From the NCBI GenBank assembly GCA_027081275.1, contig JALWKV010000046.1, positions 2,315 through 66,314 on the forward strand: 64,000 nt of DNA, written 5' to 3'. The notes under the pieces are model-generated. The model saw only the letters and a list, made by a program, of their open reading frames with translations. It did no database searches and was not told the origin of the DNA. Below are positions 1 through 64,000 of this stretch, in pieces. Within the stretch, counting starts at the first letter, position 1; every line of letters starts with the position of its first letter. This DNA comes from Gammaproteobacteria bacterium. Lineage in GTDB: Bacteria; Pseudomonadota; Gammaproteobacteria; UWMA-0217. Both the position numbers and the translations under genes were made by a program.

Positions 1-505
1 GCCCTTCATCCGGCAAGCAGGTGAAGCGCTCGGGCTGGATGTCGCCTCGGAGAGCGCGCTGGCCGCCGGCCTGGTCATGGGCATCATGCTCATCCCCTTC
101 ATATCCTCGCTGTCCGACGATGCCCTGTCGGCCGTGCCGCGGGCAATGCGCGACGGTTCGCTAGGGCTCGGCGCCACCCGCTCCGAAACCATCCGCAAGG
201 TGCTGATTCCGGCCGCCCTGCCGGGCATCGTCGGCGGCATTCTGCTGGCGGCCTCGCGCGCTATCGGCGAGACGATGATCGTCGTCATGGCCGCCGGCCT
301 GTCGGCCAACCTCACCATCAACCCGCTGGAGGCCGTCACCACGGTCACCGTCCAGATCGTCACGCTGCTGACCGGCGACCAGGAATTCGACAGCCCGAAA
401 ACCTTGGCGGCCTTCGCGCTGGGGCTGGGCCTGTTCGTCATCACCCTGCTGCTGAACATCGTCGCACTGAAGGTCATCCGCAGATACCGGGAGCAATACG
501 AATGA
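1..505 (+). CDS. pstC: Phosphate ABC transporter permease PstC, C-terminal part; gene begins upstream of the window
   Basis: The ORF translation has ABC permease TM segments and an EAA-like loop (ASRAIGETMIVVMAAG), and sits directly upstream of pstA and pstB. Confidence 0.85.
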   Translation, partial: PFIRQAGEALGLDVASESALAAGLVMGIMLIPFISSLSDDALSAVPRAMRDGSLGLGATRSETIRKVLIPAALPGIVGGILLAASRAIGETMIVVMAAGLSANLTINPLEAVTTVTVQIVTLLTGDQEFDSPKTLAAFALGLGLFVITLLLNIVALKVIRRYREQYE

Positions 506-1782
506 CAGCCACCAGAGATCGCATCGAAGCCACGCTGCGTAAACGCTACCGACGGGAAAGGCTGTTCCGCTTTTTTGGTCTCGTCTCGCTGGGGATCAGC
601 TTTCTGTTTCTGCTGATTCTGCTGTTCACCATTTTCCGCACCGGCCTGCCGGCCTTTCAGCAGACCTGGATCAAGATCGATGTCGATCTCGATCCGGCCG
701 TGCTCGGCGTGGACCGGCACGCCTCGCAGGACGAACTGTTTGGCGCCAACTACGCCAAGGCGATCAAGGTCAGTCTGAGAAAAATATTTCCCGACGCCAA
801 GGGGCGCAAAAAGAAACGGGGGCTGAAAAATCTGGTGAGCAATTCGGCGCCGTGGCAGTTACGCGATGCCGTCATGAAACATCCGGACCTGATCGGCACG
901 ACGCACGCCTTCTGGTTTCTCGCCAAGGACGAAGTCGATGTCTTCATGAAGGGGCGGATCGACCGCAATCTGCCGGAGTCCGACCGCCGCCTCAAGGATT
1001 TCCAGCTCGCCTGGATCGACAAGCTGCTGGCGGAGGGGCGACTGGAAAAACGCTTCAATACCACGCTGTTCACCGCTGGCGACTCGCGCGAGCCGGAACA
1101 GGCCGGCGTTGCCGGCGCCATCATGGGCTCGTTCTTCACCATGCTGGTGACGCTGCTGCTCTCCTTCCCCATCGGCGTGGCGGCGGCGGCCTATCTGGAG
1201 GAATTCGCACCGCAGAACAACCGCTGGGTGGATTTCATCGAGGTCAACATCAACAACCTCGCTGCCGTGCCGTCGATCATCTTCGGCCTGCTGGGGCTCG
1301 CGGTCTTCATCAATTTCTTCGGCGTGCCACGCTCGACGCCGCTGGTTGGCGGCTTGGTGCTGACGCTGATGACGCTGCCGACGATCATCATCGCCAGTCG
1401 CGCCGCCATCAAGTCGGTGCCGCCGTCGATCAAGCAGGCCGCCATCGGACTCGGCGCCTCGCCAGTGCAGACCCTGTTCCATCACACCCTGCCGCTGGCC
1501 ATGCCGGGCATTCTCACCGGCACCATCATCGGCATGGCCCAGGCGCTCGGCGAAACCGCGCCGCTGCTGATGATCGGCATGGTGGCCTTCGTCGTCGACA
1601 TCCCGCACGGCATTCTCGATCCGGCAACGGTAATGCCGGTGCAGGTCTATCTCTGGTCGGACAGCCCGGAGCGGGCCTTCGTCGAGCGCACGTCCGCCGC
1701 GATCATCATCCTGCTGGGATTTCTGGTCGTGATGAACTCGGCGGCGATCCTGCTGCGGCGGCGGTTCGAGCGAAAATGGTAG
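502..1782 (+). CDS. pstA: Phosphate ABC transporter permease PstA, long form with an extended N-terminal region
   Basis: 426-aa ORF with C-terminal permease TM bundle ([14 protein letters not shown]). It overlaps the pstC stop by 4 nt, and pstB follows. Confidence 0.9.
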
Positions 1783-1819
1783 GCTTCCGATTCAACCTTC
1801 AGACCATGCGAGCATCCTC

Positions 1820-2710
1820 ATGACAGACGTACTCCCCACGATGCCCGGACTTCCCACCGGTGAGACGGTCGTGGACGACACCCCGCCGATGACGGAAACG
1901 CGCGAAGAATTCGACGTAGAGATCAAGGGCACCGTCGGCGCACCCTTCGTCGATGACCCGAAGATGAGCGCGCGCCACAGCAACGTCTTCTACGGCGAGA
2001 AACAGGCGATCTTCGATGTCAGCCTCGACATCGGCAGAAACGAGATCATCGCCATGATCGGCCCTTCCGGTTGCGGCAAATCGACCTTTCTGCGAACGCT
2101 CAACCGAATGAACGACACGATTCCGATATGTCGGGTCGAGGGTGAGCACTGTCTCGATGGCGAAGACATCTACGCGCCCGACCAGGATCCGGTGCTGCTG
2201 CGGGCGCGGGTCGGCATGGTGTTCCAGAAGCCCAACCCCTTTCCCAAGTCGATCTACGACAATGTCGCCTACGGACCGCGCCTGCACGGCCTGGCGCGCA
2301 CGCGCGCCGAACTCGACGAGATCGTGGAGAAAAGTCTCGTGCGCGCCGGGCTGTTCAACGAAGTGAAGGACGATCTGCACAAACCCGGCACCGGCCTCTC
2401 CGGCGGACAGCAGCAGCGGCTCTGCATCGCGCGTGCCATCGCCGTCGATCCGGAGGTGATTCTGATGGACGAGCCGACCTCCGCGCTCGACCCGATCGCC
2501 ACCGCCACCATCGAGGAGCTGATGGACGAGCTGAAAAGCCGCTACACCATCGCCGTGGTCACCCATTCGATGCAGCAGGCCGCACGCGTTTCCCAGCGCA
2601 CCGCCTATTTCCACATGGGCAAGCTGGTCGAGGTCAATCCCACCAACCAGGTCTTTACCACGCCGCAGCACCAGCTGACGGAAAATTACATTACAGGCAG
2701 ATTCGGGTAA
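1820..2710 (+). CDS. pstB: Phosphate ABC transporter ATP-binding protein PstB. The start is uncertain because the ORF is ~40 aa longer at the N-terminus than E. coli PstB
   Basis: Walker [13 protein letters not shown] signature LSGGQQQRL and Walker [12 protein letters not shown]; lies between pstA and phoU. Confidence 0.9.
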
Positions 2711-2715
2711 CAGTC

Positions 2716-3429
2716 ATGGAAATCGGACATCACATATCGCAGCGCTACAACCAGGAGCTGGAAGAGATTCGCACCCACGTGCTGAAAATGGGGGCGCTGG
2801 TCGAGTCGCAGGCCGAAAACGCCGTCAAGGCGCTGCTGGAACGGGACGGCAAGCTGGCAAAAAAGGTCGCCTCGTCGGACTACATGGTCAACCGGATGGA
2901 GGTGGAAATCGACGAGGAGTGCACCCAGGTGCTGGCGCGCCGGCAACCGGCCGCGTCGGATCTGCGGCTGATCATCGCCGTCATCAAGGTCATTACCGAT
3001 CTGGAGCGCATCGGCGACGAGGCGGAAAAAATCGGCCGCTATTCCCGCAAGCTGGCGAAGAAACCGCCCATCACCGGGATGCACGCCACACTGTCCCATC
3101 TCGGCGAACTCGTCCTCGGCATGCTCCACCAGGCCCTCGACGCCTTCGCCAGAATGGATACCGAACAGGCATTGTCGGTCATTACCGGCAGCAACAACAT
3201 CAACGATGAATTCGATGATCTGTCGCGCCTGCTGATCACCTACATGATGGAAGACCCCCACAATATCAAGCAGGCGTTGCGGGTCATCTGGTGCGCCCGC
3301 GCGCTGGAGCGCATCGGCGACCACTCGCGGAACATCTGCGAATACGTCATTTTTCTGGTCAGGGGCAAGGACATCCGGCATACCGATCTTCAGGAAATCC
3401 TGGACGAAATTCCTGACGACGCCGACTGA
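2716..3429 (+). CDS. phoU: Phosphate signalling regulator PhoU
   Basis: 237 aa with the duplicated PhoU helical repeat (ERIGD appears twice); typical position downstream of pstB. Confidence 0.9.
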   Translation: MEIGHHISQRYNQELEEIRTHVLKMGALVESQAENAVKALLERDGKLAKKVASSDYMVNRMEVEIDEECTQVLARRQPAASDLRLIIAVIKVITDLERIGDEAEKIGRYSRKLAKKPPITGMHATLSHLGELVLGMLHQALDAFARMDTEQALSVITGSNNINDEFDDLSRLLITYMMEDPHNIKQALRVIWCARALERIGDHSRNICEYVIFLVRGKDIRHTDLQEILDEIPDDAD

Positions 3430-3437
3430 CTGCGCCC

Positions 3438-4130
3438 ATGTTCACGATTCTGATCGTCGAGGACGATGCCGCCATCCGCGAGATGCTGCGCAGTTTCCTC
3501 ACGAACAATCGATATCACGTCATCGAAGCTGAAAATGCACGACAGGCTTTGGACAGTCTGTCCGAGCGCAATCCCGATCTGATTCTTCTCGACTGGATGC
3601 TGCCGGACATGAGCGGCCCGGAAATGCTCCGGTCGCTGCGCAACAATCCCGTGCACAAGGATCTGCCCGTCATCATGCTGACCGCGCGCGCCGAGGAGGA
3701 GGACAAGATCGAGGGGCTGGAATCGGGCTCCGACGACTATCTCACCAAACCCTTTTCGATGCAGGAGCTGGCCGCGCGCATCAAGGCGCTGCTGCGTCGC
3801 AGCCATCGACTCGATAATGATCTGCGCCTTCAGGTCGGCCCGCTGTCGCTAGACCCCGGCAAACGCGAGTTCGCCATTCACGGCAAGCCCATCTCCATCG
3901 GCCCGACGGAATATCGTCTTGTCCATTACCTGATGCGCACCGCCGGGCGTCTGCACAGCCGCTCCCAACTGCTCGACCAGGTCTGGGGTCAGGGCAGCTT
4001 TATCGAGGAGCGGACCGTCGATGTCCATATCCTGCGTCTGCGCAAATTGCTGAAGAAACACGGCGCGGCGGACATGGTGGAGACGGTTCGCGGCGCCGGC
4101 TATCGCCTGCGGGAGCCCGGAAATGGATAG
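3438..4130 (+). CDS. phoB: Phosphate regulon response regulator PhoB (OmpR family)
   Basis: Receiver domain (LILLDWMLPDMSG) plus winged-helix C-terminus (TVDVHILRLRK); overlaps phoR by 8 nt. Confidence 0.9.
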   Translation: MFTILIVEDDAAIREMLRSFLTNNRYHVIEAENARQALDSLSERNPDLILLDWMLPDMSGPEMLRSLRNNPVHKDLPVIMLTARAEEEDKIEGLESGSDDYLTKPFSMQELAARIKALLRRSHRLDNDLRLQVGPLSLDPGKREFAIHGKPISIGPTEYRLVHYLMRTAGRLHSRSQLLDQVWGQGSFIEERTVDVHILRLRKLLKKHGAADMVETVRGAGYRLREPGNG

Positions 4131-5397
4131 TGTCGAACGCTGGCGCATCGGGCTCGTTCTGTTTCTCGCCGCCACCGGGGGACTGATCACCGACTATTGG
4201 CTCGCAAGCCTGACCGTGGCGCTGGCCGGTTACGCTGGCTGGCTGCTGTTCAAGCAGCAACAGCTCTACGACTGGCTGGCGGCGGGCGCGTCTCCCGACA
4301 ATCCTCCCGATTGCAATGGCATCTGGGAGCGCATCACCTATCAGATTCTGACGATGCAGAAAAAAAGCGAAAAACGCAAGAAGGCCATGAGCCGCCTGCT
4401 GCGCCGCTCCCAAGGCATCGTCAGCGCCCTGCCCTACGCCGCCGTGCTGCTGAACAAGCGCAACGAGATCGAATGGGCCAACAAGGTGGCGGGGCAATGG
4501 CTCAATATCAAGGCCAAACGCGATCAGGGGCAACGGCTGGAAAATCTGCTGCGCGTTCCCGAAGTCTATGTCCTGCTGGAGAATCGCTCACGAGATGAAA
4601 TCGAAATCATCTTTCCACCCGGCGGGTCGCGTCAGCTTGCGATCCAGATCATGCCAATCAAGAAGGGTCCGAAGCTGCTGATCGCCCGCGACATCACCGA
4701 AGCCACGCAGATTCGGCAGCTGCGACGCAGCTTCATCGCCAACGCCTCGCATGAGTTGCGCACGCCGCTCACCGTGGTCAGCGGCTATCTCGAAATGCTT
4801 CACCATGACGAGACGCTGCCAGAAACACTGATACCGGCGGTCGCTGCCGCCGAGCAGCAGGCGCAGCAGATGCAGCGCATCATCGAGGATCTACTGACGC
4901 TGTCGCGACTGGAAAGCTCCAGTATCGACGCAGGCGACCTGGAGGTCATCGACATGACCGAGCTGATCGAGCACCACTGCCTCGACACCGCCCGCCAGCT
5001 CGGCGGCGAGACCCACCAGATCGAGAGTCATGTCGACGCCGGCCTGACGATTCGCGGCATTCCGGCAGAGATCATCAGCGTCTGCACCAACCTCGTCAGC
5101 AACGCCATCCGCCACACCCCACCGGGCACGACGGTACGCATCGAACTGAAACAGCACACGGACAGGATGACCTGCCTCAGCGTCAGCGACAACGGCCCCG
5201 GCATCCCGGCCAGGCACATTCCCCATCTCACGGAGCGTTTCTACCGCGTCGACAAGGGCAGATCCCGTGAAACAGGCGGCACCGGCCTGGGCCTCGCCAT
5301 CGTCCAGCATATCGTCAACCGGCATGACGGCAGGCTGACGATCGAAAGCGAACCCGGCCAGGGCACGACCTTTCGGGCCTGTTTTCCCTGCTGCTGA
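4123..5397 (+). CDS. phoR: Phosphate regulon sensor histidine kinase PhoR
   Basis: N-terminal TM segments, H-box ASHELRTPLT and HATPase motifs (SDNGPGIP, GGTGLGLAIV). Confidence 0.85.
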   Translation: MDSVERWRIGLVLFLAATGGLITDYWLASLTVALAGYAGWLLFKQQQLYDWLAAGASPDNPPDCNGIWERITYQILTMQKKSEKRKKAMSRLLRRSQGIVSALPYAAVLLNKRNEIEWANKVAGQWLNIKAKRDQGQRLENLLRVPEVYVLLENRSRDEIEIIFPPGGSRQLAIQIMPIKKGPKLLIARDITEATQIRQLRRSFIANASHELRTPLTVVSGYLEMLHHDETLPETLIPAVAAAEQQAQQMQRIIEDLLTLSRLESSSIDAGDLEVIDMTELIEHHCLDTARQLGGETHQIESHVDAGLTIRGIPAEIISVCTNLVSNAIRHTPPGTTVRIELKQHTDRMTCLSVSDNGPGIPARHIPHLTERFYRVDKGRSRETGGTGLGLAIVQHIVNRHDGRLTIESEPGQGTTFRACFPCC

Positions 5398-5408
5398 CGG
5401 CCCTCGCC

Positions 5409-7106
5409 TCAGAAAGGCGCCGGCGCATGGAACGACAGTTCGCGCCCCGTCACCGGATGGCGGATTTCCAGCGCCTCGGCATGCAGCATCATTCTCGGCG
5501 CGGGCACCGTGCCGTAGAGCTCGTCACCAATGATCGGCAAGCCGAGTCCGGCCGGATGGGCGACATGAACGCGCAGCTGGTGGGTGCGACCGGTCAGCGG
5601 AAAGAGATGCAGGCGGCTGCGATCACCCTCGCGCGCCACCACGCGCCAGCGCGTCGTGGCCGGCTTGCCATGCCGATGGCAGACCAGCTGGCGTGGCCGA
5701 TCATCGAGATCGACCCGCAGCGGCAGCTCGATGACGCCCTCCTCCGCCTCCGGTTCGCCGGCTACGATCGCCACATAGCGCTTGCGCACGCTGCGTTCGA
5801 GGAACTGGCGTTGCAGCCGCTTGTGAACTTCTGGTGTCAGCGCCGCCAGCAGCAGGCCGGAGGTGCCGAGATCGAGGCGGTGTACCAGCAGCGGACCACT
5901 CGCCTTCGGAAAACGGCGACGCAGCCGCATCAATACCGAATCTGCCACCGCCTTGCCAGGCACCGAGAGCAAGCCGGCCGGCTTGTCGATGACGAGCAGA
6001 TGATCGTCGCGATAGACGATATCGAGCGCATCCTCCTCCGCCAGCAGAAAGGGGCCGGGTTCGGGCGCCAGTTCGACGCCCCGCAGCATGAACGGCAGGA
6101 TCGGCCGACACTTTCCGCGACAGGCCGGATAGAAGCGTCCATGATGGCGCACGCCGGAGTCGGGCGGACGGCCCCACCAGAACTCCGCCATGGCGAGCGG
6201 CGTCATGCCGTGCGTGACGGCATGGTGGATCAGCTTTGGCCCGGCGCAGTCGCCGGCGCCGCCGGGCGCCAGTGCATCGGGAAAAAGCGCTTTCAACGGC
6301 TTCGTTTCGCCCAGCAGATTGGCCAGCCGGTAACCGTCGAAGACGCGCTGCTGCAGCGATTGCGACAACTCCCGTCGCACCCGTTCGAGCGCCGTGATCT
6401 CGGCTTCGAGCGCTTCGACCTGCTGCCGCAGTGCGTCGATGCGACCATCCCACTGTCGCCGCAGCGCCTTCCTCTCGCGCTTGTCCCGCTGGCTCTGCCG
6501 CTCGAGCGCGGCCAGCGCCGCTGCCCTGTCGGCTCGATCCATCACCGTTGCGAGTCGCTCCCGCTCTCGCCGACGCCGGGCGCGGTTTTCCCGCTGCATC
6601 CGCCGGCAGGCCGCCAGCTCCCGCTCGGCCTGCTTGCGCGCTTCATCGAGCGCCCGTCTCGCGGTGGTCAGCGTGGTACTTTGCCGCAGTGCATCGAGCT
6701 GCCGCGCCAGCGCATCAAGCCGGCGTTCTCCGGCGGCGAGAAAAGCCTGACGCTCCGCGGGATCGAACACCGGAGGCACGAATCCGGGCCACTCCCAGCG
6801 CTCGTCGATCATCCCCGAAAAGCCGGCCAGATAACCCAGCTCGCCGGAGCCGGCGCGCACCACCAGCACGCCGAACATCTTCCCCTCGCGCCTTTCCCAC
6901 TGCGGATAACGCTCCCGGAGAAAGCGCTGCAACAGGGCGGCGGCCTCCCGCGCCAGCGGATGCGGCGTGGCGGCAAAGGGCGAGGGAAAGACCAGTGGCG
7001 GTGGCGGCAGGGAGAGATCCGGCGGAAAACGGTGGAAAGGGCTCATCGATCGGCGGGCGGGGGCAACGGGAAGGTTGGTATGATGGCGCCCCGCCACACC
7101 AATCAC
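5409..7106 (-). CDS. RluA-family pseudouridine synthase, long form with N-terminal extension and central Arg/Glu-rich coiled coil
   Basis: C-terminal catalytic region HRLDLGTSGLLLAALT...KRYVAIVAG matches RluA-family motifs. N-terminal GKMFGVLVV region. Exact start uncertain. Confidence 0.75.
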   Translation of the reverse strand: MIGVAGRHHTNLPVAPARRSMSPFHRFPPDLSLPPPPLVFPSPFAATPHPLAREAAALLQRFLRERYPQWERREGKMFGVLVVRAGSGELGYLAGFSGMIDERWEWPGFVPPVFDPAERQAFLAAGERRLDALARQLDALRQSTTLTTARRALDEARKQAERELAACRRMQRENRARRRRERERLATVMDRADRAAALAALERQSQRDKRERKALRRQWDGRIDALRQQVEALEAEITALERVRRELSQSLQQRVFDGYRLANLLGETKPLKALFPDALAPGGAGDCAGPKLIHHAVTHGMTPLAMAEFWWGRPPDSGVRHHGRFYPACRGKCRPILPFMLRGVELAPEPGPFLLAEEDALDIVYRDDHLLVIDKPAGLLSVPGKAVADSVLMRLRRRFPKASGPLLVHRLDLGTSGLLLAALTPEVHKRLQRQFLERSVRKRYVAIVAGEPEAEEGVIELPLRVDLDDRPRQLVCHRHGKPATTRWRVVAREGDRSRLHLFPLTGRTHQLRVHVAHPAGLGLPIIGDELYGTVPAPRMMLHAEALEIRHPVTGRELSFHAPAPF

Positions 7107-7119
7107 AAATGCAACCGCA

Positions 7120-8275
7120 ATGGACAGACTTCAGACAGCAATCGCTCCGTTTCTCGACACGATCTCCGCCGAGCCGTGGCTGCAGACGCTGGTCGTCGTG
7201 GTCGTGACCCTGCTGCTGGCGCGGCTGGCCACGGTGCTCGTGCTTGGCGCGCTACGCTTTCTCGTCGGTCGCACCCGCTCCCGGCTCGATGACGAAATCC
7301 TCGGCGCGCTGGAGACACCGCTGGTCTACACGCTGGTCATGGTCGGACTGCTTGCGGCCGTGGCGATCATGCCGGTGGAGGCGCGGCTCCAGCATATTCT
7401 CAGCGGGTTGCTGCGCAGTATCGGCATCATCGTCTGGGCGCGTTTCCTTATCCGTCTGACCAAGCTGCTGATGACCCGCGCCGCCCGCCGCGCCGGAGAA
7501 AATCAACTGCTGCAAAGCGCCACGCTGCCGCTGTTCGAAAACCTCGCCTTCGTCATCATCGTCGCGCTGGCCGTCTATCTAATCTTCGACACCTGGGGCA
7601 TCGACATGACCGCCTGGCTGGCCTCCGCCGGCATCATCGGTATCGCCGTCGGCTTCGCCGCCAAGGACACGCTGGCCAACCTTTTCTCCGGGGTATTCAT
7701 TTTGATCAAGCGGGTATAACGTGAAAACAAGTGGTTGAGATGCTGGATATCCACTGTTGATTTGTTATGTTCGTTTGATCTTGACGGATATGCCATACAA
7801 GATCGGCGACTACGTCGTGCTCGACTCCGGCGAACGCGGCTGCGTCACCCAAATCGGCATCCGCAGCACCCGCCTGCTGACCCGCGACGACGTGGAGCTG
7901 ACCATCCCCAACTCCATCATGGGCAACTCCAAGATCATCAACCAGTCCGGCGGACCCTACAAGAAATTCCGCATCCGCGTCCCCGTCGGCGCCGCCTACG
8001 GCTCCGACATCGACCAGGTCAAGGCAGTGCTGCTGGCAATCGGCAGGGAAAACGACATGACCTGCGACGAACCCGAACCACGCGTGCGCTTCCGCGCCCT
8101 CGGCGCCTCCAGCCTCGACTTCGAACTGCTCTGCTGGGTGGACGACCCGGCGCTGCGCGGACGCGCCGTCGATGCGCTGCTAAGCACGATCTACAAGCGG
8201 TTCAATGAGGAGGGAATCGAGATTCCTTATAGCAAGCAGGATGTTTATATCAAGGAGATACCGGGGCGGAAATAG
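7120..8275 (+). pseudogene. MscS-family mechanosensitive channel split into two frames (7120..7719 and 7757..8275) by a 79-bp insertion; pseudogene or sequencing artefact
   Basis: ORF1 ends ...NLFSGVFILIKR and ORF2 resumes PYKIGDYVVLDSGERG..., which together reconstitute the conserved MscS pore-helix/beta-domain junction (E. coli LLVMFRPFRAGEYV). The frames differ by +1. Confidence 0.7.
7714..7792. other. 79-bp AT-rich (~38% GC) insertion interrupting the MscS gene
   Basis: Length not divisible by 3; GC far below the local ~65%. Imperfect direct repeat tttgatcaagcgg / tttgatcttgacgg at upstream flank and 3' end of insert. Confidence 0.6.
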
Positions 8276-8530
8276 TTGTTTGCCGGGTGGGCTTTGCCTG
8301 ATCTGGCCTACACGATGCGCCGTCAGGCAATGACTGCGATAGCAGGCGAGCCGTACCAATTTACCCTTCGTCCCGCCCGAGCATCGCAGGCCCGGGCGGA
8401 TCAGGCCCGCAGGGGCAGGCCAGGGATGGCCTGCGTTGGCCGCGCGGATGGACGCGTCGGCCAACCCCCGGTCGGGCCGAGAAGCACAGGAAACAGCAGG
8501 ATGAGCGGGCGGCATTTTTTCGCTCCAGTG

Positions 8531-8656
8531 GCCGCTCAGCACGGTTGGATTTTGTTTCAGATCAAGGCATTTTCGCGCACAGCGAGGGCGCATACACGCA
8601 GTATGCAACCGAGCGAGCACGAAAATAACGCAGAGATGGAACAAAAGACGACCGTG
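8531..8656 (-). repeat. Repeat family A (MITE-like, ~135 bp), copy 1
   Basis: Reverse-complement match (~95% identity) to 26483..26621 and 33746..33877. Internal ~25-bp imperfect terminal inverted repeats (ttttgttccatatctgcgttattttc / gaaaatgccttgatctgaaacaaaa). Confidence 0.8.
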
Positions 8657-8698
8657 ATGGGCGGTCACTGTCCCTATTTGTTGCCGTTTACAAAAAGG

Positions 8699-8735
8699 GA
8701 CTCGGCCCCTCGGGAGGGGGCCGAAACCAGCAGGA
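8699..8735 (-). terminator. Rho-independent terminator on the minus strand, downstream of sbcD and the tandem repeat array
   Basis: GC-rich hairpin cggccccctcccgaggggccg followed by ttttt when read on the minus strand. Confidence 0.5.
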
Positions 8736-8789
8736 CGCCTGCCAGGCCCGTGACACGGGCAGAGCGGTAATAAGTGAACAACCGTCCCC

Positions 8790-9350
8790 CCGTCATTCCG
8801 GGCTTAGCGCAACGGAGACCCGGAATCCAGGCCGAGGTACTGGATTCCCGCTTTCGCGGGAATGACGGTGAATCGGTTCGCCGGGCGTGGGAATATGCTG
8901 ACAGGGAGCAGATACCAGCCACTCTGGGCCATCACGCCATTCCGGGCGGAGTGAAACGGAGACCCGGAATCCACGCCGAGGTATTGGATTCCCGCTTTCG
9001 CGGGAATGACGGTGGGTGAATTCTACGGGCGTGGGAATGCGCTAACAGGGAGCAGATACCAGCCACTCTGCGCCATCACGTCATTCCGGGCGGAGTGAAA
9101 CGAAGACCCGGAATCCATGCCGAGGCACTGGATTCCCGCTTTCGCGGGAATGACGGTGGATCGGTTCGCCGTGCGTGTGAATACGATGATAGCGAGCGGA
9201 TACCAGCCCCGCTGCTCCGTCATTCCGGGCGGAGTGAAACAAAGATCCGGAATCCACGCCGAGGTATTGGATTCCCGCTTTCGCGGGAATGACGGAATGG
9301 GGATTCGACTGGCTTGGGAATGCACTGATAGGGGCGGATTCCCTACTCCT
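8790..9350. repeat. Tandem array of four ~140-bp units (147/143/139/132 bp). Each has a ~78-bp conserved core with nested inverted repeats and a more diverged ~60-bp remainder
   Basis: Core gtcattccgggcggagtgaaacggagacccggaatccacgccgaggtattggattcccgctttcgcgggaatgacgg occurs 4 times. It contains attccggg-N16-cccggaat and ATTCCCgctttcgcGGGAAT, the same form as neisserial dRS3 (ATTCCC-N8-GGGAAT). Abuts the sbcD stop codon. Confidence 0.85.
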
Positions 9351-10584
9351 CCCGACGATCCCCCTCTTCCACCTCCCTCACCACCTCCCGATAGGCATCG
9401 ATGAGAACATCCCGCTGTTCGGCCGGGATGTCATGGCTGTCGAGGCAACGGAGAAAAACGTCGTGGACATCGAGGTCGTCCAGCGTTTCATCCTCGCGCA
9501 TTTTTCCCAGCGCTGTTTCGACGACGCGGTTGTTGCGTATGCGCAGGATCTCCAGTTTCGACTCCGACACCAGTTCTTCCAGCCGCTGGCGCAAGTCGCC
9601 GATGATTTCGTCGCCGTCGTAGCGTATCTCCAGCCAGGCGGCGGCCTGTTCCTCGACCAGCGCGCGGATCGCCGTCTCCAGCGTCGGCCAGTCTCCGCTC
9701 AGGTATTGCAGTCGCTGGAACGTCGGCACATCGAGCAGTTCGACTGTCGGTTGCCGTTCGTCGAACGCGACGAGGCAGAGCGATTTTTTCTGCCCCGCTT
9801 CGCCGAACCCCATTGGCAGCGGCGAGCCGGCGTAGCGGATGTGTTCGGCGCCCCCGACTTTCTGCGGCACGTGGAGATGCCCCAACGCCACGTAGTCGAA
9901 GCAGTCCGGAAATACGGCGCCGCTGACGTGGGCCAGCGAGCCGACGTAGAGTTCGCGCACGCCATCGCCCTCGACGGTTTCGCCGCCGGCGGCGAACAGA
10001 TGCCCCATGCCGATGATCGGTATCTCTTGCCCCAGTCGCTCTTGCAACGCCTGGGCGGCCGCGCCGACGGCGGCGTAGTGGTCGCGGATGCCCTCCACCA
10101 GCTTGCGGGCCTTGTCCTCGGTGCTCTCCCCCGCCTCGGCGCTGCGGATGTCGCGATCGCGCAGATAGGGAACGGCGGCGACGATCGCCATCGGCTCCCC
10201 CGCGTCATTTTCCAGCAGCAGCACCTCCTCCGCCGGATCGGCGGCAGCGGCGCCGATCACGTGCACCGACAGCGCGCGCAACAGCGCCCTGGGCGCATCG
10301 AGGAAGGAGGGCGAGTCGTGATTGCCGCCGATGACGACGACGTGGGCGCAACGGGAGCGGGAGACGCGCTCGAGAAAACGGTAGTAGAGCGCCTGCGCCC
10401 GGTTGCTCGGCGCGGTGGTGTCGAAGACGTCGCCCGCCACCAACAGCACGTCGATGCGCTGGCGCTCGATGGTGTCGGCCAACCAGTCGAGAAAGGCAGA
10501 GAATTCCTCGTAGCGCTTGCGGCCATAGAGGCTGCGGCCGAGGTGCCAGTCGGAGGTGTGGAGAATCTTCAGGGGCGCCGCCAT
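9343..10584 (-). CDS. sbcD: Nuclease SbcCD subunit D (Mre11-like metallophosphoesterase)
   Basis: N-terminal calcineurin-like motifs (ILHTSDWHLG, LLVAGDVFD, GNHDS, GHLH), 413 aa. No sbcC ORF on either side. Confidence 0.85.
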   Translation of the reverse strand: MAAPLKILHTSDWHLGRSLYGRKRYEEFSAFLDWLADTIERQRIDVLLVAGDVFDTTAPSNRAQALYYRFLERVSRSRCAHVVVIGGNHDSPSFLDAPRALLRALSVHVIGAAAADPAEEVLLLENDAGEPMAIVAAVPYLRDRDIRSAEAGESTEDKARKLVEGIRDHYAAVGAAAQALQERLGQEIPIIGMGHLFAAGGETVEGDGVRELYVGSLAHVSGAVFPDCFDYVALGHLHVPQKVGGAEHIRYAGSPLPMGFGEAGQKKSLCLVAFDERQPTVELLDVPTFQRLQYLSGDWPTLETAIRALVEEQAAAWLEIRYDGDEIIGDLRQRLEELVSESKLEILRIRNNRVVETALGKMREDETLDDLDVHDVFLRCLDSHDIPAEQRDVLIDAYREVVREVEEGDRREE

Positions 10585-10595
10585 GGGGCGTTACG

Positions 10596-11216
10596 TTACA
10601 TGGCGGCGGCCATCTGCGCCATTGTCTGGTGCCCCGGCACCGCCTCAACCGCCGCCAGCCAGCGCTGCAACGCCGGATAGTCGTCGAGGTCGAATCCCCC
10701 CTCATGCGCCACATGGGTATAGGCATAGAGGCTGATGTCGGCGATGGTCGGCTGCTCGCCCGCCAGAAACGGCGACTGCGACAGCTGCGTATCCATGACC
10801 CGCAGCGCCTTGTGGCCGCCCGTCTGCTTGGCTTCATATTCCGCGCGGCGCTCGTCGGGCAGGCCGAGATAGCGATTGATGAAGCGCGCCGTGGCGATAT
10901 AGGGCTCGTGGCTGTACTGCTCGAAAAACTGCCACTGCAGCACGCGGGCGCGCGCCAGCGGCTCCTCCGGCAGCCACGCCGAACCGTCGGCGAGAAAGTT
11001 GAGAATGGCGTTGGACTCGGTCAGAACGCCACCGTCGTCGAGCTGCAATACGGGAATCTTCCCGTTGGGATTCATGGCGAGAAACGCCTCGGTTTCGGTC
11101 TCGCCGGCGAGGATATCGACCGGCTGCCAGTCGTGCTCGATGTCGAGCAGCGTCAGCAGCAGACGGATCTTGTAACAGTTGCCGGAGTGGATATCTCCGT
11201 AGACGCGATAGGACAT
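10596..11216 (-). CDS. Glutathione S-transferase family protein
   Basis: 206-aa ORF, intergenic-sized gap to sbcD; assignment is approximate, no diagnostic motif identified. Confidence 0.75.
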   Translation of the reverse strand: MSYRVYGDIHSGNCYKIRLLLTLLDIEHDWQPVDILAGETETEAFLAMNPNGKIPVLQLDDGGVLTESNAILNFLADGSAWLPEEPLARARVLQWQFFEQYSHEPYIATARFINRYLGLPDERRAEYEAKQTGGHKALRVMDTQLSQSPFLAGEQPTIADISLYAYTHVAHEGGFDLDDYPALQRWLAAVEAVPGHQTMAQMAAAM

Positions 11217-11317
11217 GCGACCCCCTCTTTCGTTCTGGTTGGTAGTGGGGTCAGTGTACGCCCGTCGTCGCCACGGACGCGCGTCTGCCGCCTGTGGTCA
11301 ATACGGGGATCGGGTCA

Positions 11318-12832
11318 TCACGAGGGTCGCTTGCGCTCGAAAATGATCTGCTGCCACTCTCGCGGCCCGGTCTCGTGCACCGACACGCCGCGCGAATCGA
11401 CGGCGACGGTCACCGGCATGTCCCTGACCTCGAATTCGTAGATCGCCTCCATGCCGAGATCGTCGAAGGCGACGACGCGGGCGGCGGTGATTGCCTTCGA
11501 AACCAGGTAGGCCGCGCCACCGACGGCCATCAGGTAGACCGAACGATGACGCCTGATCGACTCGATGGCTGCGGGGCCACGCTCGGCCTTGCCGATGGTG
11601 CCGAGCAGGCCGGTCTCGTCGAGAATGCGGTCGAGGAACTTGTCCATCCGCGTCGCCGTCGTCGGTCCCGCCGGGCCGACGACCTCGCCGTCCACCGGAT
11701 CGACCGGACCGACGTAGTAGATGAACTTGCCCGCCAGATCGACCGGCAGCGGTTCGCCGCGGTCGAGCAGCTCGAACAGCCGCTTGTGGGCGGCATCGCG
11801 GCCGGTGTACATCTTGCCGGAGAGCAGCAGCACTTCGCCCGGCTGCCAGCTGGCGATCTGTTCGCGCGTGACGCTGTCGAGATCGACCCGGCGCGAACCG
11901 GGCGCGGCCTCGTAGGCGATATCGGGCCAGATCGAGAGATCCGGCGGCGCCTGCAATGCCGGGCCGCTGCCGTCGAGCGTGAAATGCGCATGACGGGTCG
12001 CGGCGCAGTTGGGAATCAGCGCCACCGGCAGCGACGCGGCGTGGGTGGGATAGTCGCGAATCTTGACGTCCAGCACCGTCGTCAGACCGCCCAGCCCCTG
12101 GGCGCCGATGCCGAGTTCGTTGACCCTGTCCACCAGCTCCAGCCGCAGTTCCTCGACGCGATTGGCGGGGCCGCGCTGGCGCAGTTCATGGATGTCGATC
12201 GGCTCCATCAGCGCCTCCTTCGCCAGCAGCACCGCCTTCTCCGCCGTGCCGCCGATGCCGATGCCGAGAATGCCCGGCGGGCACCACCCCGCGCCCAGCG
12301 TCGGCACGATATCGAGCACCCAGTCGACGATGCTGTCGCTGGGATTGAGCATCGCCAGCCGCGCCTTGTTCTCGGAGCCGCCGCCCTTGGCCGCCACCGT
12401 CACCTCGACGGTATCGCCGGGCACGACCGTCATGTGGATCACCGCCGGGGTGTTGTCGCCGGTGTTTCGCCGCCGGCCGGCCGGATCGGAGACGATCGAC
12501 GCCCGCAGCACGTTTTCCGGCCAGAGGTAGGCGCGACGCACCCCCTCGTTGACCATCTCCTCGACGCTCATGTCGCCCTCCCAGCGCACGTCCATGCCGA
12601 TCTTCAGAAACGCCACGACGATGCCGGTGTCCTGGCAGACCGGTCGATGCCCCTCCGCCGCCATCCGCGAATTGACCAGAATCTGCGTGATCGCATCCTT
12701 CGCCGCCGGCGACGCCTCCTCTTCCCAGGCCCGCGTCATCGCGCGGACGAAATCCTCGGGATGGTAGTAGGAGATGAATTGCAGCGCGTCGGTGAGGCTG
12801 GCGATGAAATCTTCGTTCTTGATCAGGGGCAT
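11318..12832 (-). CDS. fumA: Class I (Fe-S dependent) fumarate hydratase
   Basis: 504 aa; N-terminal catalytic region with CQDTGIVVAFLKIG and a C-terminal beta-subunit-like domain, matching FumA/FumB-type class I fumarases. Confidence 0.9.
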   Translation of the reverse strand: MPLIKNEDFIASLTDALQFISYYHPEDFVRAMTRAWEEEASPAAKDAITQILVNSRMAAEGHRPVCQDTGIVVAFLKIGMDVRWEGDMSVEEMVNEGVRRAYLWPENVLRASIVSDPAGRRRNTGDNTPAVIHMTVVPGDTVEVTVAAKGGGSENKARLAMLNPSDSIVDWVLDIVPTLGAGWCPPGILGIGIGGTAEKAVLLAKEALMEPIDIHELRQRGPANRVEELRLELVDRVNELGIGAQGLGGLTTVLDVKIRDYPTHAASLPVALIPNCAATRHAHFTLDGSGPALQAPPDLSIWPDIAYEAAPGSRRVDLDSVTREQIASWQPGEVLLLSGKMYTGRDAAHKRLFELLDRGEPLPVDLAGKFIYYVGPVDPVDGEVVGPAGPTTATRMDKFLDRILDETGLLGTIGKAERGPAAIESIRRHRSVYLMAVGGAAYLVSKAITAARVVAFDDLGMEAIYEFEVRDMPVTVAVDSRGVSVHETGPREWQQIIFERKRPS

Positions 12833-12899
12833 GGGAGTAGATCAGGTTGGGACAGGCAAGCAGTAGCGGCTGGAGGTATGACGAAGTGGAATGCGACCA

Positions 12900-13124
12900 T
12901 CAGGCCACTTCCCGAACATGTGCGATTTCCCGCTTGCCGACGGGTCTCACGTCTTCCGCTGAAACGGTGACGACACCAACGGTCTCGCCGGTCAGTGTCG
13001 TGAACTCGATTTCGAAGCCGCGACCACCGGCATGCACCATGACTACCGTGCCGACATCTCCGGCTTGCAATCCGAAATCGGGCAGGTCACGGGTCAGCAC
13101 GACGGGTTCGAATTCTTTGATCAT
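12900..13124 (-). CDS. DUF4926-like small protein (74 aa)
   Basis: MIKEFEPVVLTRDLPDFGLQAGDVGTVVMV...GFEIEF pattern typical of DUF4926. 4-nt overlap with the upstream ORF. Confidence 0.6.
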   Translation of the reverse strand: MIKEFEPVVLTRDLPDFGLQAGDVGTVVMVHAGGRGFEIEFTTLTGETVGVVTVSAEDVRPVGKREIAHVREVA

Positions 13125-13741
13125 GGGTGTTTCTCCACTGGATAGGCGGTCACCAGACGGGCCTCATCGGCCGCCCGCTCGATGAACCAGACCGTGCGCA
13201 GCAACACTATCCTACCATCGGGGGTCGACAAGGGCCCATCGACAACGAACTTGACGCCGAAAGCCGTTTCCAGCGGTTCGTCGCTGGCATTGAGCCGGCC
13301 ATGCTCGAGCAGCGCCGCGCCAAGCAACTCGGGACGATCGGGTGAGAATCCCAGCCTCATGAAAAAAAGCGCCTTTTGCCTGCTGACTGGATGCCTTTCA
13401 TTGAGCAGATACCGCGACAGCTTTTCGCTTTCGACAGTCAACTTGTAAGCCCCAAGCGTCCTTTCCGCTGTCGAGCGATTGCCCTCCACCTGCCCCGAAG
13501 TGCCGTCTCGCCGCAACTGAGCCACCACCTCTCGCTGCGCCGCATCGGCCGCCTCCGCATTGCCCAGCAGCAGATCGAAAAGCTGGGGATCCTCCATTTC
13601 CAGCAACGCGGCGAAGGCCGCCCTCTCCTTCTCACTGGCGTTGGGGTAGCGGTATTTCAGCCAATGGTCGAGCGCGATGTCGAGCTCGCGCGCACCGCGG
13701 CGGCAAAGCCATTTCAGACGGGCGAGTTCGTCATTTTCCAT
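13121..13741 (-). CDS. sdhE: SdhE (FAD assembly factor / CptB-like, residues ~1-85) read through in-frame into a DUF6883-like domain (~107 aa). May be two genes with a lost stop or an unrecognised TTG start
   Basis: MENDELARLKWLCRRGARELDIALDHWL...LLEMEDPQLFDLLLG aligns to E. coli SdhE (ARIHWACRRGMRELDISIM...LLECDDPDLFNWLM). The downstream part (KLSRYLLNERHPVSRQKALFFMRLGF...LVTAYP) is DUF6883-like. The 70 codons upstream of the Met in the ORF track overlap the neighbouring gene and are discounted. Confidence 0.55.
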   Translation of the reverse strand: MENDELARLKWLCRRGARELDIALDHWLKYRYPNASEKERAAFAALLEMEDPQLFDLLLGNAEAADAAQREVVAQLRRDGTSGQVEGNRSTAERTLGAYKLTVESEKLSRYLLNERHPVSRQKALFFMRLGFSPDRPELLGAALLEHGRLNASDEPLETAFGVKFVVDGPLSTPDGRIVLLRTVWFIERAADEARLVTAYPVEKHP

Positions 13742-13745
13742 CACG

Positions 13746-14927
13746 CTAGAAAAAGCGGGCCAGTTCGAGCTGGATGAAGTCGTCGCTGCGCAGTGGATAC
13801 TGCGGGTCTTTGGGGTCGATGTGGCCGAACAGCTGCGCCTCGGCGGTGATTTTCCAGTTCTGGCCGATGCGCCGGTTGAACTCGACGCGGTAGCCGCGGC
13901 TGCCGAGTTCGAGGTCGAACAGCCCGCCGGCGAGCAGCTCGGTGCTCTGGGCATCGTTCAGCGCCCAGCGCGCGCCGAGAAAGAGATCGTTCTGGAACGG
14001 CGTCGGCGCATCCTTGCCGCGGCTGTCGCGGTGATATTCCATCAGCACGCCAAGATCGGCATCCGATTCGGCGATGCCGTAGAAGGTGTATTCGAAACCG
14101 CCGACCATCGCATCGAAACGGTCGTCGGAAAATTCGCGATGGATCGCCTCCAGTTTCCACAGCCAGTTTTCCAGCGTCGCCTGCAGGTCGAGGCCGATCT
14201 GGTCGATCTGCGGATAGTAGGGAATCAGGCGCGGCTGTCCCCCAGCGGTGACGAGGCGCAGCTGCGGATCGCGCGAGGTGCCGGAGAAAAACGACAGCCC
14301 CAGATCCCAGTCGTCATGCACGGTACCAGCAAGGCGCAACGCGTAGTCGACATGGCGATCCTCGCGGTCGGACTCGTACTGCGCGTGGTCGGTATCGATC
14401 GGCAGCGGCCCGCGCAGCCGACCATCGACGCCCGGGAAGGTCCGCTCGCGAAAGCCGGGTAGCACGAACAGCTCCACCGTGCCCCAGTCCCGGTACCAGA
14501 GCCCATGCAGCGCCGGCTGGCCGAGCTTGTCCTCGCCATCGATGTTTTCCACCAGATCGGTCTGGTTGATGATATCGACCAGATGCCTGGACTCGGTCAC
14601 GCCCCAGAAAACCTTGATCAGCCCCGCATCCCACTCCCAGTCGCCGCGCGCGAAATGCAGCCGCGCCTCGCGCAGATCGGCATGGGTACGCTCCTCGTCA
14701 ACGCCGTCGTGGCGATAGAAGGGAGTGATGGTCAGCGAATAGTCGGTTCCGTCGAAGGCGTGGTAATACTCCACCTCCGCCGACAGCGAGGGATAGATAT
14801 CCTCCTGCTCCGTATAAAGCGCATCATTCCAGAAATAGCGCGCCTCGGCGGTGACATTGCCGCGCCACTCAGCTTGCGAGGCGAGAGAAAAAAGCAGCAA
14901 TGCCGCCGAGAGGATTTTTCCTTTCAT
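13746..14927 (-). CDS. Outer-membrane beta-barrel protein of the DUF1302-like family that partners with DUF1329/RND
   Basis: Signal peptide MKGKILSAALLLFSLASQA. Aromatic/Gly-rich beta-strand pattern with C-terminal ...LELARFF. Start chosen at the internal Met of the ORF track. Confidence 0.6.
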   Translation of the reverse strand: MKGKILSAALLLFSLASQAEWRGNVTAEARYFWNDALYTEQEDIYPSLSAEVEYYHAFDGTDYSLTITPFYRHDGVDEERTHADLREARLHFARGDWEWDAGLIKVFWGVTESRHLVDIINQTDLVENIDGEDKLGQPALHGLWYRDWGTVELFVLPGFRERTFPGVDGRLRGPLPIDTDHAQYESDREDRHVDYALRLAGTVHDDWDLGLSFFSGTSRDPQLRLVTAGGQPRLIPYYPQIDQIGLDLQATLENWLWKLEAIHREFSDDRFDAMVGGFEYTFYGIAESDADLGVLMEYHRDSRGKDAPTPFQNDLFLGARWALNDAQSTELLAGGLFDLELGSRGYRVEFNRRIGQNWKITAEAQLFGHIDPKDPQYPLRSDDFIQLELARFF

Positions 14928-14944
14928 CTTCGGCATGCCACCTT

Positions 14945-15724
14945 TCAGTGCAGATTCTTCAACTTGTTCTTGTTGAAATCCTTGGCGCGGAGGCCCGTCC
15001 TGAACTTGTAGTTCTTCCACTCGAGCACGGTGCTCTTGCCGTTTTGCAGATTTTTCATCTCCATTTTCGACGGCCGCCAGTAGTGGCCGAGATATTCCTT
15101 GTAGTCGCTCATCGTCAGCGTCTTCAACGGCTTGTTCTTGCGATCGTAGTATTCGACCTTGACGATGCGGTATTTATCCTTGTCGAGCCAGACGACCTGC
15201 CGCGTATAGCCGGAGTATTTGTATTGCGGCCGCCGCTCGATGACATGGCACTGCCACTGCCCGCAGGGCTCCTCGCGCAGAAAACGGTAGGCGTATTTCT
15301 CCACCTCCTGCGAGCCGAGATCCTCGAAGGCGAACTCGCTGCCCATGAACGGCCCGGACTTGTTGCGCGAACTGATCCGCTTGACCCTTTTCAGCGCCGG
15401 CAGATAGAGCCACTGATCATCGGGCTTGAGCCCGTGGGAAAAGGTCAACATCGCCGTCCCCTTCACATCCGCCGGCTCGTCGAAGATCGACATGCTCTTG
15501 TCGCCGTCGCCATCCACCTCCAGCGTGCGGATGCGGATGTGACGCACGCTCTCCTGCCCCTTGCGGTTGCGCAGCGTCATCGTCATGTCGGCAGTGAAAT
15601 CACCGAAGCCCTTGTCGTAGGCGTCGGCCTCCTGGGCAATACGCAGCCCCTTCTCCTCGGCCGTCTCGGCCTGGACCACACCGCCGAACAGCAACGCCAC
15701 GATGATGGCAATCCAGTATTTCAT
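14945..15724 (-). CDS. LolA-like outer-membrane lipoprotein-sorting/carrier protein (DUF1329-like), 259 aa
   Basis: Only the C-terminal 259 codons of the 479-aa track ORF are protein-like (MKYWIAIIVALLFGGVVQAETAEEKG...). The rest is a GC-rich alternate frame. ATG confirmed at 15724. Confidence 0.65.
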   Translation of the reverse strand: MKYWIAIIVALLFGGVVQAETAEEKGLRIAQEADAYDKGFGDFTADMTMTLRNRKGQESVRHIRIRTLEVDGDGDKSMSIFDEPADVKGTAMLTFSHGLKPDDQWLYLPALKRVKRISSRNKSGPFMGSEFAFEDLGSQEVEKYAYRFLREEPCGQWQCHVIERRPQYKYSGYTRQVVWLDKDKYRIVKVEYYDRKNKPLKTLTMSDYKEYLGHYWRPSKMEMKNLQNGKSTVLEWKNYKFRTGLRAKDFNKNKLKNLH

Positions 15725-15771
15725 CTTCTGTCTCTCTTTTACTGTTAAACAATGATTCGACGAGCGCCGCC

Positions 15772-18099
15772 TCAGGCCACGCCGGCGGCCCCGTCGGCCG
15801 CCTTCACCGAGCTGGTTTTCGCGTCGCGATCGAGGCGCATCAGCAGCGGCGGCAGAAAGAAGAAATCGACGAACAGCGCAATGGCAATGGTGATCGCCGT
15901 CATCAGCCCCATCGAGGCATTGAGCTCGAAGGCCGACCGCGACAATACCAGAAAGCCGGCCACGAGCACGGCCGTGGTCACCCACAGGGCCATGCCGACG
16001 CTGTGGAAGGCGTAGCGCACGGCATCCTCCGCGCCGAGCTGCTGCTCGCGCCGCGCCCGCACATACTTGCTGAGAAAATGCACCGTATCGTCGACGACGA
16101 TGCCCAGCGTCATGGCGACGACCACCGACAGCGCAAGGCCGATCTCGCCCCTGACCAGATACCAGACGCCAAAGGCCATCGCCGCCGGCGCGAGGTTGGG
16201 AATCAGGCTGATCAGCCCGAGCCGCAGCGAGCGCAGCGCGAAAATCAGCGTGATCGAGATCAGGAACAGCGCCACGATCGTGCCGGTCAGCATGCTCCTG
16301 ATATTGCGCATGCCGATATGGGAGAACATCACTGTCGGACTGGCGCCCTGCGTGACCAGCTCCGGCGTATTCTCTTGCCTCCATTCACGCGCGCGCTGCT
16401 CCAGCGCCAGCACCTGGCTGGTGCTCAGCGTCTGCAGCGAAACCGACATCCGCGTCGCCGACTTGTCGATATTGATCTGGTTGTTCAGGTCGAGTCCGTA
16501 GGGCAGCGACATTTCATAGAGCAGCAGATACTGCGCCGCCAGATCGCGCGCCTCCGGCAGCCGGTAGAACGCCGGATCGTCGCCATGCATGTTGCGGTTG
16601 AGGCGCTTGAAGATATCGGTGATCGCGTTGACATGCTTGACCTCGGGCTGCAGCCGATACCAGTTGGCGAATTTCTCCACCTGCTGCAGAAAACGGGGAT
16701 CGCTGATGCCGCCCTTCTCGCCGCTGTCGAGCGAGTAGTCGATGAAATAGAGCCCGGTGAGATTCTCCGCCACCTTGTCGGTATCGACGCGAAACTTGAT
16801 GCTCTCATCGAAATACTGGACGAAATTGTCATTGAGCTGATTGCGCGGCGCGAGCGCCGCCAGCACCAAGATCAGCGCCCCCACGCCGTAGAGCAGCGGG
16901 TTGCGATGGCAGATGACGAAATCCGCCAAGCCATCCATGACATGGTGCCCGCGCGTCTTGCGCGCCCTGGCGCGCACCGGCAGCACCGAAATCATCGCCG
17001 GCAGGAAGGTGACGCTGAGAACAAAGGCGTAGATCACGCCCATCGCCGTGATGTTGCCGAGATCCCGAAACGGCGGCGCGTCGGAAAAGTTCATCGACAG
17101 GAAGCCGATCGCCGTGGTGAAGGAGGTGAGAAAAATCGGGTGGAAATTGATCCTCATGCTCTCGACGATGGCCGCGTTGCGGGAATCGCCGTGACGCATG
17201 CGAAACAGCATCGTCGAGAGAAAATGGATCGAGTCGGCCACCGCGAGCGTCATGATCATCGTCGGCGCCGACATCGTCGGGGGCGTCAGCCGTATGCCGA
17301 ACCAGCCCGCCGTGCCCATGGCCGCGAAAATCGACATGAACAGCAGCAGCACCGTCGTCACCGTTCCGCTGATGCTGCGCAGAAAAACGATCAGGCCGAG
17401 AATGATCACGCCCAGCGCCATCGGCACCAGCGTCTGCATGTCCTTCATCGACGCCTCGGGGAAGGCGTTGTTCATCATCACCACGCCGGTGACGTAGAAC
17501 TCGATGTCCGGATAGCGTTTTTCGAAGTCGGCCACCATCTGCCGCACGAAGGCGACCACCTCGGGCACCTCCGCGGTCGGATTCTCGCCTGGCAGCTCTA
17601 TGGTGATATTGACGCCGGTCGCGTGGGCGCTGTCGGAGATCAGCCGCCGGACCAGCAACGGCTCCGCCAGCGCGATCCGGCCGCGCTCGGCCAGCTCCCC
17701 GTCGGACATCTCGCCGGGGTTTTCGATCAGATCCTCGACGATGAGGTCGTCATCCTCGGCGTGGGTGTGCTGAAAATTGGACACCGAATCGACCCGGATC
17801 GAATACGGCACCTGCCATGCCGCCTCGGTCAGCTCGGTCACCGCCGTCATCACTTCCCTGCTGATCGCCTCGCCGTCGCGGGGCAGCAGCATGATCAGCA
17901 CGTTGTCGGTTTTGGTATAGGTGTCCTGAAGGTTTTCAAAAGCGGCGAGCTGCGGATTCTCCTTGCTGAAGAAAACCCGGTAGTCGTTCGTCAGCGTCAG
18001 GAATCGCCCGCCGGACGCCAGCAGCGCCACCGACAGCAGACTGACGGCAATGACCAGCCAGCGCCAGCGAATGATCCACTCGGCATATTTTTCGATCAT
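15772..18099 (-). CDS. RND-superfamily exporter with MMPL-type domains
   Basis: 775 aa with two TM bundles (12 TM) and two large periplasmic loops. Adjacent to the DUF1329/DUF1302 pair and a TetR gene. Confidence 0.8.
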   Translation of the reverse strand: MIEKYAEWIIRWRWLVIAVSLLSVALLASGGRFLTLTNDYRVFFSKENPQLAAFENLQDTYTKTDNVLIMLLPRDGEAISREVMTAVTELTEAAWQVPYSIRVDSVSNFQHTHAEDDDLIVEDLIENPGEMSDGELAERGRIALAEPLLVRRLISDSAHATGVNITIELPGENPTAEVPEVVAFVRQMVADFEKRYPDIEFYVTGVVMMNNAFPEASMKDMQTLVPMALGVIILGLIVFLRSISGTVTTVLLLFMSIFAAMGTAGWFGIRLTPPTMSAPTMIMTLAVADSIHFLSTMLFRMRHGDSRNAAIVESMRINFHPIFLTSFTTAIGFLSMNFSDAPPFRDLGNITAMGVIYAFVLSVTFLPAMISVLPVRARARKTRGHHVMDGLADFVICHRNPLLYGVGALILVLAALAPRNQLNDNFVQYFDESIKFRVDTDKVAENLTGLYFIDYSLDSGEKGGISDPRFLQQVEKFANWYRLQPEVKHVNAITDIFKRLNRNMHGDDPAFYRLPEARDLAAQYLLLYEMSLPYGLDLNNQINIDKSATRMSVSLQTLSTSQVLALEQRAREWRQENTPELVTQGASPTVMFSHIGMRNIRSMLTGTIVALFLISITLIFALRSLRLGLISLIPNLAPAAMAFGVWYLVRGEIGLALSVVVAMTLGIVVDDTVHFLSKYVRARREQQLGAEDAVRYAFHSVGMALWVTTAVLVAGFLVLSRSAFELNASMGLMTAITIAIALFVDFFFLPPLLMRLDRDAKTSSVKAADGAAGVA

Positions 18100-18785
18100 T
18101 CTTCTTTTCTCGCTCGCAGATTTTCAAGATAGTGGATCAGCGCCTGGCCGCACTGCATCAGCACTTTGTGGCTCTGGGCATTCTTCGCCGCCGCCAGACA
18201 TCCTTCCAGCGTCGCCACGACCATCACCGCCGTCGCCTCCACGTCGATATCACCACGCACCTGCCCGGCCTGCTGGCCACGCCGCAGCGCCGCCGCCAGA
18301 CCGGCGCGCCACTCGGCATAGATGGCGTCGAGGCGCTCGCGAAAGCCCTCGTCGACGGCGGACATCTCCTGGGAAAGGTTGGCGAGCGGACAGCCGAGCT
18401 GGATATCCTCCAGCGTCATCTGCCGACCGACGGTGTTGATGGTGTCGACAAGGACATCGACAGGGTTGCCCTGCTGCAGCGGCTCGATCCACAACTCGCG
18501 CATGCGGTCGCGGATCATTTCATCGAGCACAGCGTAGCCGAGCGCCTTCTTGCTGGGGAAGTAGTGATAGAGCGCCCCCTTGGTGACACCCGTGTGCTTG
18601 AGGATCCGGCTGATGCTGGCCGACTGGAAGCCGAAGCGGTGGATCTCCTCGAAAGCGGCGGCAAGCAGCTGCTGACGCGTCTCCTCGCTGGGCGCGGCGC
18701 AACAGCGGCCACACCCCCAGAAATGCCAGAAAGCCTTTTTCCCGCCGTTGCCGTCGCGTTTTCCGATCACCCGCTCTGCCGCCAT
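18096..18785 (-). CDS. TetR/AcrR-family transcriptional regulator; true start probably internal to the ORF
   Basis: HTH region ASISRILKHTGVTKGALYHYFPSKKAL; 4-nt overlap with the RND gene. Confidence 0.8.
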   Translation of the reverse strand: MAAERVIGKRDGNGGKKAFWHFWGCGRCCAAPSEETRQQLLAAAFEEIHRFGFQSASISRILKHTGVTKGALYHYFPSKKALGYAVLDEMIRDRMRELWIEPLQQGNPVDVLVDTINTVGRQMTLEDIQLGCPLANLSQEMSAVDEGFRERLDAIYAEWRAGLAAALRRGQQAGQVRGDIDVEATAVMVVATLEGCLAAAKNAQSHKVLMQCGQALIHYLENLRARKEE

Positions 18786-18911
18786 TCATACCGGTCGGTA
18801 TGTTATAGGGCATACCAGTCGGTATGTCAAAGCGGCGACATCATGTAAACGCCACGGCGGTCTTCCCGTTGTAGAAGCTGTAAGTCATCAACACACAACG
18901 AGGAAAACATC

Positions 18912-19271
18912 ATGAAAAAGCTTCTGATCATTGCCATCACCGCAGCGGCCACCGCCATCGCGGCACCGGTACACGCCACCGGCGACGCCGGCGACAACGC
19001 CGCCCCGAACGATCACCGCAAGGGGAACCTCATCGACAAGCGCGAGCACCGTCAGGCGATGCGCATCAAGCAGGGAGTGAAATCCGGCGCGCTGACGAAG
19101 CCCGAGACGAAACGACTGGTTCGCGAGCAGGCCCGGATCCGGAAAATGGAGCGGCACTTCCGCTCGGATGGCAAGCTGACGCCGAAGGAGCGCGTCAGGC
19201 TGCAGTACAACCTCAACCGCGCAAGCACGCATATCTTTCGCGAGAAGCACGACCGGCAGCGTCGCAAGTAG
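18912..19271 (+). CDS. Small basic periplasmic protein with LTXXQ-like motifs (CpxP/Spy-like?)
   Basis: Signal peptide MKKLLIIAITAAATAIAAPVHA; repeated LTKPETKRL / LTPKERVRL motifs. Confidence 0.45.
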   Translation: MKKLLIIAITAAATAIAAPVHATGDAGDNAAPNDHRKGNLIDKREHRQAMRIKQGVKSGALTKPETKRLVREQARIRKMERHFRSDGKLTPKERVRLQYNLNRASTHIFREKHDRQRRK

Positions 19272-19283
19272 CGCCGAAACGGC

Positions 19284-19315
19284 ACGCCAGCGAGCCTCTG
19301 ACAGTTCATCCCCGA
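19284..19315 (+). repeat. Isolated copy of hairpin 1 of repeat family B
   Basis: cctctgacagttcatccccgaattgtcagagg matches cctctgaacaattcRtccctgaattgtcagagg of the family B copies; 13 nt downstream of the 18912..19271 stop. Confidence 0.6.
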
Positions 19316-19527
19316 ATTGTCAGAGGCCAGTATAAACGGTAATTTCCCCGCACAATCGACCGCTTGACTCGGTTGGTCATGCAATCAGGGAAGAAACGTG
19401 GAAATCGCCCCGAAGCGGAGGATCCAGTCGGTGAGGCGGTGGGCAGTGGACGTAGCGGGTTGGGAAATTCTTCGTGCCCTTCTGCCTTGGCAGAAGGGCT
19501 TTGTGTGGACAGTCGATCCTTAATCTG

Positions 19528-19692
19528 TCAGATGCGCGTTCGGGACACCCGGCTGAACCAACCGAGAAAGGCGGCAAAACTGGCGACGGCAACAGCAACG
19601 CTCGCAGCCAGATCCTGCTTCCAGACGTGAAGGTAGAAGTTATACCCGATCACGAACCCGATGATGGCGGCAACGACAATGAACGCCCTCAT
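19528..19692 (-). CDS. Possible 54-aa single/double-TM membrane protein (too short for the ORF track)
   Basis: Manual translation: MRAFIVVAAIIGFVIGYNFYLHVWKQDLAASVAVAVASFAAFLGWFSRVSRTRI. Hydrophobic helices; palindrome gcccttctgcc-tt-ggcagaagggc 30 nt downstream. Confidence 0.3.
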   Translation of the reverse strand: MRAFIVVAAIIGFVIGYNFYLHVWKQDLAASVAVAVASFAAFLGWFSRVSRTRI

Positions 19693-19798
19693 TTTCCAAC
19701 GCTCCTGAGCGGGGCGCGGCGTCTTCTGTACTTCTCTTCCAGGTAATAAACGATTCCGGTCATATCGGCATTCCCCCTTGCCTGCATCCTGTGCTGTG

Positions 19799-19931
19799 AG
19801 TGACTGCTCAGCTCACCCCTGAAATCCGCCATTTCTGCGTTCGAAAATGGTCATTTACATTTGTAAACTCACATTTTCTGCCTTGAACTGTCGGATTTCA
19901 GAGGCAATCCGAGCAGTCACTGGCCAGACTT
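19799..19931. repeat. Repeat family C, full copy with ~30-bp imperfect terminal inverted repeats
   Basis: agtgactgctcagctcacccctgaaatccg ... cggatttcagaggcaatccgagcagtcact. Related fragments at 23483..23559 and 50801..50866. Confidence 0.65.
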
Positions 19932-20058
19932 GAAGTGGCTTGACGTGAGACACAGTTTACAAGAATTGACGATCCTCCGATGACCGCTCATCCGTGATTC
20001 GCAACCGCAGTTCCGCAGCCTGCAAGCGCGTGCCGATCGCCGCGGCAGGCCCTTGCCG

Positions 20059-21285
20059 CTATGCCGGCAGGGCGTGACGGAAGTCCGCCAGCAGGTCGTC
20101 GATGTCCTCGATGCCGATCGACAGCCGGATCATCCCGTCACTGATGCCCATCGAGGCGCGACGCGCCGGCCCCATCTCGAAGTAGATCGTCTGCGCGACC
20201 GGAATGGCGAGGGTGCGATTGTCTCCCAGGTTACTGGAAACAATGGGGATTTCGAGCGCGTCGAGCACCTCGAAGCAGTCGAGGTCGGGGCGCAGCTCGA
20301 TGCTCATCAGCGACCCGCTGTTGCGGAACAGCTCGCTGGCGCGCCGGTGCTCGGGATGGGATGGCAGCCCCGGATAGAAGACACGTTCGATCGCGGGATG
20401 GCCGTCGAAGAAACGCGCCAGCGTCAAGGCATTGCCGGCGGAGCGGTCCTGCCGCAGCGCCAGCGTTTCGGCGCCGATGGCGATCTGATGGGCGGCCATC
20501 CCGCTCAATGTGCCGCCGGTATCACGCAGCCCCTTCTTGCGGATCTGCAACAGGCCCCAGCCGGACGGATCGCCCTTGCGATAGACATCGTGGATATTGG
20601 GGAACCGCGACCAGTCGTAACGGCCGGTGTCGGTCACGGCGCCGCCGAGCACATCGCCATGACCGGCAATGAACTTGGTCAGCGAATTGACCACCAGCCC
20701 GGCGCCCACCGTCACGGGCCGGAACAGCCACGGCGAGGTCATGGTGTTGTCCACGATGTAGAGCAGCCCGCGCTCGGCGCAGAGCGCGCCGATGCCCTCC
20801 AGGTCACTCACCTGCGTGCAGGGGTTGGCGATGGTCTCGACGAACACTATGCGCGTCTCGGGCCGGAGCGCCGCCGCCACGTTGGCCGCGTCGGTGGCAT
20901 CGACGAAACTCACCTCGATGCCCATGTTGGTCAGCGTATTGAACAGACTGTTGGTATTGCCGAAGAGAAACTGGCTCGACACCAGGTGGTCGCCCTGGCG
21001 CAGCAACGCGAACATCACCGCATGGATGGCCGCCATGCCGGTAGCGAAACAGGCCGTCGCCACCCCCTCCTCCATCAGCGTGATCTTCTCCTCCAGCGCC
21101 ACCACCGTGGGATTGATCTGCCGCGCATAGGAGTAGCCCTTGCGCTTTCCCTGAAACACCTCGGCGATCTCCCGCGCCTGCTCGTAACCGAAGGCCACTG
21201 AGGTATGGACCGGCTTGTGCAGCGCGCCATGCTCGATCGGCTGGCGCAGGTCGCTGTGGAGTATCCTGGATGTAAAGCCTTTCAT
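20059..21285 (-). CDS. metZ: PLP-dependent Cys/Met-metabolism enzyme, O-succinylhomoserine sulfhydrylase/cystathionine gamma-synthase family (MetZ-like)
   Basis: 408 aa; PLP-lysine region NSLTKFIAGHGDVLGGAV; overall MetZ/MetB architecture. Confidence 0.75.
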   Translation of the reverse strand: MKGFTSRILHSDLRQPIEHGALHKPVHTSVAFGYEQAREIAEVFQGKRKGYSYARQINPTVVALEEKITLMEEGVATACFATGMAAIHAVMFALLRQGDHLVSSQFLFGNTNSLFNTLTNMGIEVSFVDATDAANVAAALRPETRIVFVETIANPCTQVSDLEGIGALCAERGLLYIVDNTMTSPWLFRPVTVGAGLVVNSLTKFIAGHGDVLGGAVTDTGRYDWSRFPNIHDVYRKGDPSGWGLLQIRKKGLRDTGGTLSGMAAHQIAIGAETLALRQDRSAGNALTLARFFDGHPAIERVFYPGLPSHPEHRRASELFRNSGSLMSIELRPDLDCFEVLDALEIPIVSSNLGDNRTLAIPVAQTIYFEMGPARRASMGISDGMIRLSIGIEDIDDLLADFRHALPA

Positions 21286-21357
21286 GTCGTCACCGCTGGC
21301 GCTTGTGAAATCAGGGGATTCTACTATGCCGACGGCGCGACCTTCCTCATCAGGCCG

Positions 21358-22026
21358 TCAATCGCGCTTGTAGAGATACATCGCGTCGCTGAAAGTCGCC
21401 ACCCAGGTCGGCTTGAAGACGATCATCACCGTCATGGCGATGCCGTTGAGCGTTCCCTCGGGCAGGGCGAGCAGCAGGAGGAAGGGGAGATAGTGCTGGT
21501 TGAGTTCGGCGATGGTGTAGGCGCCGCTGGTAGCCAGCAGCGCATAGGCGCTGACGCCGGCGATCAGCACGCCGAGGGAGGCGGCGAAGAAGCAGTTGAG
21601 AAAGATGTAGATAAAAAGATTGTGCGGCAGCATCCGCTGGGCGAAGCGGCGCAGGTTGTGCGTCACCAGCGTCGGGATCGCGCCCATGATGAGGACATTG
21701 AGGGCGAAGGTCTCCCAGCCGCTGCGACCCTCCCACACCGTGACCAGCACGAGCACCTGCACGGCGAGGAAGGCGAACTCCCAGCCGAACATCAGCGCCG
21801 CCGCGCTGGCGCCGAGGAAATGGAAGGCCTGCCCCGGCGCCACCCCCGCCTTGAGATGCCAGAAGGCCATCAGCACGACGATGGTGCCGAAATAGACGTT
21901 GGCCGAATCGCGCTCCAGCAATTTGTGCCACGGCGCGCGCAGCACGGCGACCGCCGTCAGTACGGCATAGAGCGCCCAGCTGACGCCGAGCCAGCCAGAG
22001 GAGATGAGACCGGAAGGAATATCCAT
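21358..22026 (-). CDS. Polytopic membrane protein of unknown function
   Basis: 222 aa, about six hydrophobic helices, Trp-rich. Same strand as metZ-like gene. Confidence 0.5.
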   Translation of the reverse strand: MDIPSGLISSGWLGVSWALYAVLTAVAVLRAPWHKLLERDSANVYFGTIVVLMAFWHLKAGVAPGQAFHFLGASAAALMFGWEFAFLAVQVLVLVTVWEGRSGWETFALNVLIMGAIPTLVTHNLRRFAQRMLPHNLFIYIFLNCFFAASLGVLIAGVSAYALLATSGAYTIAELNQHYLPFLLLLALPEGTLNGIAMTVMIVFKPTWVATFSDAMYLYKRD

Positions 22027-22100
22027 GGGTCAGAAGTCTAGGTCGATTGACTCATCCAGTGAATGACAAATGGCAAGAAGCCGGAGGCGCCGCCGGCCGG

Positions 22101-22559
22101 TTACGATCTGCACTCCGGCCGATTCTCCAGCACGGCGTGCAGCTCCTCCATGATCGCCGCGTGCAGCGTCTGCAGACGATCATGCAGGCGCGTCAGCTTC
22201 TCCTCCCACGCCTTCTGTTTCTCGTGCGCCTCGACGATATGGGTGAAGGATTCGGACGGTTCCTGCTCGCCCTGCAGGAAGAACTCCAGCGTCTTCTCGT
22301 TGGCGTTGAGGAGCTTTTCGTGATTCTCGATGCTGTCCATCAGCACCTCGAACTCGCGGTCCTCCTCGTCGAGGATGTGTTCCAGCTTGTACAGCAGCGC
22401 CTGCAACCGATCCTGCTCCTGCCGCCACCGCGCCAGCTGCCGCAGCCAGCGCCGATGCTCCTCGTGCCAGGCGCTGTAGTCGCGGCGCAGCTCGCCTATC
22501 TTCGCCTGAATCTCCTTTCTGGAACCGATCATCGATGCCACCTCCCGATATCCGGACAA
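22101..22559 (-). CDS. Hypothetical coiled-coil protein
   Basis: 152 aa, charged heptad-like sequence with no recognisable domain. Start codon abuts repeat B copy 1. Confidence 0.4.
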   Translation of the reverse strand: MSGYREVASMIGSRKEIQAKIGELRRDYSAWHEEHRRWLRQLARWRQEQDRLQALLYKLEHILDEEDREFEVLMDSIENHEKLLNANEKTLEFFLQGEQEPSESFTHIVEAHEKQKAWEEKLTRLHDRLQTLHAAIMEELHAVLENRPECRS

Positions 22560-22580
22560 CGCGCTTCAGTTCTTAAGGAA

Positions 22581-22733
22581 AGTCTGATTTGATCAGACTT
22601 TCCTGCGGCACACGGATGTGCCGCCAGAATCGGCCGCGCCAAGCGATTGATTCTGTGAGAAAAACGAAAATCGCACTTTTCATTTTTCGCCCTCTGACAA
22701 TTCAGGGATGAATTGTTCAGAGGCTCCTTAAAT
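22581..22733 (-). repeat. Repeat family B (~155-165 bp, five consecutive hairpins), copy 1
   Basis: Reverse-complement match to 27363..27517 and 34537..34700. Confidence 0.8.
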
Positions 22734-22776
22734 ATTAGTACAGATTAATATATGTCACAGAAATCACGCGCGGCCA

Positions 22777-23484
22777 TCAGGTACGCCAGTCGATCTCCTC
22801 ATGGCCGAAACCAAGCAACGCCTCGTTGACCCGGGAGAACGGCCGGCTGCCGAAAAAGCCGCGATAGGCCGACAGCGGCGACGGATGTGGCGACTCGATG
22901 ACGACGTGACGCCGGCGATCGACCATCCGCGCCTTCTTCTGCGCTTGGACGCCCCACAGCAGGAAAACCACCGGCTCGGCGCGCGCGTCGACGGTTTCGA
23001 TGATGCGGTCGGTAAACCGCTCCCAGCCACGATTGCGGTGGCTGCCGGCGCTGCCCTCGACCACCGTCAACACGGCATTGAGCAACAGCACGCCCTGTCC
23101 GGCCCACGGCAGCAGCGAGCCGCTGCGATTGTCGATGCCGAGGTCGTCCTTCAGCTCGCGAAAAATGTTCTGCAACGACTTCGGCAGCGGGCTGACCTCA
23201 GGACGCACCGAGAAGCTCAGCCCGTGGGCATGCCCCGGCGTCGGATAGGGATCCTGCCCGATGACGACGACGCGGGTGCGGGCCAGCGGCGTGGCGTTGA
23301 GCGCCTGCAGGCGCAGCTCGGGCGGCGGAAAGATCCGCTTGCCGGCCGCCTCCTCGGCGGCGAGAAAGGCCTCCAGCGCACGCAGATAGTCGCTGGCGAA
23401 TTCGTCCCGCAACGCGGCGCGCCAGTCGCTGTCGGGGTGCAGTGCTGTCTCGATCTTCATCCGGGGCGTCATCGACCTGTGCAA
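22777..23484 (-). CDS. ung: Uracil-DNA glycosylase
   Basis: GQDPYPTPGHAHGLSFSV (GQDPYH-like motif) and HPSPLSA C-terminal motif. Confidence 0.9.
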   Translation of the reverse strand: MHRSMTPRMKIETALHPDSDWRAALRDEFASDYLRALEAFLAAEEAAGKRIFPPPELRLQALNATPLARTRVVVIGQDPYPTPGHAHGLSFSVRPEVSPLPKSLQNIFRELKDDLGIDNRSGSLLPWAGQGVLLLNAVLTVVEGSAGSHRNRGWERFTDRIIETVDARAEPVVFLLWGVQAQKKARMVDRRRHVVIESPHPSPLSAYRGFFGSRPFSRVNEALLGFGHEEIDWRT

Positions 23485-23559
23485 TCACTCAGCTCGTTCG
23501 GAAATACATCCGTAACTGCTCAGATTTCAGGGGTGAGCTGAGTAGTTACCGACCTGTTA
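23483..23559. repeat. Repeat family C, short derivative copy
   Basis: aatcactcagctcgttcggaaatacatccgtaactgctcagatttcaggggtgagctgag shares a ~60-nt block with 50801..50866 and the TIR of 19799..19931. Confidence 0.55.
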
Positions 23560-23601
23560 AGATGCGGGGCCGGCAGTCTACCCCAATGTCACAGGCGCTG
23601 A

Positions 23602-25191
23602 ATGTATCTGAGCTATTTCGGGCTCACTGAAAAGCCCTTCAATATTACGCCCGATCCGCGCTTTCTCTACCTCAGCGAACAGCACCGGGAAGCGCTGGCG
23701 CACCTGCTGTTCTCCACCGACGAGAGCAGCAGCTTCATCGTGCTCACCGGCGAGGTGGGCGCGGGCAAGACGACGTTGTGCCGCTCGATGCTGGAGGACG
23801 GGATAGAGGGCAATCGCTTCGCGCTGATTCTCAATCCGATGCAGTCGCCGCTGGAGCTGCTGGCCTCGGCCTGCGACGAGTTCGGCATCGCCTATCCGAC
23901 CGACCCCGGCATCAAGGATCTGGTCGATGCGCTCAACCGCTGGCTGCTGGCGCTGAACGCCGACAACGAACAGGCGATCCTGATCATCGACGAGGCGCAG
24001 AATCTCGGCTTCGAGACGCTGGAGCAGATACGGCTGCTGACCAATCTCGAGACCGGCAGCAAGAAGCTGCTGAAGATCATTCTCATCGGCCAGCCCGAGC
24101 TGCGGCAGATGCTCGACCGCCCGGAGCTGCGCCAGCTCTCCCAGCGGGTCACGGCACGCTACCATCTGGCGCCGATGACGGCGCCCGAGACCGCCGCCTA
24201 TGTGCGTCACCGCCTCGAAGTGGCCGGCGCGCGCCGACCGCTGTTCACGGCCGCCGCGCTGAAGCGCGTCCACCGCCTCTCCGGCGGCATTCCCCGCCGC
24301 ATCAACCTGATCGCCGACCGCGCCCTGACCGGCGCCTACGCCCGCCAGCGCGACATCGTCGATCCGCGCCTCGTCGCCACCGCCGCGCGCGAGGTGAGCC
24401 GCGGGGCGAATGCCGGCACGCCGGCGCGGCCTCTGCCGTGGTTCGCTATCATCGCGGTCGTGGCGCTCGCGCTGCCGCTGCTGGCCTGGCTGCGCCACGC
24501 GCCACCATCGACACCGGAGCCGCAGGCCGATCCGGCAGCCGCGCCGCTGGCGGCGATCGACGACCGTGAGTATGTCGCCGCGCTGGAGGCCGCCATCGAG
24601 GCGGAGGGTGAAGACGTCACCACGGCGCCGCGGGAGCCAACGCCGTCGACGCCGATCGGCAAGCTGCTGGCGCTGTGGGGCGCGACGCTCGACCCCGGCG
24701 ATCCGACGCCCGCCTGCGACCAGGCCGCTCGTCAGGGGCTGGCCTGCCTCTATGTCGAGGGCGGCATCGACGATCTCGTCGCGCTCGATCGGCCGGCGCT
24801 GATCGAGGTTCGCGACGATGCCGGCAAAATGGAACAGTGGCTGATCCGGTCCCTGCTCGAAGCGGATTTTCTCGTCGACAGGGGCAGCAACGACGCCACG
24901 CTGTCGCGTGATCGGCTCGCCGCCGTCTGGCCGGGGCGCTTCCTGCTGCTCTGGCAGGCGCCGCCATCGGGCGGCACGATAGTGCATGGCAACAGCCCGA
25001 CAGCCGATCGGCGCTGGCTCCGCGCCCGCCTGGCGCGCGCCGGCGTGACGGTCGAAAACGACGACCTGGAAGCGGCGATCCGGCGGTTCCAGCGCCGCAA
25101 CGGCCTTGCCGTCGACGGCAAGGCCGGTATTCGCACGCTGCTGGCGCTGGAGCGGCAGAGCAGCGACACGGCCATCCCGACGCTGCAATGA
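23602..25191 (+). CDS. gspA: Type II secretion system protein A (GspA/ExeA): AAA+ ATPase with C-terminal peptidoglycan-binding domain
   Basis: Walker A LTGEVGAGKTT and Walker B LIIDEAQ. TM segment; C-terminal PG-binding repeat (RRFQRRNGLAVDGKAG). Confidence 0.8.
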   Translation: MYLSYFGLTEKPFNITPDPRFLYLSEQHREALAHLLFSTDESSSFIVLTGEVGAGKTTLCRSMLEDGIEGNRFALILNPMQSPLELLASACDEFGIAYPTDPGIKDLVDALNRWLLALNADNEQAILIIDEAQNLGFETLEQIRLLTNLETGSKKLLKIILIGQPELRQMLDRPELRQLSQRVTARYHLAPMTAPETAAYVRHRLEVAGARRPLFTAAALKRVHRLSGGIPRRINLIADRALTGAYARQRDIVDPRLVATAAREVSRGANAGTPARPLPWFAIIAVVALALPLLAWLRHAPPSTPEPQADPAAAPLAAIDDREYVAALEAAIEAEGEDVTTAPREPTPSTPIGKLLALWGATLDPGDPTPACDQAARQGLACLYVEGGIDDLVALDRPALIEVRDDAGKMEQWLIRSLLEADFLVDRGSNDATLSRDRLAAVWPGRFLLLWQAPPSGGTIVHGNSPTADRRWLRARLARAGVTVENDDLEAAIRRFQRRNGLAVDGKAGIRTLLALERQSSDTAIPTLQ

Positions 25192-25209
25192 ACCAGGAGG
25201 AAGAGCGAG

Positions 25210-25890
25210 ATGTCTCTGATACTCGAAGCACTGAAACGGTCGGAAAAGGAACGCCGCCAGCAGGCCGACTCCGTGACCGACACGCTCTATATCGAGGTGG
25301 CGCCACGCCGCCGCAATCTCTGGCCGGTGGTGCTGGTGGTGCTGCTGTTGGTCAATATCGGCATCATGCTCTTCCTCTGGTGGCGTCAGGCCGCCAACGA
25401 CGATATCCCGGCGACGCAGCAAGCCGATCCGGAGGCAATCATCGCCGCCGCCCGCAAGGCGACGCCTGACCCACCACCGGCAGCGACCAGCGATGGGCCA
25501 TCGCGGATCGCCGCGCGCATCCTGCGCCCGCTGGATCAGGAGCTGGGCGGCGCCAGGATCGTTCCGGCGCGCCGTCCGGCGGCCACCGATGCCCCGGCGC
25601 GCAACTCGCCCAGCGCCGACGCCACCACCGCGCCGCCGCCACCGGCATCGGAACCAGAGCCGGTGATCGGCGCCATGGATGACGCGACGCTGCAAGCGCT
25701 GCAGCGGTACGAGATCAACATCATCGTCTACAGCGACACGCCGGCGCGGCGCTATGCGCTGATCGACATGAAAAAGCTGCGCGAAGGCGACACCCTGCCC
25801 GGCAGCGATCTGCGCATCGAACGCATCGCCCAGGGCGCGCTGATCATCGACACCGGCCACGGGCTGGTAAGCTACAGCGGAACCCCCTGA
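25210..25890 (+). CDS. gspB: Type II secretion system protein B (GspB/ExeB-like)
   Basis: N-terminus MSLILEALKRSEKERR typical of GspB, one TM, Pro/Ala-rich linker. Immediately follows gspA. Confidence 0.65.
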   Translation: MSLILEALKRSEKERRQQADSVTDTLYIEVAPRRRNLWPVVLVVLLLVNIGIMLFLWWRQAANDDIPATQQADPEAIIAAARKATPDPPPAATSDGPSRIAARILRPLDQELGGARIVPARRPAATDAPARNSPSADATTAPPPPASEPEPVIGAMDDATLQALQRYEINIIVYSDTPARRYALIDMKKLREGDTLPGSDLRIERIAQGALIIDTGHGLVSYSGTP

Positions 25891-25907
25891 CGACAACGAC
25901 CGCGACC

Positions 25908-26432
25908 GTGCAAGAGCACCTCGACGACGACCAGATCGATACCATCATCGCTACCACCGGCGATTTCATCGCGCGGGCGCGCCATCGCTACGGGCTGACG
26001 CTGCCCGAGCTGGAGATCCGCTTCGACGTCCACGGCGCGGCCTGGGGCTACTACGTCCGCAAGGGCTCGCAACGCTGGTTCCGCTTCAACCCGACGCTGT
26101 TCGCGCGACATTTCGACGAAGGGCTGAGCGACACCATCCCGCACGAGGTGGCGCACTATGTGGTCGACAGGCGCTATCCGCGCCGCCGCTGCAAGCCGCA
26201 CGGCGCGGAGTGGCGACAGGTGATGCGCGATTTCGGCATCGACAGCCCCAGTGCCACCCACCGCACGCCGCTGGACGGCCTGGCCGTACGGCGGCAGCGT
26301 CGCTACATCTACTACTGCGGCTGCGGCGAGGTGCCGCTGAGCGCGACGCGCCACAACCGCATCCTGCGGGGCCAGGCCCGCTACTTCTGCCGGCGCTGCC
26401 AGCAGCCGCTGTCGCCGACACCGCCGCCCTGA
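25908..26432 (+). CDS. sprT: SprT-like zinc metalloprotease-fold protein
   Basis: HEVAHY motif plus C-terminal Cys-rich zinc ribbon (CGCG...CRRCQ). Confidence 0.75.
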   Translation: MQEHLDDDQIDTIIATTGDFIARARHRYGLTLPELEIRFDVHGAAWGYYVRKGSQRWFRFNPTLFARHFDEGLSDTIPHEVAHYVVDRRYPRRRCKPHGAEWRQVMRDFGIDSPSATHRTPLDGLAVRRQRRYIYYCGCGEVPLSATRHNRILRGQARYFCRRCQQPLSPTPPP

Positions 26433-26482
26433 CACATCGGTTTACCTTCGATTGGCCTCCTTTCCGGCGCCGGCGCATAATC

Positions 26483-26621
26483 GGTTGTAACTGCTCAGCA
26501 CGGTCGTCTTTTGTTCCATATCTGCGTTATTTTCGTGCTCGCTCGGTTACATACTGCGTGTATGCGCCCTCGCTGCGCGCGAAAATGCCTTGATCTGAAA
26601 CAAAATCCAACCATGCTGAGC
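26483..26621 (+). repeat. Repeat family A (MITE-like), copy 2
   Basis: ~97% identical to 33746..33877; flanked by gctcagcacgg / ccatgctgagc terminal inverted repeats. Confidence 0.85.
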
Positions 26622-26667
26622 ATTACAACCGGTTTTCGACCAGACACAGCAATGAGGAGTCCCGACC

Positions 26668-27336
26668 ATGCAACCGATCAAACCGATTCTCATCGCCATC
26701 GCCCTGCTCGCGCTTGCCGCCTGCGCCCAGAAGCAGACGCCCGAGGAAGTGGCGCACGGCTTCTGGCAGGCCGTGGTCGACAACGACCTCGATGCCGCGC
26801 GCAAGCTGGCGACCCGCGACTCGCAGAAGAGTCTCGACCTGCTCGACAATCAAGAAAACATGCTCAAGGAGGTAGAAGTGGGCGCGGCCACGATCACCGA
26901 GCAGAAAGCGACAGTGCCGACGACGCTGATCGGCGACGCCGACGGTCACCAGACCCGCATCCAGCTGACCACCTATCTGCGCGAGGAAGACGAGAAGTGG
27001 CGCGTCGAGGGCGACAGGACCGTCAACGCGCTGGTCACCTCCAGCCTCGAAAACATGCTGCGCAACCTCACCGGCGATCTGACGCGGATCGGCGGCGCGC
27101 TCAACCAGACCATCACCACCGGCCTGCAGGAGTTCCTCGGCCAGCTGCAGAAGAATGTGCCGGCGATCAAGCAGGAGCTGGGCAAGCTCGCCGACGAGGA
27201 GAAGGCGCGGACGCTGGGTCAGGAACTGGGGGCGCTGTTCTCGCAGGGGCTGCGCGACGCCATGAAGGAATTCTCCAAGGGGCTAGACGATCTGGAGAAG
27301 GAGCTGGAGAAGGCCAACGCGTCAGAGCAGAAGTAA
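26668..27336 (+). CDS. Lipoprotein with N-terminal DUF4878-like domain and C-terminal coiled coil
   Basis: Lipobox LALAAC then AQKQTPEEVAHGFWQAVVDNDLDAARKL; flanked by repeat A upstream and repeat B downstream. Confidence 0.55.
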   Translation: MQPIKPILIAIALLALAACAQKQTPEEVAHGFWQAVVDNDLDAARKLATRDSQKSLDLLDNQENMLKEVEVGAATITEQKATVPTTLIGDADGHQTRIQLTTYLREEDEKWRVEGDRTVNALVTSSLENMLRNLTGDLTRIGGALNQTITTGLQEFLGQLQKNVPAIKQELGKLADEEKARTLGQELGALFSQGLRDAMKEFSKGLDDLEKELEKANASEQK

Positions 27337-27362
27337 CCGCCCCAGGAGGCTGTCCGACTCAA

Positions 27363-27517
27363 GGAACCTCTGAACAATTCGTCCCTGAATTGTCAGAGGA
27401 CGAAAAACGAAAAGTGCGATTTGCGTTTTTCTTACAGAATCAATCGCTTGGCGCGCTCGATTCTGGCGGCACGTCCGTGTGCTGCAGGAAAGTCTGATTT
27501 GATCAGACTTTCCTTAA
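27363..27517 (+). repeat. Repeat family B, copy 2
   Basis: Five hairpins including cagaatcaatcgc...gattctg and aggaaagtctgat-ttg-atcagactttcct. Confidence 0.8.
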
Positions 27518-27767
27518 CACTGTTTGGCTGCAAATCCGTGGATAGCGATCAACTGGACTGATCAGGCTCGTTAAATAGCCCTGCTATTCGCCTCACCCGA
27601 TCAGCCCATTTGATTCGCTCCCACGAATTTTCGCTTCAAACGGTTAAGTCGGACAGCCTCCTGGCGCGGAGCATGGTGACCGGCGGGACGAGCGCGGCTG
27701 CGACAGGTGAATTGATTACGCAAATGTAATAGAGTTGCGCTGCTCTTTGTCCCCAACCGGTCACCCC

Positions 27768-28283
27768 ATGGAAAAGAAGAACTCCTACACGCGCGACGAG
27801 CTGCTGGCCTGCGGCCACGGCGAACTGTTCGGCCCCGGCAACGCGCGCCTGCCCCTGCCGAACATGCTGATGATGGACCGCATCACCCACATCAGCGACA
27901 CCGGCGGCAGCCACGGCAAGGGCGAGATCACCGCCGAGCTCGACATCACCCCGGACCTGTGGTTCTTCGCCTGCCATTTCGAGGGCGACCCGGTCATGCC
28001 CGGCTGCCTCGGGCTCGACGCGCTGTGGCAGCTGGTCGGGTTCTTCCTCGGCTGGAACGGCAATCCCGGACGGGGGCGCGCGCTGGGCGCCGGCGAGGTC
28101 AAGTTCTTCGGCCAGATCCTGCCGACGAACAAGCTCGTCACCTACCACCTCGACATCACGCGCCTGATTCAGCGCAAACTGGTCATGGGCATCGCCGACG
28201 CCACCGTCTCGGTCGATGGGCGCGAGATCTATTCCGCCAAGGATCTGAAGGTCGGTCTGTTCACCTCCACTGAAAACTTCTAG
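27768..28283 (+). CDS. fabA: 3-hydroxydecanoyl-ACP dehydratase/isomerase
   Basis: Near-colinear with E. coli FabA (ESYT.EDLL..G.GELFG; [28 protein letters not shown]). Start set at MEKKNSY. Confidence 0.9.
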
Positions 28284-28295
28284 CCGGATATCACC

Positions 28296-29513
28296 ATGCG
28301 TCGAGTCGTCGTTACCGGAATCGGCATCGTTTCCTGTCTGGGCAATGACAAGGAAGCCGTCACCCAATCACTGTACGAAGCGAAGTCGGGCATCAGCTTC
28401 CAGCCCGACTACAAGGAGATCGGCATGCGCAGCCACGTTGCCGGCGTACCCGATATCGACTTCAAGTCGCTGATCGACCGCAAGCAGCTGCGTTTCATGG
28501 GCGACGCGGCCGCCTACGCCTATATCTCGATGGATCAGGCCATCGCCGACGCGGGACTCGAAGCGACCGACGTCTCCAACGAGCGCACCGGCATCATCGC
28601 CGGTTCGGGCGGCGCCTCGTCGTCCAGCCAGGTCGAGGCGGCCGACATCCTGCGCAGCAAGGGCATCCGTCGCGTCGGCCCCTATCGCGTCACGCAGACG
28701 ATGGCCAGCACCGTCTCCGCCTGTCTGGCCACGCCGTTCAAGATCAGGGGCGTCAACTACTCGATTTCGTCGGCCTGCTCCACCAGCGCCCATTGCATCG
28801 GCAACGCAACGGAACTGATCCAGTGGGGCAAGCAGGATATCGTCTTCGCCGGCGGCGGCGAGGAGGTGCACTGGACGCTCAGCTCGCTGTTCGACGCCAT
28901 GGGCGCGCTCTCCACCAAATACAACGAGACGCCGGAAAAGGCCTCGCGCGCCTACGACGCCGATCGCGACGGCTTCGTCATCGCCGGCGGCGGTGGCATG
29001 CTGGTGCTGGAAGAGCTCGAACACGCCCGCGCGCGCGGCGCGAAGATCTACGCCGAGGTCGTCGGCTACGGCGCCACTTCGGACGGCTACGACATGGTCG
29101 CGCCATCGGGCGAAGGTGCGGTGCGCTGCATGCGCCAGGCGCTGGCCACCGTCGACGGCCCGATCGACTACATCAATGCCCACGGCACCAGCACGCCAGT
29201 CGGCGATATTCGCGAGCTCGCCGCCGTACGCGAGACTTTTGGCGACGAAATCCCCATCATCGGCTCTACCAAATCGCTCTCGGGGCACTCCCTGGGCGCG
29301 GCCGGCGTGCAGGAAGCCATCTATTCGCTGCTGATGCAGCAGAAGGGCTTCATTGCCGAATCGGCCAATATCGAAAACCTCGACCCGGAAGCGGAAGGCG
29401 TTCCCATCGCCACCGAACGACACGACAACGTGACGCTGAACCGCGTCATGTCCAACAGTTTCGGCTTTGGCGGCACCAATGCCAGCGTCGTTTTCCAGCG
29501 TTTCGAGGATTGA
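28296..29513 (+). CDS. fabB: Beta-ketoacyl-ACP synthase I
   Basis: 405 aa colinear with E. coli FabB ([17 protein letters not shown] active-site Cys; HGTSTPVGD; [10 protein letters not shown]). Confidence 0.9.
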
Positions 29514-29618
29514 TCGGAGTCAAGAGCAACTGTGAACGATCTTGACATGGTTCACAAAGCCTCCGATGATCGAAAAACCTTGCACCACTTGCTTACCAAC
29601 TCTATTGGAGATTGAAAA

Positions 29619-30146
29619 ATGAAAAAGGCACTTCTGCGCACAGCGGTTACGACTGCACTGCTGGCGTTGGCGTCAACGGCTCACGCCGGTTTCTTCAACG
29701 ATGACGACGATCCGTGGGACGACAACGACTGGCCCGAATGGACGCCCATGTACTGGATGGAAGAGTTCATGGACGAGTGGGACGACGATGACGATGACTA
29801 CTATCGTTACGGTCCGCGCTGGGGTGGTCCCGGCTGGGGTGGCCCGCGCTGGGGCGGGGGTCCGGGCTTCGGCTGGGCGCCTTCGTTCAACGGCCCGTCC
29901 TTCGGCCCCTCGTTCGGCAGCGGCCCGCACTGGGGTCGTCCCGTACCGCCTCCGGGCTACCTCCCGCCGCGTGGCCCCGCCTACGGTCCCGGCCCGCGTC
30001 CCTACGGCCCGCCGCCGGTTGCACCCTATGGCGCACGTCCGGGCATGCCGATGCCGATGTACGGACCGGGCGGCATGATGCCGCCGGCACCAGCGCAGCA
30101 GCCGCAGCAACAGCAGGCTCCGGCACAGGCGCCGCAGGCGAAGTAA
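29619..30146 (+). CDS. Secreted low-complexity protein: polyacidic Asp/Trp-rich N-terminal segment followed by Gly/Pro/Trp/Tyr-rich repeats and a Pro/Gln-rich tail
   Basis: Signal peptide MKKALLRTAVTTALLALASTAHA; DDDDPWDDNDWPEW...DDDDDDYY; GPRWGGPGWGGPRWGGGPGFGW; PQQQQAPAQAPQAK. Strong terminator follows. Confidence 0.55.
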   Translation: MKKALLRTAVTTALLALASTAHAGFFNDDDDPWDDNDWPEWTPMYWMEEFMDEWDDDDDDYYRYGPRWGGPGWGGPRWGGGPGFGWAPSFNGPSFGPSFGSGPHWGRPVPPPGYLPPRGPAYGPGPRPYGPPPVAPYGARPGMPMPMYGPGGMMPPAPAQQPQQQQAPAQAPQAK

Positions 30147-30183
30147 AGAGTCAACAGATTACCCGTTCGGGTACTGTTTGCGG

Positions 30184-30224
30184 AAAAGAAAAGGGCGGAT
30201 GCTTTCGGGCATCCGCCCTTTTTC
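30184..30224. terminator. Bidirectional rho-independent terminator between the Gly/Pro-rich protein gene (+) and dnaE (-)
   Basis: aaaagaaaa-gggcggatgc-tttcgg-gcatccgccc-ttttt: perfect 10-bp GC stem flanked by A-run and T-run. Confidence 0.85.
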
Positions 30225-30280
30225 GTTACAGCCCGGGATATCACTTGGCCCGCTTGTGAAGCTGCCCATAACCGACTCCG

Positions 30281-33200
30281 TCAGTTATAGCGGACCGTCA
30301 CATTCCCCTCGCCGACCCACTGCTCCAGCCGCTTGAGGCATTCATCGGTCGGCGTCACCGCCCACTCCTGGGCCAACCGGATCTCGGCGCGCGCCTTGCC
30401 GTTGATGTAGTTGAGCACCACCGGGCAGCGGCCATCGCGATAGGGCATCAGCAGGCGCGATATCTCCACCGCGCCGCCATTGCCGGCGAGACGGGAACGA
30501 TCGACCCGCAGCTCCAGAAAACGGGCATAGCGCGAGCGGGCGTGCTCGATGTCGTAGAGTTCCCTGCAGCGCAGCCGAAACTGTCCGGAATAGTCGTCCC
30601 AGGCCAGCGAGCCGTCGACAACGAGAATCCGATCCTTCGTCAGCAGATCGGCGTATTTTTCGTACTCCTCACCGAAGAAACTCACCTCGATACGTCCGGA
30701 ACGGTCGTCCAGCGTGACGAAGGCCATCTTGCCGCGGCGTCCGTTGCGCACGCGGATCTCGATGACCAATCCGGCGACGACCACCTGTTTCTCGGCGCCG
30801 CGCCGTCCCTGGGTGGCGTTGTCGAGGTTGAGGTCGGCAATGCGACAGCTGGTGAAGATCTTCAGCTCGTCGAGGTAACGGTTGATCGGGTGGCCGGTCA
30901 GATAGAGTCCCAGCGTCTCCTTCTCATGCTTGAGCCGGTGCATCTCGTCCCACTCCGGCAGCGCCTCGCGCTCGGCATCCTCGACAGTGATGGCCGGGCC
31001 GCCGAAAAGATCGCTCTGCCCCGCCGCGAGATCGCGGTGATGCTGCTCGGCCCGTTGCAGCGCGTCGTCCAGCCAGGCCATCGCGCTGGCGCGGCTCGGC
31101 GTGATGCTGTCGAGCGCGCCGGCGCGGATCAGCGCCTCCAGCACGCGCCGGTTGGTCTTCTGCGTGTTGACGCGGCGGCAGAGATCGTCGAGCGACTGGT
31201 AGGGACCGTTGGCCTCGCGCTCCTCGATCAGGTTCTCGATGGCGCCCTCGCCGACGCCCTTGAGGGCGCCGAGGCCGTAGACGATCGAGCCGTCCGGCAG
31301 CGACGAGAACTTGTAGCGCGAGCGGTTGATGTCAGGCGGAATGACGGTGATGCCCAGATCGTTGCAGTCATCGATCAGCGTCACCACCTTGTCGGTATTG
31401 TCCATGTCCGCCGACAGCACCGACGACATGAACTCGGCCGGATGGTGCTTCTTCAGCCAGGCCGTCTGGTAGGAGAGCAGCGCATAGGCGGCCGAGTGCG
31501 ACTTGTTGAAGCCGTAACCAGCGAACTTCTCCATCAGGTCGAAGATGTAGGTGGCGACATGCTCGTCGACTCCCCGCTCCACCGCGCCGGTGGTGAAGAT
31601 GGCGCGCTGCTTCTCCATCTCCTCCGGCTTCTTCTTGCCCATCGCCCGGCGCAGCATGTCGGCGCCGCCCAGCGTGTAGCCGGCCAGCACCTGGGCGATC
31701 TGCATCACCTGCTCCTGATAGAGGATAACGCCGTAGGTGGGCTTGAGAATCGGCTCCAGATCGGGATGGGGATACTCCACCTTCTGCCGCCCGTGCTTGC
31801 GGTCGATGAAGTCCTCCACCATCCCCGACTGCAGCGGCCCCGGCCGGAACAGCGCCACCAGCGCGACGATGTCCTCGAACACGTCCGGCTGCAGACGCTT
31901 GATCAGATCCTTCATGCCGCGCGATTCGAGCTGGAACACGGCCGTCGTCTGCTGCGCCTTGAGCAGCTCGAAGGTGCCGGGATCGTCGAGCGGAATGCGC
32001 GAGATGTCGAGTTTGTCCTCGTCCGGGCCGCGATGCTCGTTGACCGCTTTGACCGCCCAGTCGATGATCGTCAGCGTGCGCAGGCCGAGAAAGTCGAACT
32101 TGACCAGCCCCACGGCCTCGACGTCGTCCTTGTCGAACTGGGTGACCAGATTGCTGCCATCGGCCTCGCAGTAGAGCGCGGAGAAGTCGGTCAGCTTCGT
32201 CGGTGCGATGACGACGCCCCCGGCGTGCTTGCCGGCATTGCGCGAGATGCCCTCCAGCTTCATCGCCAGATCGATCAGCGCGCGCACCTCCTCGTCCTCG
32301 TCGTAGAGCTTCTTCAGATCCTCCGACGCCTCCAGCGCCTTTGTCAGCGTCATGCCGATCTCGAACGGCACCGCCTTGGCGATGCGATCGACGAAGCCGT
32401 AGGGATGGTCGAGCACCCGGCCGACATCGCGCACCACCGCCTTGGCCGCCATCGAGCCGTAGGTGATGATCTGCGAGACCTTGTCGCGGCCATACTTGCG
32501 CGCGACGTAGGCGATGACCTCATCGCGGTTGTCCATGCAGAAATCGACGTCGAAGTCCGGCATCGACACCCGCTCTGGGTTGAGAAAGCGCTCGAACAGC
32601 AGATCGTAGGCGAGCGGGTCGAGATCCGTGATCTTCAGCGCGTAGGCCACCAGCGAGCCAGCGCCGGAGCCCCGCCCCGGCCCCACCGGGATGTCGTTGT
32701 CCTTGGCCCACTGGATAAAGTCGGCCACGATCAGAAAGTAGCCGGGAAAGCCCATCTGGTTGATGACGCCCAGCTCCGTCTCCAGCCGCTCGTGGTAGGC
32801 GCGGGCACGCTCCTCGCGGTTGTCGCAGCCCTCTGGCAGCAGCACCTTCAGCCGCTCCTCCAGCCCGGCGCGGGAAACCTCGCAGAAGTACTCCTCGGTG
32901 GTCTGGCCGGCGGGGATCGGAAAATCGGGCAGCACCGGCTTGCCCAGATCGAGCGTCACCGCGCAGCGCCGAGCGATCTCGACGCTGTTCTCGAGCGCCT
33001 CCGGAATGTCGGCGAACAGCTCGGCCATCTCCTCGGCGCTGCGCAGATACTGCGCCGCCGTGTACTTGCGCGGACGGCGGCTGTCGCTGAGGGTATGGCC
33101 GCCGTGAATGCAGACCCGCGCCTCATGGGCATCGAAGTCCTCCGGCGAGAGGAAACGGACATCGTTGGTCGCCACCACCGGCACGCCCTCGCGCGCCGCC

Positions 33201-33775
33201 AGCTCGACCGCCGACTTGATGTAGGCCTGCTCGCCGGGCCGCCCGACGCGCTGCAATTCGAGATAGAAGCGGTCGGGAAACAGCGCCCGCCACGCGGCCA
33301 GCTCGGCGGTCGCCTCATCGAGATCGCCCCGTCGCAGCGACTCCCAGAGCTGCCCCTCGAAGCCGCCCGACAGCGCCAGCAGGCCATCGCAGTGCCCCTC
33401 CAGCCACGATCGCGGCATCCCCGGCACGCCGCCGACCTGCCCCTCCTGATAGCTGCGCGAGACCAGCTCGATCATGTTGCGGTAGCCCTGCCGGTTCTGC
33501 GCCAGCAGCACCAGACGGCTCGCCTGCGAAGCGTCCTGCTCGTCGCGAATCCAGACATCGACGCCGAAGATCGGCTGGATGCCCTTGGCCAGCGCGGCGC
33601 GATAGAACTTGACGGTGGCGAAGAGGTTGCTCTGGTCGGTTAGCGCCACCGCCGGCATGCCATCGGTGGCGATCGCCTCCATCAGCGGCTTGATGCGGAC
33701 GATGCCGTCGACCAGCGAGAATTCGGTGTGGAGGCGGAGGTGAACGAAACTCAGCACAGTCGTATTTTGTCCCAT
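30281..33775 (-). CDS. dnaE: DNA polymerase III alpha subunit. ATG at 33775 or GTG at 33757; both lie inside repeat A copy 3
   Basis: 1164 aa; N-terminal PHP domain FVHLRLHTEFSL (E. coli FVHLRVHSDYSM), polymerase core, C-terminal OB fold. Confidence 0.95.
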   Translation of the reverse strand: MGQNTTVLSFVHLRLHTEFSLVDGIVRIKPLMEAIATDGMPAVALTDQSNLFATVKFYRAALAKGIQPIFGVDVWIRDEQDASQASRLVLLAQNRQGYRNMIELVSRSYQEGQVGGVPGMPRSWLEGHCDGLLALSGGFEGQLWESLRRGDLDEATAELAAWRALFPDRFYLELQRVGRPGEQAYIKSAVELAAREGVPVVATNDVRFLSPEDFDAHEARVCIHGGHTLSDSRRPRKYTAAQYLRSAEEMAELFADIPEALENSVEIARRCAVTLDLGKPVLPDFPIPAGQTTEEYFCEVSRAGLEERLKVLLPEGCDNREERARAYHERLETELGVINQMGFPGYFLIVADFIQWAKDNDIPVGPGRGSGAGSLVAYALKITDLDPLAYDLLFERFLNPERVSMPDFDVDFCMDNRDEVIAYVARKYGRDKVSQIITYGSMAAKAVVRDVGRVLDHPYGFVDRIAKAVPFEIGMTLTKALEASEDLKKLYDEDEEVRALIDLAMKLEGISRNAGKHAGGVVIAPTKLTDFSALYCEADGSNLVTQFDKDDVEAVGLVKFDFLGLRTLTIIDWAVKAVNEHRGPDEDKLDISRIPLDDPGTFELLKAQQTTAVFQLESRGMKDLIKRLQPDVFEDIVALVALFRPGPLQSGMVEDFIDRKHGRQKVEYPHPDLEPILKPTYGVILYQEQVMQIAQVLAGYTLGGADMLRRAMGKKKPEEMEKQRAIFTTGAVERGVDEHVATYIFDLMEKFAGYGFNKSHSAAYALLSYQTAWLKKHHPAEFMSSVLSADMDNTDKVVTLIDDCNDLGITVIPPDINRSRYKFSSLPDGSIVYGLGALKGVGEGAIENLIEEREANGPYQSLDDLCRRVNTQKTNRRVLEALIRAGALDSITPSRASAMAWLDDALQRAEQHHRDLAAGQSDLFGGPAITVEDAEREALPEWDEMHRLKHEKETLGLYLTGHPINRYLDELKIFTSCRIADLNLDNATQGRRGAEKQVVVAGLVIEIRVRNGRRGKMAFVTLDDRSGRIEVSFFGEEYEKYADLLTKDRILVVDGSLAWDDYSGQFRLRCRELYDIEHARSRYARFLELRVDRSRLAGNGGAVEISRLLMPYRDGRCPVVLNYINGKARAEIRLAQEWAVTPTDECLKRLEQWVGEGNVTVRYN

Positions 33776-33877
33776 ATCTGCGTTATTTTCGTGCTCGCTC
33801 GGTTACATACTGCGTGTATGCGCCCTCGCTGCGCGCGAAAATGCCTTGATCTGAAACAAAATCCAACCATGCTGAGC
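33746..33877 (+). repeat. Repeat family A (MITE-like), copy 3, filling the rnhB-dnaE intergenic space
   Basis: Spans from the dnaE start region to 12 nt before the rnhB stop (33889..33891). Confidence 0.85.
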
Positions 33878-33888
33878 AGTTAATGTGG

Positions 33889-34551
33889 TCAGTCATCGGC
33901 GATCAGCTCGGCGACGGGACGAAAACTGCGGCGGTGATGCGGGGTCACGCCGAGGCGCCGCAACGATTCACGGTGCTGCGCCGTGGGATAGCCCTTGTGC
34001 TGCTCGAAGCCGTAGCCGGGATATTCCTCGGCCAGCGCCACCATCTCGCGGTCGCGTGTGACCTTGGCGAGAATCGACGCGGCGCAGATCTGGGCCACGT
34101 GGCTGTCGCCCTTGACGATGCAGGTCATCTCCAGCGTCAGCTCGGGGCAGCGATTGCCGTCCACCAGCACGCGGTCCGGCGTCACCTCCAGCGCCTCGAC
34201 GGCGCGGCGCATCGACAGCAGCGAGGCGTTGAGGATGTTGAGGCGGTCGATCTCGGCGACCTCGGCGCGACCGACGGCCCAGCTCAGCGCGCACTCGCGG
34301 ATGTGGTCGCAGAGCTGCTCGCGGCGGCTCTCGCTCAGCTTCTTCGAATCGGCCAGCCCTTCGATGGGGGCGCGATGGTCGAGAATGACAGCCGCCGAGA
34401 TCACCGGCCCCGCCAGCGGACCGCGCCCTACCTCGTCGACGCCGGCGTGGAGCACGCCGGCAGCCTGTTCGCGCTGCAATCGACGCAGCAACGCCTGCTG
34501 CTCGTTCAATGTCATCGGGGCCCACCATGAGTTTATGGAACCTCTGAACAA
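33889..34551 (-). CDS. rnhB: Ribonuclease HII
   Basis: [14 protein letters not shown] active-site motif and DSKKLS; 220 aa. Confidence 0.9.
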
Positions 34552-34700
34552 TTCATCCCTGAATTGTCAGAGGACGAAAAACGAAAAGTGCGATTTTCGT
34601 TTTTCTCACAGAATCAATCGCTTGACGCGATTGATTCTGGCGGTACCTCCTTGTACCGCAGGAAGGTCTGGTCTGATCAAATCAGACCAGACCTTCCTTA
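34537..34700 (+). repeat. Repeat family B, copy 3
   Basis: Same five-hairpin layout. Hairpins 4 and 5 carry paired substitutions relative to copy 2 (ggcaca/tgtgcc to ggtac/gtacc; stem extended in agaccagacc). Confidence 0.8.
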
Positions 34701-34839
34701 TGACGTGGAGCCGGATTCGACGATCCGGCAGCTGCCAGTGGGGAATCATTATAGAGGTTCCGACTCAAAGCAGAAGCCGTGACCGGGATGGCCTCGCGCC
34801 GCCATTCAGCGGCCCCGATTTCAGCTACCCCGTCACATT

Positions 34840-35226
34840 ATGATATTCTGCGCGCAGTTTTCATCAGTCGCTGGAGCCCGCATGAGCACCGAAACCACCC
34901 CCTCAGGCCTCGTCATCGAAACCCTCCGGGAGGGTCAGGGCGAGACCGCCGCGGCCGGCCATCGCGTCACCGTGCACTACACCGGCTGGCTCGAGGATGG
35001 CAGCAAGTTCGACTCCAGCGTCGACCGCAATTCGCCGTTCCAGTTCAACCTCGGCGCGGGCCAGGTCATTCGCGGCTGGGACGAGGGCGTGGCGGGCATG
35101 AAACCTGGCGAGAAGCGCAAGCTGACGATTCCCGCCGAGCTGGGTTATGGCGCCCAAGGCGCTGGCGGCGTCATCCCGCCCAACGCCACACTGATTTTCG
35201 AAGTGGAACTGCTCTCGATCGACTGA
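34840..35226 (+). CDS. FKBP-type peptidyl-prolyl cis-trans isomerase
   Basis: [16 protein letters not shown]...[22 protein letters not shown]...LIFEVELL, a canonical FKBP domain. Confidence 0.85.
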
Positions 35227-35278
35227 CAGGCATCCATACTATTCGACCAAACAAGATATTTGTAGCGGGGGAAAATCC

Positions 35279-35944
35279 TTGAATCTCGAGTCCGTACAAA
35301 AAACATACAAACGCTACGCACCCCAGTATGACCTGCTGTTCGGCGCCATCTTCCACCCCGGCCGCAAGGCGGTCATCGAGGATCTGGAATGCCGGCCCGG
35401 CGAGGCCGTGCTCGAAGTCGGCGTCGGCACCGGCCTGTCGCTGCCGCTGTATGACAGGTCGGTCAGGGTGACGGGTATCGACATCTCGGAGCACATGCTG
35501 GAGGTCGCCCGCAAGCGCAAGGCCCGCCTTGGGCTCGACAACGTCGATCTGCACGTCATGAACGCGCAGGAGATGACATTCCCGGATGACAGCTTCGACA
35601 AGGTGGTGGCCATGTACGTCGCCTCGGTCGTGCCGGATCCGGTCGCGCTGGTCGAGGAGATGCGTCGCGTCTGCAAGCCGGATGGCCAGCTGATCTTCGT
35701 CAACCACTTCAACAGCAACAATCCGGTCATCAGCCGCATCGAAAAGTGGCTGGAGCCACTGGCCAACACGCTGGGCTTCCACCCCGGTTTCAGCATGGAC
35801 GAATTCCTCGCCCGCACCGGCTTGCAGCCGCAGCAGACCATTCCGGTCAACCTGTTCGGCTACTGGCAACTGCTGCGCGCCAGCAACGACAAGCCGGCGC
35901 GAAGCGAAGCGATGACCGAACAAGACATCGCTGTCGCCGTCTGA
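35279..35944 (+). CDS. Class I SAM-dependent methyltransferase
   Basis: Motif I LEVGVGTGL; post-I D/E (GIDISEHM); 221 aa. Confidence 0.75.
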   Translation: MNLESVQKTYKRYAPQYDLLFGAIFHPGRKAVIEDLECRPGEAVLEVGVGTGLSLPLYDRSVRVTGIDISEHMLEVARKRKARLGLDNVDLHVMNAQEMTFPDDSFDKVVAMYVASVVPDPVALVEEMRRVCKPDGQLIFVNHFNSNNPVISRIEKWLEPLANTLGFHPGFSMDEFLARTGLQPQQTIPVNLFGYWQLLRASNDKPARSEAMTEQDIAVAV

Positions 35945-35972
35945 GCGTTCGCCATCCGACACGGACGCTGAC

Positions 35973-36917
35973 ATGACGATTCGCTGTGCCGTGATCGGCG
36001 TTGGCTACCTCGGCAAATTCCACGCCCAGAAATACGCCGCGCTCGACGATGCCGAGCTGGTCGCCGTCGTCGATCCCAACGTCGAGGCGGGCGAATCGCT
36101 CGCCGCCGAGCTGGGCTGCCGGCATCATCGCTCGCACCAGGAGATTCTCGACGAAGTCGACGCCGTCAGCATCGTCGCGCCGACGACATTGCATCACCGC
36201 ATCGCCGCCAGCTGTCTCGAACGCGGCATCCACGTTCTTCTCGAAAAGCCGATCACCACGACCGTCGCCGAGGCCGACGTGCTGCTGACGCTGGCGGCAA
36301 AGCACGACGCCGTGCTGCAGGTCGGGCATCTGGAGCGCTTCAACCCGGCCATCATGGCGCTCGGTGAGCGGCTGGGCGAACAGGTCCGCTTCATCGAGGC
36401 GCACCGGCTGGCGCCGTTCAAGCCGCGCGCCACCGATGTCAGCGTGATGCTCGATCTGATGATCCACGATATCGACATCATCCTGAACCTGGTCAAGTCG
36501 GAAGTTACCGACATCCGCGCCAGCGGCGCCTCGGTGCTCTCCGATTCAGTGGATATCGCCAATGCCCGGCTGGAGTTCGCCAGCGGCTGCGTCGCTAATG
36601 TCACCGCCAGCCGGATCAGCCAGAAATCGGAACGCAAGATGCGCCTGTTCCAGCACAACCAGTATCTCAACGTCGATTTTCAGGAGAAGCGGCTGGACAT
36701 CTACTCCCGCGGCGAGGGCGAGATGTTTCCCGGCGTGCCACAGATCAGCCACGAGTTCGTCGAGGGCGGCGAGTCCGACGCCCTGCTGCTGGAGATCCGC
36801 GATTTTCTCGGCGCCATCCGCGGCGGCCATGCGCCGGTCGTGACCGGGGAGGACGGACGCCGCGCGCTGGATACCGCCATTCGCATCAGCCGGCTGGTGG
36901 AAAACACCCGCTTGTAA
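35973..36917 (+). CDS. Gfo/Idh/MocA-family NAD-dependent oxidoreductase, GnnA-like (UDP-GlcNAc 3-dehydrogenase candidate)
   Basis: N-terminal Rossmann fold IGVGYLGKFHAQ. Gene order gnnA-like, gnnB-like, lpxB. Confidence 0.7.
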   Translation: MTIRCAVIGVGYLGKFHAQKYAALDDAELVAVVDPNVEAGESLAAELGCRHHRSHQEILDEVDAVSIVAPTTLHHRIAASCLERGIHVLLEKPITTTVAEADVLLTLAAKHDAVLQVGHLERFNPAIMALGERLGEQVRFIEAHRLAPFKPRATDVSVMLDLMIHDIDIILNLVKSEVTDIRASGASVLSDSVDIANARLEFASGCVANVTASRISQKSERKMRLFQHNQYLNVDFQEKRLDIYSRGEGEMFPGVPQISHEFVEGGESDALLLEIRDFLGAIRGGHAPVVTGEDGRRALDTAIRISRLVENTRL

Positions 36918-36955
36918 CCCGTCGCCCCAACGCCATCCTCAGGAAAAGAACGACG

Positions 36956-38050
36956 ATGATCCCAATGGTTGACCTGAAGCTGCAATACCACCAGCTTCAA
37001 TCCGAAATCGACGCCGCCGTGGCCGAGGTGCTGGAGAGCACCGCTTTCATTCTCGGCCCCAATGTCCGCAGCTTCGAGGAAGAGGCGGCGAGCTATCTCG
37101 GCGTCGAGTACGCCGTTGGCTGCGCCTCGGGCACCGATGCACTGCATCTGGCCCTGCTCGCCGCCGGCATCGGGCCGGGCGACGAGGTCATCACCTCGGC
37201 CTTCACCTTCATCGCCACCGCCGAGGCGATCGCCTATGTCGGCGCGACACCGGTGTTCGTCGATATCGACGAACGGACGATGAACCTCGATCTCGAAGCA
37301 GTCGCCAGGGCCATCGGCAAGAAGACCCGGGCCGTGCTGCCGGTACATCTGTTCGGCCAGCCGGTGGACATGGCGGAGCTGACGATGCTGGCGGAGAAAC
37401 ACGGCCTGACCATCGTCGAGGACTGCGCCCAATCCTTCGGCGCCGACATCGCCGGCCGGCAGACCGGCAGCTTCGGCATCGCCGGCTGCTTCAGCTTCTT
37501 TCCCAGCAAGAACCTCGGCTGCTACGGCGACGGCGGCCTGATCACGACCAGTTCCGAGCGCATCCGCGATCACCTGTTGAGCCTGCGCAACCACGGCAGC
37601 TCGCAGCGCTACCACCATCAGGAGATCGGCTACAACAGCCGGCTCGACGAGATCCAGGCCGCGATCCTGCGGGTCAAGCTGCGTCATATCGATCGTTTCA
37701 ACCAGGAGCGCCGCCGCGTCGCCCACCGTTACAATGAACTGCTCGCCGACACCGGCATCACGACGCCGTTCGAGGACGGCATCGGCACGCATGTATTCCA
37801 CCAGTACACGCTGCGCTCTCCCCGTCGCGACGCCATCATGAAGGCGCTGCAGGCGCGCGAGATCGCCTGCGCCATCTACTATCCGGTGCCGCTGCATCGG
37901 CAGGAGGTCTTCGCCGACGTCTGCGAGAACGTCAGCCTGCCGGTCACCGAGGCCGTCGCCGCCGACTGCTTCTCGCTGCCGATCTATCCCGAAATGAGCG
38001 ACGAGCAGATCGTCACCGTCACGGACACGATCCGCAGCGCATTGGACTGA
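36956..38050 (+). CDS. DegT/DnrJ/EryC1/StrS-family PLP aminotransferase, GnnB-like (UDP-3-keto-GlcNAc transaminase candidate)
   Basis: GCASGTDALHLAL, FSFFPSKNLGCYGDGG (PLP-Lys region), 364 aa. Sits directly upstream of lpxB with a 1-nt gap. Confidence 0.75.
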   Translation: MIPMVDLKLQYHQLQSEIDAAVAEVLESTAFILGPNVRSFEEEAASYLGVEYAVGCASGTDALHLALLAAGIGPGDEVITSAFTFIATAEAIAYVGATPVFVDIDERTMNLDLEAVARAIGKKTRAVLPVHLFGQPVDMAELTMLAEKHGLTIVEDCAQSFGADIAGRQTGSFGIAGCFSFFPSKNLGCYGDGGLITTSSERIRDHLLSLRNHGSSQRYHHQEIGYNSRLDEIQAAILRVKLRHIDRFNQERRRVAHRYNELLADTGITTPFEDGIGTHVFHQYTLRSPRRDAIMKALQAREIACAIYYPVPLHRQEVFADVCENVSLPVTEAVAADCFSLPIYPEMSDEQIVTVTDTIRSALD

Positions 38051-38051
38051 G

Positions 38052-39230
38052 ATGGCGGAACACTTGCTGATCGTCGCCGGAGAGCCCTCCGGCGACATGC
38101 ACGCCGCCCATATCGTCACCGCGCTGCGCGGGCTGCGCCCGGATATCGGCATCGACGCCATGGGGGGCGAGGCGCTGCGCGGCGCGGGGGCGAACATCAT
38201 CGTCGACAACCGCGATCTGGCCGTGGTCGGGCTGGTCGAGGTCATCAGCCACTATCCCGTCATCCGTCGGGCGCTCAAGCGTCTGCAACGACAGCTCGAG
38301 ACCTCGCCACCGGACCTGCTGGTGCTGGTGGACTACGTCGAGTTCAATCTCAAGCTGGCGCGTCATGCCAAGGCGCTCGGCGTGCCGGTACTGTTCTACG
38401 TCAGCCCGCAGGTCTGGGCCTGGCGACCGGGACGGGTGAAGAAGATCGGCGCCAGCATCGACATGATGGCGGTCATCTTCCCCTTCGAGACCCGCTTCTA
38501 TCGCGAGCACGGCATTCCGGTGCGCTATGTCGGCAATCCGCTGGTGGGCAAGGTGCGGGCATCGCGGCCCGCCGAGACGGTCGCCGATGCGCTCGGCCTG
38601 GACCGCTCAGGCCCTGTCGTCGGCCTGCAACCGGGCAGTCGTCGCAGCGAGCTGGCGCGCCTGTTGCCGCTTTTTCTCGACACGGCGCGACGGATTCGCG
38701 CATCGCTGCCGGCAGCGCAGTTCGTTTTGCCGGTGGCGCCGGGACTGGACCGCGCCGCAATCGCGGCGCAGATCCCCGACGACCTGCCCGTTGCCGTCAG
38801 CGATGACTTCGGCGCCTACGACGTGATGCAGCTTTGCGACGCCATCGTCACCGCTTCCGGCACGGCGACGCTCGAAACGGCGCTGATGGGCGTGCCGATG
38901 GTCATCGCCTACCGGGTGTCGCCGCTGAGCTATCAGATATTCCGCCGCATGATCCGCATTCCCGATATCGGGCTGGTCAATATCGTCGCCGAGCAACGCA
39001 TCGTCGATGAATTCATCCAGCACGACGCCACGGCGGAGAATATCGCCGCCGCCACGCTGCGGCTGCTGCGCGACGATGAGGCCCGCGAGCGGCTGCGGCA
39101 AGGGTACGAGGCGGTTCGGCGCAAACTGGGCGGGCTGGAGGGATCGACCGAGATGGCCCGTCTCATCGACGACATGCTCGACGGACGAACGCCGGAACTG
39201 TCCTGCCATCAACGCAGACGTAACACTTGA
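38052..39230 (+). CDS. lpxB: Lipid-A-disaccharide synthase
   Basis: 392 aa; LLIVAGEPSGDMHAAHIV N-terminus and GT-B fold features typical of LpxB. Confidence 0.9.
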   Translation: MAEHLLIVAGEPSGDMHAAHIVTALRGLRPDIGIDAMGGEALRGAGANIIVDNRDLAVVGLVEVISHYPVIRRALKRLQRQLETSPPDLLVLVDYVEFNLKLARHAKALGVPVLFYVSPQVWAWRPGRVKKIGASIDMMAVIFPFETRFYREHGIPVRYVGNPLVGKVRASRPAETVADALGLDRSGPVVGLQPGSRRSELARLLPLFLDTARRIRASLPAAQFVLPVAPGLDRAAIAAQIPDDLPVAVSDDFGAYDVMQLCDAIVTASGTATLETALMGVPMVIAYRVSPLSYQIFRRMIRIPDIGLVNIVAEQRIVDEFIQHDATAENIAAATLRLLRDDEARERLRQGYEAVRRKLGGLEGSTEMARLIDDMLDGRTPELSCHQRRRNT

Positions 39231-39557
39231 TTACACTCCCCCCATGCGAGCGACCAAACTCCTGTAGACAGCTGTGACGCGGTTCAACTAATCTATGCAG
39301 ACAAACATATAGCATTCTAATTACTTGGGTTTTTACTGCTCGCCGCGGAACAGCCCAGCCGTAACTCAGGGATGACGCACGGGGCACTGGAGGCCCGGTG
39401 AAAGCCATTCCAGTGTAAACCCGGCCCGCAGAGGCCACGGAAGCGTTGTCGAGAACCGCCACACACCAGACGGATTCCGGTCGTGCATGCGGGCAACAGG
39501 CAGCCACGCCAATCCTCTTCCCTTCTGGCAGTCACTGAGGGGGATACGGGAACGGGC

Positions 39558-42500
39558 ATGAGCGTCATCGGGTCAGCATCAAGAAGAATGAAATCCTACT
39601 ATTCGCCATCCCCTCCGCGCCGTCAGCCCAATGACGCGGACGACAGACAGGGGAGCAACAGATGGGGTCTGTTGATCCTGGCGCTGATCGCCGGCGCCAT
39701 CATCATGCTGCTGGTCAGCTCGATCCCGCTGACGGTGGAACAGCAGACGCTGTTCGTCCTCGCCTCGCTCGGCCTGTCGCTGCTACTGCGGCCACAGAAC
39801 GAGCTGGCCCGCTACCGGGTCATCGTCTTGATCCTCATCTCCTGCATCGCCACCGGGCGCTACATCTTCTGGCGCCTGACCGAATCGCTGGGCTGGTTCG
39901 ATCCCAATCTCGAACTCACCTTTCTCGACTATCTCTTCTCCGCCGGCCTGCTGCTGGCGGAGATCTACGCCTGGATCGTGCTCTACCTCGGCTATTTCCA
40001 GACCGTCTGGCCACTGCGCCGCGACATTCGCGAACTGCCCGAGGACGACGAGCAGTGGCCTAGCGTCGATGTCTTCATCCCCACCTACAACGAACCGCTG
40101 AACGTGGTGGCGCCGACCGTGCTGGCGGCGCTCGATCTCGACTGGCCGCAGGACAAGCTCAACGTCTATCTGCTGGACGACGGCTGCCGCGAGGAGTTCG
40201 CCGCATTCGCCGATGAAGCGGGCGCCGAGTACATCGAGCGCGAGGGCAGCGAGGGTGCCAAGGCCGGCAACATCAACAACGCGCTGGCGCAGACCGATGG
40301 CGATCTGGTCGCCATCTTCGACAGCGACCACGTCCCGACGCGCAACTTCCTGCTCGATACGGTCGGCTGGTTCCTGCACGACAACGACCTCGGCCTGCTG
40401 CAGACGCCCCACCTCTTCTATACCCCCGATCCGGTGGAGCGGAACCTGCAGGTTTTCCACCAGGTGCCGAACGAGGGCCAGCTCTTCTACGGCCTCGTCC
40501 AGGACGGCAACGACTCCTGGAACGCCGCCTTCTTCTGCGGCTCCTGCGCCATCATCCGCCGCGACGCGCTGGAGGAGGTCGGCGGCGTCGCCACCGATAC
40601 CGTCACCGAGGACGCCCACACCTCGCTGCTGATCCAGAAGAAGGGCTGGAACTCGGCCTACCTCAATACCCCGCTGGCCGCCGGACTCGCCACCGAGCGG
40701 CTCTCGGCCCACATCGGCCAGCGCCGGCGCTGGGCGCGCGGCATGCTGCAGATCTTCCGCAAGGACAATCCACTGCTGGCCCGTGGCCTGACGCTGGCGC
40801 AGCGGCTCTCCTATTTCAACGCGATGTTGCACTTCCTCTTCAGCCTGCCGCGCATCGTCTTTCTCACCGCGCCACTGGCCTATCTCTATTTCGAGGCCTA
40901 CGTCATCCAGGCCTCGGCGGTGCTGATCGCCATCTACGCCCTGCCCCATATCTTCCAGGCGCAGGTGGCCAACTCGGTGATGCAGGGGCGCTATCGCCAC
41001 AGCTTCTGGGCCGATGTCTACGAGACCATCCTCTCGCCACATCTGGTGCGCCCAACGCTGACGGCGCTGATCGCGCCCGACAAGGGCAGCTTCAACGTCA
41101 CCGACAAGGGCGGCGTCGTCAAGGAAGACTTCTTCGACTGGAAGTCGGCCAAATTCATCTTCCTGCTGCTGGTTCTCAATCTGGTGGGACTGGGCTTCGC
41201 CTTTGTGCGCCTGTTCTGGTGGAATCCCGACGAGACCGGCACGGTACTGATCAATCTGGCCTGGACCGTCTACAACAGCATAATCCTCGGCGCCGCCATC
41301 AGCGTCGCCTGGGAAAAGCGGCAGCGGCGCGAAGAGCCGCGCGTCCACCGCAAGTACGACGCCTTCGTCCGTCTGCCCAACGGCAAGCGAATCCGCGCCG
41401 AGACCCGCGACTTGGCGCTCTCCAGCCTCAGCCTGCATGTGCCGCCCGACCTGCGCATCGAGCACGGCGACAATATCAGCATCGAGATCACCGATGGCAA
41501 CCACAGCGCCAGCTTCGCCGGCACCGCCGTCACCATCGCGCCCCGCCACCTCGGCGTGAAACTGGCGCCGATGCCGGCCTGGGAGCAGCAGGAGCTGATC
41601 TATTTCAGCCACGGTCGCGAGCACTGCTGGGACGACTGGTATACCGCCTGCGAACCGAGCAAGCCACTGGCGTCGTTTCTGGAGATCATCCGCCTCGGCA
41701 TCATCGGTGCCATTCGCGCCGTCTTCGGCCACTCCGACGACCCGGAAGTCAATGCCCGGCGTCTGCGCCGCCTTCGCGCCGCCGCCTCCGGCGCGCTGAT
41801 TCCCTTGAGCGCGCTGTTGGCGACGCCGGGCGAGCTGCGCGCCGAAACCGCGACGCCACCAGTGGCCGAGACCGCCGAACCGGCGCCGCGCCCCCCTTCC
41901 GGCTTCGCCGAAACCCGCACTCTCAGCTTCGCCGATCTCGGCGTCGAGCGACCGCTCAAGCTGCGCGGCGGCAACTCGCAGGACGATGTCTGGTTCCACG
42001 TCCGCGCCGATCGCATCGTCAAGCAGGGCGAGTTACGGCTGCAATACAGCATCGCCAGCGAACTGCTGGAAGATTTCACCGATGTCGCCATCACCCTCAA
42101 CGGCCAGCCGGTCGCCACCATACCGATCACCCCGGAGAACGTCGACCGGCCACTGGTGGATGTCTTCGCCATCGACCGGCTCAACTTCAGCGATCTCAAC
42201 CAGCTTGCCTTCCGCCTCGTTCCGCGCGACGAGGAAAACTGCGAAAAACTCGACACCGAGGCCATCAGCGTCGAGATCCAGCCACGGAGCGAGATCGTGC
42301 TACACATGAATCCGCTCGACCTGATCAACGATCTGGCGCTCTTCCCGGTGCCGTTCTACGACTTCCGCGACGACGGGAAACTGGTGCTGCCCTTCCTGTT
42401 CGGAGAAAAGCTCGGCCAGTCGCTGCCGGCGTTGAAGGCCGGCGCAGTGCTCGCCTCCTGGTTCGGTGCCAAGGCGGACTACCTCGGCGCCAGCTTTCCC

Positions 42501-44051
42501 GTCTACACCAGCCCGATCCCGCTGCAGCACGCCGTCGTCTTTCGCACGCCCGGCTCGCAGTTTGCCGGGCTGTCGTCCCGTCCCATCGAAGGCCCGTCGG
42601 TGGAGGTGCTGAGCCATCCACTGGAGTCGTCGATCAAACTGCTGTTGGTCTCCGGCCGGACGCCCGAGGAGCTGGTCATTGCCGTGGAGGGGCTGGTCTC
42701 CGGTCAGCTCGAACTGCACGGCAGCCAGATCAGCGTCGATACCGACGCCTTCAGCATCGCGCCGCGCAAACCCTACGACGCGCCCCGCTGGCTGCATGAC
42801 CAAGACAAGACCTATCTGAGCGAACTGATCGCGCCCGGCAAACTGATCGCGCGGGGGATTTCGCCGAAGACCATCCGCATCAACTTCCGCATGGCGCCCG
42901 ACCTGTTGATCTGGCAGAACGAGAGGGTGCCACTGCATCTGGGCTACAGCTATAGCGACCTGCCGCTTCAGCCCGGCAGCACGCTCGACATCGGCCTCAA
43001 CGGCGACTGGCTGGCGAGCTATTCACTCGACGGCCAGTCCGGCAAGCGGCCCGAGATCGATGCCGAGACCAGCGAAGCCGAGGCGCCGATGATCCGCAAG
43101 CAGACCATCGTCGAGCTGCCGGTGCGCCGCATGATCGGCCTCAACCAGATCAGCTTCTACCCCAACCTCATCCTGCCCGAGGAGGCCGCGCGTCAGTGCG
43201 CCGACATCTATGTGCGCCACATGACCACGGCCATCGACCGCGATTCCTACATCGACCTCAGCGACCACTACCACTTCGCGCGACTGCCCGATCTGGCCAA
43301 GTTCGCCAACCTCGGTTTCCCCTTTACCCGCTATGCCGATCTGCAGGAGACCGCGGTCATCCTGCCCGCCGCGCCGGACAACGACGAGATCCAGTTCCTG
43401 CTCAACGTTATGGGCATCACCGGCGCGGCCACCGGCTTTCCCGCCTTCGGCGTCACCCTGCTCTACCCCGATGACGTCGACGCCGCGGCGGAGAAGGACA
43501 TCCTGCTGATCGGCAGCGACGATCGCCAGCCGCTGGCCGAGCGCTGGCGCGACCACATGGCGCTGAACCGCGACGGCGAGGGCAACTGGACGCTGCGCGA
43601 GCTCTCCCTCTTCGAGCGGCTGTCGCTGTGGTGGAAAGGCGAGAAGCTGGAAGACCTGACCTCGGCGGCCCGCATCATCGAGGCCAACAGCGGCGACATG
43701 ACGGCACTGAGCGGATTCCAGTCGCCACTCGACAGCGACCGCTCGGTGGTGATGCTCGTCTCCAGCTCGCCGGCCTATCTGCGGCAGCTCAACGAGGCAC
43801 TCTCCGAGCCGAAGCGACTGGCGCTGATCCAGGGCGACCTGACGGTGTTCTCGGGCGACATCATACGCGGCTTCCGCGTCCTGCCCAGCTACTATCTCGG
43901 CGACCTGCCGTGGTACACGAAAATCCGCTGGTATCTCTCCACCCACATACTGGCGATGATTCTGCTGACGCTGGTGACGATTCTGGTCATCGCGCTGGCG
44001 CTGAAACTGCTGCTGTCGGAGCATGCCCGTGAACGTGTCGCCAGCCGTTAG
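39558..44051 (+). CDS. bcsAB: Fused cellulose synthase catalytic subunit BcsA and periplasmic subunit BcsB (BcsAB fusion; start set at Met 39558)
   Basis: GT2 motifs (DDGCREEF, DSDHVP, TEDAH, QRRRWARG = QxxRW), PilZ-type c-di-GMP site (RREEPRVHRKYDAF), then ~800-aa BcsB-like region with C-terminal TM anchor. Confidence 0.85.
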   Translation: MSVIGSASRRMKSYYSPSPPRRQPNDADDRQGSNRWGLLILALIAGAIIMLLVSSIPLTVEQQTLFVLASLGLSLLLRPQNELARYRVIVLILISCIATGRYIFWRLTESLGWFDPNLELTFLDYLFSAGLLLAEIYAWIVLYLGYFQTVWPLRRDIRELPEDDEQWPSVDVFIPTYNEPLNVVAPTVLAALDLDWPQDKLNVYLLDDGCREEFAAFADEAGAEYIEREGSEGAKAGNINNALAQTDGDLVAIFDSDHVPTRNFLLDTVGWFLHDNDLGLLQTPHLFYTPDPVERNLQVFHQVPNEGQLFYGLVQDGNDSWNAAFFCGSCAIIRRDALEEVGGVATDTVTEDAHTSLLIQKKGWNSAYLNTPLAAGLATERLSAHIGQRRRWARGMLQIFRKDNPLLARGLTLAQRLSYFNAMLHFLFSLPRIVFLTAPLAYLYFEAYVIQASAVLIAIYALPHIFQAQVANSVMQGRYRHSFWADVYETILSPHLVRPTLTALIAPDKGSFNVTDKGGVVKEDFFDWKSAKFIFLLLVLNLVGLGFAFVRLFWWNPDETGTVLINLAWTVYNSIILGAAISVAWEKRQRREEPRVHRKYDAFVRLPNGKRIRAETRDLALSSLSLHVPPDLRIEHGDNISIEITDGNHSASFAGTAVTIAPRHLGVKLAPMPAWEQQELIYFSHGREHCWDDWYTACEPSKPLASFLEIIRLGIIGAIRAVFGHSDDPEVNARRLRRLRAAASGALIPLSALLATPGELRAETATPPVAETAEPAPRPPSGFAETRTLSFADLGVERPLKLRGGNSQDDVWFHVRADRIVKQGELRLQYSIASELLEDFTDVAITLNGQPVATIPITPENVDRPLVDVFAIDRLNFSDLNQLAFRLVPRDEENCEKLDTEAISVEIQPRSEIVLHMNPLDLINDLALFPVPFYDFRDDGKLVLPFLFGEKLGQSLPALKAGAVLASWFGAKADYLGASFPVYTSPIPLQHAVVFRTPGSQFAGLSSRPIEGPSVEVLSHPLESSIKLLLVSGRTPEELVIAVEGLVSGQLELHGSQISVDTDAFSIAPRKPYDAPRWLHDQDKTYLSELIAPGKLIARGISPKTIRINFRMAPDLLIWQNERVPLHLGYSYSDLPLQPGSTLDIGLNGDWLASYSLDGQSGKRPEIDAETSEAEAPMIRKQTIVELPVRRMIGLNQISFYPNLILPEEAARQCADIYVRHMTTAIDRDSYIDLSDHYHFARLPDLAKFANLGFPFTRYADLQETAVILPAAPDNDEIQFLLNVMGITGAATGFPAFGVTLLYPDDVDAAAEKDILLIGSDDRQPLAERWRDHMALNRDGEGNWTLRELSLFERLSLWWKGEKLEDLTSAARIIEANSGDMTALSGFQSPLDSDRSVVMLVSSSPAYLRQLNEALSEPKRLALIQGDLTVFSGDIIRGFRVLPSYYLGDLPWYTKIRWYLSTHILAMILLTLVTILVIALALKLLLSEHARERVASR

Positions 44052-45156
44052 CGCCGCCCTCATCGCCGGCGCGCTGGTGGCGCTGACGCCCGCGCCGACG
44101 CCCGCCTCCGCCGCCAGCACGGTGACCCACGAGGCGTCACGGTGGCCCCAGTGGCAAGCCTACAGGGAGCGCTTCATCCAGCAGGACGGCCGCGTCATCG
44201 AACACTCCCAGCAGAGCCGCACCACATCCGAGGGGCAGGCCTACGCCCTGTTCCACGCGCTGGTGGCCAACGACCGCGCCATGTTTGCGCGCCTGCTCGA
44301 CTGGACCGTGAAAAACCTCGCTCAGGGCGACCTGTCGCGGCATCTCCCGGCCTGGCTGTGGGGCCGGCGTGACGACGGCAGCTGGGGCGTCATCGACGCC
44401 AACGCCGCCAGCGATGCCGACATGTGGCTGGCCTGGACACTGGTGGAGGCCGGCGAACGCTGGCGCATCGACCATTACCGCCAGCTCGGCGAGCGCCTGC
44501 TGCGACTGATCGAGCGGAAGGAGACGACCCGACTCCCGGAGCTCGGCGCGATGCTGCTGCCTGGCCCGCGGGGCTTCCATCCCGACGAACACCACTGGAA
44601 GCTCAACCCCTCCTATCTGCCATTGCAGCTGATGCGGCGTTTCGCCCGTGTCGGCAACGCCGGACTTTGGGACGAGATCGCCGCCAACACCGTGACGCTG
44701 ATCGAGCGCGCCAGCGCCGACGGCATCGTGCCGGACTGGGTGATCTATCGCGACGACGGCACGCTGCGGGCTGACGACAAGTCACCGCGCGGCGAGATCG
44801 GCTACGACGCCATCCGCGTCTATCTCTGGGCCGGCATGCTGCCGCCGACGGAGCCGCTGCGCTCCCGCCTGCTGCGACTGCTGAACCGCAATTGCGGCGA
44901 CCGGCTCGTCGCCTCCGCTGGCGACGCCCCCGGCATTCGCATCGCGCTGGCGCCGCTGATGAAGACCACCGGCAACCACCAGTGCCTGAGCCGGCTGGTG
45001 CGGATGGTAGACCACGCTTGGCGCGATGGCCTGCTCGGCGACCCGGCCCGCTACTACGACCAGAACCTGTCGATGTTCGCGCTGGCGTGGCTGGAGAAAC
45101 GTTTTGCATTCAAGGCAGACGGAGGTCTGTGGATCGGTGACCATGAAACTCGCTAG
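44023..45156 (+). CDS. bcsZ: Endo-1,4-beta-glucanase BcsZ (GH8)
   Basis: Signal peptide; TSEGQAYALFHALVAND (GH8 catalytic Glu region). Overlaps bcsAB 3' end by 29 nt. Confidence 0.8.
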   Translation: MPVNVSPAVSAALIAGALVALTPAPTPASAASTVTHEASRWPQWQAYRERFIQQDGRVIEHSQQSRTTSEGQAYALFHALVANDRAMFARLLDWTVKNLAQGDLSRHLPAWLWGRRDDGSWGVIDANAASDADMWLAWTLVEAGERWRIDHYRQLGERLLRLIERKETTRLPELGAMLLPGPRGFHPDEHHWKLNPSYLPLQLMRRFARVGNAGLWDEIAANTVTLIERASADGIVPDWVIYRDDGTLRADDKSPRGEIGYDAIRVYLWAGMLPPTEPLRSRLLRLLNRNCGDRLVASAGDAPGIRIALAPLMKTTGNHQCLSRLVRMVDHAWRDGLLGDPARYYDQNLSMFALAWLEKRFAFKADGGLWIGDHETR

Positions 45157-48100
45157 GAGAGGAAAACGCATCGGCCTGCTGCTGGCACTGTCGAGCCTGC
45201 CGGCGCTCACCGCCATGGCGGCGAGCCAGCCAGGGGACATCCAGCAGCTGCTGGTGCAGGGGCACTACTGGGTCGGCCAGGGCCACCCCGATCTGGCCAT
45301 CGCCGCCTGGGAGAAGGTGCTGCTCACCGATCCCGACAACGCCGAAGCGAAGAACGCGCTGCGGGAGCTGAAGGACTTCCACCCCTCGCTGATCGACCAG
45401 ACCAAGCTCGCGCTGGCGCGCAAGCTGGCGCGGCAGCACAAGTACGCCGACGCGCTGAAAATGTACAAGCTGGCGTTTGCCGGCGGCACGCCCAACAGCT
45501 TCTACGCCGCCGAATACTACGAGACGCTCAGCGGCACGCGCGGCGGCTGGAAGACCGCCGTCAAGGCGCTGTCCGAGTTGGTGCGCAAGTATCCTTCCAA
45601 CCCCTACTACAGGCTGGTTCACGCCCGCGTCCTCACCTATCACGAGTCGACGCGCCGCGACGGCATCGCCACGCTCGAGCAGATGGCCGGCGACGACAGC
45701 CTCGACCGCGAGATTCGCGCCAGGGCCGACGAGGCCTGGAAGAACGCCCTGCTCTGGCTGCCCGGCATCAGCAAGGATCGGGCGCTCTACGAGCGCTATC
45801 TCGCCAGGCATGCCGACGATGCCGAAATTCGCGACCGGCTGGCCAATCTCGACCGCATCGGCAAGCACAACACGCTGCAACAGGCCTGGGATCTGCTGGA
45901 GAAGGGTGAAGCGGAAAAGGCCGATATCATCTTCTCCCGCCTGCTGCGCAACGCGCCGGACAACGCCGATATCCACGCCGGTCTCGGCGTCGCGCGGATG
46001 AAACTGCAACGCTTCTCCAGCGCCGCCGAACATCTGGAAAAGGCGCTCGCGCTGGCGCCGGAGGCGCATCCGGAGCTGCAACCGCTACTGGAGGAGGCGC
46101 AGTTCTGGGCCCGCTACAAGGCGGCGGAGCAGGCCATGAAGCGGGGCCGCTACCGCGAAGCCCTGAAACGCCTCGACGAGGCGGCCCAGCGCCGCCCCGA
46201 CAGCTTCGAGGTGCTGCTGCTGCGCGCCGCCATCGAGGCGCGGCGCGGCAACATCCGCACCGCCAGCAACCTCTACGACGAAGCCCTGCAGCGCCGCCCC
46301 GACAGCCGTGACGCGCGGCGCGGCCTGCTGCAACTGCTGATCCAGTCCGGCGACGAGGCCGCCGCGCTGCGGCTGTTGCGCAAGCATCACCTTTCGGAAA
46401 CCGAGTTCCGCAAGGCGCGCAACCGCATCAGGGCCGAAAGGCTGCGCCAGCAGGCGCGCCTGGCCGACGACCGGCGCAGCGCCATCATCGACCTGCGCAA
46501 GGCGCTGGAACTCACCCCCGAAAACGCCTGGCTGCGGCTGGAGCTGGCGCGCCTGCTGACCGCGGAGGGGCAGGATCACGAGGCGCGCGACCTGTTCGAC
46601 GGCTATCTCCACAGTTTCCCCGGCGACGACGAGGCCCACTTCGCCGCGGCCATCTTCCACGCCGAGAACGGTCGGCAGGCCGAGGCGCTGGCGCAGATGG
46701 AGGCGATTCCGGCAGCGCACAAGAGCGAGGCGCAACTGCTGTTCGAGCAGCGCCTGCGCGCGCGGCTGCAACTGGAAAAGGCAAAGCAGCTGATCGCCGC
46801 CGGCGACTACCACGCCGCCCGGCTGGTGGCCGAAAAGCTGCAACGGGATACCGACGACCCGATGGTCGCGCTGATCCATGCCGAGCTGCTGGCGCGCATC
46901 GGCGAGGAGAAGGATGCGCTGTGGCAGGCCCGCAACGCCTGGAAATCGGCGCAGGACGACACCGGCGCGGCGCAGCAATACGCCACTGTGTTGCTATTGA
47001 CCCACCAGTATCAGGCGCTCGACCAGCTGTTGATGGCGCTCAGGCGCCGCCCCGGCCTGACGCCCGCCGATGAGAGCGCCCTTGCCCGGCTGCGGCTCGG
47101 GCTCGAGCTGGAGCTGGCCGACAATCTGCGCAAATCCGGCGACTACAATGCCGCCTGGCGGCAGCTGCTGCCCTTCCTGCCGGCCCAGGCCGACCATTCC
47201 GCGCTGCGCACGCTGCTGGCCAGCATCTACCACGACGCCGGCAACGACGAGATGGCGCTGCGGCTCTATCAGGAGGAATTCGCCCGCCACCCGGACAACC
47301 GCGACGCCTGGGGAGGCGCGGCGGGCGCGGCGATGGCGCTCGGCGACAATGCGCTCGCGGCGTCGCTGATCGAACAGGGACTGGAACACAACCCCGACGA
47401 TCCGGTGCTGCTGGTGCAGCGGGCGCAACTCGACTATCTGCGCGGTCGCCGCCAGTCCGCGCTGGCCGATCTCGACAATGCGCTGGCCCAGGCCGAAACA
47501 GCGCCGCACGGCATTCGCCAGCGGCTCGCCGAACAGTTTCCCATGCCCAAAGCAGCGGCAACGCCGGTGGCCGTCGACGACAACACGCCGTGGGCGCGCG
47601 AGGCGTTGGCGCTGAAGCAACGCATCGCGGCCGAAACCGCCACCACGCTGACTGTCGGCACGGCGCTGCGCCAGCGCAGCGGCACGGCCGGCCTCGACGA
47701 ACTCACCACAGTGGCGCTGCCACTCGAGTGGCGCAGCGCCCTCAACGCCGACATGCACTGGGGGCTGCGACTGACGCCGACCCTGCTCGACGCGGGCGCC
47801 GCGAGCGCCGCCGAGGCCCATCTGCTCGGCAGCGAGGCGACCGGCGTTCCGGCCGCCAGTGACGACCTCAGCGACGAGGGGGCACAGGTTTCGCTGTTCT
47901 ACGAAGGCCGCCAGTGGGACGCCGATGTCGGCATCTCCGGCGCCGGACTGCTGCGGAACAACGTGGAGGGGCGCATCGCCTGGAAGCAACAGGATTTCGA
48001 CAACCAGCTTATCGTCGCGGCGGAACGCCGCACGCTGCGGGAAACGCTGCTGTCATGGGCCGGCCTCAAGGATGACCAGACCGGCATCGAATGGGGCGGC

Positions 48101-48763
48101 GTCAGTCGCAACGCCATCAGCATCGACCACTATCTGCGCAGCCACGACGCCGCGCCGGCGTCGATCCACAGCCACATCAGCTACGCGCTGCTCGATGGCG
48201 AGCATGTGGAAGACAACGACCAGCTGCGGCTGGAGGGCTCGATCCACTGGTCACTGTCCGACAAAACCGCCCTGCGCAGCCAGCTCGGCGTCCGCCTCGC
48301 CTACCAGCACTTCGACAAGAACCTGCGCGGCTTCACCCTCGGCCAGGGTGGCTACTTCAGCCCGCAACATCACCTCGCGCTCACTTTTCCCATCGACATC
48401 AGCGGACATCGGGGCGCACTCAGCTACGGCGCATCCCTCTCGCTCGGCCTGCAATACTTCACCGAGGACGACAGCCTGCGCTACCCGCTCGACGACGATC
48501 TGACAAGCCAGCTCGAGGCCGCCGGGAAACCGACCCTGCTCGAAGGCAATTCCAAGGGTAGCCTTGTCGCCGGCATACGCGCCGGCTTCGAATATCGCCT
48601 TGGAGAGCGGATCGGCATCGGCGGCCTGCTCGCCTCCAGCAACGACAACGACTACAACGAAACCGGCGTCGCGCTGTTTCTGCGCTATTACCTCGATCGC
48701 GCCATGGGAGTGTCGGGCAAACCGCGATGGGAGCAGGACGGGAAGTTTTCAGGGCTGTGGTAG
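45143..48763 (+). CDS. bcsC: Cellulose synthase outer-membrane/TPR subunit BcsC (start set at MKLARRGK)
   Basis: Signal peptide, about 17 TPR repeats, C-terminal beta-barrel-like region ending ...FLRYYLD. Overlaps bcsZ end. Confidence 0.8.
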   Translation: MKLARRGKRIGLLLALSSLPALTAMAASQPGDIQQLLVQGHYWVGQGHPDLAIAAWEKVLLTDPDNAEAKNALRELKDFHPSLIDQTKLALARKLARQHKYADALKMYKLAFAGGTPNSFYAAEYYETLSGTRGGWKTAVKALSELVRKYPSNPYYRLVHARVLTYHESTRRDGIATLEQMAGDDSLDREIRARADEAWKNALLWLPGISKDRALYERYLARHADDAEIRDRLANLDRIGKHNTLQQAWDLLEKGEAEKADIIFSRLLRNAPDNADIHAGLGVARMKLQRFSSAAEHLEKALALAPEAHPELQPLLEEAQFWARYKAAEQAMKRGRYREALKRLDEAAQRRPDSFEVLLLRAAIEARRGNIRTASNLYDEALQRRPDSRDARRGLLQLLIQSGDEAAALRLLRKHHLSETEFRKARNRIRAERLRQQARLADDRRSAIIDLRKALELTPENAWLRLELARLLTAEGQDHEARDLFDGYLHSFPGDDEAHFAAAIFHAENGRQAEALAQMEAIPAAHKSEAQLLFEQRLRARLQLEKAKQLIAAGDYHAARLVAEKLQRDTDDPMVALIHAELLARIGEEKDALWQARNAWKSAQDDTGAAQQYATVLLLTHQYQALDQLLMALRRRPGLTPADESALARLRLGLELELADNLRKSGDYNAAWRQLLPFLPAQADHSALRTLLASIYHDAGNDEMALRLYQEEFARHPDNRDAWGGAAGAAMALGDNALAASLIEQGLEHNPDDPVLLVQRAQLDYLRGRRQSALADLDNALAQAETAPHGIRQRLAEQFPMPKAAATPVAVDDNTPWAREALALKQRIAAETATTLTVGTALRQRSGTAGLDELTTVALPLEWRSALNADMHWGLRLTPTLLDAGAASAAEAHLLGSEATGVPAASDDLSDEGAQVSLFYEGRQWDADVGISGAGLLRNNVEGRIAWKQQDFDNQLIVAAERRTLRETLLSWAGLKDDQTGIEWGGVSRNAISIDHYLRSHDAAPASIHSHISYALLDGEHVEDNDQLRLEGSIHWSLSDKTALRSQLGVRLAYQHFDKNLRGFTLGQGGYFSPQHHLALTFPIDISGHRGALSYGASLSLGLQYFTEDDSLRYPLDDDLTSQLEAAGKPTLLEGNSKGSLVAGIRAGFEYRLGERIGIGGLLASSNDNDYNETGVALFLRYYLDRAMGVSGKPRWEQDGKFSGLW

Positions 48764-48795
48764 ACGGCAGCCCAGTTTAACGACTGTAGGGACGT

Positions 48796-50781
48796 TCAGA
48801 TCTCCGAACTGGCCGCCGCCTGCGCCGGGGTGAGTATGTCGGGGATCCGTTCCGGTCCGGCATCGAAGGCGTCGGCCTGCCCCTGGAAGATCGATTGCCA
48901 GAAGGCCTGCGCCGCGAGCAGCTTGTCCTTTTCGGCCAGTTTCATCCAGCGCTGCAGATCGGGATCCTTGAGGCCGAAGTCGCCCCAGTATGCGAGAAAC
49001 GCCAGCAGCAGGTCGGCCATGCGCTCGGTTTCCCACGGCACGGACTTGTTCGACTCGTGCTCGTGGATCTCCTTGGCGAGCTGGAACTGGTGGGCCTTGT
49101 AGTCGATATCGAGCTTGAAGTGGGCCTTCAGTATCTCGTCGGTGAGGGACTCCGACCATTTGCGGTGGAAGCGGCAGATGCCGGTGTTGTCGCTGAACAG
49201 TTCGTAGACCATGCGCTCGACATTCTTGCGCCCCAGCGCCGCCGGCATCATGAATTCAGGTCCGTAGTAGACGTAGTACTTGCCCATGATCGGCATCGGG
49301 CTGCCCATGCCCGGTACCCAGTACTGGTTGGGCACCATGTAGCCGTACTCGCCGTGGGAGAGAAAGACGGCGCGGTGCAGCGGATGGGTGTCGTAGCGGC
49401 GTTCCATCTCGTAGGCGGCGCCACGGATGCCCTGACGGAACACGGCGGCGCGCTCGTCGAAGAGAATGGTATCGATCAGCGCCTTGGCGTATTTCGCATT
49501 CTTCATGCTGTCCTCGACCAGATCGAACTCGTCGGTGCTGCTGGAGAAGCGAAACGCCATCTGCCGCGGCGGCGGAAAGCCGTATTCGTCGGCGGGAATC
49601 AGATCATCGCGCAGACACTCCATGAGCCAGGCGAGATAGCCGCCGGTCTGGATGGCATCGAGCCCCATGGCGTCGATATGGTCGTTGAGCATTTCGGCGG
49701 CGCGCTGGTCGAAGATGCCGGTCTGCGGACCCAGCGCCTGATAGGGCTCGTAGTCCTTCTTGTACTTGTCATTGACCTTCTTGCAGGCGACGGCGCAGGG
49801 CTCGCCGCAGTGCTGGAAGTTCTTCGGCTTGATGATCTCCTCGTTGTACTGCTTGAGGTAGTGGTCGAGGATGAAAGCCTTGTGCTGATTGCGGCGCTCC
49901 TCCTCGCTGGCGTAGGCGCTGGTGTAGTTGAAGGAGAGGAGCCGGTCCGAGACCTGGTACATGTTGACGCCGAAGGTGCCGCCGGTCTGGAACTTCTCCG
50001 AGTAGCGGTACTTCTCGGTGACCGCGAGATCGGTCTTGACCACCTTCTGGCCGAAGTGCTCGATGAAATAGCCGTCCAGCTCTTTCGATGTCAGCAGGTC
50101 CGGATCCTTCCAGTCGCCGCCGAAGACGCAGCCGATGACATTGTGCTGCTGGAACAGACGGCTGCCGAGACCGCCCCGACCGCACCAGTCGACCACCGGC
50201 GTGATCTTGCCCTTGGCAATGGTGCTGGAGCCGATGATGCCTTCCGGCGTGTTCTCGGCGGCCGGGCCGACCGCGAAGATGCGCACTTTCTTCGGATGGT
50301 ATTCGCCGGCGTAGGTATCGAACAGATACTGTTGCAGACCGAAAAAGCCGATCAGCTCCTCTTCGGCGCTGCCCTGATAGCCCTTCCAGTACGGCTTGGG
50401 GTCCACCGGCTCCAGCCGCACCTCGAGCTTGTGACCCTTGTAATTGAGGATCAGCACGCTGGGCTGGGCACAGCGCCCCCGCAACGCCACATAGGAGACG
50501 CCAAGACCGTGATAGGTGTAGGCCGCGCCGCCCATGCTGGAGACATAGAAACCATCCCACTGCGGGCTGAAGGCGCAGAACACGAGACGACGCGAGCCGG
50601 GAATCGAGCTGCCCGCAAGCAGCCCCTGACCGAAAGTAAAGCTGTCGGGGTACTGCTTGTAGCGCCACCAGCCATAGTCCACGGGACCGAAGATATTCTG
50701 GTTGACATGCAGGGTATTGACCTGCCAGCCGCCTGTGGAAAGATTGATGACCAGCTCGCGCTGTTCGATATCATGCTGCAT
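48796..50781 (-). CDS. Aldehyde:ferredoxin oxidoreductase (AOR) family protein (tungsten/molybdenum pterin enzyme family)
   Basis: N-terminal AOR-N-like region (GWW...VNL), Cys ligand region (CGEPCAVAC), 661 aa. Confidence 0.65.
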   Translation of the reverse strand: MQHDIEQRELVINLSTGGWQVNTLHVNQNIFGPVDYGWWRYKQYPDSFTFGQGLLAGSSIPGSRRLVFCAFSPQWDGFYVSSMGGAAYTYHGLGVSYVALRGRCAQPSVLILNYKGHKLEVRLEPVDPKPYWKGYQGSAEEELIGFFGLQQYLFDTYAGEYHPKKVRIFAVGPAAENTPEGIIGSSTIAKGKITPVVDWCGRGGLGSRLFQQHNVIGCVFGGDWKDPDLLTSKELDGYFIEHFGQKVVKTDLAVTEKYRYSEKFQTGGTFGVNMYQVSDRLLSFNYTSAYASEEERRNQHKAFILDHYLKQYNEEIIKPKNFQHCGEPCAVACKKVNDKYKKDYEPYQALGPQTGIFDQRAAEMLNDHIDAMGLDAIQTGGYLAWLMECLRDDLIPADEYGFPPPRQMAFRFSSSTDEFDLVEDSMKNAKYAKALIDTILFDERAAVFRQGIRGAAYEMERRYDTHPLHRAVFLSHGEYGYMVPNQYWVPGMGSPMPIMGKYYVYYGPEFMMPAALGRKNVERMVYELFSDNTGICRFHRKWSESLTDEILKAHFKLDIDYKAHQFQLAKEIHEHESNKSVPWETERMADLLLAFLAYWGDFGLKDPDLQRWMKLAEKDKLLAAQAFWQSIFQGQADAFDAGPERIPDILTPAQAAASSEI

Positions 50782-50800
50782 GGCGCTTGTCCCTTCGTAA

Positions 50801-50866
50801 CTATTCAGCTCGTCTGCAAAGACATCCGTGACTGCTCAGATTGCCCCTGATAACTGAACAGTTAGC
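50801..50866. repeat. Repeat family C, short derivative copy
   Basis: ctattcagctcgtctgcaaagacatccgtgactgctcagattgcccctga, near-colinear with 23483..23559. Confidence 0.55.
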
Positions 50867-50880
50867 GGGCAGTTTTCCGA

Positions 50881-51648
50881 TCAGAAGCGAATGCCGACCT
50901 TGGCGCTGTAGGTGGTGTAGTCGCCGGTCTTGTCGGCTTCGACGACGAGATTCATGCCGAGATTGATGTTGAGGCCGACATAGACGCGGTTGATTTCGGG
51001 CTCCTCGCTGTCCAGCGTTGCGACGTCCACCGCCTCGACATCGCTGTAGATGCGACCGACGCCGGCATAGGGGGTGAGCATCGCAAACCCCTTCGATACC
51101 GTCAGTTCGATGCTCCTGTTGCTCAGATCGATCTCGTCGACGCCTTCCAGCTTGCTGTAGGCGGCGCGAAAGGCGACGGCCGGCGTGGCGATGCCGCCGG
51201 GCACGAGGGCGTATTTCAGCTCGGCGCCCCAGAAGCGGATATCGGAACCGGGCACGCCGGTATAGAAGGCGCCGACATCGACATTCATCGGCAGCCCCTT
51301 CTGCACATGGAGCCGGGGAACCGGCAACGTGCTCAGATCCCAGCCACCCTGCGAGGCGAGGTCGAAGATGCCCTCGTCGATCTCGGTGCCGCTGATGCTC
51401 AGACCGATATCGAAACCCAGCGCGCCCAGCGACTCGGCCGGCGCCAGCGCCTTGTAGGCCGTGGCCGCGACGAGGTTTTCCGACAGAGTCTCGAACTGCG
51501 ACTGCGTCAACAGCTGCAGATTGTTGAAATCATTGTCCGCGCTGCCCGCCACGGGGGTCAGCGCCATAGCCGCGGCAATGGCTGCGGCGAGCCGCCCCAT
51601 CTTTCCCTTGCTGATCATTCGTTTCATCCTTTTTCCTTTCCTCGTCAT
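50881..51648 (-). CDS. Small outer-membrane beta-barrel protein (start uncertain; several in-frame Met)
   Basis: Signal peptide ...AAAIAAAMALTPVAGSA, alternating beta-strand pattern, C-terminal ...KVGIRF. Confidence 0.55.
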   Translation of the reverse strand: MTRKGKRMKRMISKGKMGRLAAAIAAAMALTPVAGSADNDFNNLQLLTQSQFETLSENLVAATAYKALAPAESLGALGFDIGLSISGTEIDEGIFDLASQGGWDLSTLPVPRLHVQKGLPMNVDVGAFYTGVPGSDIRFWGAELKYALVPGGIATPAVAFRAAYSKLEGVDEIDLSNRSIELTVSKGFAMLTPYAGVGRIYSDVEAVDVATLDSEEPEINRVYVGLNINLGMNLVVEADKTGDYTTYSAKVGIRF

Positions 51649-51688
51649 TGAGCAATGGGCGCGAGACTAGCGCCATTGTTGACACCAG

Positions 51689-52717
51689 TCACGCTCCTTC
51701 GTCCGAACTTGTGGACGCATTAACGGTAAATTCGATACGCCGGTTTCTGGCCCTGCCCCGCTCGGTGCCGTTGTCGGCGATCGGCGATGCCGAACCGTGG
51801 CCGATGGCATTGAACTGCCCGGCCGCGACGCCGCGCTCCACCAGCGCCCGCACCACCGCCTCCGCCCGCTGCTGACTGAGCGCCAGATTGACCCGCGGAT
51901 TGCCGCGATTGTCGGTATGGCCATGCACGGTGAAGCGCGTCTGCGGGCAGGAGCGGGCCACCTCCGCCAGATCGTCGAGAAACCCCTCGCTGTCGGCGCT
52001 GATGACCGCCTGTCCAGCCTCGAAATGCAGCGGGCTGGACTTGGCCAGCGCCTGGATCCTGTCGATGCAGCTGAGCACCGGCACGAGCCGGAATGACGTT
52101 TCGTAACCGAGCCGCTGCAGGCGCTCCAGCCGCTTTCTCGCCAGCACCCGCGCCCGCGGCGGCGTCCCCTTGCCGCGCAACTGTGCCCGTCGCCAGGCGA
52201 GCTCGACATCGCCCTCGCCCGTGGCCTGCAACGCCGCCAGCGCCATCCGCGCCGACTGTAGCCAGTCCGCCGGCGCGCCCTCGGCCAGCTTGAGGCGATC
52301 CTGCCCCAGCGCAAGCCCCTGCGCGCGAATCCACGCCAGCAGCGACTCGTGCGCCGCCACGCTGGGCGCATGACCCTGCAGCCGCAGCTTGCCCCCGTCG
52401 AGCTGGGCGAGGAAGCGATAGGGGCTGACCGGCGGCGCGACGACGATCCGGTTGTCGATCGCTTCCGGATCGAAATGGCGCGAGGCGAGATGCTCGGCCC
52501 GCTCGCGCTGCGCGGATACGGCCACTTTTCCGGAAAGCCTGACCCGCTCGCCATCGAGCGACGCCTCGACACCTTGCGGCCCCTGCTCCGCAAGCTGCCG
52601 CGACAGTTCGGCGACGGCCTGTTCGCGCGCATGCTCCTGCCACCAGCGCGGCGCGTAGAACACCGCCACCACGAGCAATGCGAGAATGACCAACAGACGG
52701 AAAAGTCGGTACCACAT
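51689..52717 (-). CDS. OmpA-family protein (N-terminal TM anchor, C-terminal OmpA-like peptidoglycan-binding domain)
   Basis: C-terminus FTVHGHTDNRGNPRVNLALSQQRAEAVVRALVERGV...NRRIEF matches the OmpA C-terminal domain. Confidence 0.7.
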   Translation of the reverse strand: MWYRLFRLLVILALLVVAVFYAPRWWQEHAREQAVAELSRQLAEQGPQGVEASLDGERVRLSGKVAVSAQRERAEHLASRHFDPEAIDNRIVVAPPVSPYRFLAQLDGGKLRLQGHAPSVAAHESLLAWIRAQGLALGQDRLKLAEGAPADWLQSARMALAALQATGEGDVELAWRRAQLRGKGTPPRARVLARKRLERLQRLGYETSFRLVPVLSCIDRIQALAKSSPLHFEAGQAVISADSEGFLDDLAEVARSCPQTRFTVHGHTDNRGNPRVNLALSQQRAEAVVRALVERGVAAGQFNAIGHGSASPIADNGTERGRARNRRIEFTVNASTSSDEGA

Positions 52718-52719
52718 GA

Positions 52720-53910
52720 CTACTTCAACCTGACGTCCAGATCGAGCCGGCGCGCCCAGGGATCACGCCCGCGCAGCACGCCGAGACGAACGGTATCCCC
52801 CGGCTTGCGGTTCCAGAGTTGCAGACGGATATCGCCGAGCGTGGCGATCGGCGCGCCGTTGACCTCGATGACGCGATCATTCGTGCGCACGCCCGCTGCG
52901 GCGGCATGACTGCCCTCGGCGATGGAGATGATCTTCATGCCGCGATCGGCCTGTTCGAGCACGACGCCGATCAGCCCCGCCGGCGGCAGTTCCAGCGGCG
53001 GCGACAGCACCACATAGTCGGCCGGCTCGCCGGAGAGGTCGATGCCGCTGCCGGTCTGCAGCACCGTGGCCATCGGCGCGTCCAGACGCCGCGCCAGACG
53101 CTGCGGAATGCCGGTGCCCTCCACCACGTGACCGGCGCCGGCGAGCACCACCATCGAGCGCCGCGGATGCGCGCGCAGGTAGTTGGCGGCGGTCTCGGCC
53201 ATGGTCTCGTCCCAGGCGAGCTGGACGTCGATGAAGTGCTCGAAATCCTTCTTCTTGCCGCCCGGATGGCCGCTGAACACCGCCTCCAGCCGCTCGCGGT
53301 AGCCGGCCACGTCGCGATCGAAGTCGCGCGGCAACTGCCGCCGCAGCTCGGGCGACAGGCCGTCCAGCCCGAGCTTGCCGATGGCCTTGGTCACCTCCAC
53401 CGGAGCGTTCAAAGCCACCAGCGGAATCCCCTGCTCGCGAGCGAACAGAAAGATCGGCCGGTAGAGACGAAAATCGAACTTCCAGCGCTCGAAATACTCG
53501 GTGCGGCGCAGCATCTCCGTTTCGCCGATGCGCCCGGCGACATAGGCATCGAGCGCCTGCTGGAAAGGCCGCTGGATCATCTCCAGCCCGATGGCCAGCG
53601 GCACGCCGCGCGCATGCAGCCCCTCGATGATCTTGAGCTGCGTCAGATGGTGGTCGTAGCGCTCATGCGACTCGCCGACGAACACCACGCGGCGGTCGGC
53701 CAGCGCATCGATCACATCGTCGAGCATGGGCGCGCGCGCATAGTCGAGCACTTTCCACTGCCCCGGGTCGACCGCCACCAGGGCGGCGGAAGCCGGGGCG
53801 GCCGGCATCTGCGCCACCGGCAGGGTCTTGCAGGCTGCTAGACTGGCGAAGACCAGCAGCAGTAGGCTCCTGCTTGCGGTCATCCATCCTCGGAGGGGTT
53901 TCATCGGCAT
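52720..53910 (-). CDS. ChaN-family (Tiki/TraB/ChaN superfamily) lipoprotein with C-terminal PDZ domain (start set at MPMKPLRG)
   Basis: Lipobox LAAC, ChaN-like core (VVFVGESHERYDHH...VVLAGAGH), PDZ-like C-terminus (GMKIISIAEGSHAAAAGVRTNDRVIEVNG). Confidence 0.6.
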   Translation of the reverse strand: MPMKPLRGWMTASRSLLLLVFASLAACKTLPVAQMPAAPASAALVAVDPGQWKVLDYARAPMLDDVIDALADRRVVFVGESHERYDHHLTQLKIIEGLHARGVPLAIGLEMIQRPFQQALDAYVAGRIGETEMLRRTEYFERWKFDFRLYRPIFLFAREQGIPLVALNAPVEVTKAIGKLGLDGLSPELRRQLPRDFDRDVAGYRERLEAVFSGHPGGKKKDFEHFIDVQLAWDETMAETAANYLRAHPRRSMVVLAGAGHVVEGTGIPQRLARRLDAPMATVLQTGSGIDLSGEPADYVVLSPPLELPPAGLIGVVLEQADRGMKIISIAEGSHAAAAGVRTNDRVIEVNGAPIATLGDIRLQLWNRKPGDTVRLGVLRGRDPWARRLDLDVRLK

Positions 53911-55969
53911 GTACAGATCACTGGTTGGAATATTGATGGCCCTGTCGCTGCTGCCCGGCGGGCTCTCGGCAGCCGATCTCGTCGAGCACCACCTCAAGGT
54001 TCGCATCGACCCGGCGGCCGGTACGATCAGCGTCGTCGACAGACTGGTGCTGCCCGAACGAATGCGGGGCAAGCGGCTGATTTTCCGGCTCCACCCGGCG
54101 CTCGATCCAAGCGCGAACAGTGGCGGACAACTTACCACAGATGCTCCCGGCCACCATATATTCACCCCCGACGACAGCGGCCTCGCGCCGGAGCTGAGCT
54201 ACCACGGTCGCATCCACGATCCGCTGCGCGACATTTCCGACAGCCCCGGCCGGGCGCAGCAGGTGACGCGGGGCCAGATCGGGCCGGAGGGCGTCTTTCT
54301 CGGCGGCGCATCGCTCTGGTATCCGCAGATCGGCGACCTGCCGGTGCGCTTCGATCTGGAGGTGACGCTCCCCGAGGGCTGGCTCGCCATCAGCCAGGGC
54401 GAGGCGGTCGAAGGCGAGCCGAACCACTGGCGGGAAAGCCATCCGCAGGAGGAGATCTACCTCGTCGCCGGGCGCTACAGCCGTTACGTCTCCGACGCTG
54501 GCCCGGCGCGCGCCGAGGTCTGGCTGCGCCGGCCCGACGCGGCGCTGGCGCGGCGCTATCTCGACGCCACCGAAAAATACATCGCCCACTACGGCGCACT
54601 GCTCGGCGACTACCCCTACGCCAAGTTCGCGCTGGTCGAGAACTTCTGGGAAAGCGGCTACGGCATGCCGTCGTTCACGCTACTCGGCCCCACCGTCATC
54701 CGCCTGCCGTTCATCATCCACACCTCCTATCCCCATGAAATCGTCCACAACTGGTTCGGCAACGGCGTCTACGTCGACTGGGCGGGCGGCAACTGGAGCG
54801 AGGGGCTGACCACCTACATGGCCGACCACCACCTGCGCGAGCAGCGTGGCGCGGCCGCCGCCTACCGCCGCGACCAGCTCAAGAACTGGGCCGACCACGC
54901 CAGCGGCGGGCATGATTTCCCGCTCGTCGAATTCACCGGACGCCACGGCGACGCCTCGCAGGCCGTCGGCTACGGCAAGGCGATGATGTTCTTTCACATG
55001 ATCCGCAAGCGGATCGGCGATGAAGCTTTCCTTGCCGGCCTGCGCGGCTTCGTCGCCGACAAACTGTTTCGGCGCGCCGGCTACGACGACCTGCGCCGGC
55101 ACTGGGAAAAGGCGAGCGGCGTCGACCTGAAACCGTTTTTCCGGCAGTGGCTGCATCGCACCGGCGCGCCACGGCTCGCCATCGACGATATCGAGGTTGT
55201 CGAGAAAAAGGGGCGCTACCACTTCACTGCCGTGCTGGAGCAGACGCAGAAAGGGCCGCCCTTTCCACTGACCGTTCCCCTGCGTTTCGATTTCGGGACC
55301 AAGCAGCCGGCCGTCACGAAACTGGTCGAGACCAGCCAACGCGACACCGCGATGGCCTTCAACTTCGACCGCAGACCGGTCAGAGTCGAAGTCGATCCCG
55401 AATACGACTGCTTCCGTCAACTCTACCCCGGCGAAAACCCGCTCACCCTCTCGTCGATCTTCGGCAGTGACGAAGTGACACTCATCCTCCCCGCCAACGC
55501 AGCGAAGCCGCTGCGCGACGGCTACCGCGCCCTCGCCGAACAGTGGGTGCGGAAACGCAGCGACAGATGGCGCATCGTGACCGACGCGGAATCGAAGGCG
55601 CTGCCGGACAGCGGCGCGATCATCGTTCTCGGGCGAGCAAACCGCTTCGTGAATCAGGTGCTCGACGGAAAAACGGCGGAACAGATCGTTGGCAACGACA
55701 TCGACCAAGCAAACGACAGCATCGTTGTGACTAACAACAGACGCGATCGTCCCGCGCTCTTCATCGCCACGCCGCGCCCGGCCGCCCTGCCCGGCTTGAC
55801 GCGCAAACTGCCGCACTACGGAAAATACAGCTATCTGATTTTCAAGGGTGACGCGCCGACGATTCGGATGAAGGGGCAATGGCCGAGCGCCGGCTCGCCA
55901 CTGGTTCGGGACATTTCGGCGAGGGCGGCGAATGGGAATGACGAGATTCCCGCTATTGTCGATGATTGA
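53909..55969 (+). CDS. Secreted M1-family zinc aminopeptidase
   Basis: Signal peptide; HEIVHNWFGN followed by E 18 residues later (HExxH-x18-E), typical of the M1 family. Confidence 0.75.
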   Translation: MYRSLVGILMALSLLPGGLSAADLVEHHLKVRIDPAAGTISVVDRLVLPERMRGKRLIFRLHPALDPSANSGGQLTTDAPGHHIFTPDDSGLAPELSYHGRIHDPLRDISDSPGRAQQVTRGQIGPEGVFLGGASLWYPQIGDLPVRFDLEVTLPEGWLAISQGEAVEGEPNHWRESHPQEEIYLVAGRYSRYVSDAGPARAEVWLRRPDAALARRYLDATEKYIAHYGALLGDYPYAKFALVENFWESGYGMPSFTLLGPTVIRLPFIIHTSYPHEIVHNWFGNGVYVDWAGGNWSEGLTTYMADHHLREQRGAAAAYRRDQLKNWADHASGGHDFPLVEFTGRHGDASQAVGYGKAMMFFHMIRKRIGDEAFLAGLRGFVADKLFRRAGYDDLRRHWEKASGVDLKPFFRQWLHRTGAPRLAIDDIEVVEKKGRYHFTAVLEQTQKGPPFPLTVPLRFDFGTKQPAVTKLVETSQRDTAMAFNFDRRPVRVEVDPEYDCFRQLYPGENPLTLSSIFGSDEVTLILPANAAKPLRDGYRALAEQWVRKRSDRWRIVTDAESKALPDSGAIIVLGRANRFVNQVLDGKTAEQIVGNDIDQANDSIVVTNNRRDRPALFIATPRPAALPGLTRKLPHYGKYSYLIFKGDAPTIRMKGQWPSAGSPLVRDISARAANGNDEIPAIVDD

Positions 55970-56138
55970 GCCATGTCGTTCCGCACAGAACCAACGCCAT
56001 CGGGGTAAAGGTGTCACTATCCTCGAGAAGCACAATACCCTCGTAATCCGCGACATCGGCAATCGCGTTGGAGAAGGTCAATACATTGGGCTGGCGGGGT
56101 TTGAGTATATCGAGCACGAGTCGCCTGACGATCGCCAT
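55953..56138 (-). CDS. Possible 61-aa protein of unknown function (could be spurious)
   Basis: MAIVRRLVLDILKPRQPNVLTFSNAIADVADYEGIVLLEDSD... in a locally lower-GC intergenic region. No recognisable domain. Confidence 0.2.
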   Translation of the reverse strand: MAIVRRLVLDILKPRQPNVLTFSNAIADVADYEGIVLLEDSDTFTPMALVLCGTTWLNHRQ

Positions 56139-56281
56139 TGTCCGAATCCGTCTAGTCGGTAAAGTTGCGGTCCGGCCAGTATAGCGGCAGTCCGGCCCGC
56201 CAAGAAAAATCGCGCCATTGGGGCCGGGCGACTGCTCATCGCCACCTTTCCCCGACACCTTACCGGTGGTACCTTCCCTCC

Positions 56282-57583
56282 ATGCAGGATACCTCGGCCA
56301 ACATCGTCCACTGGTTCCGCGACGCGGCGCCGTACATCAACCGCCATCGGGAGAAGACCTTTGTCGTCTACTTTTCCGGGGAGGCGATCGACAGCGCGGG
56401 CTTCGACAATCTGATCCACGATCTGGCGATCCTCCATGCGCTGGGGATTCGGCTGGTGCTGGTCCATGGCGCGCGGCCGCAGATCGAGCGGCGGATCCGG
56501 CTGGAGGAGATCACGCCGTGGTTCGCGCACGGGCTGCGCATTACCGACGACCGTTCTCTCAATCCGGTGATCGAGGCGGTCGGACGGCTGCGGGTGATCA
56601 TCGAGGCGCGGTTGTCGCTCAGCCTCGCCAACACGCCGATGTCGGGCAGTCGCATCCGGGTCTGCAGCGGCAATTTCATCACGGCCCGGCCGCTGGGCGT
56701 GCGCAACGGCATCGACTTCCACCACACCGGCGAGGTTCGGCGGGTGCAGACGGACGCGATCGAGGCGCAGCTGGCCTCGGGTCAGTGCGTGCTGCTGTCG
56801 CCGCTCGGCTATTCGCCCACCGGCGAGGTCTTCAACCTCAGCGCCGAGGACGTCGCCACTCGCACGGCCATCGCTCTCGGCGCGGACAAGCTGATCCTGA
56901 TGAACGACCGGGCGCTGCCGGACGGATTTCCTTCCCAGCTGACGCCGGCGCAGATCGACGAGCTGCTGCTCGATCACTCGCCCTCGGGCATGCTGGCCAA
57001 GCACCTGCAGAACGCGCGGGAGGCGATCGAGGCCGGGGTGCAGCGCTGTCATGTCATCGACCATGAACGCGACGGCTCCCTGCTGCTGGAGCTGTTTACC
57101 CGCGATGGCGCCGGTACGCTGGTGTCGGCGGAGGCTTTCGAGGACATCCGCCAAGCGACGATCAACGATGTCGGCGGCATTCTGGAGCTGATCGAGCCGC
57201 TGGAGCGCGACGGCCTGCTGGTGCGGCGGTCGCGCGAGCAGCTGGAGCTGGAGATCGACCATTTCACCGTCATCCAGCGCGACGGCAAGATCATCGCCTG
57301 CGCCGCGCTCTACCCCTACCCCGAGGAGAAGGCGGCGGAGATCGCCTGCGTCGCGGTACACCCCGAATACCGCCAGGACCGGCGCGGCGAGCGGCTGGTG
57401 GAGTATCTGGAAAAGGCGGCGCGGCTGCAGCGGCTGAAGTATCTGTTCGTGCTGTCGACGCAGACGATGCACTGGTTCATGGAGCAGGGTTATCGCCCCG
57501 GCAGCCTGGACGACCTACCATTGGAGCGGGCGGCCCTTTACAATTACCAGCGCCAGTCGAAAATCTTCATCAAGCATTTGTAG
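56282..57583 (+). CDS. argA: Amino-acid N-acetyltransferase (N-acetylglutamate synthase)
   Basis: Colinear with E. coli ArgA (PYINTHRGKTFV, ATINDIGGILELI, ACVAVHPDYR). Start set at MQDTSANIVHWF. Confidence 0.9.
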   Translation: MQDTSANIVHWFRDAAPYINRHREKTFVVYFSGEAIDSAGFDNLIHDLAILHALGIRLVLVHGARPQIERRIRLEEITPWFAHGLRITDDRSLNPVIEAVGRLRVIIEARLSLSLANTPMSGSRIRVCSGNFITARPLGVRNGIDFHHTGEVRRVQTDAIEAQLASGQCVLLSPLGYSPTGEVFNLSAEDVATRTAIALGADKLILMNDRALPDGFPSQLTPAQIDELLLDHSPSGMLAKHLQNAREAIEAGVQRCHVIDHERDGSLLLELFTRDGAGTLVSAEAFEDIRQATINDVGGILELIEPLERDGLLVRRSREQLELEIDHFTVIQRDGKIIACAALYPYPEEKAAEIACVAVHPEYRQDRRGERLVEYLEKAARLQRLKYLFVLSTQTMHWFMEQGYRPGSLDDLPLERAALYNYQRQSKIFIKHL

Positions 57584-57592
57584 CCCTCTCCC

Positions 57593-58354
57593 TTGAACGC
57601 GCCGATCGATTTCATCCAGATCACCGATCTGCATATTGCCGAGCCGCCCCGGCCGCTTCCCGCTTCGACGATGAACACGGAGGACAGCCTGTGGCTGGTG
57701 CTGCGGACCATCGAGCGCGACGAGGCTCCGGCCTTCATGCTCTGCACCGGCGATCTGGCGAACGAGCCGGTGCCGGAGGCCTATGCCCGGCTCCACGAGA
57801 TGATCGGCAACGACGGCTGCCCCATCCACTGCCTGCCGGGAAATCACGATGACCCCGGCATGGCGCGTGACGCCGGCCAGTCCCGGCTGCGCTGGGATGC
57901 CACCGTCGAGGCGGGCAACTGGCTGATCGTGATGCTCGACTCCCATGTGCCGGGCCGTATCGACGGGCGCCTGTCGGACGCCGAACTGAAGCGGCTGGAG
58001 CAGACGCTGGCCCGCCACCCCGACCGTCACGCGCTGGTCTGCCTGCATCACCACCCGGTGCCGATGGAGAGCCGCTGGCTCGACAACCATATTCTGAAAA
58101 ACGCCGATGCATTCTTCGCCGTCATCGACCGCCATCCGCAGGTGCGCGGCATCGTCTGGGGCCATGTGCATCAGGCCTGGGCCGGGCGGCGCAACGGGGT
58201 CGAGCTGATCGGCACGCCTTCCACCTGTTTCCAGTTCCTGCCACGCGCCGATGACTTCGCTTTCGACAGCCTCCCTCCCGCCTACCGGCGCTTTCGCCTC
58301 CACGCCGACGGAAATTTCACTTCCGAGCCGATTTTCTGCGAACTAACTTTGTAA
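57593..58354 (+). CDS. cpdA: 3',5'-cyclic-nucleotide phosphodiesterase CpdA (class III metallophosphoesterase)
   Basis: IQITDLH, TGDLA, LPGNHD, LHHHP and GHVHQ motifs; colinear with E. coli CpdA. Confidence 0.8.
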   Translation: MNAPIDFIQITDLHIAEPPRPLPASTMNTEDSLWLVLRTIERDEAPAFMLCTGDLANEPVPEAYARLHEMIGNDGCPIHCLPGNHDDPGMARDAGQSRLRWDATVEAGNWLIVMLDSHVPGRIDGRLSDAELKRLEQTLARHPDRHALVCLHHHPVPMESRWLDNHILKNADAFFAVIDRHPQVRGIVWGHVHQAWAGRRNGVELIGTPSTCFQFLPRADDFAFDSLPPAYRRFRLHADGNFTSEPIFCELTL

Positions 58355-58414
58355 ATTTGTTGTCACACAATTGGACGCGCAAAACAGTTAGGGAACCTGT
58401 TTGTCCATCCGACC

Positions 58415-59320
58415 ATGGTCGCCGCCTTCCCCCAAGCGGCCTCATGGTTCGCGTCCGCCCCACTGCGAAACAAGAAGACAACAAGAGGCTGCATCGTGGA
58501 ACTATCAGAACAACTCCGGGCCTATCTGGCCCAACCCAACCCGGATCTGCTGGAAGCGTCACTGCTCGTGGCCCGGCATGCCCAGCCATCACTGGTCACG
58601 GCACGGTATACCGGCTGCGTCAACGCCTGGGCCATCGATCTGGCCGAGCGGCTGGACGGACTCAAGGACGAGCGCGCAAAACTCAAGCGAATCAATGACT
58701 TCATTTTTCGCGAGCTGGGTTTCTCCGGCAATCACGAGGACTACTACGACCCGCGCAACAACATGATCAACCACGTCATCGAGCGCCGCAAGGGCATACC
58801 GATTACGATGGCGGTGCTCTACATCACGCTGGCGCAGCGGGTCGGACTGCAGGTGGAAGGCGCATCGTTTCCCGGCCACTTTCTCGTAAAGATGAACCTG
58901 GACGAGGGGCTGGTCGTGCTCGACCCCTTCAACAAGGGCGTGAGCCTCGGCGAGGACGATCTCAAGACCCTGCTCGAATACAACAATCTCGACTCCGACA
59001 CCAAAATGCTGTCGGCCTCGCTGCGCACGGCGACGCTCGAAGAGACGATCCTGCGCATGTTGCGCAACCTCAAGGCCGTCTATATCAAGGACAGGCAACA
59101 GGAGGCGGCGCTGGAGACGCTCAACCTGATGCTCAGCATCAACCCCGAACTGGTAGAGGAGCGACGCGAACGCGGCCTGCTGTTGCGCGACATGGGCTGC
59201 AACCACACCGCGCTGCTGGATCTGAACAGCTACATGGAGCGCTCGAAAAAGGAGGATCGCATCGCCGAGATCCGCCCGCTGGTAGTCGAACTGCTGCGCA
59301 ACACGCCGCCGCTGCACTGA
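58415..59320 (+). CDS. SirB1/YchA-family protein (transglutaminase-like N-domain plus TPR-like C-domain)
   Basis: Architecture and length fit E. coli YchA-type proteins; start uncertain. Confidence 0.6.
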   Translation: MVAAFPQAASWFASAPLRNKKTTRGCIVELSEQLRAYLAQPNPDLLEASLLVARHAQPSLVTARYTGCVNAWAIDLAERLDGLKDERAKLKRINDFIFRELGFSGNHEDYYDPRNNMINHVIERRKGIPITMAVLYITLAQRVGLQVEGASFPGHFLVKMNLDEGLVVLDPFNKGVSLGEDDLKTLLEYNNLDSDTKMLSASLRTATLEETILRMLRNLKAVYIKDRQQEAALETLNLMLSINPELVEERRERGLLLRDMGCNHTALLDLNSYMERSKKEDRIAEIRPLVVELLRNTPPLH

Positions 59321-59373
59321 CAGGCGCGTGGGTGATATGCTCCGGCACCTCTTCGGTCTGGAGCACAACCCCG

Positions 59374-60363
59374 ATGGATCAGCGTCTGGAAGAACTGAAG
59401 CAGTGGCTGGCCACGCTGCCGTGGCTGGGCCGTTTCGACATTGCGCCGGCATCAGCCGACGCCAGCTTTCGCCGCTATTTCCGCGTCAGCCGCGCCGACG
59501 GCGGCACGCTGATCGCGATGGATGCGCCGCCGGAGCACGAAGATTGCGCCCCCTTCATCGACGTGACGCAACGACTCGAGCACGCCGCCCTGCGGGTGCC
59601 GCACATCCATGCCCGCAACGATGCCGCCGGTTTTCTGCTGCTCGACGACCTTGGCGCCACCGACTATCTGCGGCGGCTGTCGCCCGAATCGGCCGACAGC
59701 CTCTACGGCGCCGCCATCGACGCGCTGCATCGGCTCCAGAACGCCGAAACGGCGGGCCTGCCGGACTATGACGAAGCCCTGCTGACAGCAGAGCTGACCC
59801 TGTTCACCGACTGGTTTCTGGACCGCCACCTCGGCATTCGCCTCGATGCCGCCCGGCAGGTCACCATCGCCACCGTTTTTCGCCACCTCATCGACAACGC
59901 GCTGGCGCAACCGCGGGTTTTCGTCCATCGAGACTACCACTCGCGCAACCTGATGGTCGGCGACGACGGCGAGCCCGGCATCATCGACTATCAGGACGCA
60001 GTGCGCGGGCCGATCAGCTACGACCTTGTCTCGCTGCTGCGCGACTGCTATATCGCCTGGCCGGAGGCGCGCGTCGAAGGGTGGATGCGGGCTTTCACCG
60101 ACGAGGCCGTGGCGCGCGGGCGGATGACGGCAACCGAAGCGGCGCGGTTTCCGCGCTGGTTCGATCTGATGGGGGTTCAGCGACACCTCAAGGCCATCGG
60201 CATCTTCGCCCGGCTCAACCACCGCGACGGCAAGCCGGGCTACCTGGGCGACATCCCGCGCACGCTCGACTACGTGCTGCGCGTCGGCGCGCGCCATGAC
60301 GAGACGCGGCCGCTGACCGAACTCTTGCGGACACTCGGCGTGGCCGAACGGGTCGCCCCATGA
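59374..60363 (+). CDS. amgK: Anomeric MurNAc/GlcNAc kinase AmgK (aminoglycoside phosphotransferase fold)
   Basis: APH-type motifs (VFVHRDYHSRNLMV, IDYQDA). 4-nt overlap with the downstream murU-type gene. Confidence 0.7.
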   Translation: MDQRLEELKQWLATLPWLGRFDIAPASADASFRRYFRVSRADGGTLIAMDAPPEHEDCAPFIDVTQRLEHAALRVPHIHARNDAAGFLLLDDLGATDYLRRLSPESADSLYGAAIDALHRLQNAETAGLPDYDEALLTAELTLFTDWFLDRHLGIRLDAARQVTIATVFRHLIDNALAQPRVFVHRDYHSRNLMVGDDGEPGIIDYQDAVRGPISYDLVSLLRDCYIAWPEARVEGWMRAFTDEAVARGRMTATEAARFPRWFDLMGVQRHLKAIGIFARLNHRDGKPGYLGDIPRTLDYVLRVGARHDETRPLTELLRTLGVAERVAP

Positions 60364-61028
60364 AAGCGATGATCCTGGCCGCGGGGCGCGGCGAGCGCAT
60401 GCGTCCCCTGACCGACCGGCGACCCAAACCGCTGCTGCCGGTGCTCGGCAAGCCTCTGATCGAGTACCACATCGAGCGGCTGCGCGGGGCCGGTTATCGC
60501 GACATCGTCATCAACCTCCACCATCTTGGCGAGCAGATCCGCGCCCATCTTGGCGACGGCAGCCGCTTCGGCGTCGAGATCCGCTATTCGGAGGAGCAGC
60601 CACAACGGCTGGAGACGGGTGGCGGCATCTTCAAGGCACTGCCGCTGCTGGGCGACAGCCCCTTTCTCGTCATCAACGGCGACATCTGGAGCGACTGCGA
60701 TCTGAGTCCACGCAGACTGGACGACAAGGCGCTGGCGCATCTGGTGCTCGTCCCCAATCCGGAACACAACCGGGGGGGCGACTTCGGGCTGGAAAACGGA
60801 TGGGTGAGCAATACGCCGCGCAGTCACACCTTCAGCGGGATCGGCTGGTACCGGGCGACGTTGTTTGCCGATTGCAGTGGCGGCGCGTTTCCGCTGGCGC
60901 CCCTGCTGCGCAAGGCCGCCGATCAGCAGCAGGTCAGCGGTGAAATCTGCACGGAAAAATGGATGGACATCGGCACGCCCGAGCGGCTCGACGAGATCGC
61001 CAGGTGGCTGGCCTCAACCAACAGCTGA
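60360..61028 (+). CDS. murU: N-acetylmuramate alpha-1-phosphate uridylyltransferase MurU
   Basis: MKAMILAAGRGERMRPLTDRRPKPLLPV, a sugar-1-P nucleotidyltransferase G-loop. Paired with amgK. Confidence 0.75.
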   Translation: MKAMILAAGRGERMRPLTDRRPKPLLPVLGKPLIEYHIERLRGAGYRDIVINLHHLGEQIRAHLGDGSRFGVEIRYSEEQPQRLETGGGIFKALPLLGDSPFLVINGDIWSDCDLSPRRLDDKALAHLVLVPNPEHNRGGDFGLENGWVSNTPRSHTFSGIGWYRATLFADCSGGAFPLAPLLRKAADQQQVSGEICTEKWMDIGTPERLDEIARWLASTNS

Positions 61029-61043
61029 CACCCCATTTGCGTC

Positions 61044-61832
61044 TCAATCGTGCTGCGCGGTCGGCGCGCCGTTGGAGAAGCGTTTCCAGCGATACCAGTA
61101 GTAACCGAACAGCTCATGCAGCGCGGTATAGCTCTGCGCCAGCGCGCGCGGCTGCGGCAGCCAGTTCCAGTAGGCACCCTTCATGGGAGGCTGCGCATCC
61201 CAGCCGGTCGGCGCCGGCAACGGCTTGATGCCGAAGTACATGAAACTTTCGATGGCCCGCGCCATGTGCCAGTAGTTGGTGACGAGCAGCGGCTGACGGT
61301 AGTTCTTGAGCAGCGGCGCGGTGAACTTCGCGTTCTCGAAGGTGTTGCTCGCCCGCCCCTCGACCGTGACATTGCTCACCCCGAGCACCTTGCGCAGAAA
61401 ATCGGCGCCGGCATGGCGGTGGTCGCGTCGCTCGTTGCGGGTTCGGGCCTCGCTGACGATGACGGGCAGGCCCGACTGTTTCGCAAGCCAGCCGGCATAG
61501 ACCAGGCGCTGCAACATGCCCGGACCCGGCTGTCCATCCATGCCGTATTCCCGCCCACCCGGAAAATGGCCGCCACCGAGCACGACGATGACATCGGCTT
61601 CCGGCGGCAGCTTCTCCAGCGCGGGGAAGTCATCCTGGAATCCGTCGATCAGCCGCTGGCTGATGGCCGGCACGCTGAGCAGATAGGTCACCAGCAGCAC
61701 AAGCGAGAAAAGGCGCGAGAAGATGCGCGGGCGGATCGTCACCAGCATGCCGATCAGCAGGCCAACCCAGATGATCAGCGCCGGCGGCAACACCAGCACT
61801 TCGACAATCCGCATGATCTCGTTTTCCGTCAT
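61044..61832 (-). CDS. elyC: ElyC/YdcF-family (DUF218) envelope biogenesis protein (start set at MTENEIM)
   Basis: N-terminal TM segments then DUF218 core (DVIVVLGGG...; NTFENA). Confidence 0.7.
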
Positions 61833-62788
61833 CTGTCCAGGCTCCCGGCCGCCTGCTGGTCGGCGTGATAGGAAGAGCGCACCATCGGCCCGCTCGCCAC
61901 ATGGCGAAATCCCATTTCGTAGCCCACCTCCGCCAGGCGCTCGAATTCCCCGGGATCGACATAACGGCTCACCGGCAGGTGATGCCGCGTCGGTTGCAGA
62001 TATTGCCCCAGCGTCAGCATCTCGCAATCGTGGGCGCGCAGATCGGCCATCACCTCGACCACTTCATCGATCTCTTCCCCCAGACCGAGCATCAGTCCAG
62101 ATTTGGTGGGGACGCCGGGATGCCGCTGCTTGAACGCCTTGAGCAGTTCGAGCGACCACTGATAGTCGGCCCCGGGACGCGCCTGGCGATACAGCCGGGG
62201 CACGGTCTCGAGGTTGTGATTGAAGACATCGGGCGGCGCCGCATCGAAAATGCCGAGCGCCACCTCCATGCGACCGCGAAAATCGGGCACCAGCACCTCG
62301 ATGCCGGTATCGGGATTGTGCTGCCGCACGGCCTGGATGCAGGCAACGAAATGACCCGCGCCGCCGTCGCGCAGATCATCGCGATCGACCGAGGTGATGA
62401 CGACGTAACGCAGCTTCATCTCGGCGATGGTCCGCGCCAGATGCAACGGCTCGTTCTCGTCGAGCGGCTCGGGACGCCCGTGGGAGACGTCGCAGAAGGG
62501 GCAGCGCCGGGTGCAGATGTCGCCCATGATCATGAACGTGGCCGTGCCGTGGCTGAAGCATTCGTTCAGATTGGGGCAGGTCGCCTCTTCGCAGACCGTA
62601 TGCAGCCGGTTGGCCCGCAGGGTCTTTTTCAGCGCATCGACCCGCCGCCCCACCGGCGCCTTGACGCGGATCCACGGCGGCTTGCGCATTGGGCGCTCGG
62701 TCGGCGCGATCTTCACCGGAATGCGCGCCACCTTGTCGGCGCCGCGCTGACGCTCACCGACCTTCACTCTCTCTTTGTTCGTCGTCAT
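61829..62788 (-). CDS. lipA: Lipoyl synthase (start set at MTTNKERV)
   Basis: [13 protein letters not shown] and radical-SAM CPFCDV motifs; colinear with E. coli LipA. Confidence 0.9.
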
Positions 62789-63017
62789 GGAGCCGGATTG
62801 TACACCCGAAGTGGACGATGGCGACGCCGGATCGGCACATCTACCTATTTCGTGATATTGGAAAGGCCGCGACTGTTCGGCTACCATCGGGCGTTAATCC
62901 GGGTTTCGGCCGAGGCATCCGCCTCATCGCAACCACATGATTTGAAAGCGATTTGCTGTCCGACACCCGCACGACACACAGGCTTCTCAACCATCAAGAA
63001 CTGAAAGGTACTAGATT

Positions 63018-63341
63018 ATGTCGCTGCTTGACTCAGTTGAAAGAACAGAAAACGGCTACTTGGTCAACGCCAACGAGTGGACCGAAGAGATCGCCGCAGA
63101 GCTGTTTGCGGAAGAAGGCATCGAGCCCACCGAGAAGCACTGGGATATCGTTCGTTATGTCCGCGAAAAGACGCTGGAAGGCAATGAGCCCAACGAGCGT
63201 GAAATCCTCAAGGCCATGCAGAAGAAATGGGGCTACAAGCCTACCAAGAAAGAGATGTACGAAATGTTCCCGCTGATGCCTTCCAAACAGGGCCTGAAGA
63301 TCGGCGGCTGTCCGCAGAGCACACGCAAGGGCGGTTATTGA
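63018..63341 (+). CDS. TusE/DsrC-family sulfur-relay-like protein with atypical C-terminus
   Basis: Aligns with E. coli TusE (EGYL...WSE..A...E.GI..TE.HW.VVRFVR). Conserved Cys retained in GLKIGGC but followed by a 9-residue tail (PQSTRKGGY) instead of being penultimate. Confidence 0.65.
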   Translation: MSLLDSVERTENGYLVNANEWTEEIAAELFAEEGIEPTEKHWDIVRYVREKTLEGNEPNEREILKAMQKKWGYKPTKKEMYEMFPLMPSKQGLKIGGCPQSTRKGGY

Positions 63342-63394
63342 TTTCTCTGCGTCGATAATCCCGAGCGGCGCCCCATGTGGCGCCGCTTTTCGTT

Positions 63395-63952
63395 TCAGGG
63401 AGCGATCCCCTTCACGACGGCATAGCGGAACAAGGCCGTCAGACTCATCGCGTCGGTGATCTCGCCCGCCATCGCCATCCGTATCGCCTCCTCGACCGGA
63501 AGCTTGCGCACGACGATGTCCTCGGTCTCCTCGAACATCGTCTCCCCCTCCTCCAGCCCCGTCGCCAGATAGACGAACCCTTCCTCGTCGGTCACGGAGT
63601 TGGAGAGGTGCATGGTGCAGAACAGCTCGAAGCGCCGCGCCGACAGACCCGTCTCCTCCTTCAGCTCCCGCCGCGCCGTCTCCAGCGGATCTTCGCCGGC
63701 CGGCGAACCGCCTTCGGGAATTTCCCACGACCAGGCATCGAGCGCGTAACGATGCTGTCCCACCAGCCAGGTATTGCCGTGATCGTCGAGCGGCAGAATG
63801 CCCACCGCCTGATTGTGGAAACAGACCTTGCCGTATATGCACGGCTTGCCGGCGGGATTGATGGCGTCATGCTCTTCGAGCCGCACCCAGGGATTGTCGT
63901 AGATGACCCTGATTTCCCGCGTCTGCCACGGATTGTTGCGCTTCTGACTCAC
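63395..63952 (-). CDS. NUDIX hydrolase
   Basis: Nudix box GGSPAGEDPLETARRELKEETGL (GX5EX7REUXEEXGU). Confidence 0.8.
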   Translation of the reverse strand: MSQKRNNPWQTREIRVIYDNPWVRLEEHDAINPAGKPCIYGKVCFHNQAVGILPLDDHGNTWLVGQHRYALDAWSWEIPEGGSPAGEDPLETARRELKEETGLSARRFELFCTMHLSNSVTDEEGFVYLATGLEEGETMFEETEDIVVRKLPVEEAIRMAMAGEITDAMSLTALFRYAVVKGIAP

Positions 63953-64000
63953 TGGACGATCGCTCTTTTTCGGGACGAGCGGCCATTCTAATGCAAAATC

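Follow-up and report, generated by a model that had tools for sequence, protein, structure and literature searches.

An earlier note on this DNA, made from its letters, drew attention to a row of palindromic units lying directly against the sbcD gene of an uncultured gammaproteobacterium, likened them to the neisserial dRS3/NIME repeats and considered their placement notable, the SbcCD nuclease being an enzyme that cleaves DNA hairpins. The locus raises the question of what these units are and whether they have any connection with the nuclease gene next door. We report that the array is real, and no artefact of one assembly, and that it represents a single copy from a family of NTS/dRS3-type hairpin repeats with a wide distribution, for which the recognition enzyme was described in 2025 (PMC11893778). 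Taken alone, the array is an ordinary instance of this repeat family and the proposed link to SbcCD does not hold. The window, by which we mean the whole 64-kb stretch of DNA that was analysed, has a GC content of ~65%; its closest relative is a gammaproteobacterial MAG from a vent, and the contig of one close relative comes from a hydrothermal-vent metagenome.

The array and its intergenic setting

The tandem array occupies positions 8791 to 9342 and comprises four modules of 78 bp, each with two hairpins and each followed by a spacer, as defined by Tandem Repeats Finder, a repeat search, alignment and pairwise identities. The modules lie at 8791-8868, 8935-9012, 9079-9156 and 9218-9295; the spacers measure 66, 66 and 61 bp, and the last one (9296-9342) is truncated to 47 of ~66 bp. 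Tandem Repeats Finder delimits 8791-9333 with a period of 144 bp (3.8 copies, 84% matches, score 728) and finds no second long-period array in the window, while the repeat search places the copy starts at 8791, 8935, 9079 and 9218, a spacing of 144/144/139. Identity between units amounts to 92% in the core and 68% in the spacer, which upholds the initial description of four head-to-tail units with a near-identical 78-bp core and related yet diverged spacers. The 25-mer GGATTCCCGCTTTCGCGGGAATGAC has four exact matches in the window (8842, 8986, 9130 and 9269), with no further match there at up to three mismatches and none in 100 shuffles. The pattern ATTCCC-N8-GGGAAT is observed four times in the window against 0.14 expected, and CATTCCGGG-N16-CCCGGAATCC four times on the + strand against 0.04 expected.

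The array is situated between two convergent genes, mscS (+) and sbcD (-). The latter (9343-10584) is intact, encodes 413 amino acids with the Pfam domains Metallophos and SbcD_C, and is a neighbour of the repeats rather than a part of them; its TAG stop codon lies directly beside the truncated last spacer, so that the array does begin at the sbcD stop, as had been claimed. The whole 1-kb intergenic region is a NIME-like mosaic of dispersed repeats with a nested MITE. On the far side of the array lies a dispersed repeat of ~317 bp on the + strand, here called element B, whose right part (8671-8790) runs straight into module 1 and whose other copies are always joined at the right to a module. 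Its left part (8327-8522) is separated from the right by a MITE-like insertion of 148 bp (8523-8670) with terminal inverted repeats CAGTGGCCGCTCAGCACGG / CAGTGACCGCCCATCACGG. Copies of element B elsewhere are uninterrupted, and termini related to those of the 148-bp insertion recur at ~19797-19923 of the window.

The nested-palindrome character of the units, first proposed from the letters, was supported computationally by the z-scores of both RNA and DNA folds. Each core is predicted to fold into a cloverleaf consisting of an outer stem, GTCATTCC/GGAATGAC, and three hairpins. The RNA folds of three units have z-scores of -3.1 to -4.3, with -1.5 to -1.7 for unit 2, and the DNA folds of the core give -3.2 and -3.7. 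Within a unit, no arm exceeds 8-11 nt, the longest being 59 nt apart, and the remaining inverted pairs are short hairpins.

Several other assignments were considered and set aside. The cloverleaf is not a tRNA-like gene, since no tRNA or tmRNA was found. No Rfam family reached its gathering score anywhere in the window, and 8200-9400 had no match at E<=1; a weak PrrB/RsmZ match, confined to a single copy of element B (E 0.15, with 20 bits where the cut-off is 44), was taken as chance. The short open reading frames across the array, 8674-8922 (-), 8774-9019 (+) and 9023-9325 (-), have no Pfam match and were judged spurious. A CRISPR array is equally inappropriate as a description, given a repeat of 78 bp and 'spacers' that are homologous to one another (68%) and found at other loci; no cas genes occurred among the window's open reading frames scanned with Pfam. 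An integron attC reading was also rejected.

NTS hairpins and their spread

The Neisseria Transformation Sequence (NTS) is a repeat of 28 nt with the consensus CGTCATTCCCGCGMAVGCGGGAATCYRG, which forms a hairpin; in single-stranded DNA this hairpin is bound and cut by SsnA, a GIY-YIG nuclease (Chenal et al., Nat Commun 2025, PMC11893778). In that work, NTS copies were sought with at most one mismatch, and a 5' GTC and the C past the palindrome were critical for both cutting and binding. The sbcD (-) strand of the array carries the NTS consensus in every unit, exactly in modules 1 (8840-8867) and 3 (9128-9155), and with one mismatch, the final G being replaced by A, in modules 2 (8984-9011, ending ...AATCCAAT) and 4 (9267-9294). 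Both of these positions, the 5' GTC and the C past the palindrome, are invariant across all four copies, and the NTS hairpin taken alone as single-stranded DNA folds at -9 kcal/mol (z -4.2) into a stem of 8 bp closed by a GAAA loop. All units thus agree with the NTS both in lying within one mismatch of the consensus and in forming an oriented single-stranded hairpin, and the dRS3/NIME likeness holds more strongly than was first claimed.

The + strand partner within each module is an NTS-like hairpin with a loop of 16 nt (8791-8831, 8935-8975, 9079-9119 and 9218-9258), whose flanks, CGTCATTCC...GGAATCCA, are in common with the NTS. In module 2 its 5' flank reads CGCC rather than CGTC, and in module 4 one stem position is mutated (GATCCGG). 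The two hairpins of a module converge, with their CGTCA ends outward. Chenal et al. also define a degenerate Ssn-related motif (SRM), HGTCWY-N0-2-YYVSBRH-N0-5-WNVSBRG-N0-2-RNCYNB, with a loop of 0-5 nt (PMC11893778). Used as a regular expression on the window, this pattern matches the - strand NTS copies only, and the long-loop hairpin does not fit it. Judged by its letters, the + strand hairpin resembles an SRM, because the CGTCATTCC and GGAATCCA flanks are shared, and is not one by the published pattern.

Both the single hairpin and the module have a wide distribution. The 25-nt hairpin occurs on at least 120 viral contigs and in replicons of Neisseria, Azospirillum, Photobacterium and Novosphingobium. 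The two-hairpin module of 78 bp is found at no fewer than 112 genome loci, in Alpha-, Beta-, Gamma- and Deltaproteobacteria, Binatia and others, and in the related vent MAG HyVt-560 it is present in ~45 contigs among the matches listed. The loop variant of the window is present in 38 contigs of one metagenome, which are placed in the window's lineage by shared repeat variants alone; in all they contain 82 modules, the longest arrays having 6 and the periods ranging over ~97-144 bp. The spacers of the window recur in 15-19 of these 38 contigs and have no matches outside this lineage, and the 144-bp unit of module plus spacer recurs in arrays at many other loci of the lineage. Tandem clusters make up 26 of the 114 module clusters among the genome and metagenome loci L122-L277, arrays elsewhere often consisting of 2-6 modules, and some of them start ~14 nt past the stop codon of another gene. 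The window itself has a single module-bearing locus, so the multi-copy counts come from relatives and the metagenome. The genes around 64 module clusters are oriented ++ in 22 cases, -- in 21, convergently in 12 and divergently in 9, figures that derive from a crude ORF picker and are too rough for interpretation.

Genes of the kind that would recognise such hairpins, small GIY-YIG genes of the cd10448 type (ssnA), which the repeats often flank, were sought by several routes. Leads obtained with phmmer yielded three GIY-YIG genes, all confirmed by Pfam (PF01541), in unrelated loci of a viral collection; each is flanked in the arrangement NTS(+)...gene...NTS(-), with the GTCA ends outward. An HMM built from the three genes found no further copy, and two GIY-YIG regular expressions found nothing useful. 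The window and loci L122-L277 contained no Ssn-like or ssnA gene by regular expression, phmmer or the three-sequence HMM, and none of the collected loci held an autonomous module, that is, a long-loop hairpin, a gene and an NTS. In some of these loci, small open reading frames without family assignment also sit between hairpin pairs.

The sbcD gene and other readings of the array

Comparison with other genomes does not bear out the view that the placement beside sbcD is notable. In relatives the repeat is ubiquitous and shows no positional bias (the genome loci and metagenome contigs counted above), and sbcD is absent from all of the module- or hairpin-bearing loci L001-L233, in which modules adjoin unrelated genes. 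Two independent assemblies of near strains, L234 and L238 (DNA 96% and SbcD 97% identical to the window, SbcD of the same length), have no array; in both, homology with the window ends 2 nt past the TAG, inside the truncated last spacer, and the sequence beyond sbcD differs from that of the window, placing the breakpoint at the array edge. In relatives whose SbcD is 71% identical, no NTS follows the gene, and there is no sbcC in the window or downstream of sbcD. The position beside sbcD looks incidental. The assignment of the array to the sbcD strand was half right: each unit does have its NTS there, but the array is not exclusively on that strand, because the genes are convergent and each strand has one oriented hairpin.

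The array could also be read mainly as a structured 3' UTR of sbcD, co-transcribed with the gene as the earlier note supposed, its hairpins serving, in the manner of E. coli REP/BIME elements, to stabilise or regulate the mRNA. Consistent with this, the array begins directly past the stop codon, the RNA folds are stable, and the sole good terminator-like site on the sbcD (-) strand, a GC hairpin with a T-run at 8725->8701, lies past the array, in agreement with the earlier placement of the only terminator at ~8700-8735. Inside the array there is a single weak site of 5 pairs (9124->9107); with the strong site outside, the array is not itself an intrinsic terminator. Read-through of the array as a putative 3' UTR is plausible, since the good terminator on this strand lies only past it, and NTS-like hairpins also occur in expressed small RNAs (a Northern-blot probe for the Francisella sRNA FtrB, and Thalassospira small-RNA reads). 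As the main explanation, we nevertheless find this reading distinctly improbable. The module is dispersed beside unrelated genes and lies in the opposite orientation after other genes (the long-loop hairpin comes first at L150, the NTS first relative to sbcD), the array is missing from the 96% identical strains with the same SbcD length, no Rfam match was obtained, and the terminator (8701-8725) is part of a separate dispersed repeat, element B, among whose copies it is conserved with one compensatory change. The array may affect the sbcD mRNA, yet such an effect would not explain the repeat family.

That the units are a classical REP/BIME family, unrelated to Ssn and spread by RAYT, an IS200/IS605-type tyrosine transposase, is very unlikely. 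The same logic is present, with short extragenic palindromes, inverted pairs and clusters between convergent genes. A REP, however, is an imperfect palindrome headed by GTAG; the family is recognised by a palindrome of 20-40 nt with that head and a RAYT gene flanked by REPs, and the sequence here is the NTS consensus, headed by CGTC, the gene between hairpin pairs in the collected loci being of GIY-YIG type or a small open reading frame of no assigned family. The analogy between NTS repeats and REP/BIME with RAYT is one that Chenal et al. themselves draw (PMC11893778).

We see only a slim chance that the array is an assembly artefact, or a plain minisatellite unrelated to any enzyme and palindromic by chance. 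Short-read assemblies of close strains do break inside the array, and the spacers show that it grew by duplication. The units are nonetheless present at this site in three independent assemblies, two of which (L235 and L239, metagenome assemblies from ERZ27262687 and SRR4453772 that are 97-98% identical to the window) have the same units directly after the sbcD stop and end inside the array, the count of four resting on one assembly. Given a divergence of 8-32% between units, a collapsed or expanded assembly is unlikely, and local duplication cannot explain a core conserved nearly base for base across phyla.

SbcCD in vivo targets long palindromes, its substrate requiring a long, near-perfect inverted repeat, and REP-sized hairpins are stable in sbcCD+ cells; a functional tie between the array and SbcCD, as hairpin substrate, decoy or regulator of the next-door nuclease, has nothing in its favour except the adjacency of sbcD and the palindromic units, and with stems of only 8-9 bp (arms of 8-11 nt), no sbcC in the window, close strains without the array, no downstream NTS in the 71% identical SbcD relatives and no sbcD at L001-L233, we regard it as having almost no likelihood.

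A proposed origin and comparison with known systems

We consider it probable that the array is a NIME-like intergenic mosaic of NTS/SRM-type hairpin repeats, repeats whose single-stranded form is the recognition target of small GIY-YIG Ssn nucleases. The module is a convergent pair of oriented hairpins, a canonical NTS (-) and a long-loop NTS-like hairpin (+). The arrangement NTS-ssnA-NTS has been suggested to behave as an insertion sequence (PMC11893778). Because the geometry of the module is that of NTS-ssnA-NTS minus the gene, its most likely origin and means of spread would be as a non-autonomous miniature of such a cassette, and the four-unit array would have arisen by tandem duplication or unequal recombination of the 144-bp unit. 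A cognate Ssn, assuming that one is encoded, would bind and nick either strand 5' of the hairpin when single-stranded, with transformation, conjugation, replication and repair as the occasions, and, to judge from Chenal et al. 2025 and from the polymorphism between strains, the array site would become a hot spot of recombination or rearrangement. The location after sbcD would be an accident of the repeat landing between convergent genes, and if the array, forming a structured 3' UTR ahead of the terminator-like site, did influence the sbcD mRNA, this would be a side effect of the REP/BIME sort.

A stronger proposal makes the module a genuine mobile element of the non-autonomous type, moved in trans by Ssn, which would nick each strand 5' of its hairpin, at the two outer CGTCA ends. 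If so, Ssn would be a new kind of transposase or homing enzyme guided by single-stranded DNA hairpins, and both the near-identical module from Alphaproteobacteria to Binatia and the NIME-like arrays beyond Neisseria would be explained. We hold this to be doubtful. Clean presence and absence is seen solely for a single-NTS element of 74 bp on Azospirillum plasmids, which strain Az39 carries and two further strains lack at the corresponding site. The 78-bp module offers no clean pair of empty and filled sites and no target-site duplication, no consistent duplication flanking the 85 modules listed. The sbcD junction lies within a truncated spacer, which speaks for illegitimate recombination or deletion and against site-specific insertion.

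Under the preferred reading, as a mosaic of NTS/SRM-type hairpins, the array has several consequences beyond this locus. NIME-like arrays, formerly described as exclusive to Neisseria, exist as well in an uncultured gammaproteobacterium of high GC content. The canonical NTS shares with a second hairpin, of longer loop, a fixed module of 78 bp that is conserved nearly base for base over several phyla, and this module, with the geometry of an ssnA cassette and no gene, provides a concrete substrate for the published insertion-sequence suggestion. Short-read assemblies break at such arrays, and rearrangement breakpoints between close strains are found there, a matter of relevance to the reconstruction of MAGs.

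In common with MITEs, such as the neisserial Correia elements, the 78-bp module is gene-less, bounded by inverted repeats (cGTCATTCC / GGAATGACg), dispersed at high copy number, and variable in presence between strains. Unlike them, it shows neither target-site duplication nor a clean empty site, its terminal repeats are hairpin halves shared with the inner hairpins, and we know of no transposase for it. With the REP/BIME elements of Enterobacteria, Pseudomonas and Stenotrophomonas the array shares extragenic palindromes that alternate in orientation, cluster and often lie between convergent genes; for those elements, a domesticated nuclease that works on single-stranded DNA hairpins is the presumed agent of spread, and they can stabilise upstream mRNA. 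The two differ in sequence family (here without the GTAG head) and in enzyme class, GIY-YIG as against HUH/Y1.

NIME are neisserial intergenic mosaics of dRS3 and RS elements, stated to be absent outside Neisseria (Bentley et al. 2007, PMC1797815). The array is similar in that a 20-bp ATTCCC-N8-GGGAAT element alternates with repeats of ~50-150 bp in an intergenic region, here as four dRS3 copies at intervals of 144 bp, separated by 124 bp of related sequence, in that other repeats are nested within the region, and in that close strains have different arrays, at which rearrangement breakpoints lie. It differs in belonging neither to the neisserial RS families nor to a Neisseria host: the sequence between the dRS3 copies has no Neisseria similarity, and in a blastn search of a plasmid collection Neisseria gonorrhoeae (complete replicons of 2.17 Mb filed as plasmid records) aligned over the hairpin only, 27% of the query. 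The array is also regular rather than a mosaic of many families, because all four 'RS' units are of one family.

Compared with the NTS and SRM repeats themselves, the locus differs in having no ssnA in the sequence searched, in the 16-nt loop of the partner hairpin, which falls outside the published SRM pattern, and in a host that is an uncultured gammaproteobacterium of ~65% GC; the fixed two-hairpin module of 78 bp and its tandem arrays do not figure in the main text of PMC11893778. The likeness lies in the sequence, each unit carrying CGTCATTCCCGCGAAAGCGGGAATCCAG or a one-mismatch variant on its - strand, in the extragenic, hairpin-forming and oriented character of the repeat, in its multiple copies in related genomes and its spread across phyla, and in the convergent pairs with GTCA ends outward, which also frame ssnA genes.

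Structure of the array and identity of its core

A single long-period array was found in the window by Tandem Repeats Finder (8791-9333 of the 64 kb; period 144, 3.8 copies, 84% matches), with unit starts at 8791, 8935, 9079 and 9218 in the repeat search and 78-bp modules at 8791-8868, 8935-9012, 9079-9156 and 9218-9295, exact coordinates that were confirmed by script. The 25-mer GGATTCCCGCTTTCGCGGGAATGAC has four exact copies, all in the array and none elsewhere in the 64 kb when three mismatches are allowed (shuffled sequence gave zero matches), and the patterns ATTCCC-N8-GGGAAT and CATTCCGGG-N16-CCCGGAATCC each occur there four times, against 0.14 and 0.04 expected, respectively. On both strands and under both energy models, each module is predicted to fold into a cloverleaf consisting of an outer stem (GTCATTCC/GGAATGAC) and three hairpins; the RNA fold z is -3.1 to -4.3 in three units and only -1.5 to -1.7 in unit 2, and the DNA fold z of the module is -3.2 and -3.7. 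Together, these results bear out the description, in the earlier note, of four tandem nested-palindrome units. Modules are 92% identical between units and spacers 68%; because the spacers are homologous to one another, it follows directly, at the level of sequence, that the array grew by duplication of the 144-bp unit. Classification as a CRISPR array, or as REP sensu stricto, was rejected.

A full-text literature search with the hairpin sequence led us to Chenal et al. (2025), who define the 28-nt Neisseria Transformation Sequence (NTS), CGTCATTCCCGCGMAVGCGGGAATCYRG, which contains dRS3 (PMC11893778). The small GIY-YIG nuclease SsnA binds the NTS and cuts 5' of it, in ssDNA only and on the sense strand only; cutting and binding depend critically on the 5' GTC of the NTS and on the C that follows its palindrome, and NTS-like Ssn-related motifs (SRMs) and ssnA homologs are widely spread among bacteria (PMC11893778). 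On the - strand, the NTS consensus is matched exactly by units 1 and 3 and with one mismatch, which lies inside the search criterion used by Chenal et al. (PMC11893778), by units 2 and 4; the GTC and the C just named do not vary among these copies. The dRS3/NIME likeness noted earlier was thus correct and is sharpened by this match. The + strand hairpin of each module, CGTCATTCC-GGGC-N16-CCCGGAATCCA, carries the NTS flanks around a longer stem-loop and did not match the degenerate SRM pattern of PMC11893778. The two hairpins pair through their complementary 3' tails (GGAATCCA/TGGATTCC), with the 5' CGTCA ends pointing outward; the nested palindrome thus consists of two oriented, convergent NTS-type hairpins, one on each strand. 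The array agrees with the NTS in sequence, structure and orientation; as to copy number, the module is present in many copies in relatives and the window holds one locus.

In the literature, a Northern-blot probe for the Francisella sRNA FtrB includes the NTS-like hairpin GTCATTCCCGCGTAGGCGGGAATC (PMC3091763) and small-RNA reads from Thalassospira xianhensis, termed 'miRNAs', map to ATTCCCGCGTGCGCGGGAATGA (PMC6413936); NTS-type hairpins are therefore transcribed in some bacteria.

Distribution of the module and its adjacency to sbcD

By itself, the NTS hairpin was seen in at least 120 contigs of the viral collection, where its flanks are unrelated, and in replicons of Neisseria, Azospirillum, Photobacterium and Novosphingobium. 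The whole two-hairpin module was found at no fewer than 112 loci in the species-representative genome collection, its hosts among the matches listed being Thalassospira, Smithella and other Deltaproteobacteria, Rhodocyclales, Hydrogenophilus, Lysobacterales, Binatia and others. Among the same matches, about 45 module-bearing contigs belong to one hydrothermal-vent MAG, Gammaproteobacteria HyVt-560, which is also the nearest relative seen there (dnaE region 74% identical). One HyVt-560 array aligns to that of the window over 377 bp, spacers included; a tandem array of three modules in this MAG starts ~14 nt past the stop codon of a different gene and a second has five modules with 19-bp spacers. 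A scan for the loop variant of the window found 38 contigs, all of one metagenome, which together contain 82 modules; many of these stand in arrays, the largest of six modules, at periods of 97-144 bp. Spacers of the window's array were found again in 15-19 of the 38, which makes the 144-bp unit a dispersed tandem family in its own right. Across the genome and metagenome loci (L122-L277), 26 of the 114 module clusters are tandem. Among the 85 modules listed (L122-L233), the loop of the long hairpin is non-random across phyla and takes recurrent forms, namely a 16-nt G-AGCG-AGCG-AGAC type, a 14-nt GAGCGAAGCGCGAC type and longer loops with their own inner stem, such as GTGGCGCGAAGCGCCAC and GGCCGCAGGCC, a pattern pointing either to selection on the loop or to a nested hairpin.

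The array is flanked by an mscS-type channel gene (7120-8275, +) and by sbcD (9343-10584, -; Pfam Metallophos and SbcD_C), whose TAG stop abuts the final, truncated spacer, and therefore lies between convergent genes. No sbcC was found in the window, its 1164-aa ORF being dnaE and the remaining large ORFs cellulose-synthase genes; the lineage of the window has sbcD without sbcC. Rfam and ARAGORN searches gave zero matches. The array was rejected as an intrinsic terminator, the sole good terminator-like site on the sbcD strand lying past it (8725 to 8701), and the sbcD 3'-UTR role proposed in the earlier note may exist as a side effect.

A search with SbcD returned seven relatives, 91-100% identical. 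Two independent assemblies (L235, L239; 97-98% identical DNA) carry the same units directly past the stop codon, their contigs ending within the array. Two further independent assemblies (L234, L238), which share 99.6% identity and are 96% identical to the window, lose all similarity to it 2 nt past the sbcD stop, where a 5'-truncated short-chain dehydrogenase gene follows and the array is absent; this junction points to a deletion or rearrangement, one end of which falls exactly at the array edge. In L237, a tRNA gene follows sbcD. No NTS was found downstream of sbcD in relatives with 71% identical SbcD, one of which retains the fumarase-GST-sbcD gene order, and sbcD is absent from all hairpin- or module-bearing loci L001-L233; the association is therefore limited to some strains of one lineage. 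SbcCD acts in vivo on palindromes far longer than the 8-9 bp stems of the module, and the array was rejected as its substrate. On these two grounds, we conclude that the adjacency to sbcD is incidental, and the significance for SbcCD that the earlier note read into it finds no support.

A proposed origin and mobility for the module

Chenal et al. likened NTS-ssnA-NTS to an insertion sequence (PMC11893778). In three unrelated loci, we found GIY-YIG genes of ~100 aa (Pfam PF01541), each lying between an upstream NTS in sense and a downstream NTS in antisense orientation, GTCA ends outward. The 78-bp module is alike in geometry to these cassettes but lacks the gene, and we infer, as regards both origin and mobility, that it may be a miniature, non-autonomous form of NTS-ssnA-NTS. 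Two viral contigs (L044, L054) have 79-89-aa ORFs other than ssnA between convergent NTS pairs, in an NTS-gene-NTS layout like that described for ssnA.

This origin and mobility are hinted at by the near-identity of the module across phyla, by the polymorphism of the array between close strains and by a 74-bp NTS-ended element in a plasmid of Azospirillum Az39 (L278, 1460-1535). Against them, no target-site duplication surrounds the 85 modules among the matches listed, the sbcD junction falls within a truncated spacer, and searches of the window and of the genome and metagenome loci with the module found no Ssn gene. The Azospirillum element is precisely absent from the orthologous intergenic site in MTCC4035 and MTCC4038 (L279, L280), the gap having a run of GGGGG at either edge; another polymorphic element, of ~170 bp and unrelated to the first, lies at this site. 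If a cognate Ssn exists in the organism, both strands of the array region would be cuttable whenever single-stranded, which would fit the breakpoint at the array edge.

Element B and the repeat mosaic

Beside the array lies a 317-bp dispersed repeat, element B (8327-8522 and 8671-8790), which has 22-27 copies in 15 of the 38 metagenome contigs, its right end joined to a module every time, and which includes the terminator-like site at 8701-8725. It is interrupted by a 148-bp MITE-like insertion (8523-8670) with 19-nt imperfect terminal inverted repeats (CAGTGGCCGCTCAGCACGG / CAGTGACCGCCCATCACGG). With element B, the nested insertion and the array, the ~1 kb mscS-sbcD intergenic region is thus a mosaic that combines three or more families of dispersed repeats, one of them lying inside another.

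Copies of element B are 82-94% identical (L242, L246, L252, L255, L265-L267, L269, L270, L273); the element is lineage-specific and absent from HyVt-560. Its + strand is predicted to fold into a ~140-nt multibranch domain with GGA in several loops, the closing helix being followed by CATTTTTT, and 3' of this domain into a 13-bp A/T hairpin and a GC hairpin, the latter reading as a terminator on the - strand. Compensatory change is limited to four pairs, and a single copy has a weak RsmZ-like Rfam match (E 0.15). A second element at ~19797-19923 has ~14-nt termini and an internal motif in common with the 148-bp insertion; over 65 bp, this second element matches metagenome contig L257 at 94% identity. 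The mscS gene is interrupted by a 73-bp AT-rich insertion (7708-7780) with a 7-bp direct repeat, TTTGATC, at 7701 and 7774, and, once this is removed, reads through as one 360-aa ORF that includes the three MscS Pfam domains in full number; the insertion looks like a tiny MITE or transposon footprint that inactivated the gene. A short sequence beside the perfect hairpin ggaaagtctgatttgatcagactttcc (27490-27560) shares 37 bp at 92% identity with an unrelated site (L234, 4062-4098) and may be another small dispersed repeat.

The literature consulted holds no description of the fixed two-hairpin module, its tandem arrays or element B. NIME arrays are stated not to be seen outside Neisseria (PMC1797815). 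Without any neisserial RS sequences, the array has the NIME form, and its surroundings resemble NIME arrays as described (PMC1797815) in being a nested mosaic of repeats.

Follow-up and report, generated by a model that had tools for sequence, protein, structure and literature searches.

The DUF6883 family has been described as BECR-Tox3, which occurs in fusions to phage MuF (minor capsid) proteins and is followed downstream by DUF4926 as a putative immunity protein, and DUF4258 (Ntox49) has been placed in the colicin-like BECR group (preprint 10.64898/2026.08.28.747851). The active site of CdiA-CT Kp342 comprises K157, Y160, H170, R252 and T255, and CdiI Kp342 is described as having one helix and nine strands (PMC9086364). 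Concerning the housekeeping protein considered here, sdhE of E. coli also precedes a gene that is described as a toxin, YgfX/CptA (PMC8621075).

At the locus studied, contained in a 64,000-nucleotide stretch of gammaproteobacterial DNA (hereafter the window), a DUF6883 domain is joined in frame to the flavinylation factor SdhE and is followed by a DUF4926 gene. With the described DUF6883/DUF4926 pairs the locus shares the two families, the order with the toxin first and the overlap of 1-4 nt. It differs from them in that its toxin has neither a start codon nor an upstream region of its own and lies C-terminal to a housekeeping protein, SdhE taking the place that MuF proteins hold in the described fusions. 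The original prediction had considered that an in-frame SdhE fusion would be unusual, and this was borne out by the searches. None of the best 150 matches among 1.84 billion representative proteins covered both halves of the fusion, no match to those representatives reached E < 1e-30, and a literature search brought up no description of SdhE fused to a toxin. When the GTDB genome collection was scanned with an alignment of the 393-aa protein encoded upstream and with the fusion protein, no confirmed relatives emerged; a JGI metagenome scan gave one distant DUF6883 gene and nothing more, and no second copy of sdhE, DUF6883 or DUF4926 was found within the 64 kb. We propose, as the probable account, a genuine and heritable fusion that arose as toxin-immunity cassettes turned over at a hotspot bounded by sdhE and the gene for fumarate hydratase.

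The fused reading frame

All the features discussed here lie on the minus strand. In the ORF listing the fusion has 206 codons (13121-13741); it begins with the ATG at 13741, 4 nt past the stop of the upstream gene, and ends with the TGA at 13121-13123. The N-terminus defined in this way agrees with the MENDEL or MGNDEL starts of orthologous SdhE proteins, and a 277-codon version from 13954, which runs into the upstream gene, was discarded as an ORF-finder artefact. The SdhE core (codons 1-77, 13511-13741) is supported by the Pfam Sdh5 match, the alignment to 1X6I and the orthologues. It is followed by a linker of codons 78-92 (13466-13510; RDGTSGQVEGNRSTA), which stands where sdhE would have its last 9 codons and its stop, and then by the DUF6883/BECR-Tox3 domain, a predicted RNase toxin (codons 93-206, 13124-13465), supported by Pfam, AlphaFold2 and Foldseek. 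On the 206-aa product, PF03937 (Sdh5/SdhE) matched residues 7-78 over profile positions 1-74 of 76 (E 1.5e-18, 66.9 bits) and PF21814 (DUF6883) matched residues 100-202 over positions 7-109 of 110 (E 9.8e-25, 87.4 bits), the cut-off being 27 bits for either family. As profile matches to the predicted product, these E-values are far beyond chance, and no stop codon separates the two domains. Hence the first reading of the locus, in which the SdhE sequence continued without a stop into a DUF6883-like region, was upheld by the presence of both Pfam domains in one ORF, and the HMM searches that it had proposed matched all three families, SdhE, DUF6883 and DUF4926. The in-frame fusion of SdhE with DUF6883 is confirmed as genuine.

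A protein identical over the 206 residues is encoded in the ENA assembly ERZ23491300 and in Logan SRR13622958, which derive from two other samples and from different runs, and three further haplotypes (L004, L005 and L017, the last also P0288) keep the frame open in all cases while carrying 15-28 SNPs per about 800 nt. These observations exclude sequencing error, which had been put forward as an alternative. One might in addition suspect that the contig is chimeric or that assembly or sequencing produced an artefact, given the metagenomic source and a junction richer in SNPs than any other part of the locus; against this stand the independent assemblies, the occurrence of the same architecture in other samples and the collinearity of the flanking genes with orthologous loci, and we find this explanation scarcely credible. 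For annotation, a 206-aa 'SdhE' is no error to be trimmed.

Over its first 77 residues the fusion is a bona fide homologue of E. coli SdhE/YgfY (CptB), with the RGxxE motif retained as R15-G16-A-R-E19. The surrounding stretch, C13-R-R-G-A-R-E-L-D21, aligns with CRRGMRELD of the E. coli protein, residues 7-77 align with the E. coli YgfY/SdhE structure 1X6I (phmmer E 4e-13), and identity to stand-alone 86-aa SdhE proteins is 83-91%. Against the NCBIfam equivalog NF008130, a model with a high cut-off for which the fusion was scored alone, it reached 59.2 bits, below the cut-off of 120 bits. SdhE activity may be expected to persist in the fusion. The locus differs from the E. coli YgfY/YgfX pair in that the downstream partner is an RNase-fold domain joined to SdhE in cis, with DUF4926 instead of SdhE as the presumptive neutraliser. 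No CptA/YgfX-like gene adjoins the fusion, the downstream sequence comprising the DUF6883 domain, DUF4926 and the fumarase with no other Pfam family, and the relation to the CptA/CptB pair evoked by the original prediction is therefore unsupported.

The loss of the sdhE stop codon and the absence of a recognisable toxin start codon within the linker imply a single product from initiation at sdhE: ribosomes starting there would synthesize one 206-aa protein in which a 15-residue linker under little constraint connects the helical core of SdhE to an entire toxin domain. The sole conserved candidate for a separate start of the toxin domain is an in-frame TTG at codon 101 (13439-13441); a GTG at codon 85 was ruled out, being GAG or GCG in other haplotypes. 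It might be supposed that TTG101 (13441) serves as an additional or even the main start for a free toxin domain, in which case the locus would be an ordinary bicistronic pair and the SdhE extension a side product. Three haplotypes agree exactly at the TTG and around it, a weak Shine-Dalgarno-like GGGG (-4.7 kcal/mol) is located 8 nt upstream, and the purifying selection on DUF6883 described below fits either route of expression. However, conservation of the TTG is equally explained by its coding for Leu in a constrained domain, and the GGGG site would pair less strongly than the sites of the DUF4926 gene (-6.4 kcal/mol) and of the 393-aa gene (-7.2 kcal/mol). Moreover, when the domain is aligned with stand-alone homologues, their N-termini already begin 8 codons ahead of the TTG, and according to the structural model initiation there would clip part of strand β1. 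Since SdhE is without a stop codon, every translation event on sdhE still gives the fusion and TTG101 can at most add a second product. The internal TTG start contemplated for a separate DUF6883 gene is a conserved codon, preceded by a weak site and replacing no fusion product, and we regard separate translation of the toxin domain, whether additional or predominant, as unlikely.

The DUF6883 domain and its DUF4926 partner

The DUF6883 domain and DUF4926 were modelled by AlphaFold2 as separate units. The model of the former (pLDDT 93.4, pTM 0.86) shows a BECR-type α/β fold. Its best Foldseek matches in the PDB were the four chains of 6CP9 (TM 0.65-0.71; 0.65-0.67 and E about 1e-4 for the top match), the complex of the CdiA-CT Kp342 tRNase toxin of contact-dependent inhibition, the matched chains being assigned to the toxin by their secondary-structure order (helices, then strands). 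RelE and HigB2 were among the weaker matches, and in BFVD the domain resembled the C-terminal portions of minor capsid proteins from phages (TM 0.77-0.78). The resemblance to CdiA-CT Kp342 is visible by fold comparison only: a profile of the DUF6883 alignment gave nothing meaningful against PDB sequences, and sequence identity to CdiA-CT Kp342 is just 15-17%. Both domains have the helices-then-sheet order and comparable K...Y...H...R-x-x-T residues. Read from motif order and spacing, K107, Y111, H117 and R195-x-x-T198 of the fusion parallel the active-site set of CdiA-CT Kp342 and constitute its candidate catalytic residues. In an alignment of 61 sequences, all the invariant DUF6883 columns (K, Y, L, H, K, G, G, W) and the terminal T-A-Y-P are present in the window and the well-conserved R-x-x-T is also kept, whereas the N-terminal LPN motif reads LGA. 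Fold and motif together lead us to predict that the domain cleaves tRNA or other RNA. The cofactors relevant to CdiA-CT Kp342 are EF-Tu, EF-Ts and GTP.

Polymorphic toxins of the CDI and MuF-toxin types carry an N-terminal delivery module, which is absent from the fusion. By Pfam, no delivery, secretion or packaging module (MuF, CdiA or other) is present, the N-terminal part being the cytoplasmic SdhE, and the locus differs from the CdiA/CdiB system in having neither the CdiA delivery region nor CdiB. PADLOC and PHROGs gave no match for the fusion or for DUF4926.

The DUF4926 gene (12900-13124, 74 aa; PF16277, E 2.4e-19) encodes the predicted immunity protein or antitoxin, and the coordinates, lengths and 4-nt overlap given in the original prediction all proved exact. 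Its ATG overlaps the TGA of the fusion as ATGA (13121-13124), and a GGAG Shine-Dalgarno site is found at 13133-13136 (duplex -6.4 kcal/mol). Through this overlap and site DUF4926 would be translated by coupling, and the protein is predicted to bind the putative RNase domain and thereby neutralise it. Its model (pLDDT 89) shows a KOW/SH3-like barrel, so that this 74-aa protein appears to differ from the CdiI Kp342 architecture. Pairs of DUF6883 followed by DUF4926 with overlaps of 1-4 nt occur in unrelated genomes and contexts (L012, L014 and L018-L023); in one of them the start lies in a GTGA shared with the stop of a preceding aminopeptidase-like gene. The toxin-antitoxin-like nature attributed to the pair in the original prediction is supported by this recurrent pairing, by the BECR fold and by the family assignment of the preprint (10.64898/2026.08.28.747851). 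With type II toxin-antitoxin systems the pair has in common two small, adjoining, co-directional genes with coupled translation (ATGA plus GGAG). Their other hallmark, an antitoxin whose DNA-binding domain autoregulates its own promoter, was not found: DUF4926 has no HTH, RHH or AbrB match, and no promoter-like site was detected near the cassette, which lies inside a host operon. Searches for tRNAs, Rfam families and promoter-like or terminator-like sites likewise gave nothing that bears on the locus. Being compact, the locus lends itself to experiments on DUF6883/DUF4926, a pair so far uncharacterised.

The slot between sdhE and the fumarase gene

On the right, the slot is flanked by the conserved gene of a class I fumarate hydratase (11318-12832; Pfam Fumerase and Fumerase_C), a neighbour common to L006, L011, L016 and L017, and the spacer between DUF4926 and the fumarase start (12833-12899) forms the right edge of the variable cassette. 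On the left, the conserved flank is the gene of the 393-aa protein (13746-14927; no Pfam match), common to L006 and L010. This protein has a hydrophobic, signal-peptide-like N-terminus and Phe as last residue, and is probably an outer-membrane protein.

Among these uncultured bacteria the content of the slot varies. It is empty, with a 63-nt spacer, in L011; in L006, L007 and L009 it holds a DUF4258 toxin gene and an antitoxin-like gene for a 79-aa zinc-ribbon protein resembling MqsA, the start of the same DUF4258 gene being present in L008; it holds the DUF6883/DUF4926 fusion cassette in the window, L004, L005 and L017; and in the toxin-deleted derivative L016 it retains 3' remnants of DUF6883 and an intact DUF4926. 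The DUF4258 state of L008 and the fusion of L017 come from one common sample. The DUF4258 cassette has the slot, the toxin-first order and the overlapping genes in common with the DUF6883/DUF4926 cassette, and its toxin is likewise of a BECR-type family according to the preprint (10.64898/2026.08.28.747851), but the sequences of the two cassettes are unrelated. In the DUF4258 state the stop of sdhE is preserved and lies 5 nt ahead of the toxin start. Close relatives possess a stand-alone 86-aa SdhE with a stop, followed by the DUF4258 cassette or by none. Comparison of orthologous loci had been suggested as a way to find sdhE and DUF6883 as separate genes; the separate 86-aa sdhE with its stop was indeed found, but a separate neighbouring DUF6883 gene was present at none of the loci compared.

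Compared with the DUF4258-state loci, the DNA is homologous up to sdhE codon 77, and on the right similarity resumes only about 10-20 nt before the fumarase ATG. This indicates that a cassette swap removed the stop codon of sdhE. The junction is one of replacement and not the visible stop-codon mutation that had been considered as an alternative; when the fusion tail was aligned as a point-mutated form of the orthologue tail GGQSGNDVE-stop, the similarity was not significant against shuffles. For the sdhE body of the window, pS is 0.055 against a DUF4258-state allele and 0.147 against another fusion allele; the greater closeness to the former points to recombination inside sdhE. No donor of the cassette was found, the closest DUF6883 homologues being at most 53% identical.

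In the proposed cassette turnover, the left junction of an incoming DUF6883/DUF4926 cassette would have fallen inside sdhE, after codon 77, with loss of the last 9 codons and the stop, and the start codon of the toxin would no longer be recognisable. Given that BECR toxins are normally C-terminal in larger proteins and that the SdhE tail is variable, neither half should suffer from the fusion. Most likely, then, the fusion is a tolerated by-product of cassette turnover and not an adaptation. The locus also serves as a test case for the tolerance of SdhE to C-terminal cargo. It provides a natural case, polymorphic in one population, of a toxin-immunity cassette that has lodged at the 3' end of a housekeeping coding sequence and gives a chimeric protein. 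The empty site, the alternative cassette, the fusion and its toxin-deleted derivative, side by side, document cassette turnover at one hotspot, and the states of the locus illustrate how host translation signals are borrowed and how an immunity gene can outlast its toxin domain.

Selection on the fused segments

Estimates of selection, built on few substitutions (4-8 per segment), gave pN/pS of 0.19 for SdhE (two fusion haplotypes, codons 1-78) and of 0.14-0.33 for DUF6883 (four haplotypes). For linker codons 79-92, non-synonymous to synonymous changes were 4:0, 7:1 and 5:1 among haplotypes, with no stop created. The SdhE and DUF6883 domains are under purifying selection and the linker is not.

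Purifying selection on both halves, together with a frame that is open in at least four haplotypes, is compatible with a fusion that functions as a unit, SdhE tethering the RNase domain or gating it by the availability of apo-SdhA/FrdA, or else modulating it in cis. In that case the toxin would respond to the state of respiration and of the TCA cycle, the fumarase being co-transcribed next door. We consider such a unit very improbable. The toxin-deleted haplotypes (L016 and P0289) show that the DUF6883 domain is dispensable.

These same siblings, in which most of DUF6883 is gone, DUF4926 is kept and an 86-aa SdhE has been regained, might rather suggest that fusion, by depriving the toxin of a free N-terminus and of its own promoter and start, inactivated or crippled it and left a neutral relic nearing deletion, so that only SdhE and perhaps DUF4926 would matter. 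The orphan DUF4926 of L013, the LGA in place of LPN and the restriction of the fusion to one narrow lineage can be read in the same way. Such decay is, in our view, doubtful. All the invariant and nearly invariant DUF6883 residues are intact, the low pN/pS of the domain contrasts with the almost exclusively non-synonymous changes of the adjoining linker, and the same fold occurs C-terminally in larger phage proteins, so that fusion at its N-terminus need not be inactivating. Finally, DUF4926 has been retained with almost no amino-acid change (0-2 non-synonymous changes among haplotypes), as would fit a partner that is still dangerous.

The fusion gene and its authenticity

A single minus-strand ORF of 206 codons (13121-13741), from an ATG at 13741 to a TGA, codes for both SdhE and DUF6883, a predicted RNase-toxin domain. 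Sdh5/SdhE occupies residues 7-78 (Pfam, E 1.5e-18), aligns with residues 7-77 of E. coli YgfY/SdhE (1X6I) and retains the RGxxE motif; DUF6883 occupies residues 100-202 (profile positions 7-109 of 110, E 9.8e-25). The start lies 4 bases past the stop of the upstream gene and its translation, MENDELARLKW..., agrees with the N-termini of orthologous SdhE proteins; a 277-codon ORF from 13954 merely extends back into the upstream gene and was rejected as the extent of the fusion. The ATG of the DUF4926 gene (12900-13124, minus strand; Pfam E 2.4e-19) overlaps the fusion TGA as ATGA, and sdhE, DUF6883 and DUF4926 are each present once within the 64 kb. The original prediction, an in-frame read-through of SdhE into DUF6883 followed by an overlapping DUF4926 gene, was essentially right.

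Sequencing error, raised there as an alternative, was rejected because the exact 206-aa protein is coded by ENA contig ERZ23491300, with 2 mismatches against the window over 11.8 kb, and by a Logan contig from another run (SRR13622958), identical to the window, and because the frame across the junction is open in three further fusion haplotypes (3/3). Two of these are partial and come from two additional samples (L004 and L005; 15-28 SNPs per about 800 nt), and the third, from ERZ27262687, is full length and differs at many positions (L017, protein P0288).

That the fusion is unusual is borne out by an exhaustive HMMER search covering 1.84 billion cluster representatives, in which none of the 3073 matches had E < 1e-30 and the best 150 each cover one half only, with no SdhE-DUF6883 fusion among them; 90% clustering places the fusion under an 86-aa SdhE representative, and other fusions could likewise hide behind short representatives. 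A word-indexed search returned nothing beyond stand-alone DUF6883 proteins and a single 176-aa protein. Pfam recognised no N-terminal domain in the longer DUF6883 proteins (176-272 aa), and no report of an SdhE-toxin fusion was found in the literature.

The sdhE-fumarase slot and the junction

Each of the nearest SdhE proteins (91, 83, 69 and 64% identity) stands alone at 85-86 aa, and their contigs have the flanks of the window, a 393-aa Pfam-less protein upstream and class I fumarase downstream; the content of the sdhE-fumarase interval varies. In the DUF4258 state (L006:4090-4654, L007, L009) a 110-aa DUF4258 (Ntox49-type) gene lies 5 nt after sdhE, followed by an overlapping 79-aa gene whose product weakly matches MqsA antitoxin/zinc ribbon; L008, a 538-nt contig, ends within the DUF4258 gene (L008:326-538). 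Among PHROGs, the 79-aa protein hits two families whose function is unknown. In the empty state (L011) the fumarase gene directly follows sdhE after a 63-nt gap. The toxin-deleted haplotype (L016:347-967, protein P0286) has an 86-aa SdhE whose tail ...LRWHGVSGQ, common to the fusion, is followed by GS and a stop (...RWHGVSGQGS); the tail of P0289 resembles it. Since L016 combines this characteristic tail with short remnants of the DUF6883 3' part (coding stretches DGRIVLLR and YPVEKHP) and an intact orphan DUF4926, it descends by deletion from an ancestor of the fusion type. As the DUF4258, empty, fusion and toxin-deleted states are found between the same flanks, the slot is a hotspot at which small two-gene cassettes, toxin gene first, settle, and the states coexist, since one metagenome yielded both L008 and the L017 fusion. 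Thus orthologs do carry a separate sdhE with its own stop, as the original prediction had considered, next to a DUF4258 cassette or an empty slot rather than DUF6883.

The window and L008 are near-identical up to sdhE codon 77 (...VAQLR), where similarity collapses. The 60 nt past codon 77 matched the DUF4258-state tail no better than shuffles (173 and 1090 of 2000 reached the observed score), and similarity to DUF4258-state loci resumes only about 10-20 nt ahead of the fumarase ATG (gene at 11318..12832, minus strand). From this loss and return of similarity we infer that the fusion event was a cassette replacement with its left junction within sdhE. A lost stop in the form of a visible point mutation was rejected, the tail after codon 77 being no more similar than shuffled sequence. 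Stand-alone DUF6883 proteins start M-x-L-P-N-A, which aligns to fusion residues 93-98 (ERTLGA), so that no toxin start codon is recognisable there; residues 78-92 are a linker derived from the junction. At synonymous sites the window sdhE body has diverged less from a DUF4258-state allele (pS 0.055) than it has from a second fusion allele (0.147), which suggests that cassettes moved between backgrounds by homologous recombination within sdhE. In an unrelated MAG (L012:186-189) a DUF6883 gene paired with DUF4926 starts at a GTG within a GTGA that also holds the TGA stop of an aminopeptidase-like gene; DUF6883/DUF4926 cassettes thus repeatedly lodge tight against host-gene 3' ends, the fusion being one small step off. 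G+C content drops modestly over 12850-13600, to about 0.59-0.60 from 0.62-0.70 in the genes on either side, which is compatible with foreign origin.

The predicted toxin and its partner

In an alignment of 61 DUF6883 sequences the K, Y, L, H, K, G, G and W columns are invariant and the T-A-Y-P end (consensus ...PRLVTAYP) nearly so; the window domain retains all of them. Its AlphaFold2 model (pLDDT 93.4) comprises a short strand, three helices and a three-stranded sheet. Foldseek gave only four significant PDB matches, all chains of 6CP9 (TM 0.65-0.71), the CdiA-CT/CdiI complex of Klebsiella pneumoniae 342, with RelE and HigB2 toxins among the weak matches. CdiA-CT Kp342 is listed in a review as a BECR-fold tRNase, helices then strands, with active-site residues K157, Y160, H170, R252 and T255 (PMC9086364). 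K107, Y111, H117, R195 and T198 of the fusion have matching order and spacing, and from this motif order we infer that they correspond to those residues. Among predicted viral structures the best matches were to phage 'minor capsid' proteins 473-497 aa long, in their C-terminal parts (TM 0.77-0.78, E 7e-8).

A preprint of August 2026 (10.64898/2026.08.28.747851) names DUF6883 BECR-Tox3, often fused to Phage_Mu_F and commonly with DUF4926 downstream, arranged as toxin and immunity gene, and it assigns DUF4258, which overlaps Ntox49, to the colicin-like BECR group; its DUF6883 assignment is the same as ours, reached independently. The pairing with DUF4926, with 1-4 nt overlap, recurs among unrelated genomes, and one orphan DUF4926 was found elsewhere. 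The BECR-type fold match, the recurrent pairing and the preprint all favour the toxin-antitoxin-like pair originally predicted. The DUF4926 model is a small KOW/SH3-like barrel (pLDDT 89) with no resemblance to any known antitoxin or immunity protein.

The locus is most economically explained by a predicted BECR-RNase toxin-immunity cassette having replaced another at the hotspot. The incoming cassette would have displaced an earlier one in the sdhE-fumarase slot and, one junction falling within sdhE, would have created a chimeric SdhE-toxin protein. The chimera would be tolerated because SdhE can do without its tail, BECR toxins naturally function at the C-terminus of larger proteins and DUF4926 is co-translated; the arrangement is not essential, since sibling haplotypes deleted the toxin domain. 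That toxin activity is adaptively coupled to SdhE or respiration is improbable; nothing here requires it. Within a toxin-immunity family that was predicted only recently and is still uncharacterised, the fusion represents a new architecture. It is valuable chiefly as a clear natural illustration of how cassettes turn over and genes fuse, and it also offers an experimental way into DUF6883/DUF4926.

Constraint, expression and neighbouring genes

Nei-Gojobori comparison of the fusion haplotypes gave pN/pS of 0.19 for the SdhE part and 0.14-0.33 for DUF6883, 0-2 non-synonymous changes in DUF4926, and non-synonymous to synonymous counts of 4:0, 7:1 and 5:1 in linker codons 79-92; the numbers, though small, agree with one another, the SdhE and DUF6883 domains being constrained and the linker unconstrained. 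SNP density peaks in the roughly 45-nt linker (window 13466-13520), 7/15 SNPs of L004 and 9/28 of L005, almost all non-synonymous, lying between 13479 and 13520. The simple reading is relaxed constraint; diversifying selection or a recombination scar may also account for it. The linker lacks stops in every fusion haplotype, with too few mutations to show selection for an open frame.

The internal TTG start raised originally is codon 101, the only conserved internal start candidate; its SD-like site is weak and initiation there would cut into the first strand of the modelled domain. It may add a second product and cannot strip the extension from SdhE. Since no promoter-like or terminator-like site was found near the cassette and the upstream genes are tightly packed, the toxin domain relies on host operon signals.

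Many long ORFs antisense to real genes (11294-12970 and 13677-14462 on the plus strand, among others), one of 558 codons opposite the fumarase gene, were rejected as genes, being typical of high G+C content (60-70%). The tightly packed upstream set (13746-18099, minus strand) codes for a 775-aa MMPL/RND-like transporter, a 259-aa LolA-like/DUF1329 protein and the 393-aa protein, with a TetR regulator gene farther upstream as at L001:2957-3646. The 393-aa protein has no Pfam match, and with the patterns used no relatives were found among GTDB representative genomes; it has a hydrophobic N-terminus and a C-terminal Phe. As a whole, the set resembles an export system for lipids or hydrophobic compounds.

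Follow-up and report, generated by a model that had tools for sequence, protein, structure and literature searches.

The repeat family B described here is, with high confidence, a MITE, namely a 151-bp, AT-rich, non-coding and non-autonomous DNA transposon, an identity that follows from its terminal inverted repeats (TIRs), its 4-bp target-site duplications and the filled and empty alleles observed between strains. The host is an uncultured hydrothermal-vent gammaproteobacterium of a Thiohalobacter-like lineage, and the genes of the window (the whole stretch of DNA that was analysed, 64 kb) are ordinary chromosomal genes, coding for FabA, RNase HII, FKBP, a UDG-family protein, SprT and a Cys/Met PLP enzyme. 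Direct reading and a profile search showed that the window contains three full copies and one decayed copy of the family. The profile built from the three full copies found them with E values of 1e-53 to 1e-55 and the partial copy with 4e-09, and its search of the 64 kb gave no family B match beyond these. The exact limits of the element were fixed from the flanking duplications. The three full copies listed in an earlier note on this DNA are all present, the ranges given there having included the flanking 4-bp duplications. The copies and their sites in the window are the following:

27363..27513, plus strand: family B copy 1, full, 151 bp, GGAACCTCTG...CAGACTTTCC, within element C
27359..27362, plus strand: left target-site duplication of copy 1, TCAA (the empty site is TTAA)
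27514..27517, plus strand: right target-site duplication of copy 1, TTAA
22577..22727, minus strand: family B copy 2, full, flanked by TTAA (22728-22731) and TTAA (22573-22576)
34537..34697, plus strand: family B copy 3, 161 bp, flanked by TTAT (34533-34536) and TTAT (34698-34701)
19295..19390, plus strand: decayed family B copy, with hairpin 1 at 19295-19326, hairpin 2 lost, hairpin 3 degenerate and the end at about 19390
19364..19367, plus strand: empty target site TTGA, where the contig L023 has a 27-bp mini-element, GGAACCTCTGATTTGATCAGACCTTCC, and a duplicated TTGA

Copy 2 has the UDG-family gene on one side and a 152-aa gene on the other, and is also found in the strain contig L037; copy 3, between the RNase HII and FKBP genes, is also found in the strain contig L016. 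What had been described as an isolated hairpin-1 copy at 19284..19315 is a real copy, but it is not isolated and lies about 11 nt from that position, being a decayed copy of about 100 nt that retains a degenerate hairpin 3. The G+C content of the element is 47%, compared to 64% for the window and the genome. No ORF was called across any copy and, with a length of 151 bp (161 bp in copy 3), the family has the size (below about 500 bp) and the non-coding character of a MITE. A protein search with the sole stop-free reading frame of family B, aimed at further copies in mis-called ORFs, gave no match, and the exact-protein look-up of a neighbouring 222-aa protein returned no record.

Copies beyond the window were searched with a pattern of 19 specified bases from hairpin 1, scanned over one genome per species and over metagenome contigs. 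The genome scan yielded true homologues (L008, L009, L005, L002 and L004) in MAGs named Thiohalobacter sp., Thiotrichales bacterium and Gammaproteobacteria bacterium, together with four other pattern matches due to chance. The pattern matches L001, L003, L006, L007, L015 and L024 were rejected as chance matches that do not belong to family B. The metagenome contig scan gave 27 loci, 22 of them from a single JGI sample, Ga0256832. The loci L016 and L023 are the window's own loci and about 97.5% identical to it, so that this sample holds another strain of the window's species. Ga0256832 contains 18 full copies, each on a separate contig and with unrelated flanks, as dispersed copies of a MITE would be. 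The comparative set was composed of 25 independent copies, 3 from the window and 22 from metagenomes and MAGs, with pairwise identities of 77-99% (mean 89%). All 25 are intergenic and occur in both orientations relative to genes, and many lie 0-50 nt from gene 3' ends. A covariance model of the core formed by hairpins 2 to 4, run over the window and the collected loci, gave no further diverged copies beyond those known.

At five of the loci (L019, L013, L033, L029 and L030), the B insertion is located 0-5 nt from a stop codon, with the TAAA, TTAA or TCAA duplication overlapping or regenerating TAA; stop codons may be a main source of target sites in a genome of 64% G+C. In L013, a near-perfect hairpin of about 180 nt (107-288) is present 100 nt upstream of the B copy; it gave a spurious Rfam match to a microRNA precursor and is probably another foldback or MITE repeat of the same metagenome.

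The alignment of the copies at their ends exhibited a sharp boundary, GGAACCTCTG...CAGAC(T/C)TTCC, with 4-nt direct repeats directly outside. The TIRs are imperfect, GGAACCTCTGA... / ...TCAGACTTTCC. The consensus 5' end GGAACCTCTGAACAATTCAT and the reverse complement of the 3' end, GGAAAGTCTGATCAAATCAG, are identical at 15/20 positions and at 9/11 positions of the tips (P = 4e-6), the core shared by both ends being GGAA-NN-TCTGA. The flanking 4-bp repeat is identical on both sides in 14 of the 25 copies, compared to 2.8 in a control in which the downstream tetramers were shuffled among copies (P<1e-5). Seven different tetramers (TTAA, TAAA, TTAT, TCAA, TCTA, TTTC and TTCA) were found duplicated, varying among copies and matching within a copy, with T-N-A-A as the target consensus; in the two copies with C-initial tetramers, both flanks have the C. 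The remaining 11 copies have imperfect duplications, two of them with reverse-complementary flanks.

Contigs of the same species provide three alleles of the site upstream of fabA. L037, L038 and L042 have a short spacer and no insert, L040 has element C with a single TTAA (...GTCCGAC-TTAA-CACTG), and the window and L039 have element C with B at that TTAA, TCAA[B]TTAA. At the locus of the decayed copy, L023 carries the mini-element with the TTGA duplication and the window the single intact TTGA. These comparisons of filled and empty alleles are direct proof of the mobility of B. Of the options raised in the earlier note, that of a transposition substrate is therefore the one confirmed by the TIRs, the 4-bp duplications and the filled and empty alleles. 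The traits reported for MITEs are a high AT content, an intergenic location, TIRs plus direct repeats and stable stem-loops (PMC10969869). Family B shows every MITE trait that can be tested, the cognate partner IS aside, and is a recently active MITE family with an unusually regular five-hairpin layout, thus a repeat of an already known kind. As a third comparison of filled and empty sites, no B copy was found in the sister-species loci L043 and L044, where FabA is 96% identical, the RNase HII-FKBP interval included, and none was found in 12 kb of another relative (L048 and L049).

Other repeats are located nearby. Element C (window 27337-27674, about 185 bp without B), the host of B copy 1, has a near-perfect terminal inverted repeat of 26 nt (27337-27362 / 27644-27669, CCGCCCCAGGAGGCTGTCCGACT...). 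It is absent from L037, L038 and L042 and present without B in L040, so that it is itself an insertion polymorphism, and it is probably another MITE. Repeat family A is found at 26487-26621, at 33750-33878 and, on the minus strand, at 8534-8668, in copies of about 135 bp that are 94-98% identical, with the ends CTGCTCAGCA... / ...TGCTGAGCAG. The strain contigs L037 and L038 lack the family A copy that lies between the SprT and 222-aa genes, so that this family is also mobile. Just downstream of a family A copy, in window 8791-9361, a 144-nt unit occurs four times in tandem, with 73-88% identity to its first occurrence. An inverted pair of 46 nt (19781-19826 and 23523-23568, 76% complementary) contains CTGCTCAGC, like the family A ends, and may represent solo or decayed family A termini. 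In the sister species (L043, GCA_964614535.1), a lone Cas6-family gene is located at 4538-5233, about 5 kb upstream of fabA, with no counterpart in the region of the window.

The five consecutive hairpins (H1 to H5) described in the earlier note for each full copy were recovered both by single-sequence folding and by RNAalifold on the 25 copies. In copy 1, they are placed as follows:

27367..27399, plus strand: hairpin 1, with its 5' arm within the 5' TIR and one bulged base
27402..27431, plus strand: hairpin 2, GAAAAACGAAAA / TTTTCGTTTTTC, loop GTGCGA
27435..27465, plus strand: hairpin 3, with AATCAATCGCTTG carried by the 5' arm and loop
27466..27485, plus strand: hairpin 4, GCGGCAC / GTGCCGC
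27487..27513, plus strand: hairpin 5, a palindrome made of the 3' TIR and its inward-facing copy

The single-sequence fold of copy 1 has an energy of -66.2 kcal/mol compared to -39.4 ± 3.6 kcal/mol for shuffles (z = -7.4). The RNAalifold structure comprises 56 pairs, with 97.9% of the cells paired. Compensated double changes were found at 12 of the 56 pairs (33 cells), compared to 3.7 pairs and 6.2 cells in shuffles, 0/500 of which reached the observed values; with the partners slid by 1-3 columns, only 1-3 pairs showed double changes. Following the carriers among the 25 copies, at least 14 independent compensated double events were counted. The pair at position 134/153 is A-T in 13 copies, G-C in 7 and T-A in 5, and that at position 110/127 shows a double change in two unrelated copies. 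H2 has the compensated variants GCAAAAC/GTTTTGC and GATAAAC/GTTTATC in other copies, and H4 the variants GGTAC/GTACC and GTGG/CCAC; the paired difference of H4 reported earlier, GGCAC/GTGCC versus GGTAC/GTACC, is indeed in the sequence. So is the lengthening of H5 in copy 3, a symmetric 5+5-nt insertion that places GGTCT in one arm and AGACC in the opposite arm. The bulged base of H1 is kept in 24/25 copies and an A·C mismatch of H3 in 14/25, and the loops of H3 and H5 vary freely. The diversity pi is 0.087 in the stems, 0.24 in the loops and 0.20 in the linkers. The larger alignment that had been proposed as a test for stem-breaking substitutions, here of 25 copies, thus gave a covariation far above the controls, and the claim that the stems are kept by compensated changes rather than left to neutral decay is upheld.

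Five local hairpins are required by no known DDE transposition mechanism, and the MITE identity alone leaves their maintenance unexplained. We consider that the hairpin stems are somewhat more probably than otherwise under selection, in copies that are still propagating or are tolerated, the folded form being either DNA or RNA read through from the neighbours. Selection on structure had been given as the reason for the paired changes. It agrees with the maintenance of the stems, but it is not the sole route to such changes, as the insertion in H5 looks hairpin-templated.

The selected structure could be that of an RNA, as also suggested in the earlier note. Family B would then be primarily a small RNA gene present in many copies, or an mRNA element that acts in cis as a stabiliser, a processing site or an attenuator, and its mobility would be secondary, which we regard as rather unlikely. 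The strong covariation, the better conservation of stems than of loops and the very stable fold agree with such an RNA, as do the loops of H2 and H4, which are kept in a sister family, B2, in which eight stem pairs have changed, and the proximity of many copies to gene 3' ends. The bcr1 and Correia repeats offer precedents, since they are transcribed and act at the RNA level (PMC3184786, PMC2229807). However, no Rfam 15 match was obtained (0 in the window at the gathering score). Rfam searches at E<=10 on the element and at E<=1 on six other loci produced weak and inconsistent matches only, the best of which, COG3610-DE, reached 20 bits compared to a gathering score of 73.5 and did not recur when other copies were searched. 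The element and its immediate surroundings contain no promoter-like or terminator-like site. The orientation relative to the neighbouring genes, for which a check of consistency had been proposed, is mixed: among the copies with both neighbouring genes called, 6 are sense between co-directional genes, 3 antisense, 4 divergent and 1 convergent. Moreover, the reverse strand folds equally well (z = -7.0), and the numbers of G·U and A·C pairs are 22 and 18, or 14 and 17 when H1 is excluded, the copies having been found by the H1 pattern, so that no strand is favoured. A structured sRNA gene as primary identity was set aside on the orientation, the strand symmetry and the lack of promoter and terminator, and nothing specific was found in support of the RNA option. 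A weaker version, compatible with the MITE identity, is that B acts as an RNA element when neighbouring genes read through. With insertion in either orientation and read-through, selection at the RNA level would demand Watson-Crick pairs on both strands, and a role as RNA is thus compatible with the observed symmetry.

The compensated stems could also be a mutational by-product devoid of function, the quasi-palindromes being repaired by intra-strand template switching in which one arm is copied to the other or reverted; the probability of this explanation is, in our opinion, low. Quasi-palindrome template switching is an established bacterial mutation mechanism, and the 5+5-nt insertion in H5 of copy 3 would be hard to obtain via two independent events and easy via templated copying. 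The equal folding of both strands and the lack of asymmetry between G·U and A·C fit a process acting at the DNA level, and the free variation of the H3 and H5 loops also agrees with it. Templated correction alone, however, predicts equal rates in stems and loops, whereas the loops are about 2.7 times as diverse as the stems (0.24 compared to 0.087). The bulge of H1 and the A·C mismatch of H3, kept in most copies, indicate that correction is neither fast nor complete, and the five-hairpin layout is kept in B2 despite its different ends. Copying templated by the hairpin is the simplest explanation of the symmetric insertion of copy 3, so that such transfer of sequence between the arms is probably part of the compensation and probably helps to maintain the stems; it is not the whole story, because the stems evolve slower than the loops and because the bulge and the mismatch persist.

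It is very improbable that family B is a hairpin-recognised single-stranded DNA element of an HUH/Y1 enzyme, either a REP/BIME with RAYT or an IS200/IS605-derived palindrome: Y1 transposases recognise imperfect hairpins and bulged bases, and B has multiple imperfect hairpins with a conserved bulged base in H1, but such elements lack the target-site duplication and the TIRs that B has, its flanking tetramers vary among copies and match within a copy, unlike a fixed cleavage tetranucleotide, its hairpins are AT-rich and of 27-33 nt compared to GC-rich REPs of 20-40 nt with GTAG/CGTC heads, and the neighbourhoods of the copies showed no RAYT or TnpA gene. Like B, REP/BIME sequences are abundant intergenic palindromic repeats, sometimes arranged in mosaics and sometimes with IHF sites; they are unlike B in being 20-40 bp long and GC-rich, with neither TIRs nor target duplication. 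The REP/RAYT and IS200/IS605-type identities were ruled out by the TIRs and by duplications that vary among copies and match within them.

Returning to the MITE, H1 and H5 each consist of a terminal repeat and its inward-facing copy, which gives palindromic ends around a three-hairpin core, H2-H4. At the centre of copy 1, AATCAATCGCTTG is a perfect match to the IHF consensus WATCAANNNNTTR. This motif was looked for after the fact, and such a post hoc match occurs only three times in the 64-kb window, compared to 0.35 expected, each time in a B copy:

27438-27450, plus strand: IHF-consensus match at the centre of copy 1
22640-22652, minus strand: IHF-consensus match at the centre of copy 2
34612-34624, plus strand: IHF-consensus match at the centre of copy 3

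Of the 25 copies, 21 retain the consensus, which occupies positions 76-88 of 151, precisely in the middle of the element; B2 has not kept it. Judging from the motif, a bend induced by IHF at the centre could bring the ends of the 151-bp DNA together, as proposed for Correia. The inverted ends are presumably bound by a transposase whose gene lies elsewhere. A 4-bp staggered cut at T-N-A-A-like sites, followed by insertion, would leave the 4-bp duplication seen at most copies; we infer this binding and cutting from the duplications, the inverted ends and the filled and empty alleles, which are themselves observed. A GATC (Dam-type) site is present at 27499-27502, with equivalents in the other copies, within the 3' terminal repeat TGATCAGAC, and GATC is also found in the 5' terminal repeat of the copies with T as the bulged base (CTGATCAATTC). 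Transposition of other IS elements is known to be under the control of Dam. The mini-element of L023 (1825-1851, 27 bp) contains the B termini only, GGAACCTCTGA-TTTG-ATCAGACCTTCC, fused at the shared TCTGA. Either this is a mobile unit of very small size, or it derives from a full copy by deletion in place between TCTGA repeats; if it transposed as such, it may be among the smallest mobile DDE-type units.

As for the enzyme involved, the most likely partner is an IS5-family DDE transposase, the chances being about even that it mobilises family B, an assignment drawn from two features only, the 4-bp duplication and the identity of 13/20 between its termini and those of E. coli IS5. The IS5 termini, read from MG1655, start with GGAAGGTGCGAA(C/T)AAG, the end compared being GGAAGGTGCGAACAAG, and those of B are GGAACCTCTGAACAAT and GGAAGGTCTGAT. 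IS5 duplicates 4-bp YTAR sites, TTAA among them (PMC5009759). Like IS5, B has a 4-bp target duplication, TTAA included, and termini beginning with GGAA; unlike IS5, it has no transposase gene, and its targets TCAA, TAAA, TTAT, TCTA, TTTC and TTCA depart from YTAR, which gives B a looser preference. A scan for the terminal motif across about 270 kb (the window and the collected loci) returned MITE copies only and no autonomous element with matching ends. Over the same 270 kb, a tblastn search with E. coli IS5 InsH gave spurious matches in dnaE only and no IS5-like transposase, and nothing was obtained for a parent IS by a scan of viral contigs and a blastn search of plasmids.

The sister family B2 was seen at L025 555-735 (minus strand), L025 about 1880-1965 (plus strand) and L017 3318-3370 (plus strand), with one full copy among these loci. 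Its termini and terminal hairpins, GAGG(G/T)TGTCGCAAAAG (GAGGGTGTCGCAAAAG...), are quite unlike those of B, and it is flanked by TTCA repeats. Its H2-H3-H4 core is homologous to that of B, and all the differing stem pairs (8/8) are compensated. The H2 loop GTGCGA and the H4 loop ATCCTT are unchanged between the two families. There is a small chance that the H2-H4 core has a function of its own as a structured module, which could serve a host or transposition factor as a DNA or RNA platform, with the IHF-like site in its middle, and would travel as cargo of at least two MITE families whose ends are unrelated. If so, it would be a conserved structured element spreading on different transposon backbones and not palindromic filler.

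The Correia/NEMIS and bcr1 repeats are the closest to family B in behaviour, and family B belongs to neither, as the sequences, hosts and duplication lengths differ. Correia elements have TIRs of 26 bp, duplicate TA and fold into a single long hairpin, TIR against TIR, that is cut by RNase III. B, on the contrary, has imperfect TIRs of about 11-20 bp, a 4-bp TNAA duplication and five separate local hairpins, with no sequence similarity to Correia. The likeness lies in the length of this Neisseria MITE (about 155 bp, compared to 151 bp for B), the TIRs and target duplication, the almost exclusively intergenic location and the stem-loop potential (PMC2229807). In the 155-bp Correia element, IHF binds in vitro to a centrally placed site that was proposed to aid transposition (PMC2229807); the IHF motif of B, likewise in the central part, is a candidate site. 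The bcr1 repeats (group A bcr repeats of the Bacillus cereus group) resemble B in their length of about 155 bp, their short AT-rich direct repeats, their strain-variable distribution and their compensated stems (PMC3184786), base-pair compensatory changes maintaining their predicted structure (PMC3184786). They differ by a 5-bp direct repeat, by two stem-loops in a cruciform-like fold and by their Firmicutes hosts, compared to the 4-bp repeat, five hairpins, clear TIRs and Thiohalobacter-like Gammaproteobacteria of B, and the sequences are unrelated.

What appeared as a structured RNA candidate is thus a MITE family that was active recently and is documented by its exact ends, its target motif and insertion polymorphisms at the strain level. 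Its insertions explain contig breaks in MAGs of this group and provide strain markers. Family B is the second clear case, after bcr1, of compensatory evolution within a MITE, and it warns that covariation alone is insufficient for calling such repeats ncRNAs. With its five hairpins, its central IHF-like site, its palindromic ends and a sister family with swapped ends, it offers a tidy system to address why mobile DNA keeps internal hairpins.

Follow-up and report, generated by a model that had tools for sequence, protein, structure and literature searches.

How can the start of an essential replicase gene come to lie inside a mobile repeat? The question is raised by the dnaE gene of a gammaproteobacterium, examined here in a single stretch of 64,000 nt from one contig (the window). 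In this window dnaE (DNA polymerase III alpha; 30281..33775, minus strand) follows rnhB (RNase HII, 208 aa; 33889..34515, minus strand) in the same orientation. The dnaE gene is present in the list of ORFs, and a public MAG protein, P0001, matches its product at 100% identity. The upstream gene retains an unchanged C-terminus (...ADD*), and an RNase_HII Pfam domain was found in the rnhB gene call of a second assembly (L138). Between the two genes lies a copy of a short repeat, family A. An earlier note on this DNA had proposed that the repeat is recently mobile and that it supplies both the start codon and the ribosome-binding site of dnaE.

The window contains three copies of family A (c1, c2 and c3), and a 26-nt family core occurs in it exactly three times, compared with no occurrence in 100 shuffles. 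Copy c1 (8528-8668), which is old, is reversed relative to the other two, and its ends (GTGACCGCCCATCACGG...GCTGAGCGGCCAC) have degenerated. Copy c2 (26487-26626, 140 bp) has near-intact ends, is intergenic, lying 42 nt upstream of a gene start, and is flanked by an 8-bp duplication (AATCGGTT at 26479-26486 and AACCGGTT at 26627-26634). Copy c3, between rnhB and dnaE, occupies 33749-33883 and represents 135 of the 141 bp, as judged from alignments with 16 other copies; its junction is identical in two further assemblies (L008 and L138). Both a repeat finder and BLAST placed the identity of c2 and c3 at 97.7-98% over 129 nt, and that of c1 with either of them at approximately 94%. All three copies described earlier are real, with small corrections to their coordinates.

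Scanning metagenomes with a 20-nt core recovered nine contigs, all from one JGI sample of a related metagenome (Ga0256832). Seven of the contigs are new family A loci, another holds the dnaE locus from a related strain and the last an orthologue of c1, giving 10 distinct loci for the family, three in the window and seven in Ga0256832. A 23-nt internal core had no match among the GTDB representative genomes, and either the species is absent from these representatives or its representative lacks the exact 23-nt word. A survey of the ORF context of the other copies, noisy in this GC-rich DNA, placed several of them within a few nucleotides of ORF ends.

The earlier note had suggested comparison with relatives that lack the element, and this comparison did not refute its reading. 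The repeat was absent from all four (4/4) relatives compared, in which rnhB and dnaE either overlap or lie 9 nt apart. In L001 and L003 (DnaE 88% identity) the genes overlap by 8 nt at ATGACTGA, with junctions ...gATGACTGAgccccgtTTCGTCCAC and ...aATGACTGAtccgggcTTCGTTCAC. The overlap is 11 nt in L135 (DnaE 82% identity), and in L136 (72% identity) the genes are separated by a 9-nt spacer. The ATGACTGA junction survives in the window at 33896-33889, where the old dnaE ATG (33896-33894) still overlaps the rnhB stop TGA (33891-33889). The sequence gATGACTGAcc is intact at 33896-33887, and is followed by ...ACA, the element and TTCGTTCAC. This remnant of the ancestral dnaE 5' end (ATGACTGACCACA; 33884..33896, minus strand) has the same junction as in L001 and L003. 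Within it, TGACCACA (33891-33884) lies beside the rnhB-side end of c3 and is the putative 8-bp target copy. With the ancestral junction retained just before the element, sequence comparison shows c3 to be a derived insertion into dnaE codons 2-5 at TGACCACA. The element does occupy the rnhB-dnaE spacer, as was first noted, but it did not fill an existing space; it created the spacer by inserting into the coding sequence.

Repeats can be mis-joined in metagenome assemblies, and all data used here come from MAGs or metagenome contigs. An apparent insertion could thus be a repeat assembly artefact, or the element an ancestral rnhB-dnaE spacer. Both were rejected and we regard them as highly improbable. 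The four outgroup lineages with overlapping or closely spaced genes and the old junction still present upstream of c3 argue against them, as do the 8-bp duplications at other family A copies. In addition, the same junction was recovered in three independent assemblies, obtained from different samples and pipelines. These are all the assemblies of this species that we found: the window, L138 (an ENA metagenome scaffold 99.98% identical to the window over 13.6 kb) and L008 (a JGI metagenome contig 97.9% identical over 3.8 kb).

The insertion allele has also persisted with dnaE under selection. Between the window and L008, both of which carry the insertion, dnaE differs by 34 synonymous and only 5 non-synonymous changes, all conservative, indicating strong purifying selection since the insertion. 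The corresponding numbers for rnhB are 16 synonymous and 4 non-synonymous differences. Copy c3 itself differs at 1 of 135 positions, compared with approximately 7% at synonymous sites (probability of one difference or fewer, 6e-4). The near-constancy of c3 between strains is compatible with constraint, although other causes could explain it. A neighbouring repeat of a second family (family B) likewise showed 0 differences in 148 nt between the strains.

The two ends of c3 differ in their state of preservation. At the rnhB-proximal end the copy reads TTAACTG..., where the family consensus is GTAACTG.... The opposite end, facing dnaE, is short of its 6 terminal nucleotides (GTAACT), no second target copy is present, and GTGCTGAGT directly abuts TTCGTTCAC. 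The truncation of this end accounts for the lone target copy at c3; it probably also disabled that end and left c3 immobile. In our reconstruction, approximately 16 nt would have been lost: the final 6 nt of the inverted repeat facing dnaE, the other copy of the target and some 2 nt of dnaE itself. The breakpoint can be placed differently by as much as about 3 nt. Such a loss would bring ...ATGGGACAAAATACGACTGTGCTGAGT into direct, in-frame contact with TTCGTTCAC (FVH...). A canonical insertion at this site, reconstructed as ...GTGCTGAGTAGTTAC-TGACCACA-nn-TTC, has an in-frame TGA before dnaE, no start codon between the two, and the GTG of the element out of frame. A plain insertion would thus leave dnaE behind a stop and without a start, suggesting that a deletion or an imprecise insertion made the allele viable. 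The loss of approximately 16 nt would bring both ATG 33775 and GTG 33757 of the element into frame with dnaE.

These two codons are the only candidate starts of dnaE (minus strand), and both are element-derived. From TTC 33748 onwards, which encodes the F of FVHL, the dnaE sequence is host-derived. Upstream of it an in-frame TAA is found at 33805-33803, and no other start precedes the F. The next start downstream is Met26. A start at Met26 was rejected, since it lies beyond the conserved motif FVHLxLHTEFSLVDG. Given the upstream stop and the lack of any other start ahead of Met26, the start codon of DnaE is, as far as can be read from the DNA, supplied by the element. The observation that both ATG 33775 and GTG 33757 fall inside c3 has thus held, and the downstream start that had been named as its possible undoing was looked for and does not exist before Met26, past the conserved motif. 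Other parts of the claim needed correction. The element contributes not six to nine codons but either 3 (from GTG, MLS|FVHL) or 9 (from ATG, MGQNTTVLS|FVHL), and the proposal that it supplies the ribosome-binding site was unsupported, as a good Shine-Dalgarno sequence is missing from both candidate starts. The N-terminal lengths predicted from ATG and GTG both fall within the natural range of 60 homologues. The NCBI annotation of P0001 uses GTG 33757. As the genome is a MAG, there may be a second dnaE-like gene elsewhere in it.

The insertion also bears on how dnaE could be translated. In relatives the ancestral dnaE start, which likewise has no Shine-Dalgarno sequence, relies on the overlap with rnhB. 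In the window the old dnaE ATG now opens a 37-codon ORF (33783..33896, minus strand; positions read from the sequence). This ORF crosses the element hairpin by way of the 5' arm and the loop; its stop, TAA 33785-33783, lies 7 nt before ATG 33775. An ORF stop 7 nt before the next ATG is a geometry typical of termination-reinitiation. The frame and its stop are, however, part of the element consensus, and their presence at dnaE is thus not evidence of selection. In the rnhB-dnaE mRNA the element is predicted to form a hairpin of about -60 kcal/mol (-62 kcal/mol for the 161-nt stretch that was folded). In this predicted fold GTG 33757 has an unpaired probability of approximately 0 and ATG 33775 is partly paired. 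When a ribosome was modelled as parked on TAA 33785, ATG 33775 came to lie within its footprint whilst GTG 33757 was still held in the 22-bp basal stem.

Based on these predictions, we favour a relay in which translation passes from rnhB to the element ORF and on to dnaE by termination-reinitiation. The element hairpin in the mRNA would bury GTG 33757 and partly bury ATG 33775. Ribosomes finishing rnhB would start at the old ATG 33896, which would still be coupled to the rnhB stop, and their translation of the 37-codon ORF would unwind the hairpin. Termination at TAA 33785 and reinitiation at ATG 33775 would then yield a DnaE beginning MGQNTTVLSFVHL.

The element-derived start might instead be used directly. 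With conventional binding of the 30S subunit at GTG 33757, the 37-codon ORF would be irrelevant, and initiation would use a weak GGGA 12 nt upstream once breathing of the hairpin, or ribosomes that are completing rnhB, had opened it. This is the main rival and a serious possibility, albeit one we think does not have the better chances. The public annotation of P0001 (MLSFVHL...) uses this GTG, the resulting 3-residue lead before FVHL resembles that of several homologues (for example P0019, MQQFVHL), and the GTG belongs to the conserved terminal repeat. In the predicted fold, on the other hand, this codon sits in the 22-bp basal stem with almost no unpaired probability and stays paired even with a ribosome at the stop of the upstream ORF, and the Shine-Dalgarno-like GGGA is both 12 nt away and itself paired.

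A further alternative is that the hairpin never enters the dnaE mRNA. Promoter creation by MITEs and by the ends of ISs is documented (PMC3184786, PMC10969869), and the insertion places 131 nt between rnhB and dnaE. An outward promoter inside the element, as brought about by MITEs such as Correia, would leave the dnaE start freely accessible. However, a consensus scan of 33500-34900 for promoters and terminators found nothing in the element, with no sigma70-like site on either of its strands and a sole hit upstream of rnhB (34864-34837). Transcription from within the 3' arm would moreover yield an mRNA whose leader is very short and lacks a Shine-Dalgarno sequence. Given the result of the scan an element-borne promoter was not adopted, and we consider it unlikely.

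The relay can be taken further, to the proposal that a co-opted MITE copy is now the obligatory translation-initiation region of dnaE, that DnaE synthesis depends on a relay ORF of transposon origin, and that the constancy of the element reflects selection. We regard this stronger form as doubtful, and put it forward only tentatively. By contrast, we are fairly confident in the overall explanation of the locus as a MITE insertion into the 5' end of dnaE, rebuilt through loss of one element end, with an element-derived start and a proposed translational relay; comparison of the sequences establishes the steps as far as the start codon, and the relay is the inferred part.

What, then, is the element? 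Alignment with seven more copies revealed that the outer ends reported earlier (gctcagcaYgg) are not the true ends, which lie 6 nt further out and read GTAACT...AGTTAC. Intact copies measure 141 bp and end in GTAACTRCTCAGCAYGG and CCATGCTGAGCAGTTAC (seven copies with intact ends). The inverted repeat is likewise not confined to about 25 bp, as had been proposed, since the entire element is an imperfect palindrome. It folds as one long hairpin (RNA MFE -67.4 kcal/mol, z = -7.4), and compensatory double changes were found at 15 of 36 predicted pairs among 17 copies of 69-100% identity. Comparison of 8-bp flanks at seven copies gave matches of 8/8, 7/8, 7/8, 6/8, 6/8, 4/8 and 4/8, the perfect duplication being TCCGGCGC. 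Six-frame translation found no transposase-sized ORF, the longest open frame being approximately 46 codons. The sole frame open across the element is ...CVIFVLARLHTACMRPRCARKCLDLKQNP..., which matches the recurrent peptide that the earlier note had called spurious. This peptide is present in the spurious public gene calls P0121-P0124; a search for contigs encoding P0124 found none. Annotators should be aware that family A yields spurious public ORFs and should treat the start of dnaE in this species as uncertain.

The ends of family A point to a specific group of transposons. The terminal repeat GTAACTGCTCAGCA, matched by GTGACTACTCAGCA at the other end of the element, is identical to the 14-nt repeat of ISDge4 as printed in the published text, as opposed to a sequence record (PMC12898284). 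ISDge4 of Deinococcus geothermalis belongs to the ISBst12 group of the IS66 family, encodes a single 449-aa transposase and generates an 8-bp direct repeat, CCTCGATG (PMC12898284). IS66-family repeats start with GTAA... and are associated with 8-bp direct repeats (PMC11946415). Family A shares with ISDge4 and the ISBst12 group the published terminal repeat, the GTAA start and the 8-bp duplication. It differs in being only 141 bp long with no transposase gene, and its interior, a long imperfect palindrome, bears no relation to coding sequence. The small size and the lack of a transposase-sized ORF, the inverted repeats at the ends, the duplicated targets and the scatter of copies over unrelated loci together indicate a MITE, and GTAA-starting ends that match a characterised member, together with 8-bp direct repeats, indicate IS66/ISBst12. 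Family A is thus best classified as a MITE with ISBst12-type ends (IS66 family).

As it combines ISBst12-group terminal repeats with the lack of a transposase ORF, family A is presumably mobilised in trans by an ISBst12-group transposase, which would yield the 8-bp target duplications. This presumption is drawn from the identity of its terminal repeat with a published repeat and not from a partner element in the genome. The ends that a partner ISBst12-type element would match are GTAACTRCTCAGCA. No ISBst12-type transposase was found in the 64-kb window or in more than 130 fetched loci, and the same sequences contained neither a convincing pair of terminal repeats 0.7-4.5 kb apart nor a convincing large ORF beside an orphan repeat. 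Rfam returned no family at gathering thresholds over the whole window and none at E <= 1 for c2, and blastn of the consensus against PLSDB plasmids gave no match.

Other classes of small bacterial repeats were also considered. REP/REPIN elements are GC-rich palindromes or doublets of only about 20-40 nt that make no target duplication and have an associated RAYT gene. A RAYT-mobilised REP/REPIN origin was rejected, as family A is 141 bp long, has an interior that is AT-richer than the genome and is flanked by clear 8-bp duplications. Family A resembles bacterial MITEs such as Correia/CREE, RUP, ERIC and Nezha, which are likewise small, multicopy and mostly intergenic elements with terminal inverted repeats and target duplications, form one long hairpin and can be co-transcribed with neighbouring genes. 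It differs from these in its ends and in the length of its duplication; Correia and RUP are associated with TA targets.

The similarity among copies had been read as a sign of recent mobility, and this is only partly upheld. Copy c1 recurs at its locus in three further assemblies (L004, L005 and L006; L009 is the same contig as L004), and c3 is carried by all three assemblies of this species that we found. In the comparison with L004 the element is 97.2% identical whilst its flanks are only 83-85% identical (Fisher p = 5e-5). Variants specific to c1 are kept in the c1 orthologues, and gene conversion was for this reason rejected as the cause of c1 conservation. Since c1 is better conserved than its flanks, the identity between copies partly reflects conservation and not only recent movement; with a copy that is both shared and conserved, identity alone is no proof of recent mobility. 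The near-perfect duplications at some of the other copies do, however, indicate fairly recent transposition.

The kind of event seen at dnaE is known, as in-frame fusions of repeats to genes, including at 5' ends, have been documented. Rickettsia palindromic elements (RPE) have been found joined in frame to genes, as have pneumococcal BOX, RUP and SPRITE at 5' ends, and the Neisseria REP2 and the Borrelia IR carry a promoter and a ribosome-binding site as well as an ATG (PMC3184786, PMC10969869). Like all of these, c3 is a palindromic repeat that adds codons and leaves the host protein intact, and in this case the addition includes the start codon. There are also clear differences. RPE are internal and read through in frame, whereas c3 gives DnaE 3 or 9 terminal codons with the remainder forming a leader, and REP2 brings its own promoter and ribosome-binding site, neither of which was found in c3. 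In contrast to RPE, BOX, RUP, SPRITE and REP2, c3 hit an essential replicase and displaced both its native start and its translational coupling. Compared with ordinary translational coupling, the ATGA-type rnhB/dnaE overlap is preserved, but the inferred relay ORF would come from a transposable element, whose own hairpin it would in addition melt. The unusual feature of dnaE is that the start of an essential replicase was hit and that the outward start codon of the element rebuilt the gene; a relay ORF may, in addition, have replaced direct coupling.

The locus illustrates how an essential gene can withstand transposon insertion into its first codons. In this case the 5' end was apparently rebuilt from an outward-reading start in the terminal repeat together with a small deletion, after which the allele became established in the species and dnaE remained under purifying selection. 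It thus offers a concrete and testable case of start-codon replacement, and possibly of relay translation, by a mobile element.

A by-product of this work is the definition of a widespread MITE superfamily tied to ISBst12-type IS66 elements. We scanned GTDB representative genomes for the two 13-nt ends at a spacing of 90-120 nt. The same ends (GTAACTRCTCAGC) were found on elements of 116-146 bp at no fewer than 119 loci (at least 119). Among the matches listed, the hosts include Chloroflexota, Acidobacteriota, Gamma- and Zetaproteobacteria, Firmicutes, Desulfobacterota and Elusimicrobia. A perfect 8-bp duplication flanks 65 of the 120 elements listed, and across these 120 the per-position identity of the flanks reaches 80% at a length of 8 nt, compared with 32-41% for the remaining lengths examined between 4 and 11 nt. 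IS66 goes unmentioned in a 2024 review of prokaryotic MITEs (PMC10969869), and this superfamily with ISBst12-type ends, spread across at least seven bacterial lineages, thus appears to be little described. Its conserved, covarying hairpin might be kept through action at the RNA level.

On contigs of GTDB representative genomes (L016-L134), no fewer than 119 loci hold an element 116-146 bp long with the ends GTAACTRCTCAGC...GCTGAGYAGTTAC. Among the matches listed, their hosts were Chloroflexota, Acidobacteriota, Gamma- and Zetaproteobacteria, Firmicutes, Desulfobacterota and Elusimicrobia, and perfect 8-bp target duplications flanked 65 of the 120 elements. Together they make up a MITE superfamily that has ISBst12-type ends and crosses phylum boundaries.

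The window also carries a third element, family C, a palindrome of about 122 bp at 19800-19921 with a solo end at 23512-23549. Its ends begin GTGACTGCTCAGC / GTAACTACTCAGC, the terminal motif that family A also has, whilst its interior (...TCACCCCTGAAATC...) is unlike that of family A. GTDB gammaproteobacterial MAGs (L055, L097) contain relatives of family C that are 84-87% identical to it. Several MITE families in this genome were probably moved by one common transposase.

The family A copy c1 (8528-8668) has degenerate ends and no clear target duplication. It is kept at the same locus in three related assemblies (L004, at 576-716, L005 and L006) and is 97% identical between genomes, compared with 83-85% for the non-coding flanks (p = 5e-5). 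Gene conversion was considered as the cause of this conservation but is less favoured than constraint, given the retention of c1-specific variants in the related genomes. These results suggest that c1 is itself under constraint, possibly with a structured RNA or regulatory role. Adjoining c1 is a tandem array (8791-9361) of four 144-nt units, 73-88% identical. Units of this array were also found in the orthologous contigs L004-L006, and they are the source of spurious ORFs, among them the one behind the database protein P0124.

A second repeat family, family B, is represented in the window by three copies of about 150 nt (22573-22732, reversed; 27361-27517; 34532-34679). Each is built of five short hairpins in succession, with ends TTAAGGAA...TTCCTTAA. 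The third copy stops some 17 nt before the rnhB ATG (34515), and its presence accounts for the greater length of the FKBP-rnhB spacer in the window, 366 nt against 122-236 nt in relatives. Between the window and the related strain L008 this copy shows 0 differences in 148 nt, and the remainder of the spacer 5 in 218.

Twice, at 26487-27517 and 33749-34679, a family A copy is followed by a gene of roughly 0.65 kb and then by a family B copy; the A-to-B distance is 874 nt in the first case and 783 nt in the second. The gene inside the first pair (26668-27336, plus strand) is unrelated to the one inside the second, which is rnhB. This repeated arrangement may be a coincidence, or both families may share a tendency to insert into short spacers at the ends of genes.

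Several metagenome copies of family A (L011, L012, L013, L014 and L015) lie 1-12 nt from ORF ends; the ORF calls around them are purely mechanical, so this establishes no positional preference. In L015 (400-432) the neighbouring ORF ends in ...KYKHCHGKLA*, a SecA-like C-terminal zinc motif; the element begins 1 nt past its stop codon, and the target duplication takes in that codon.
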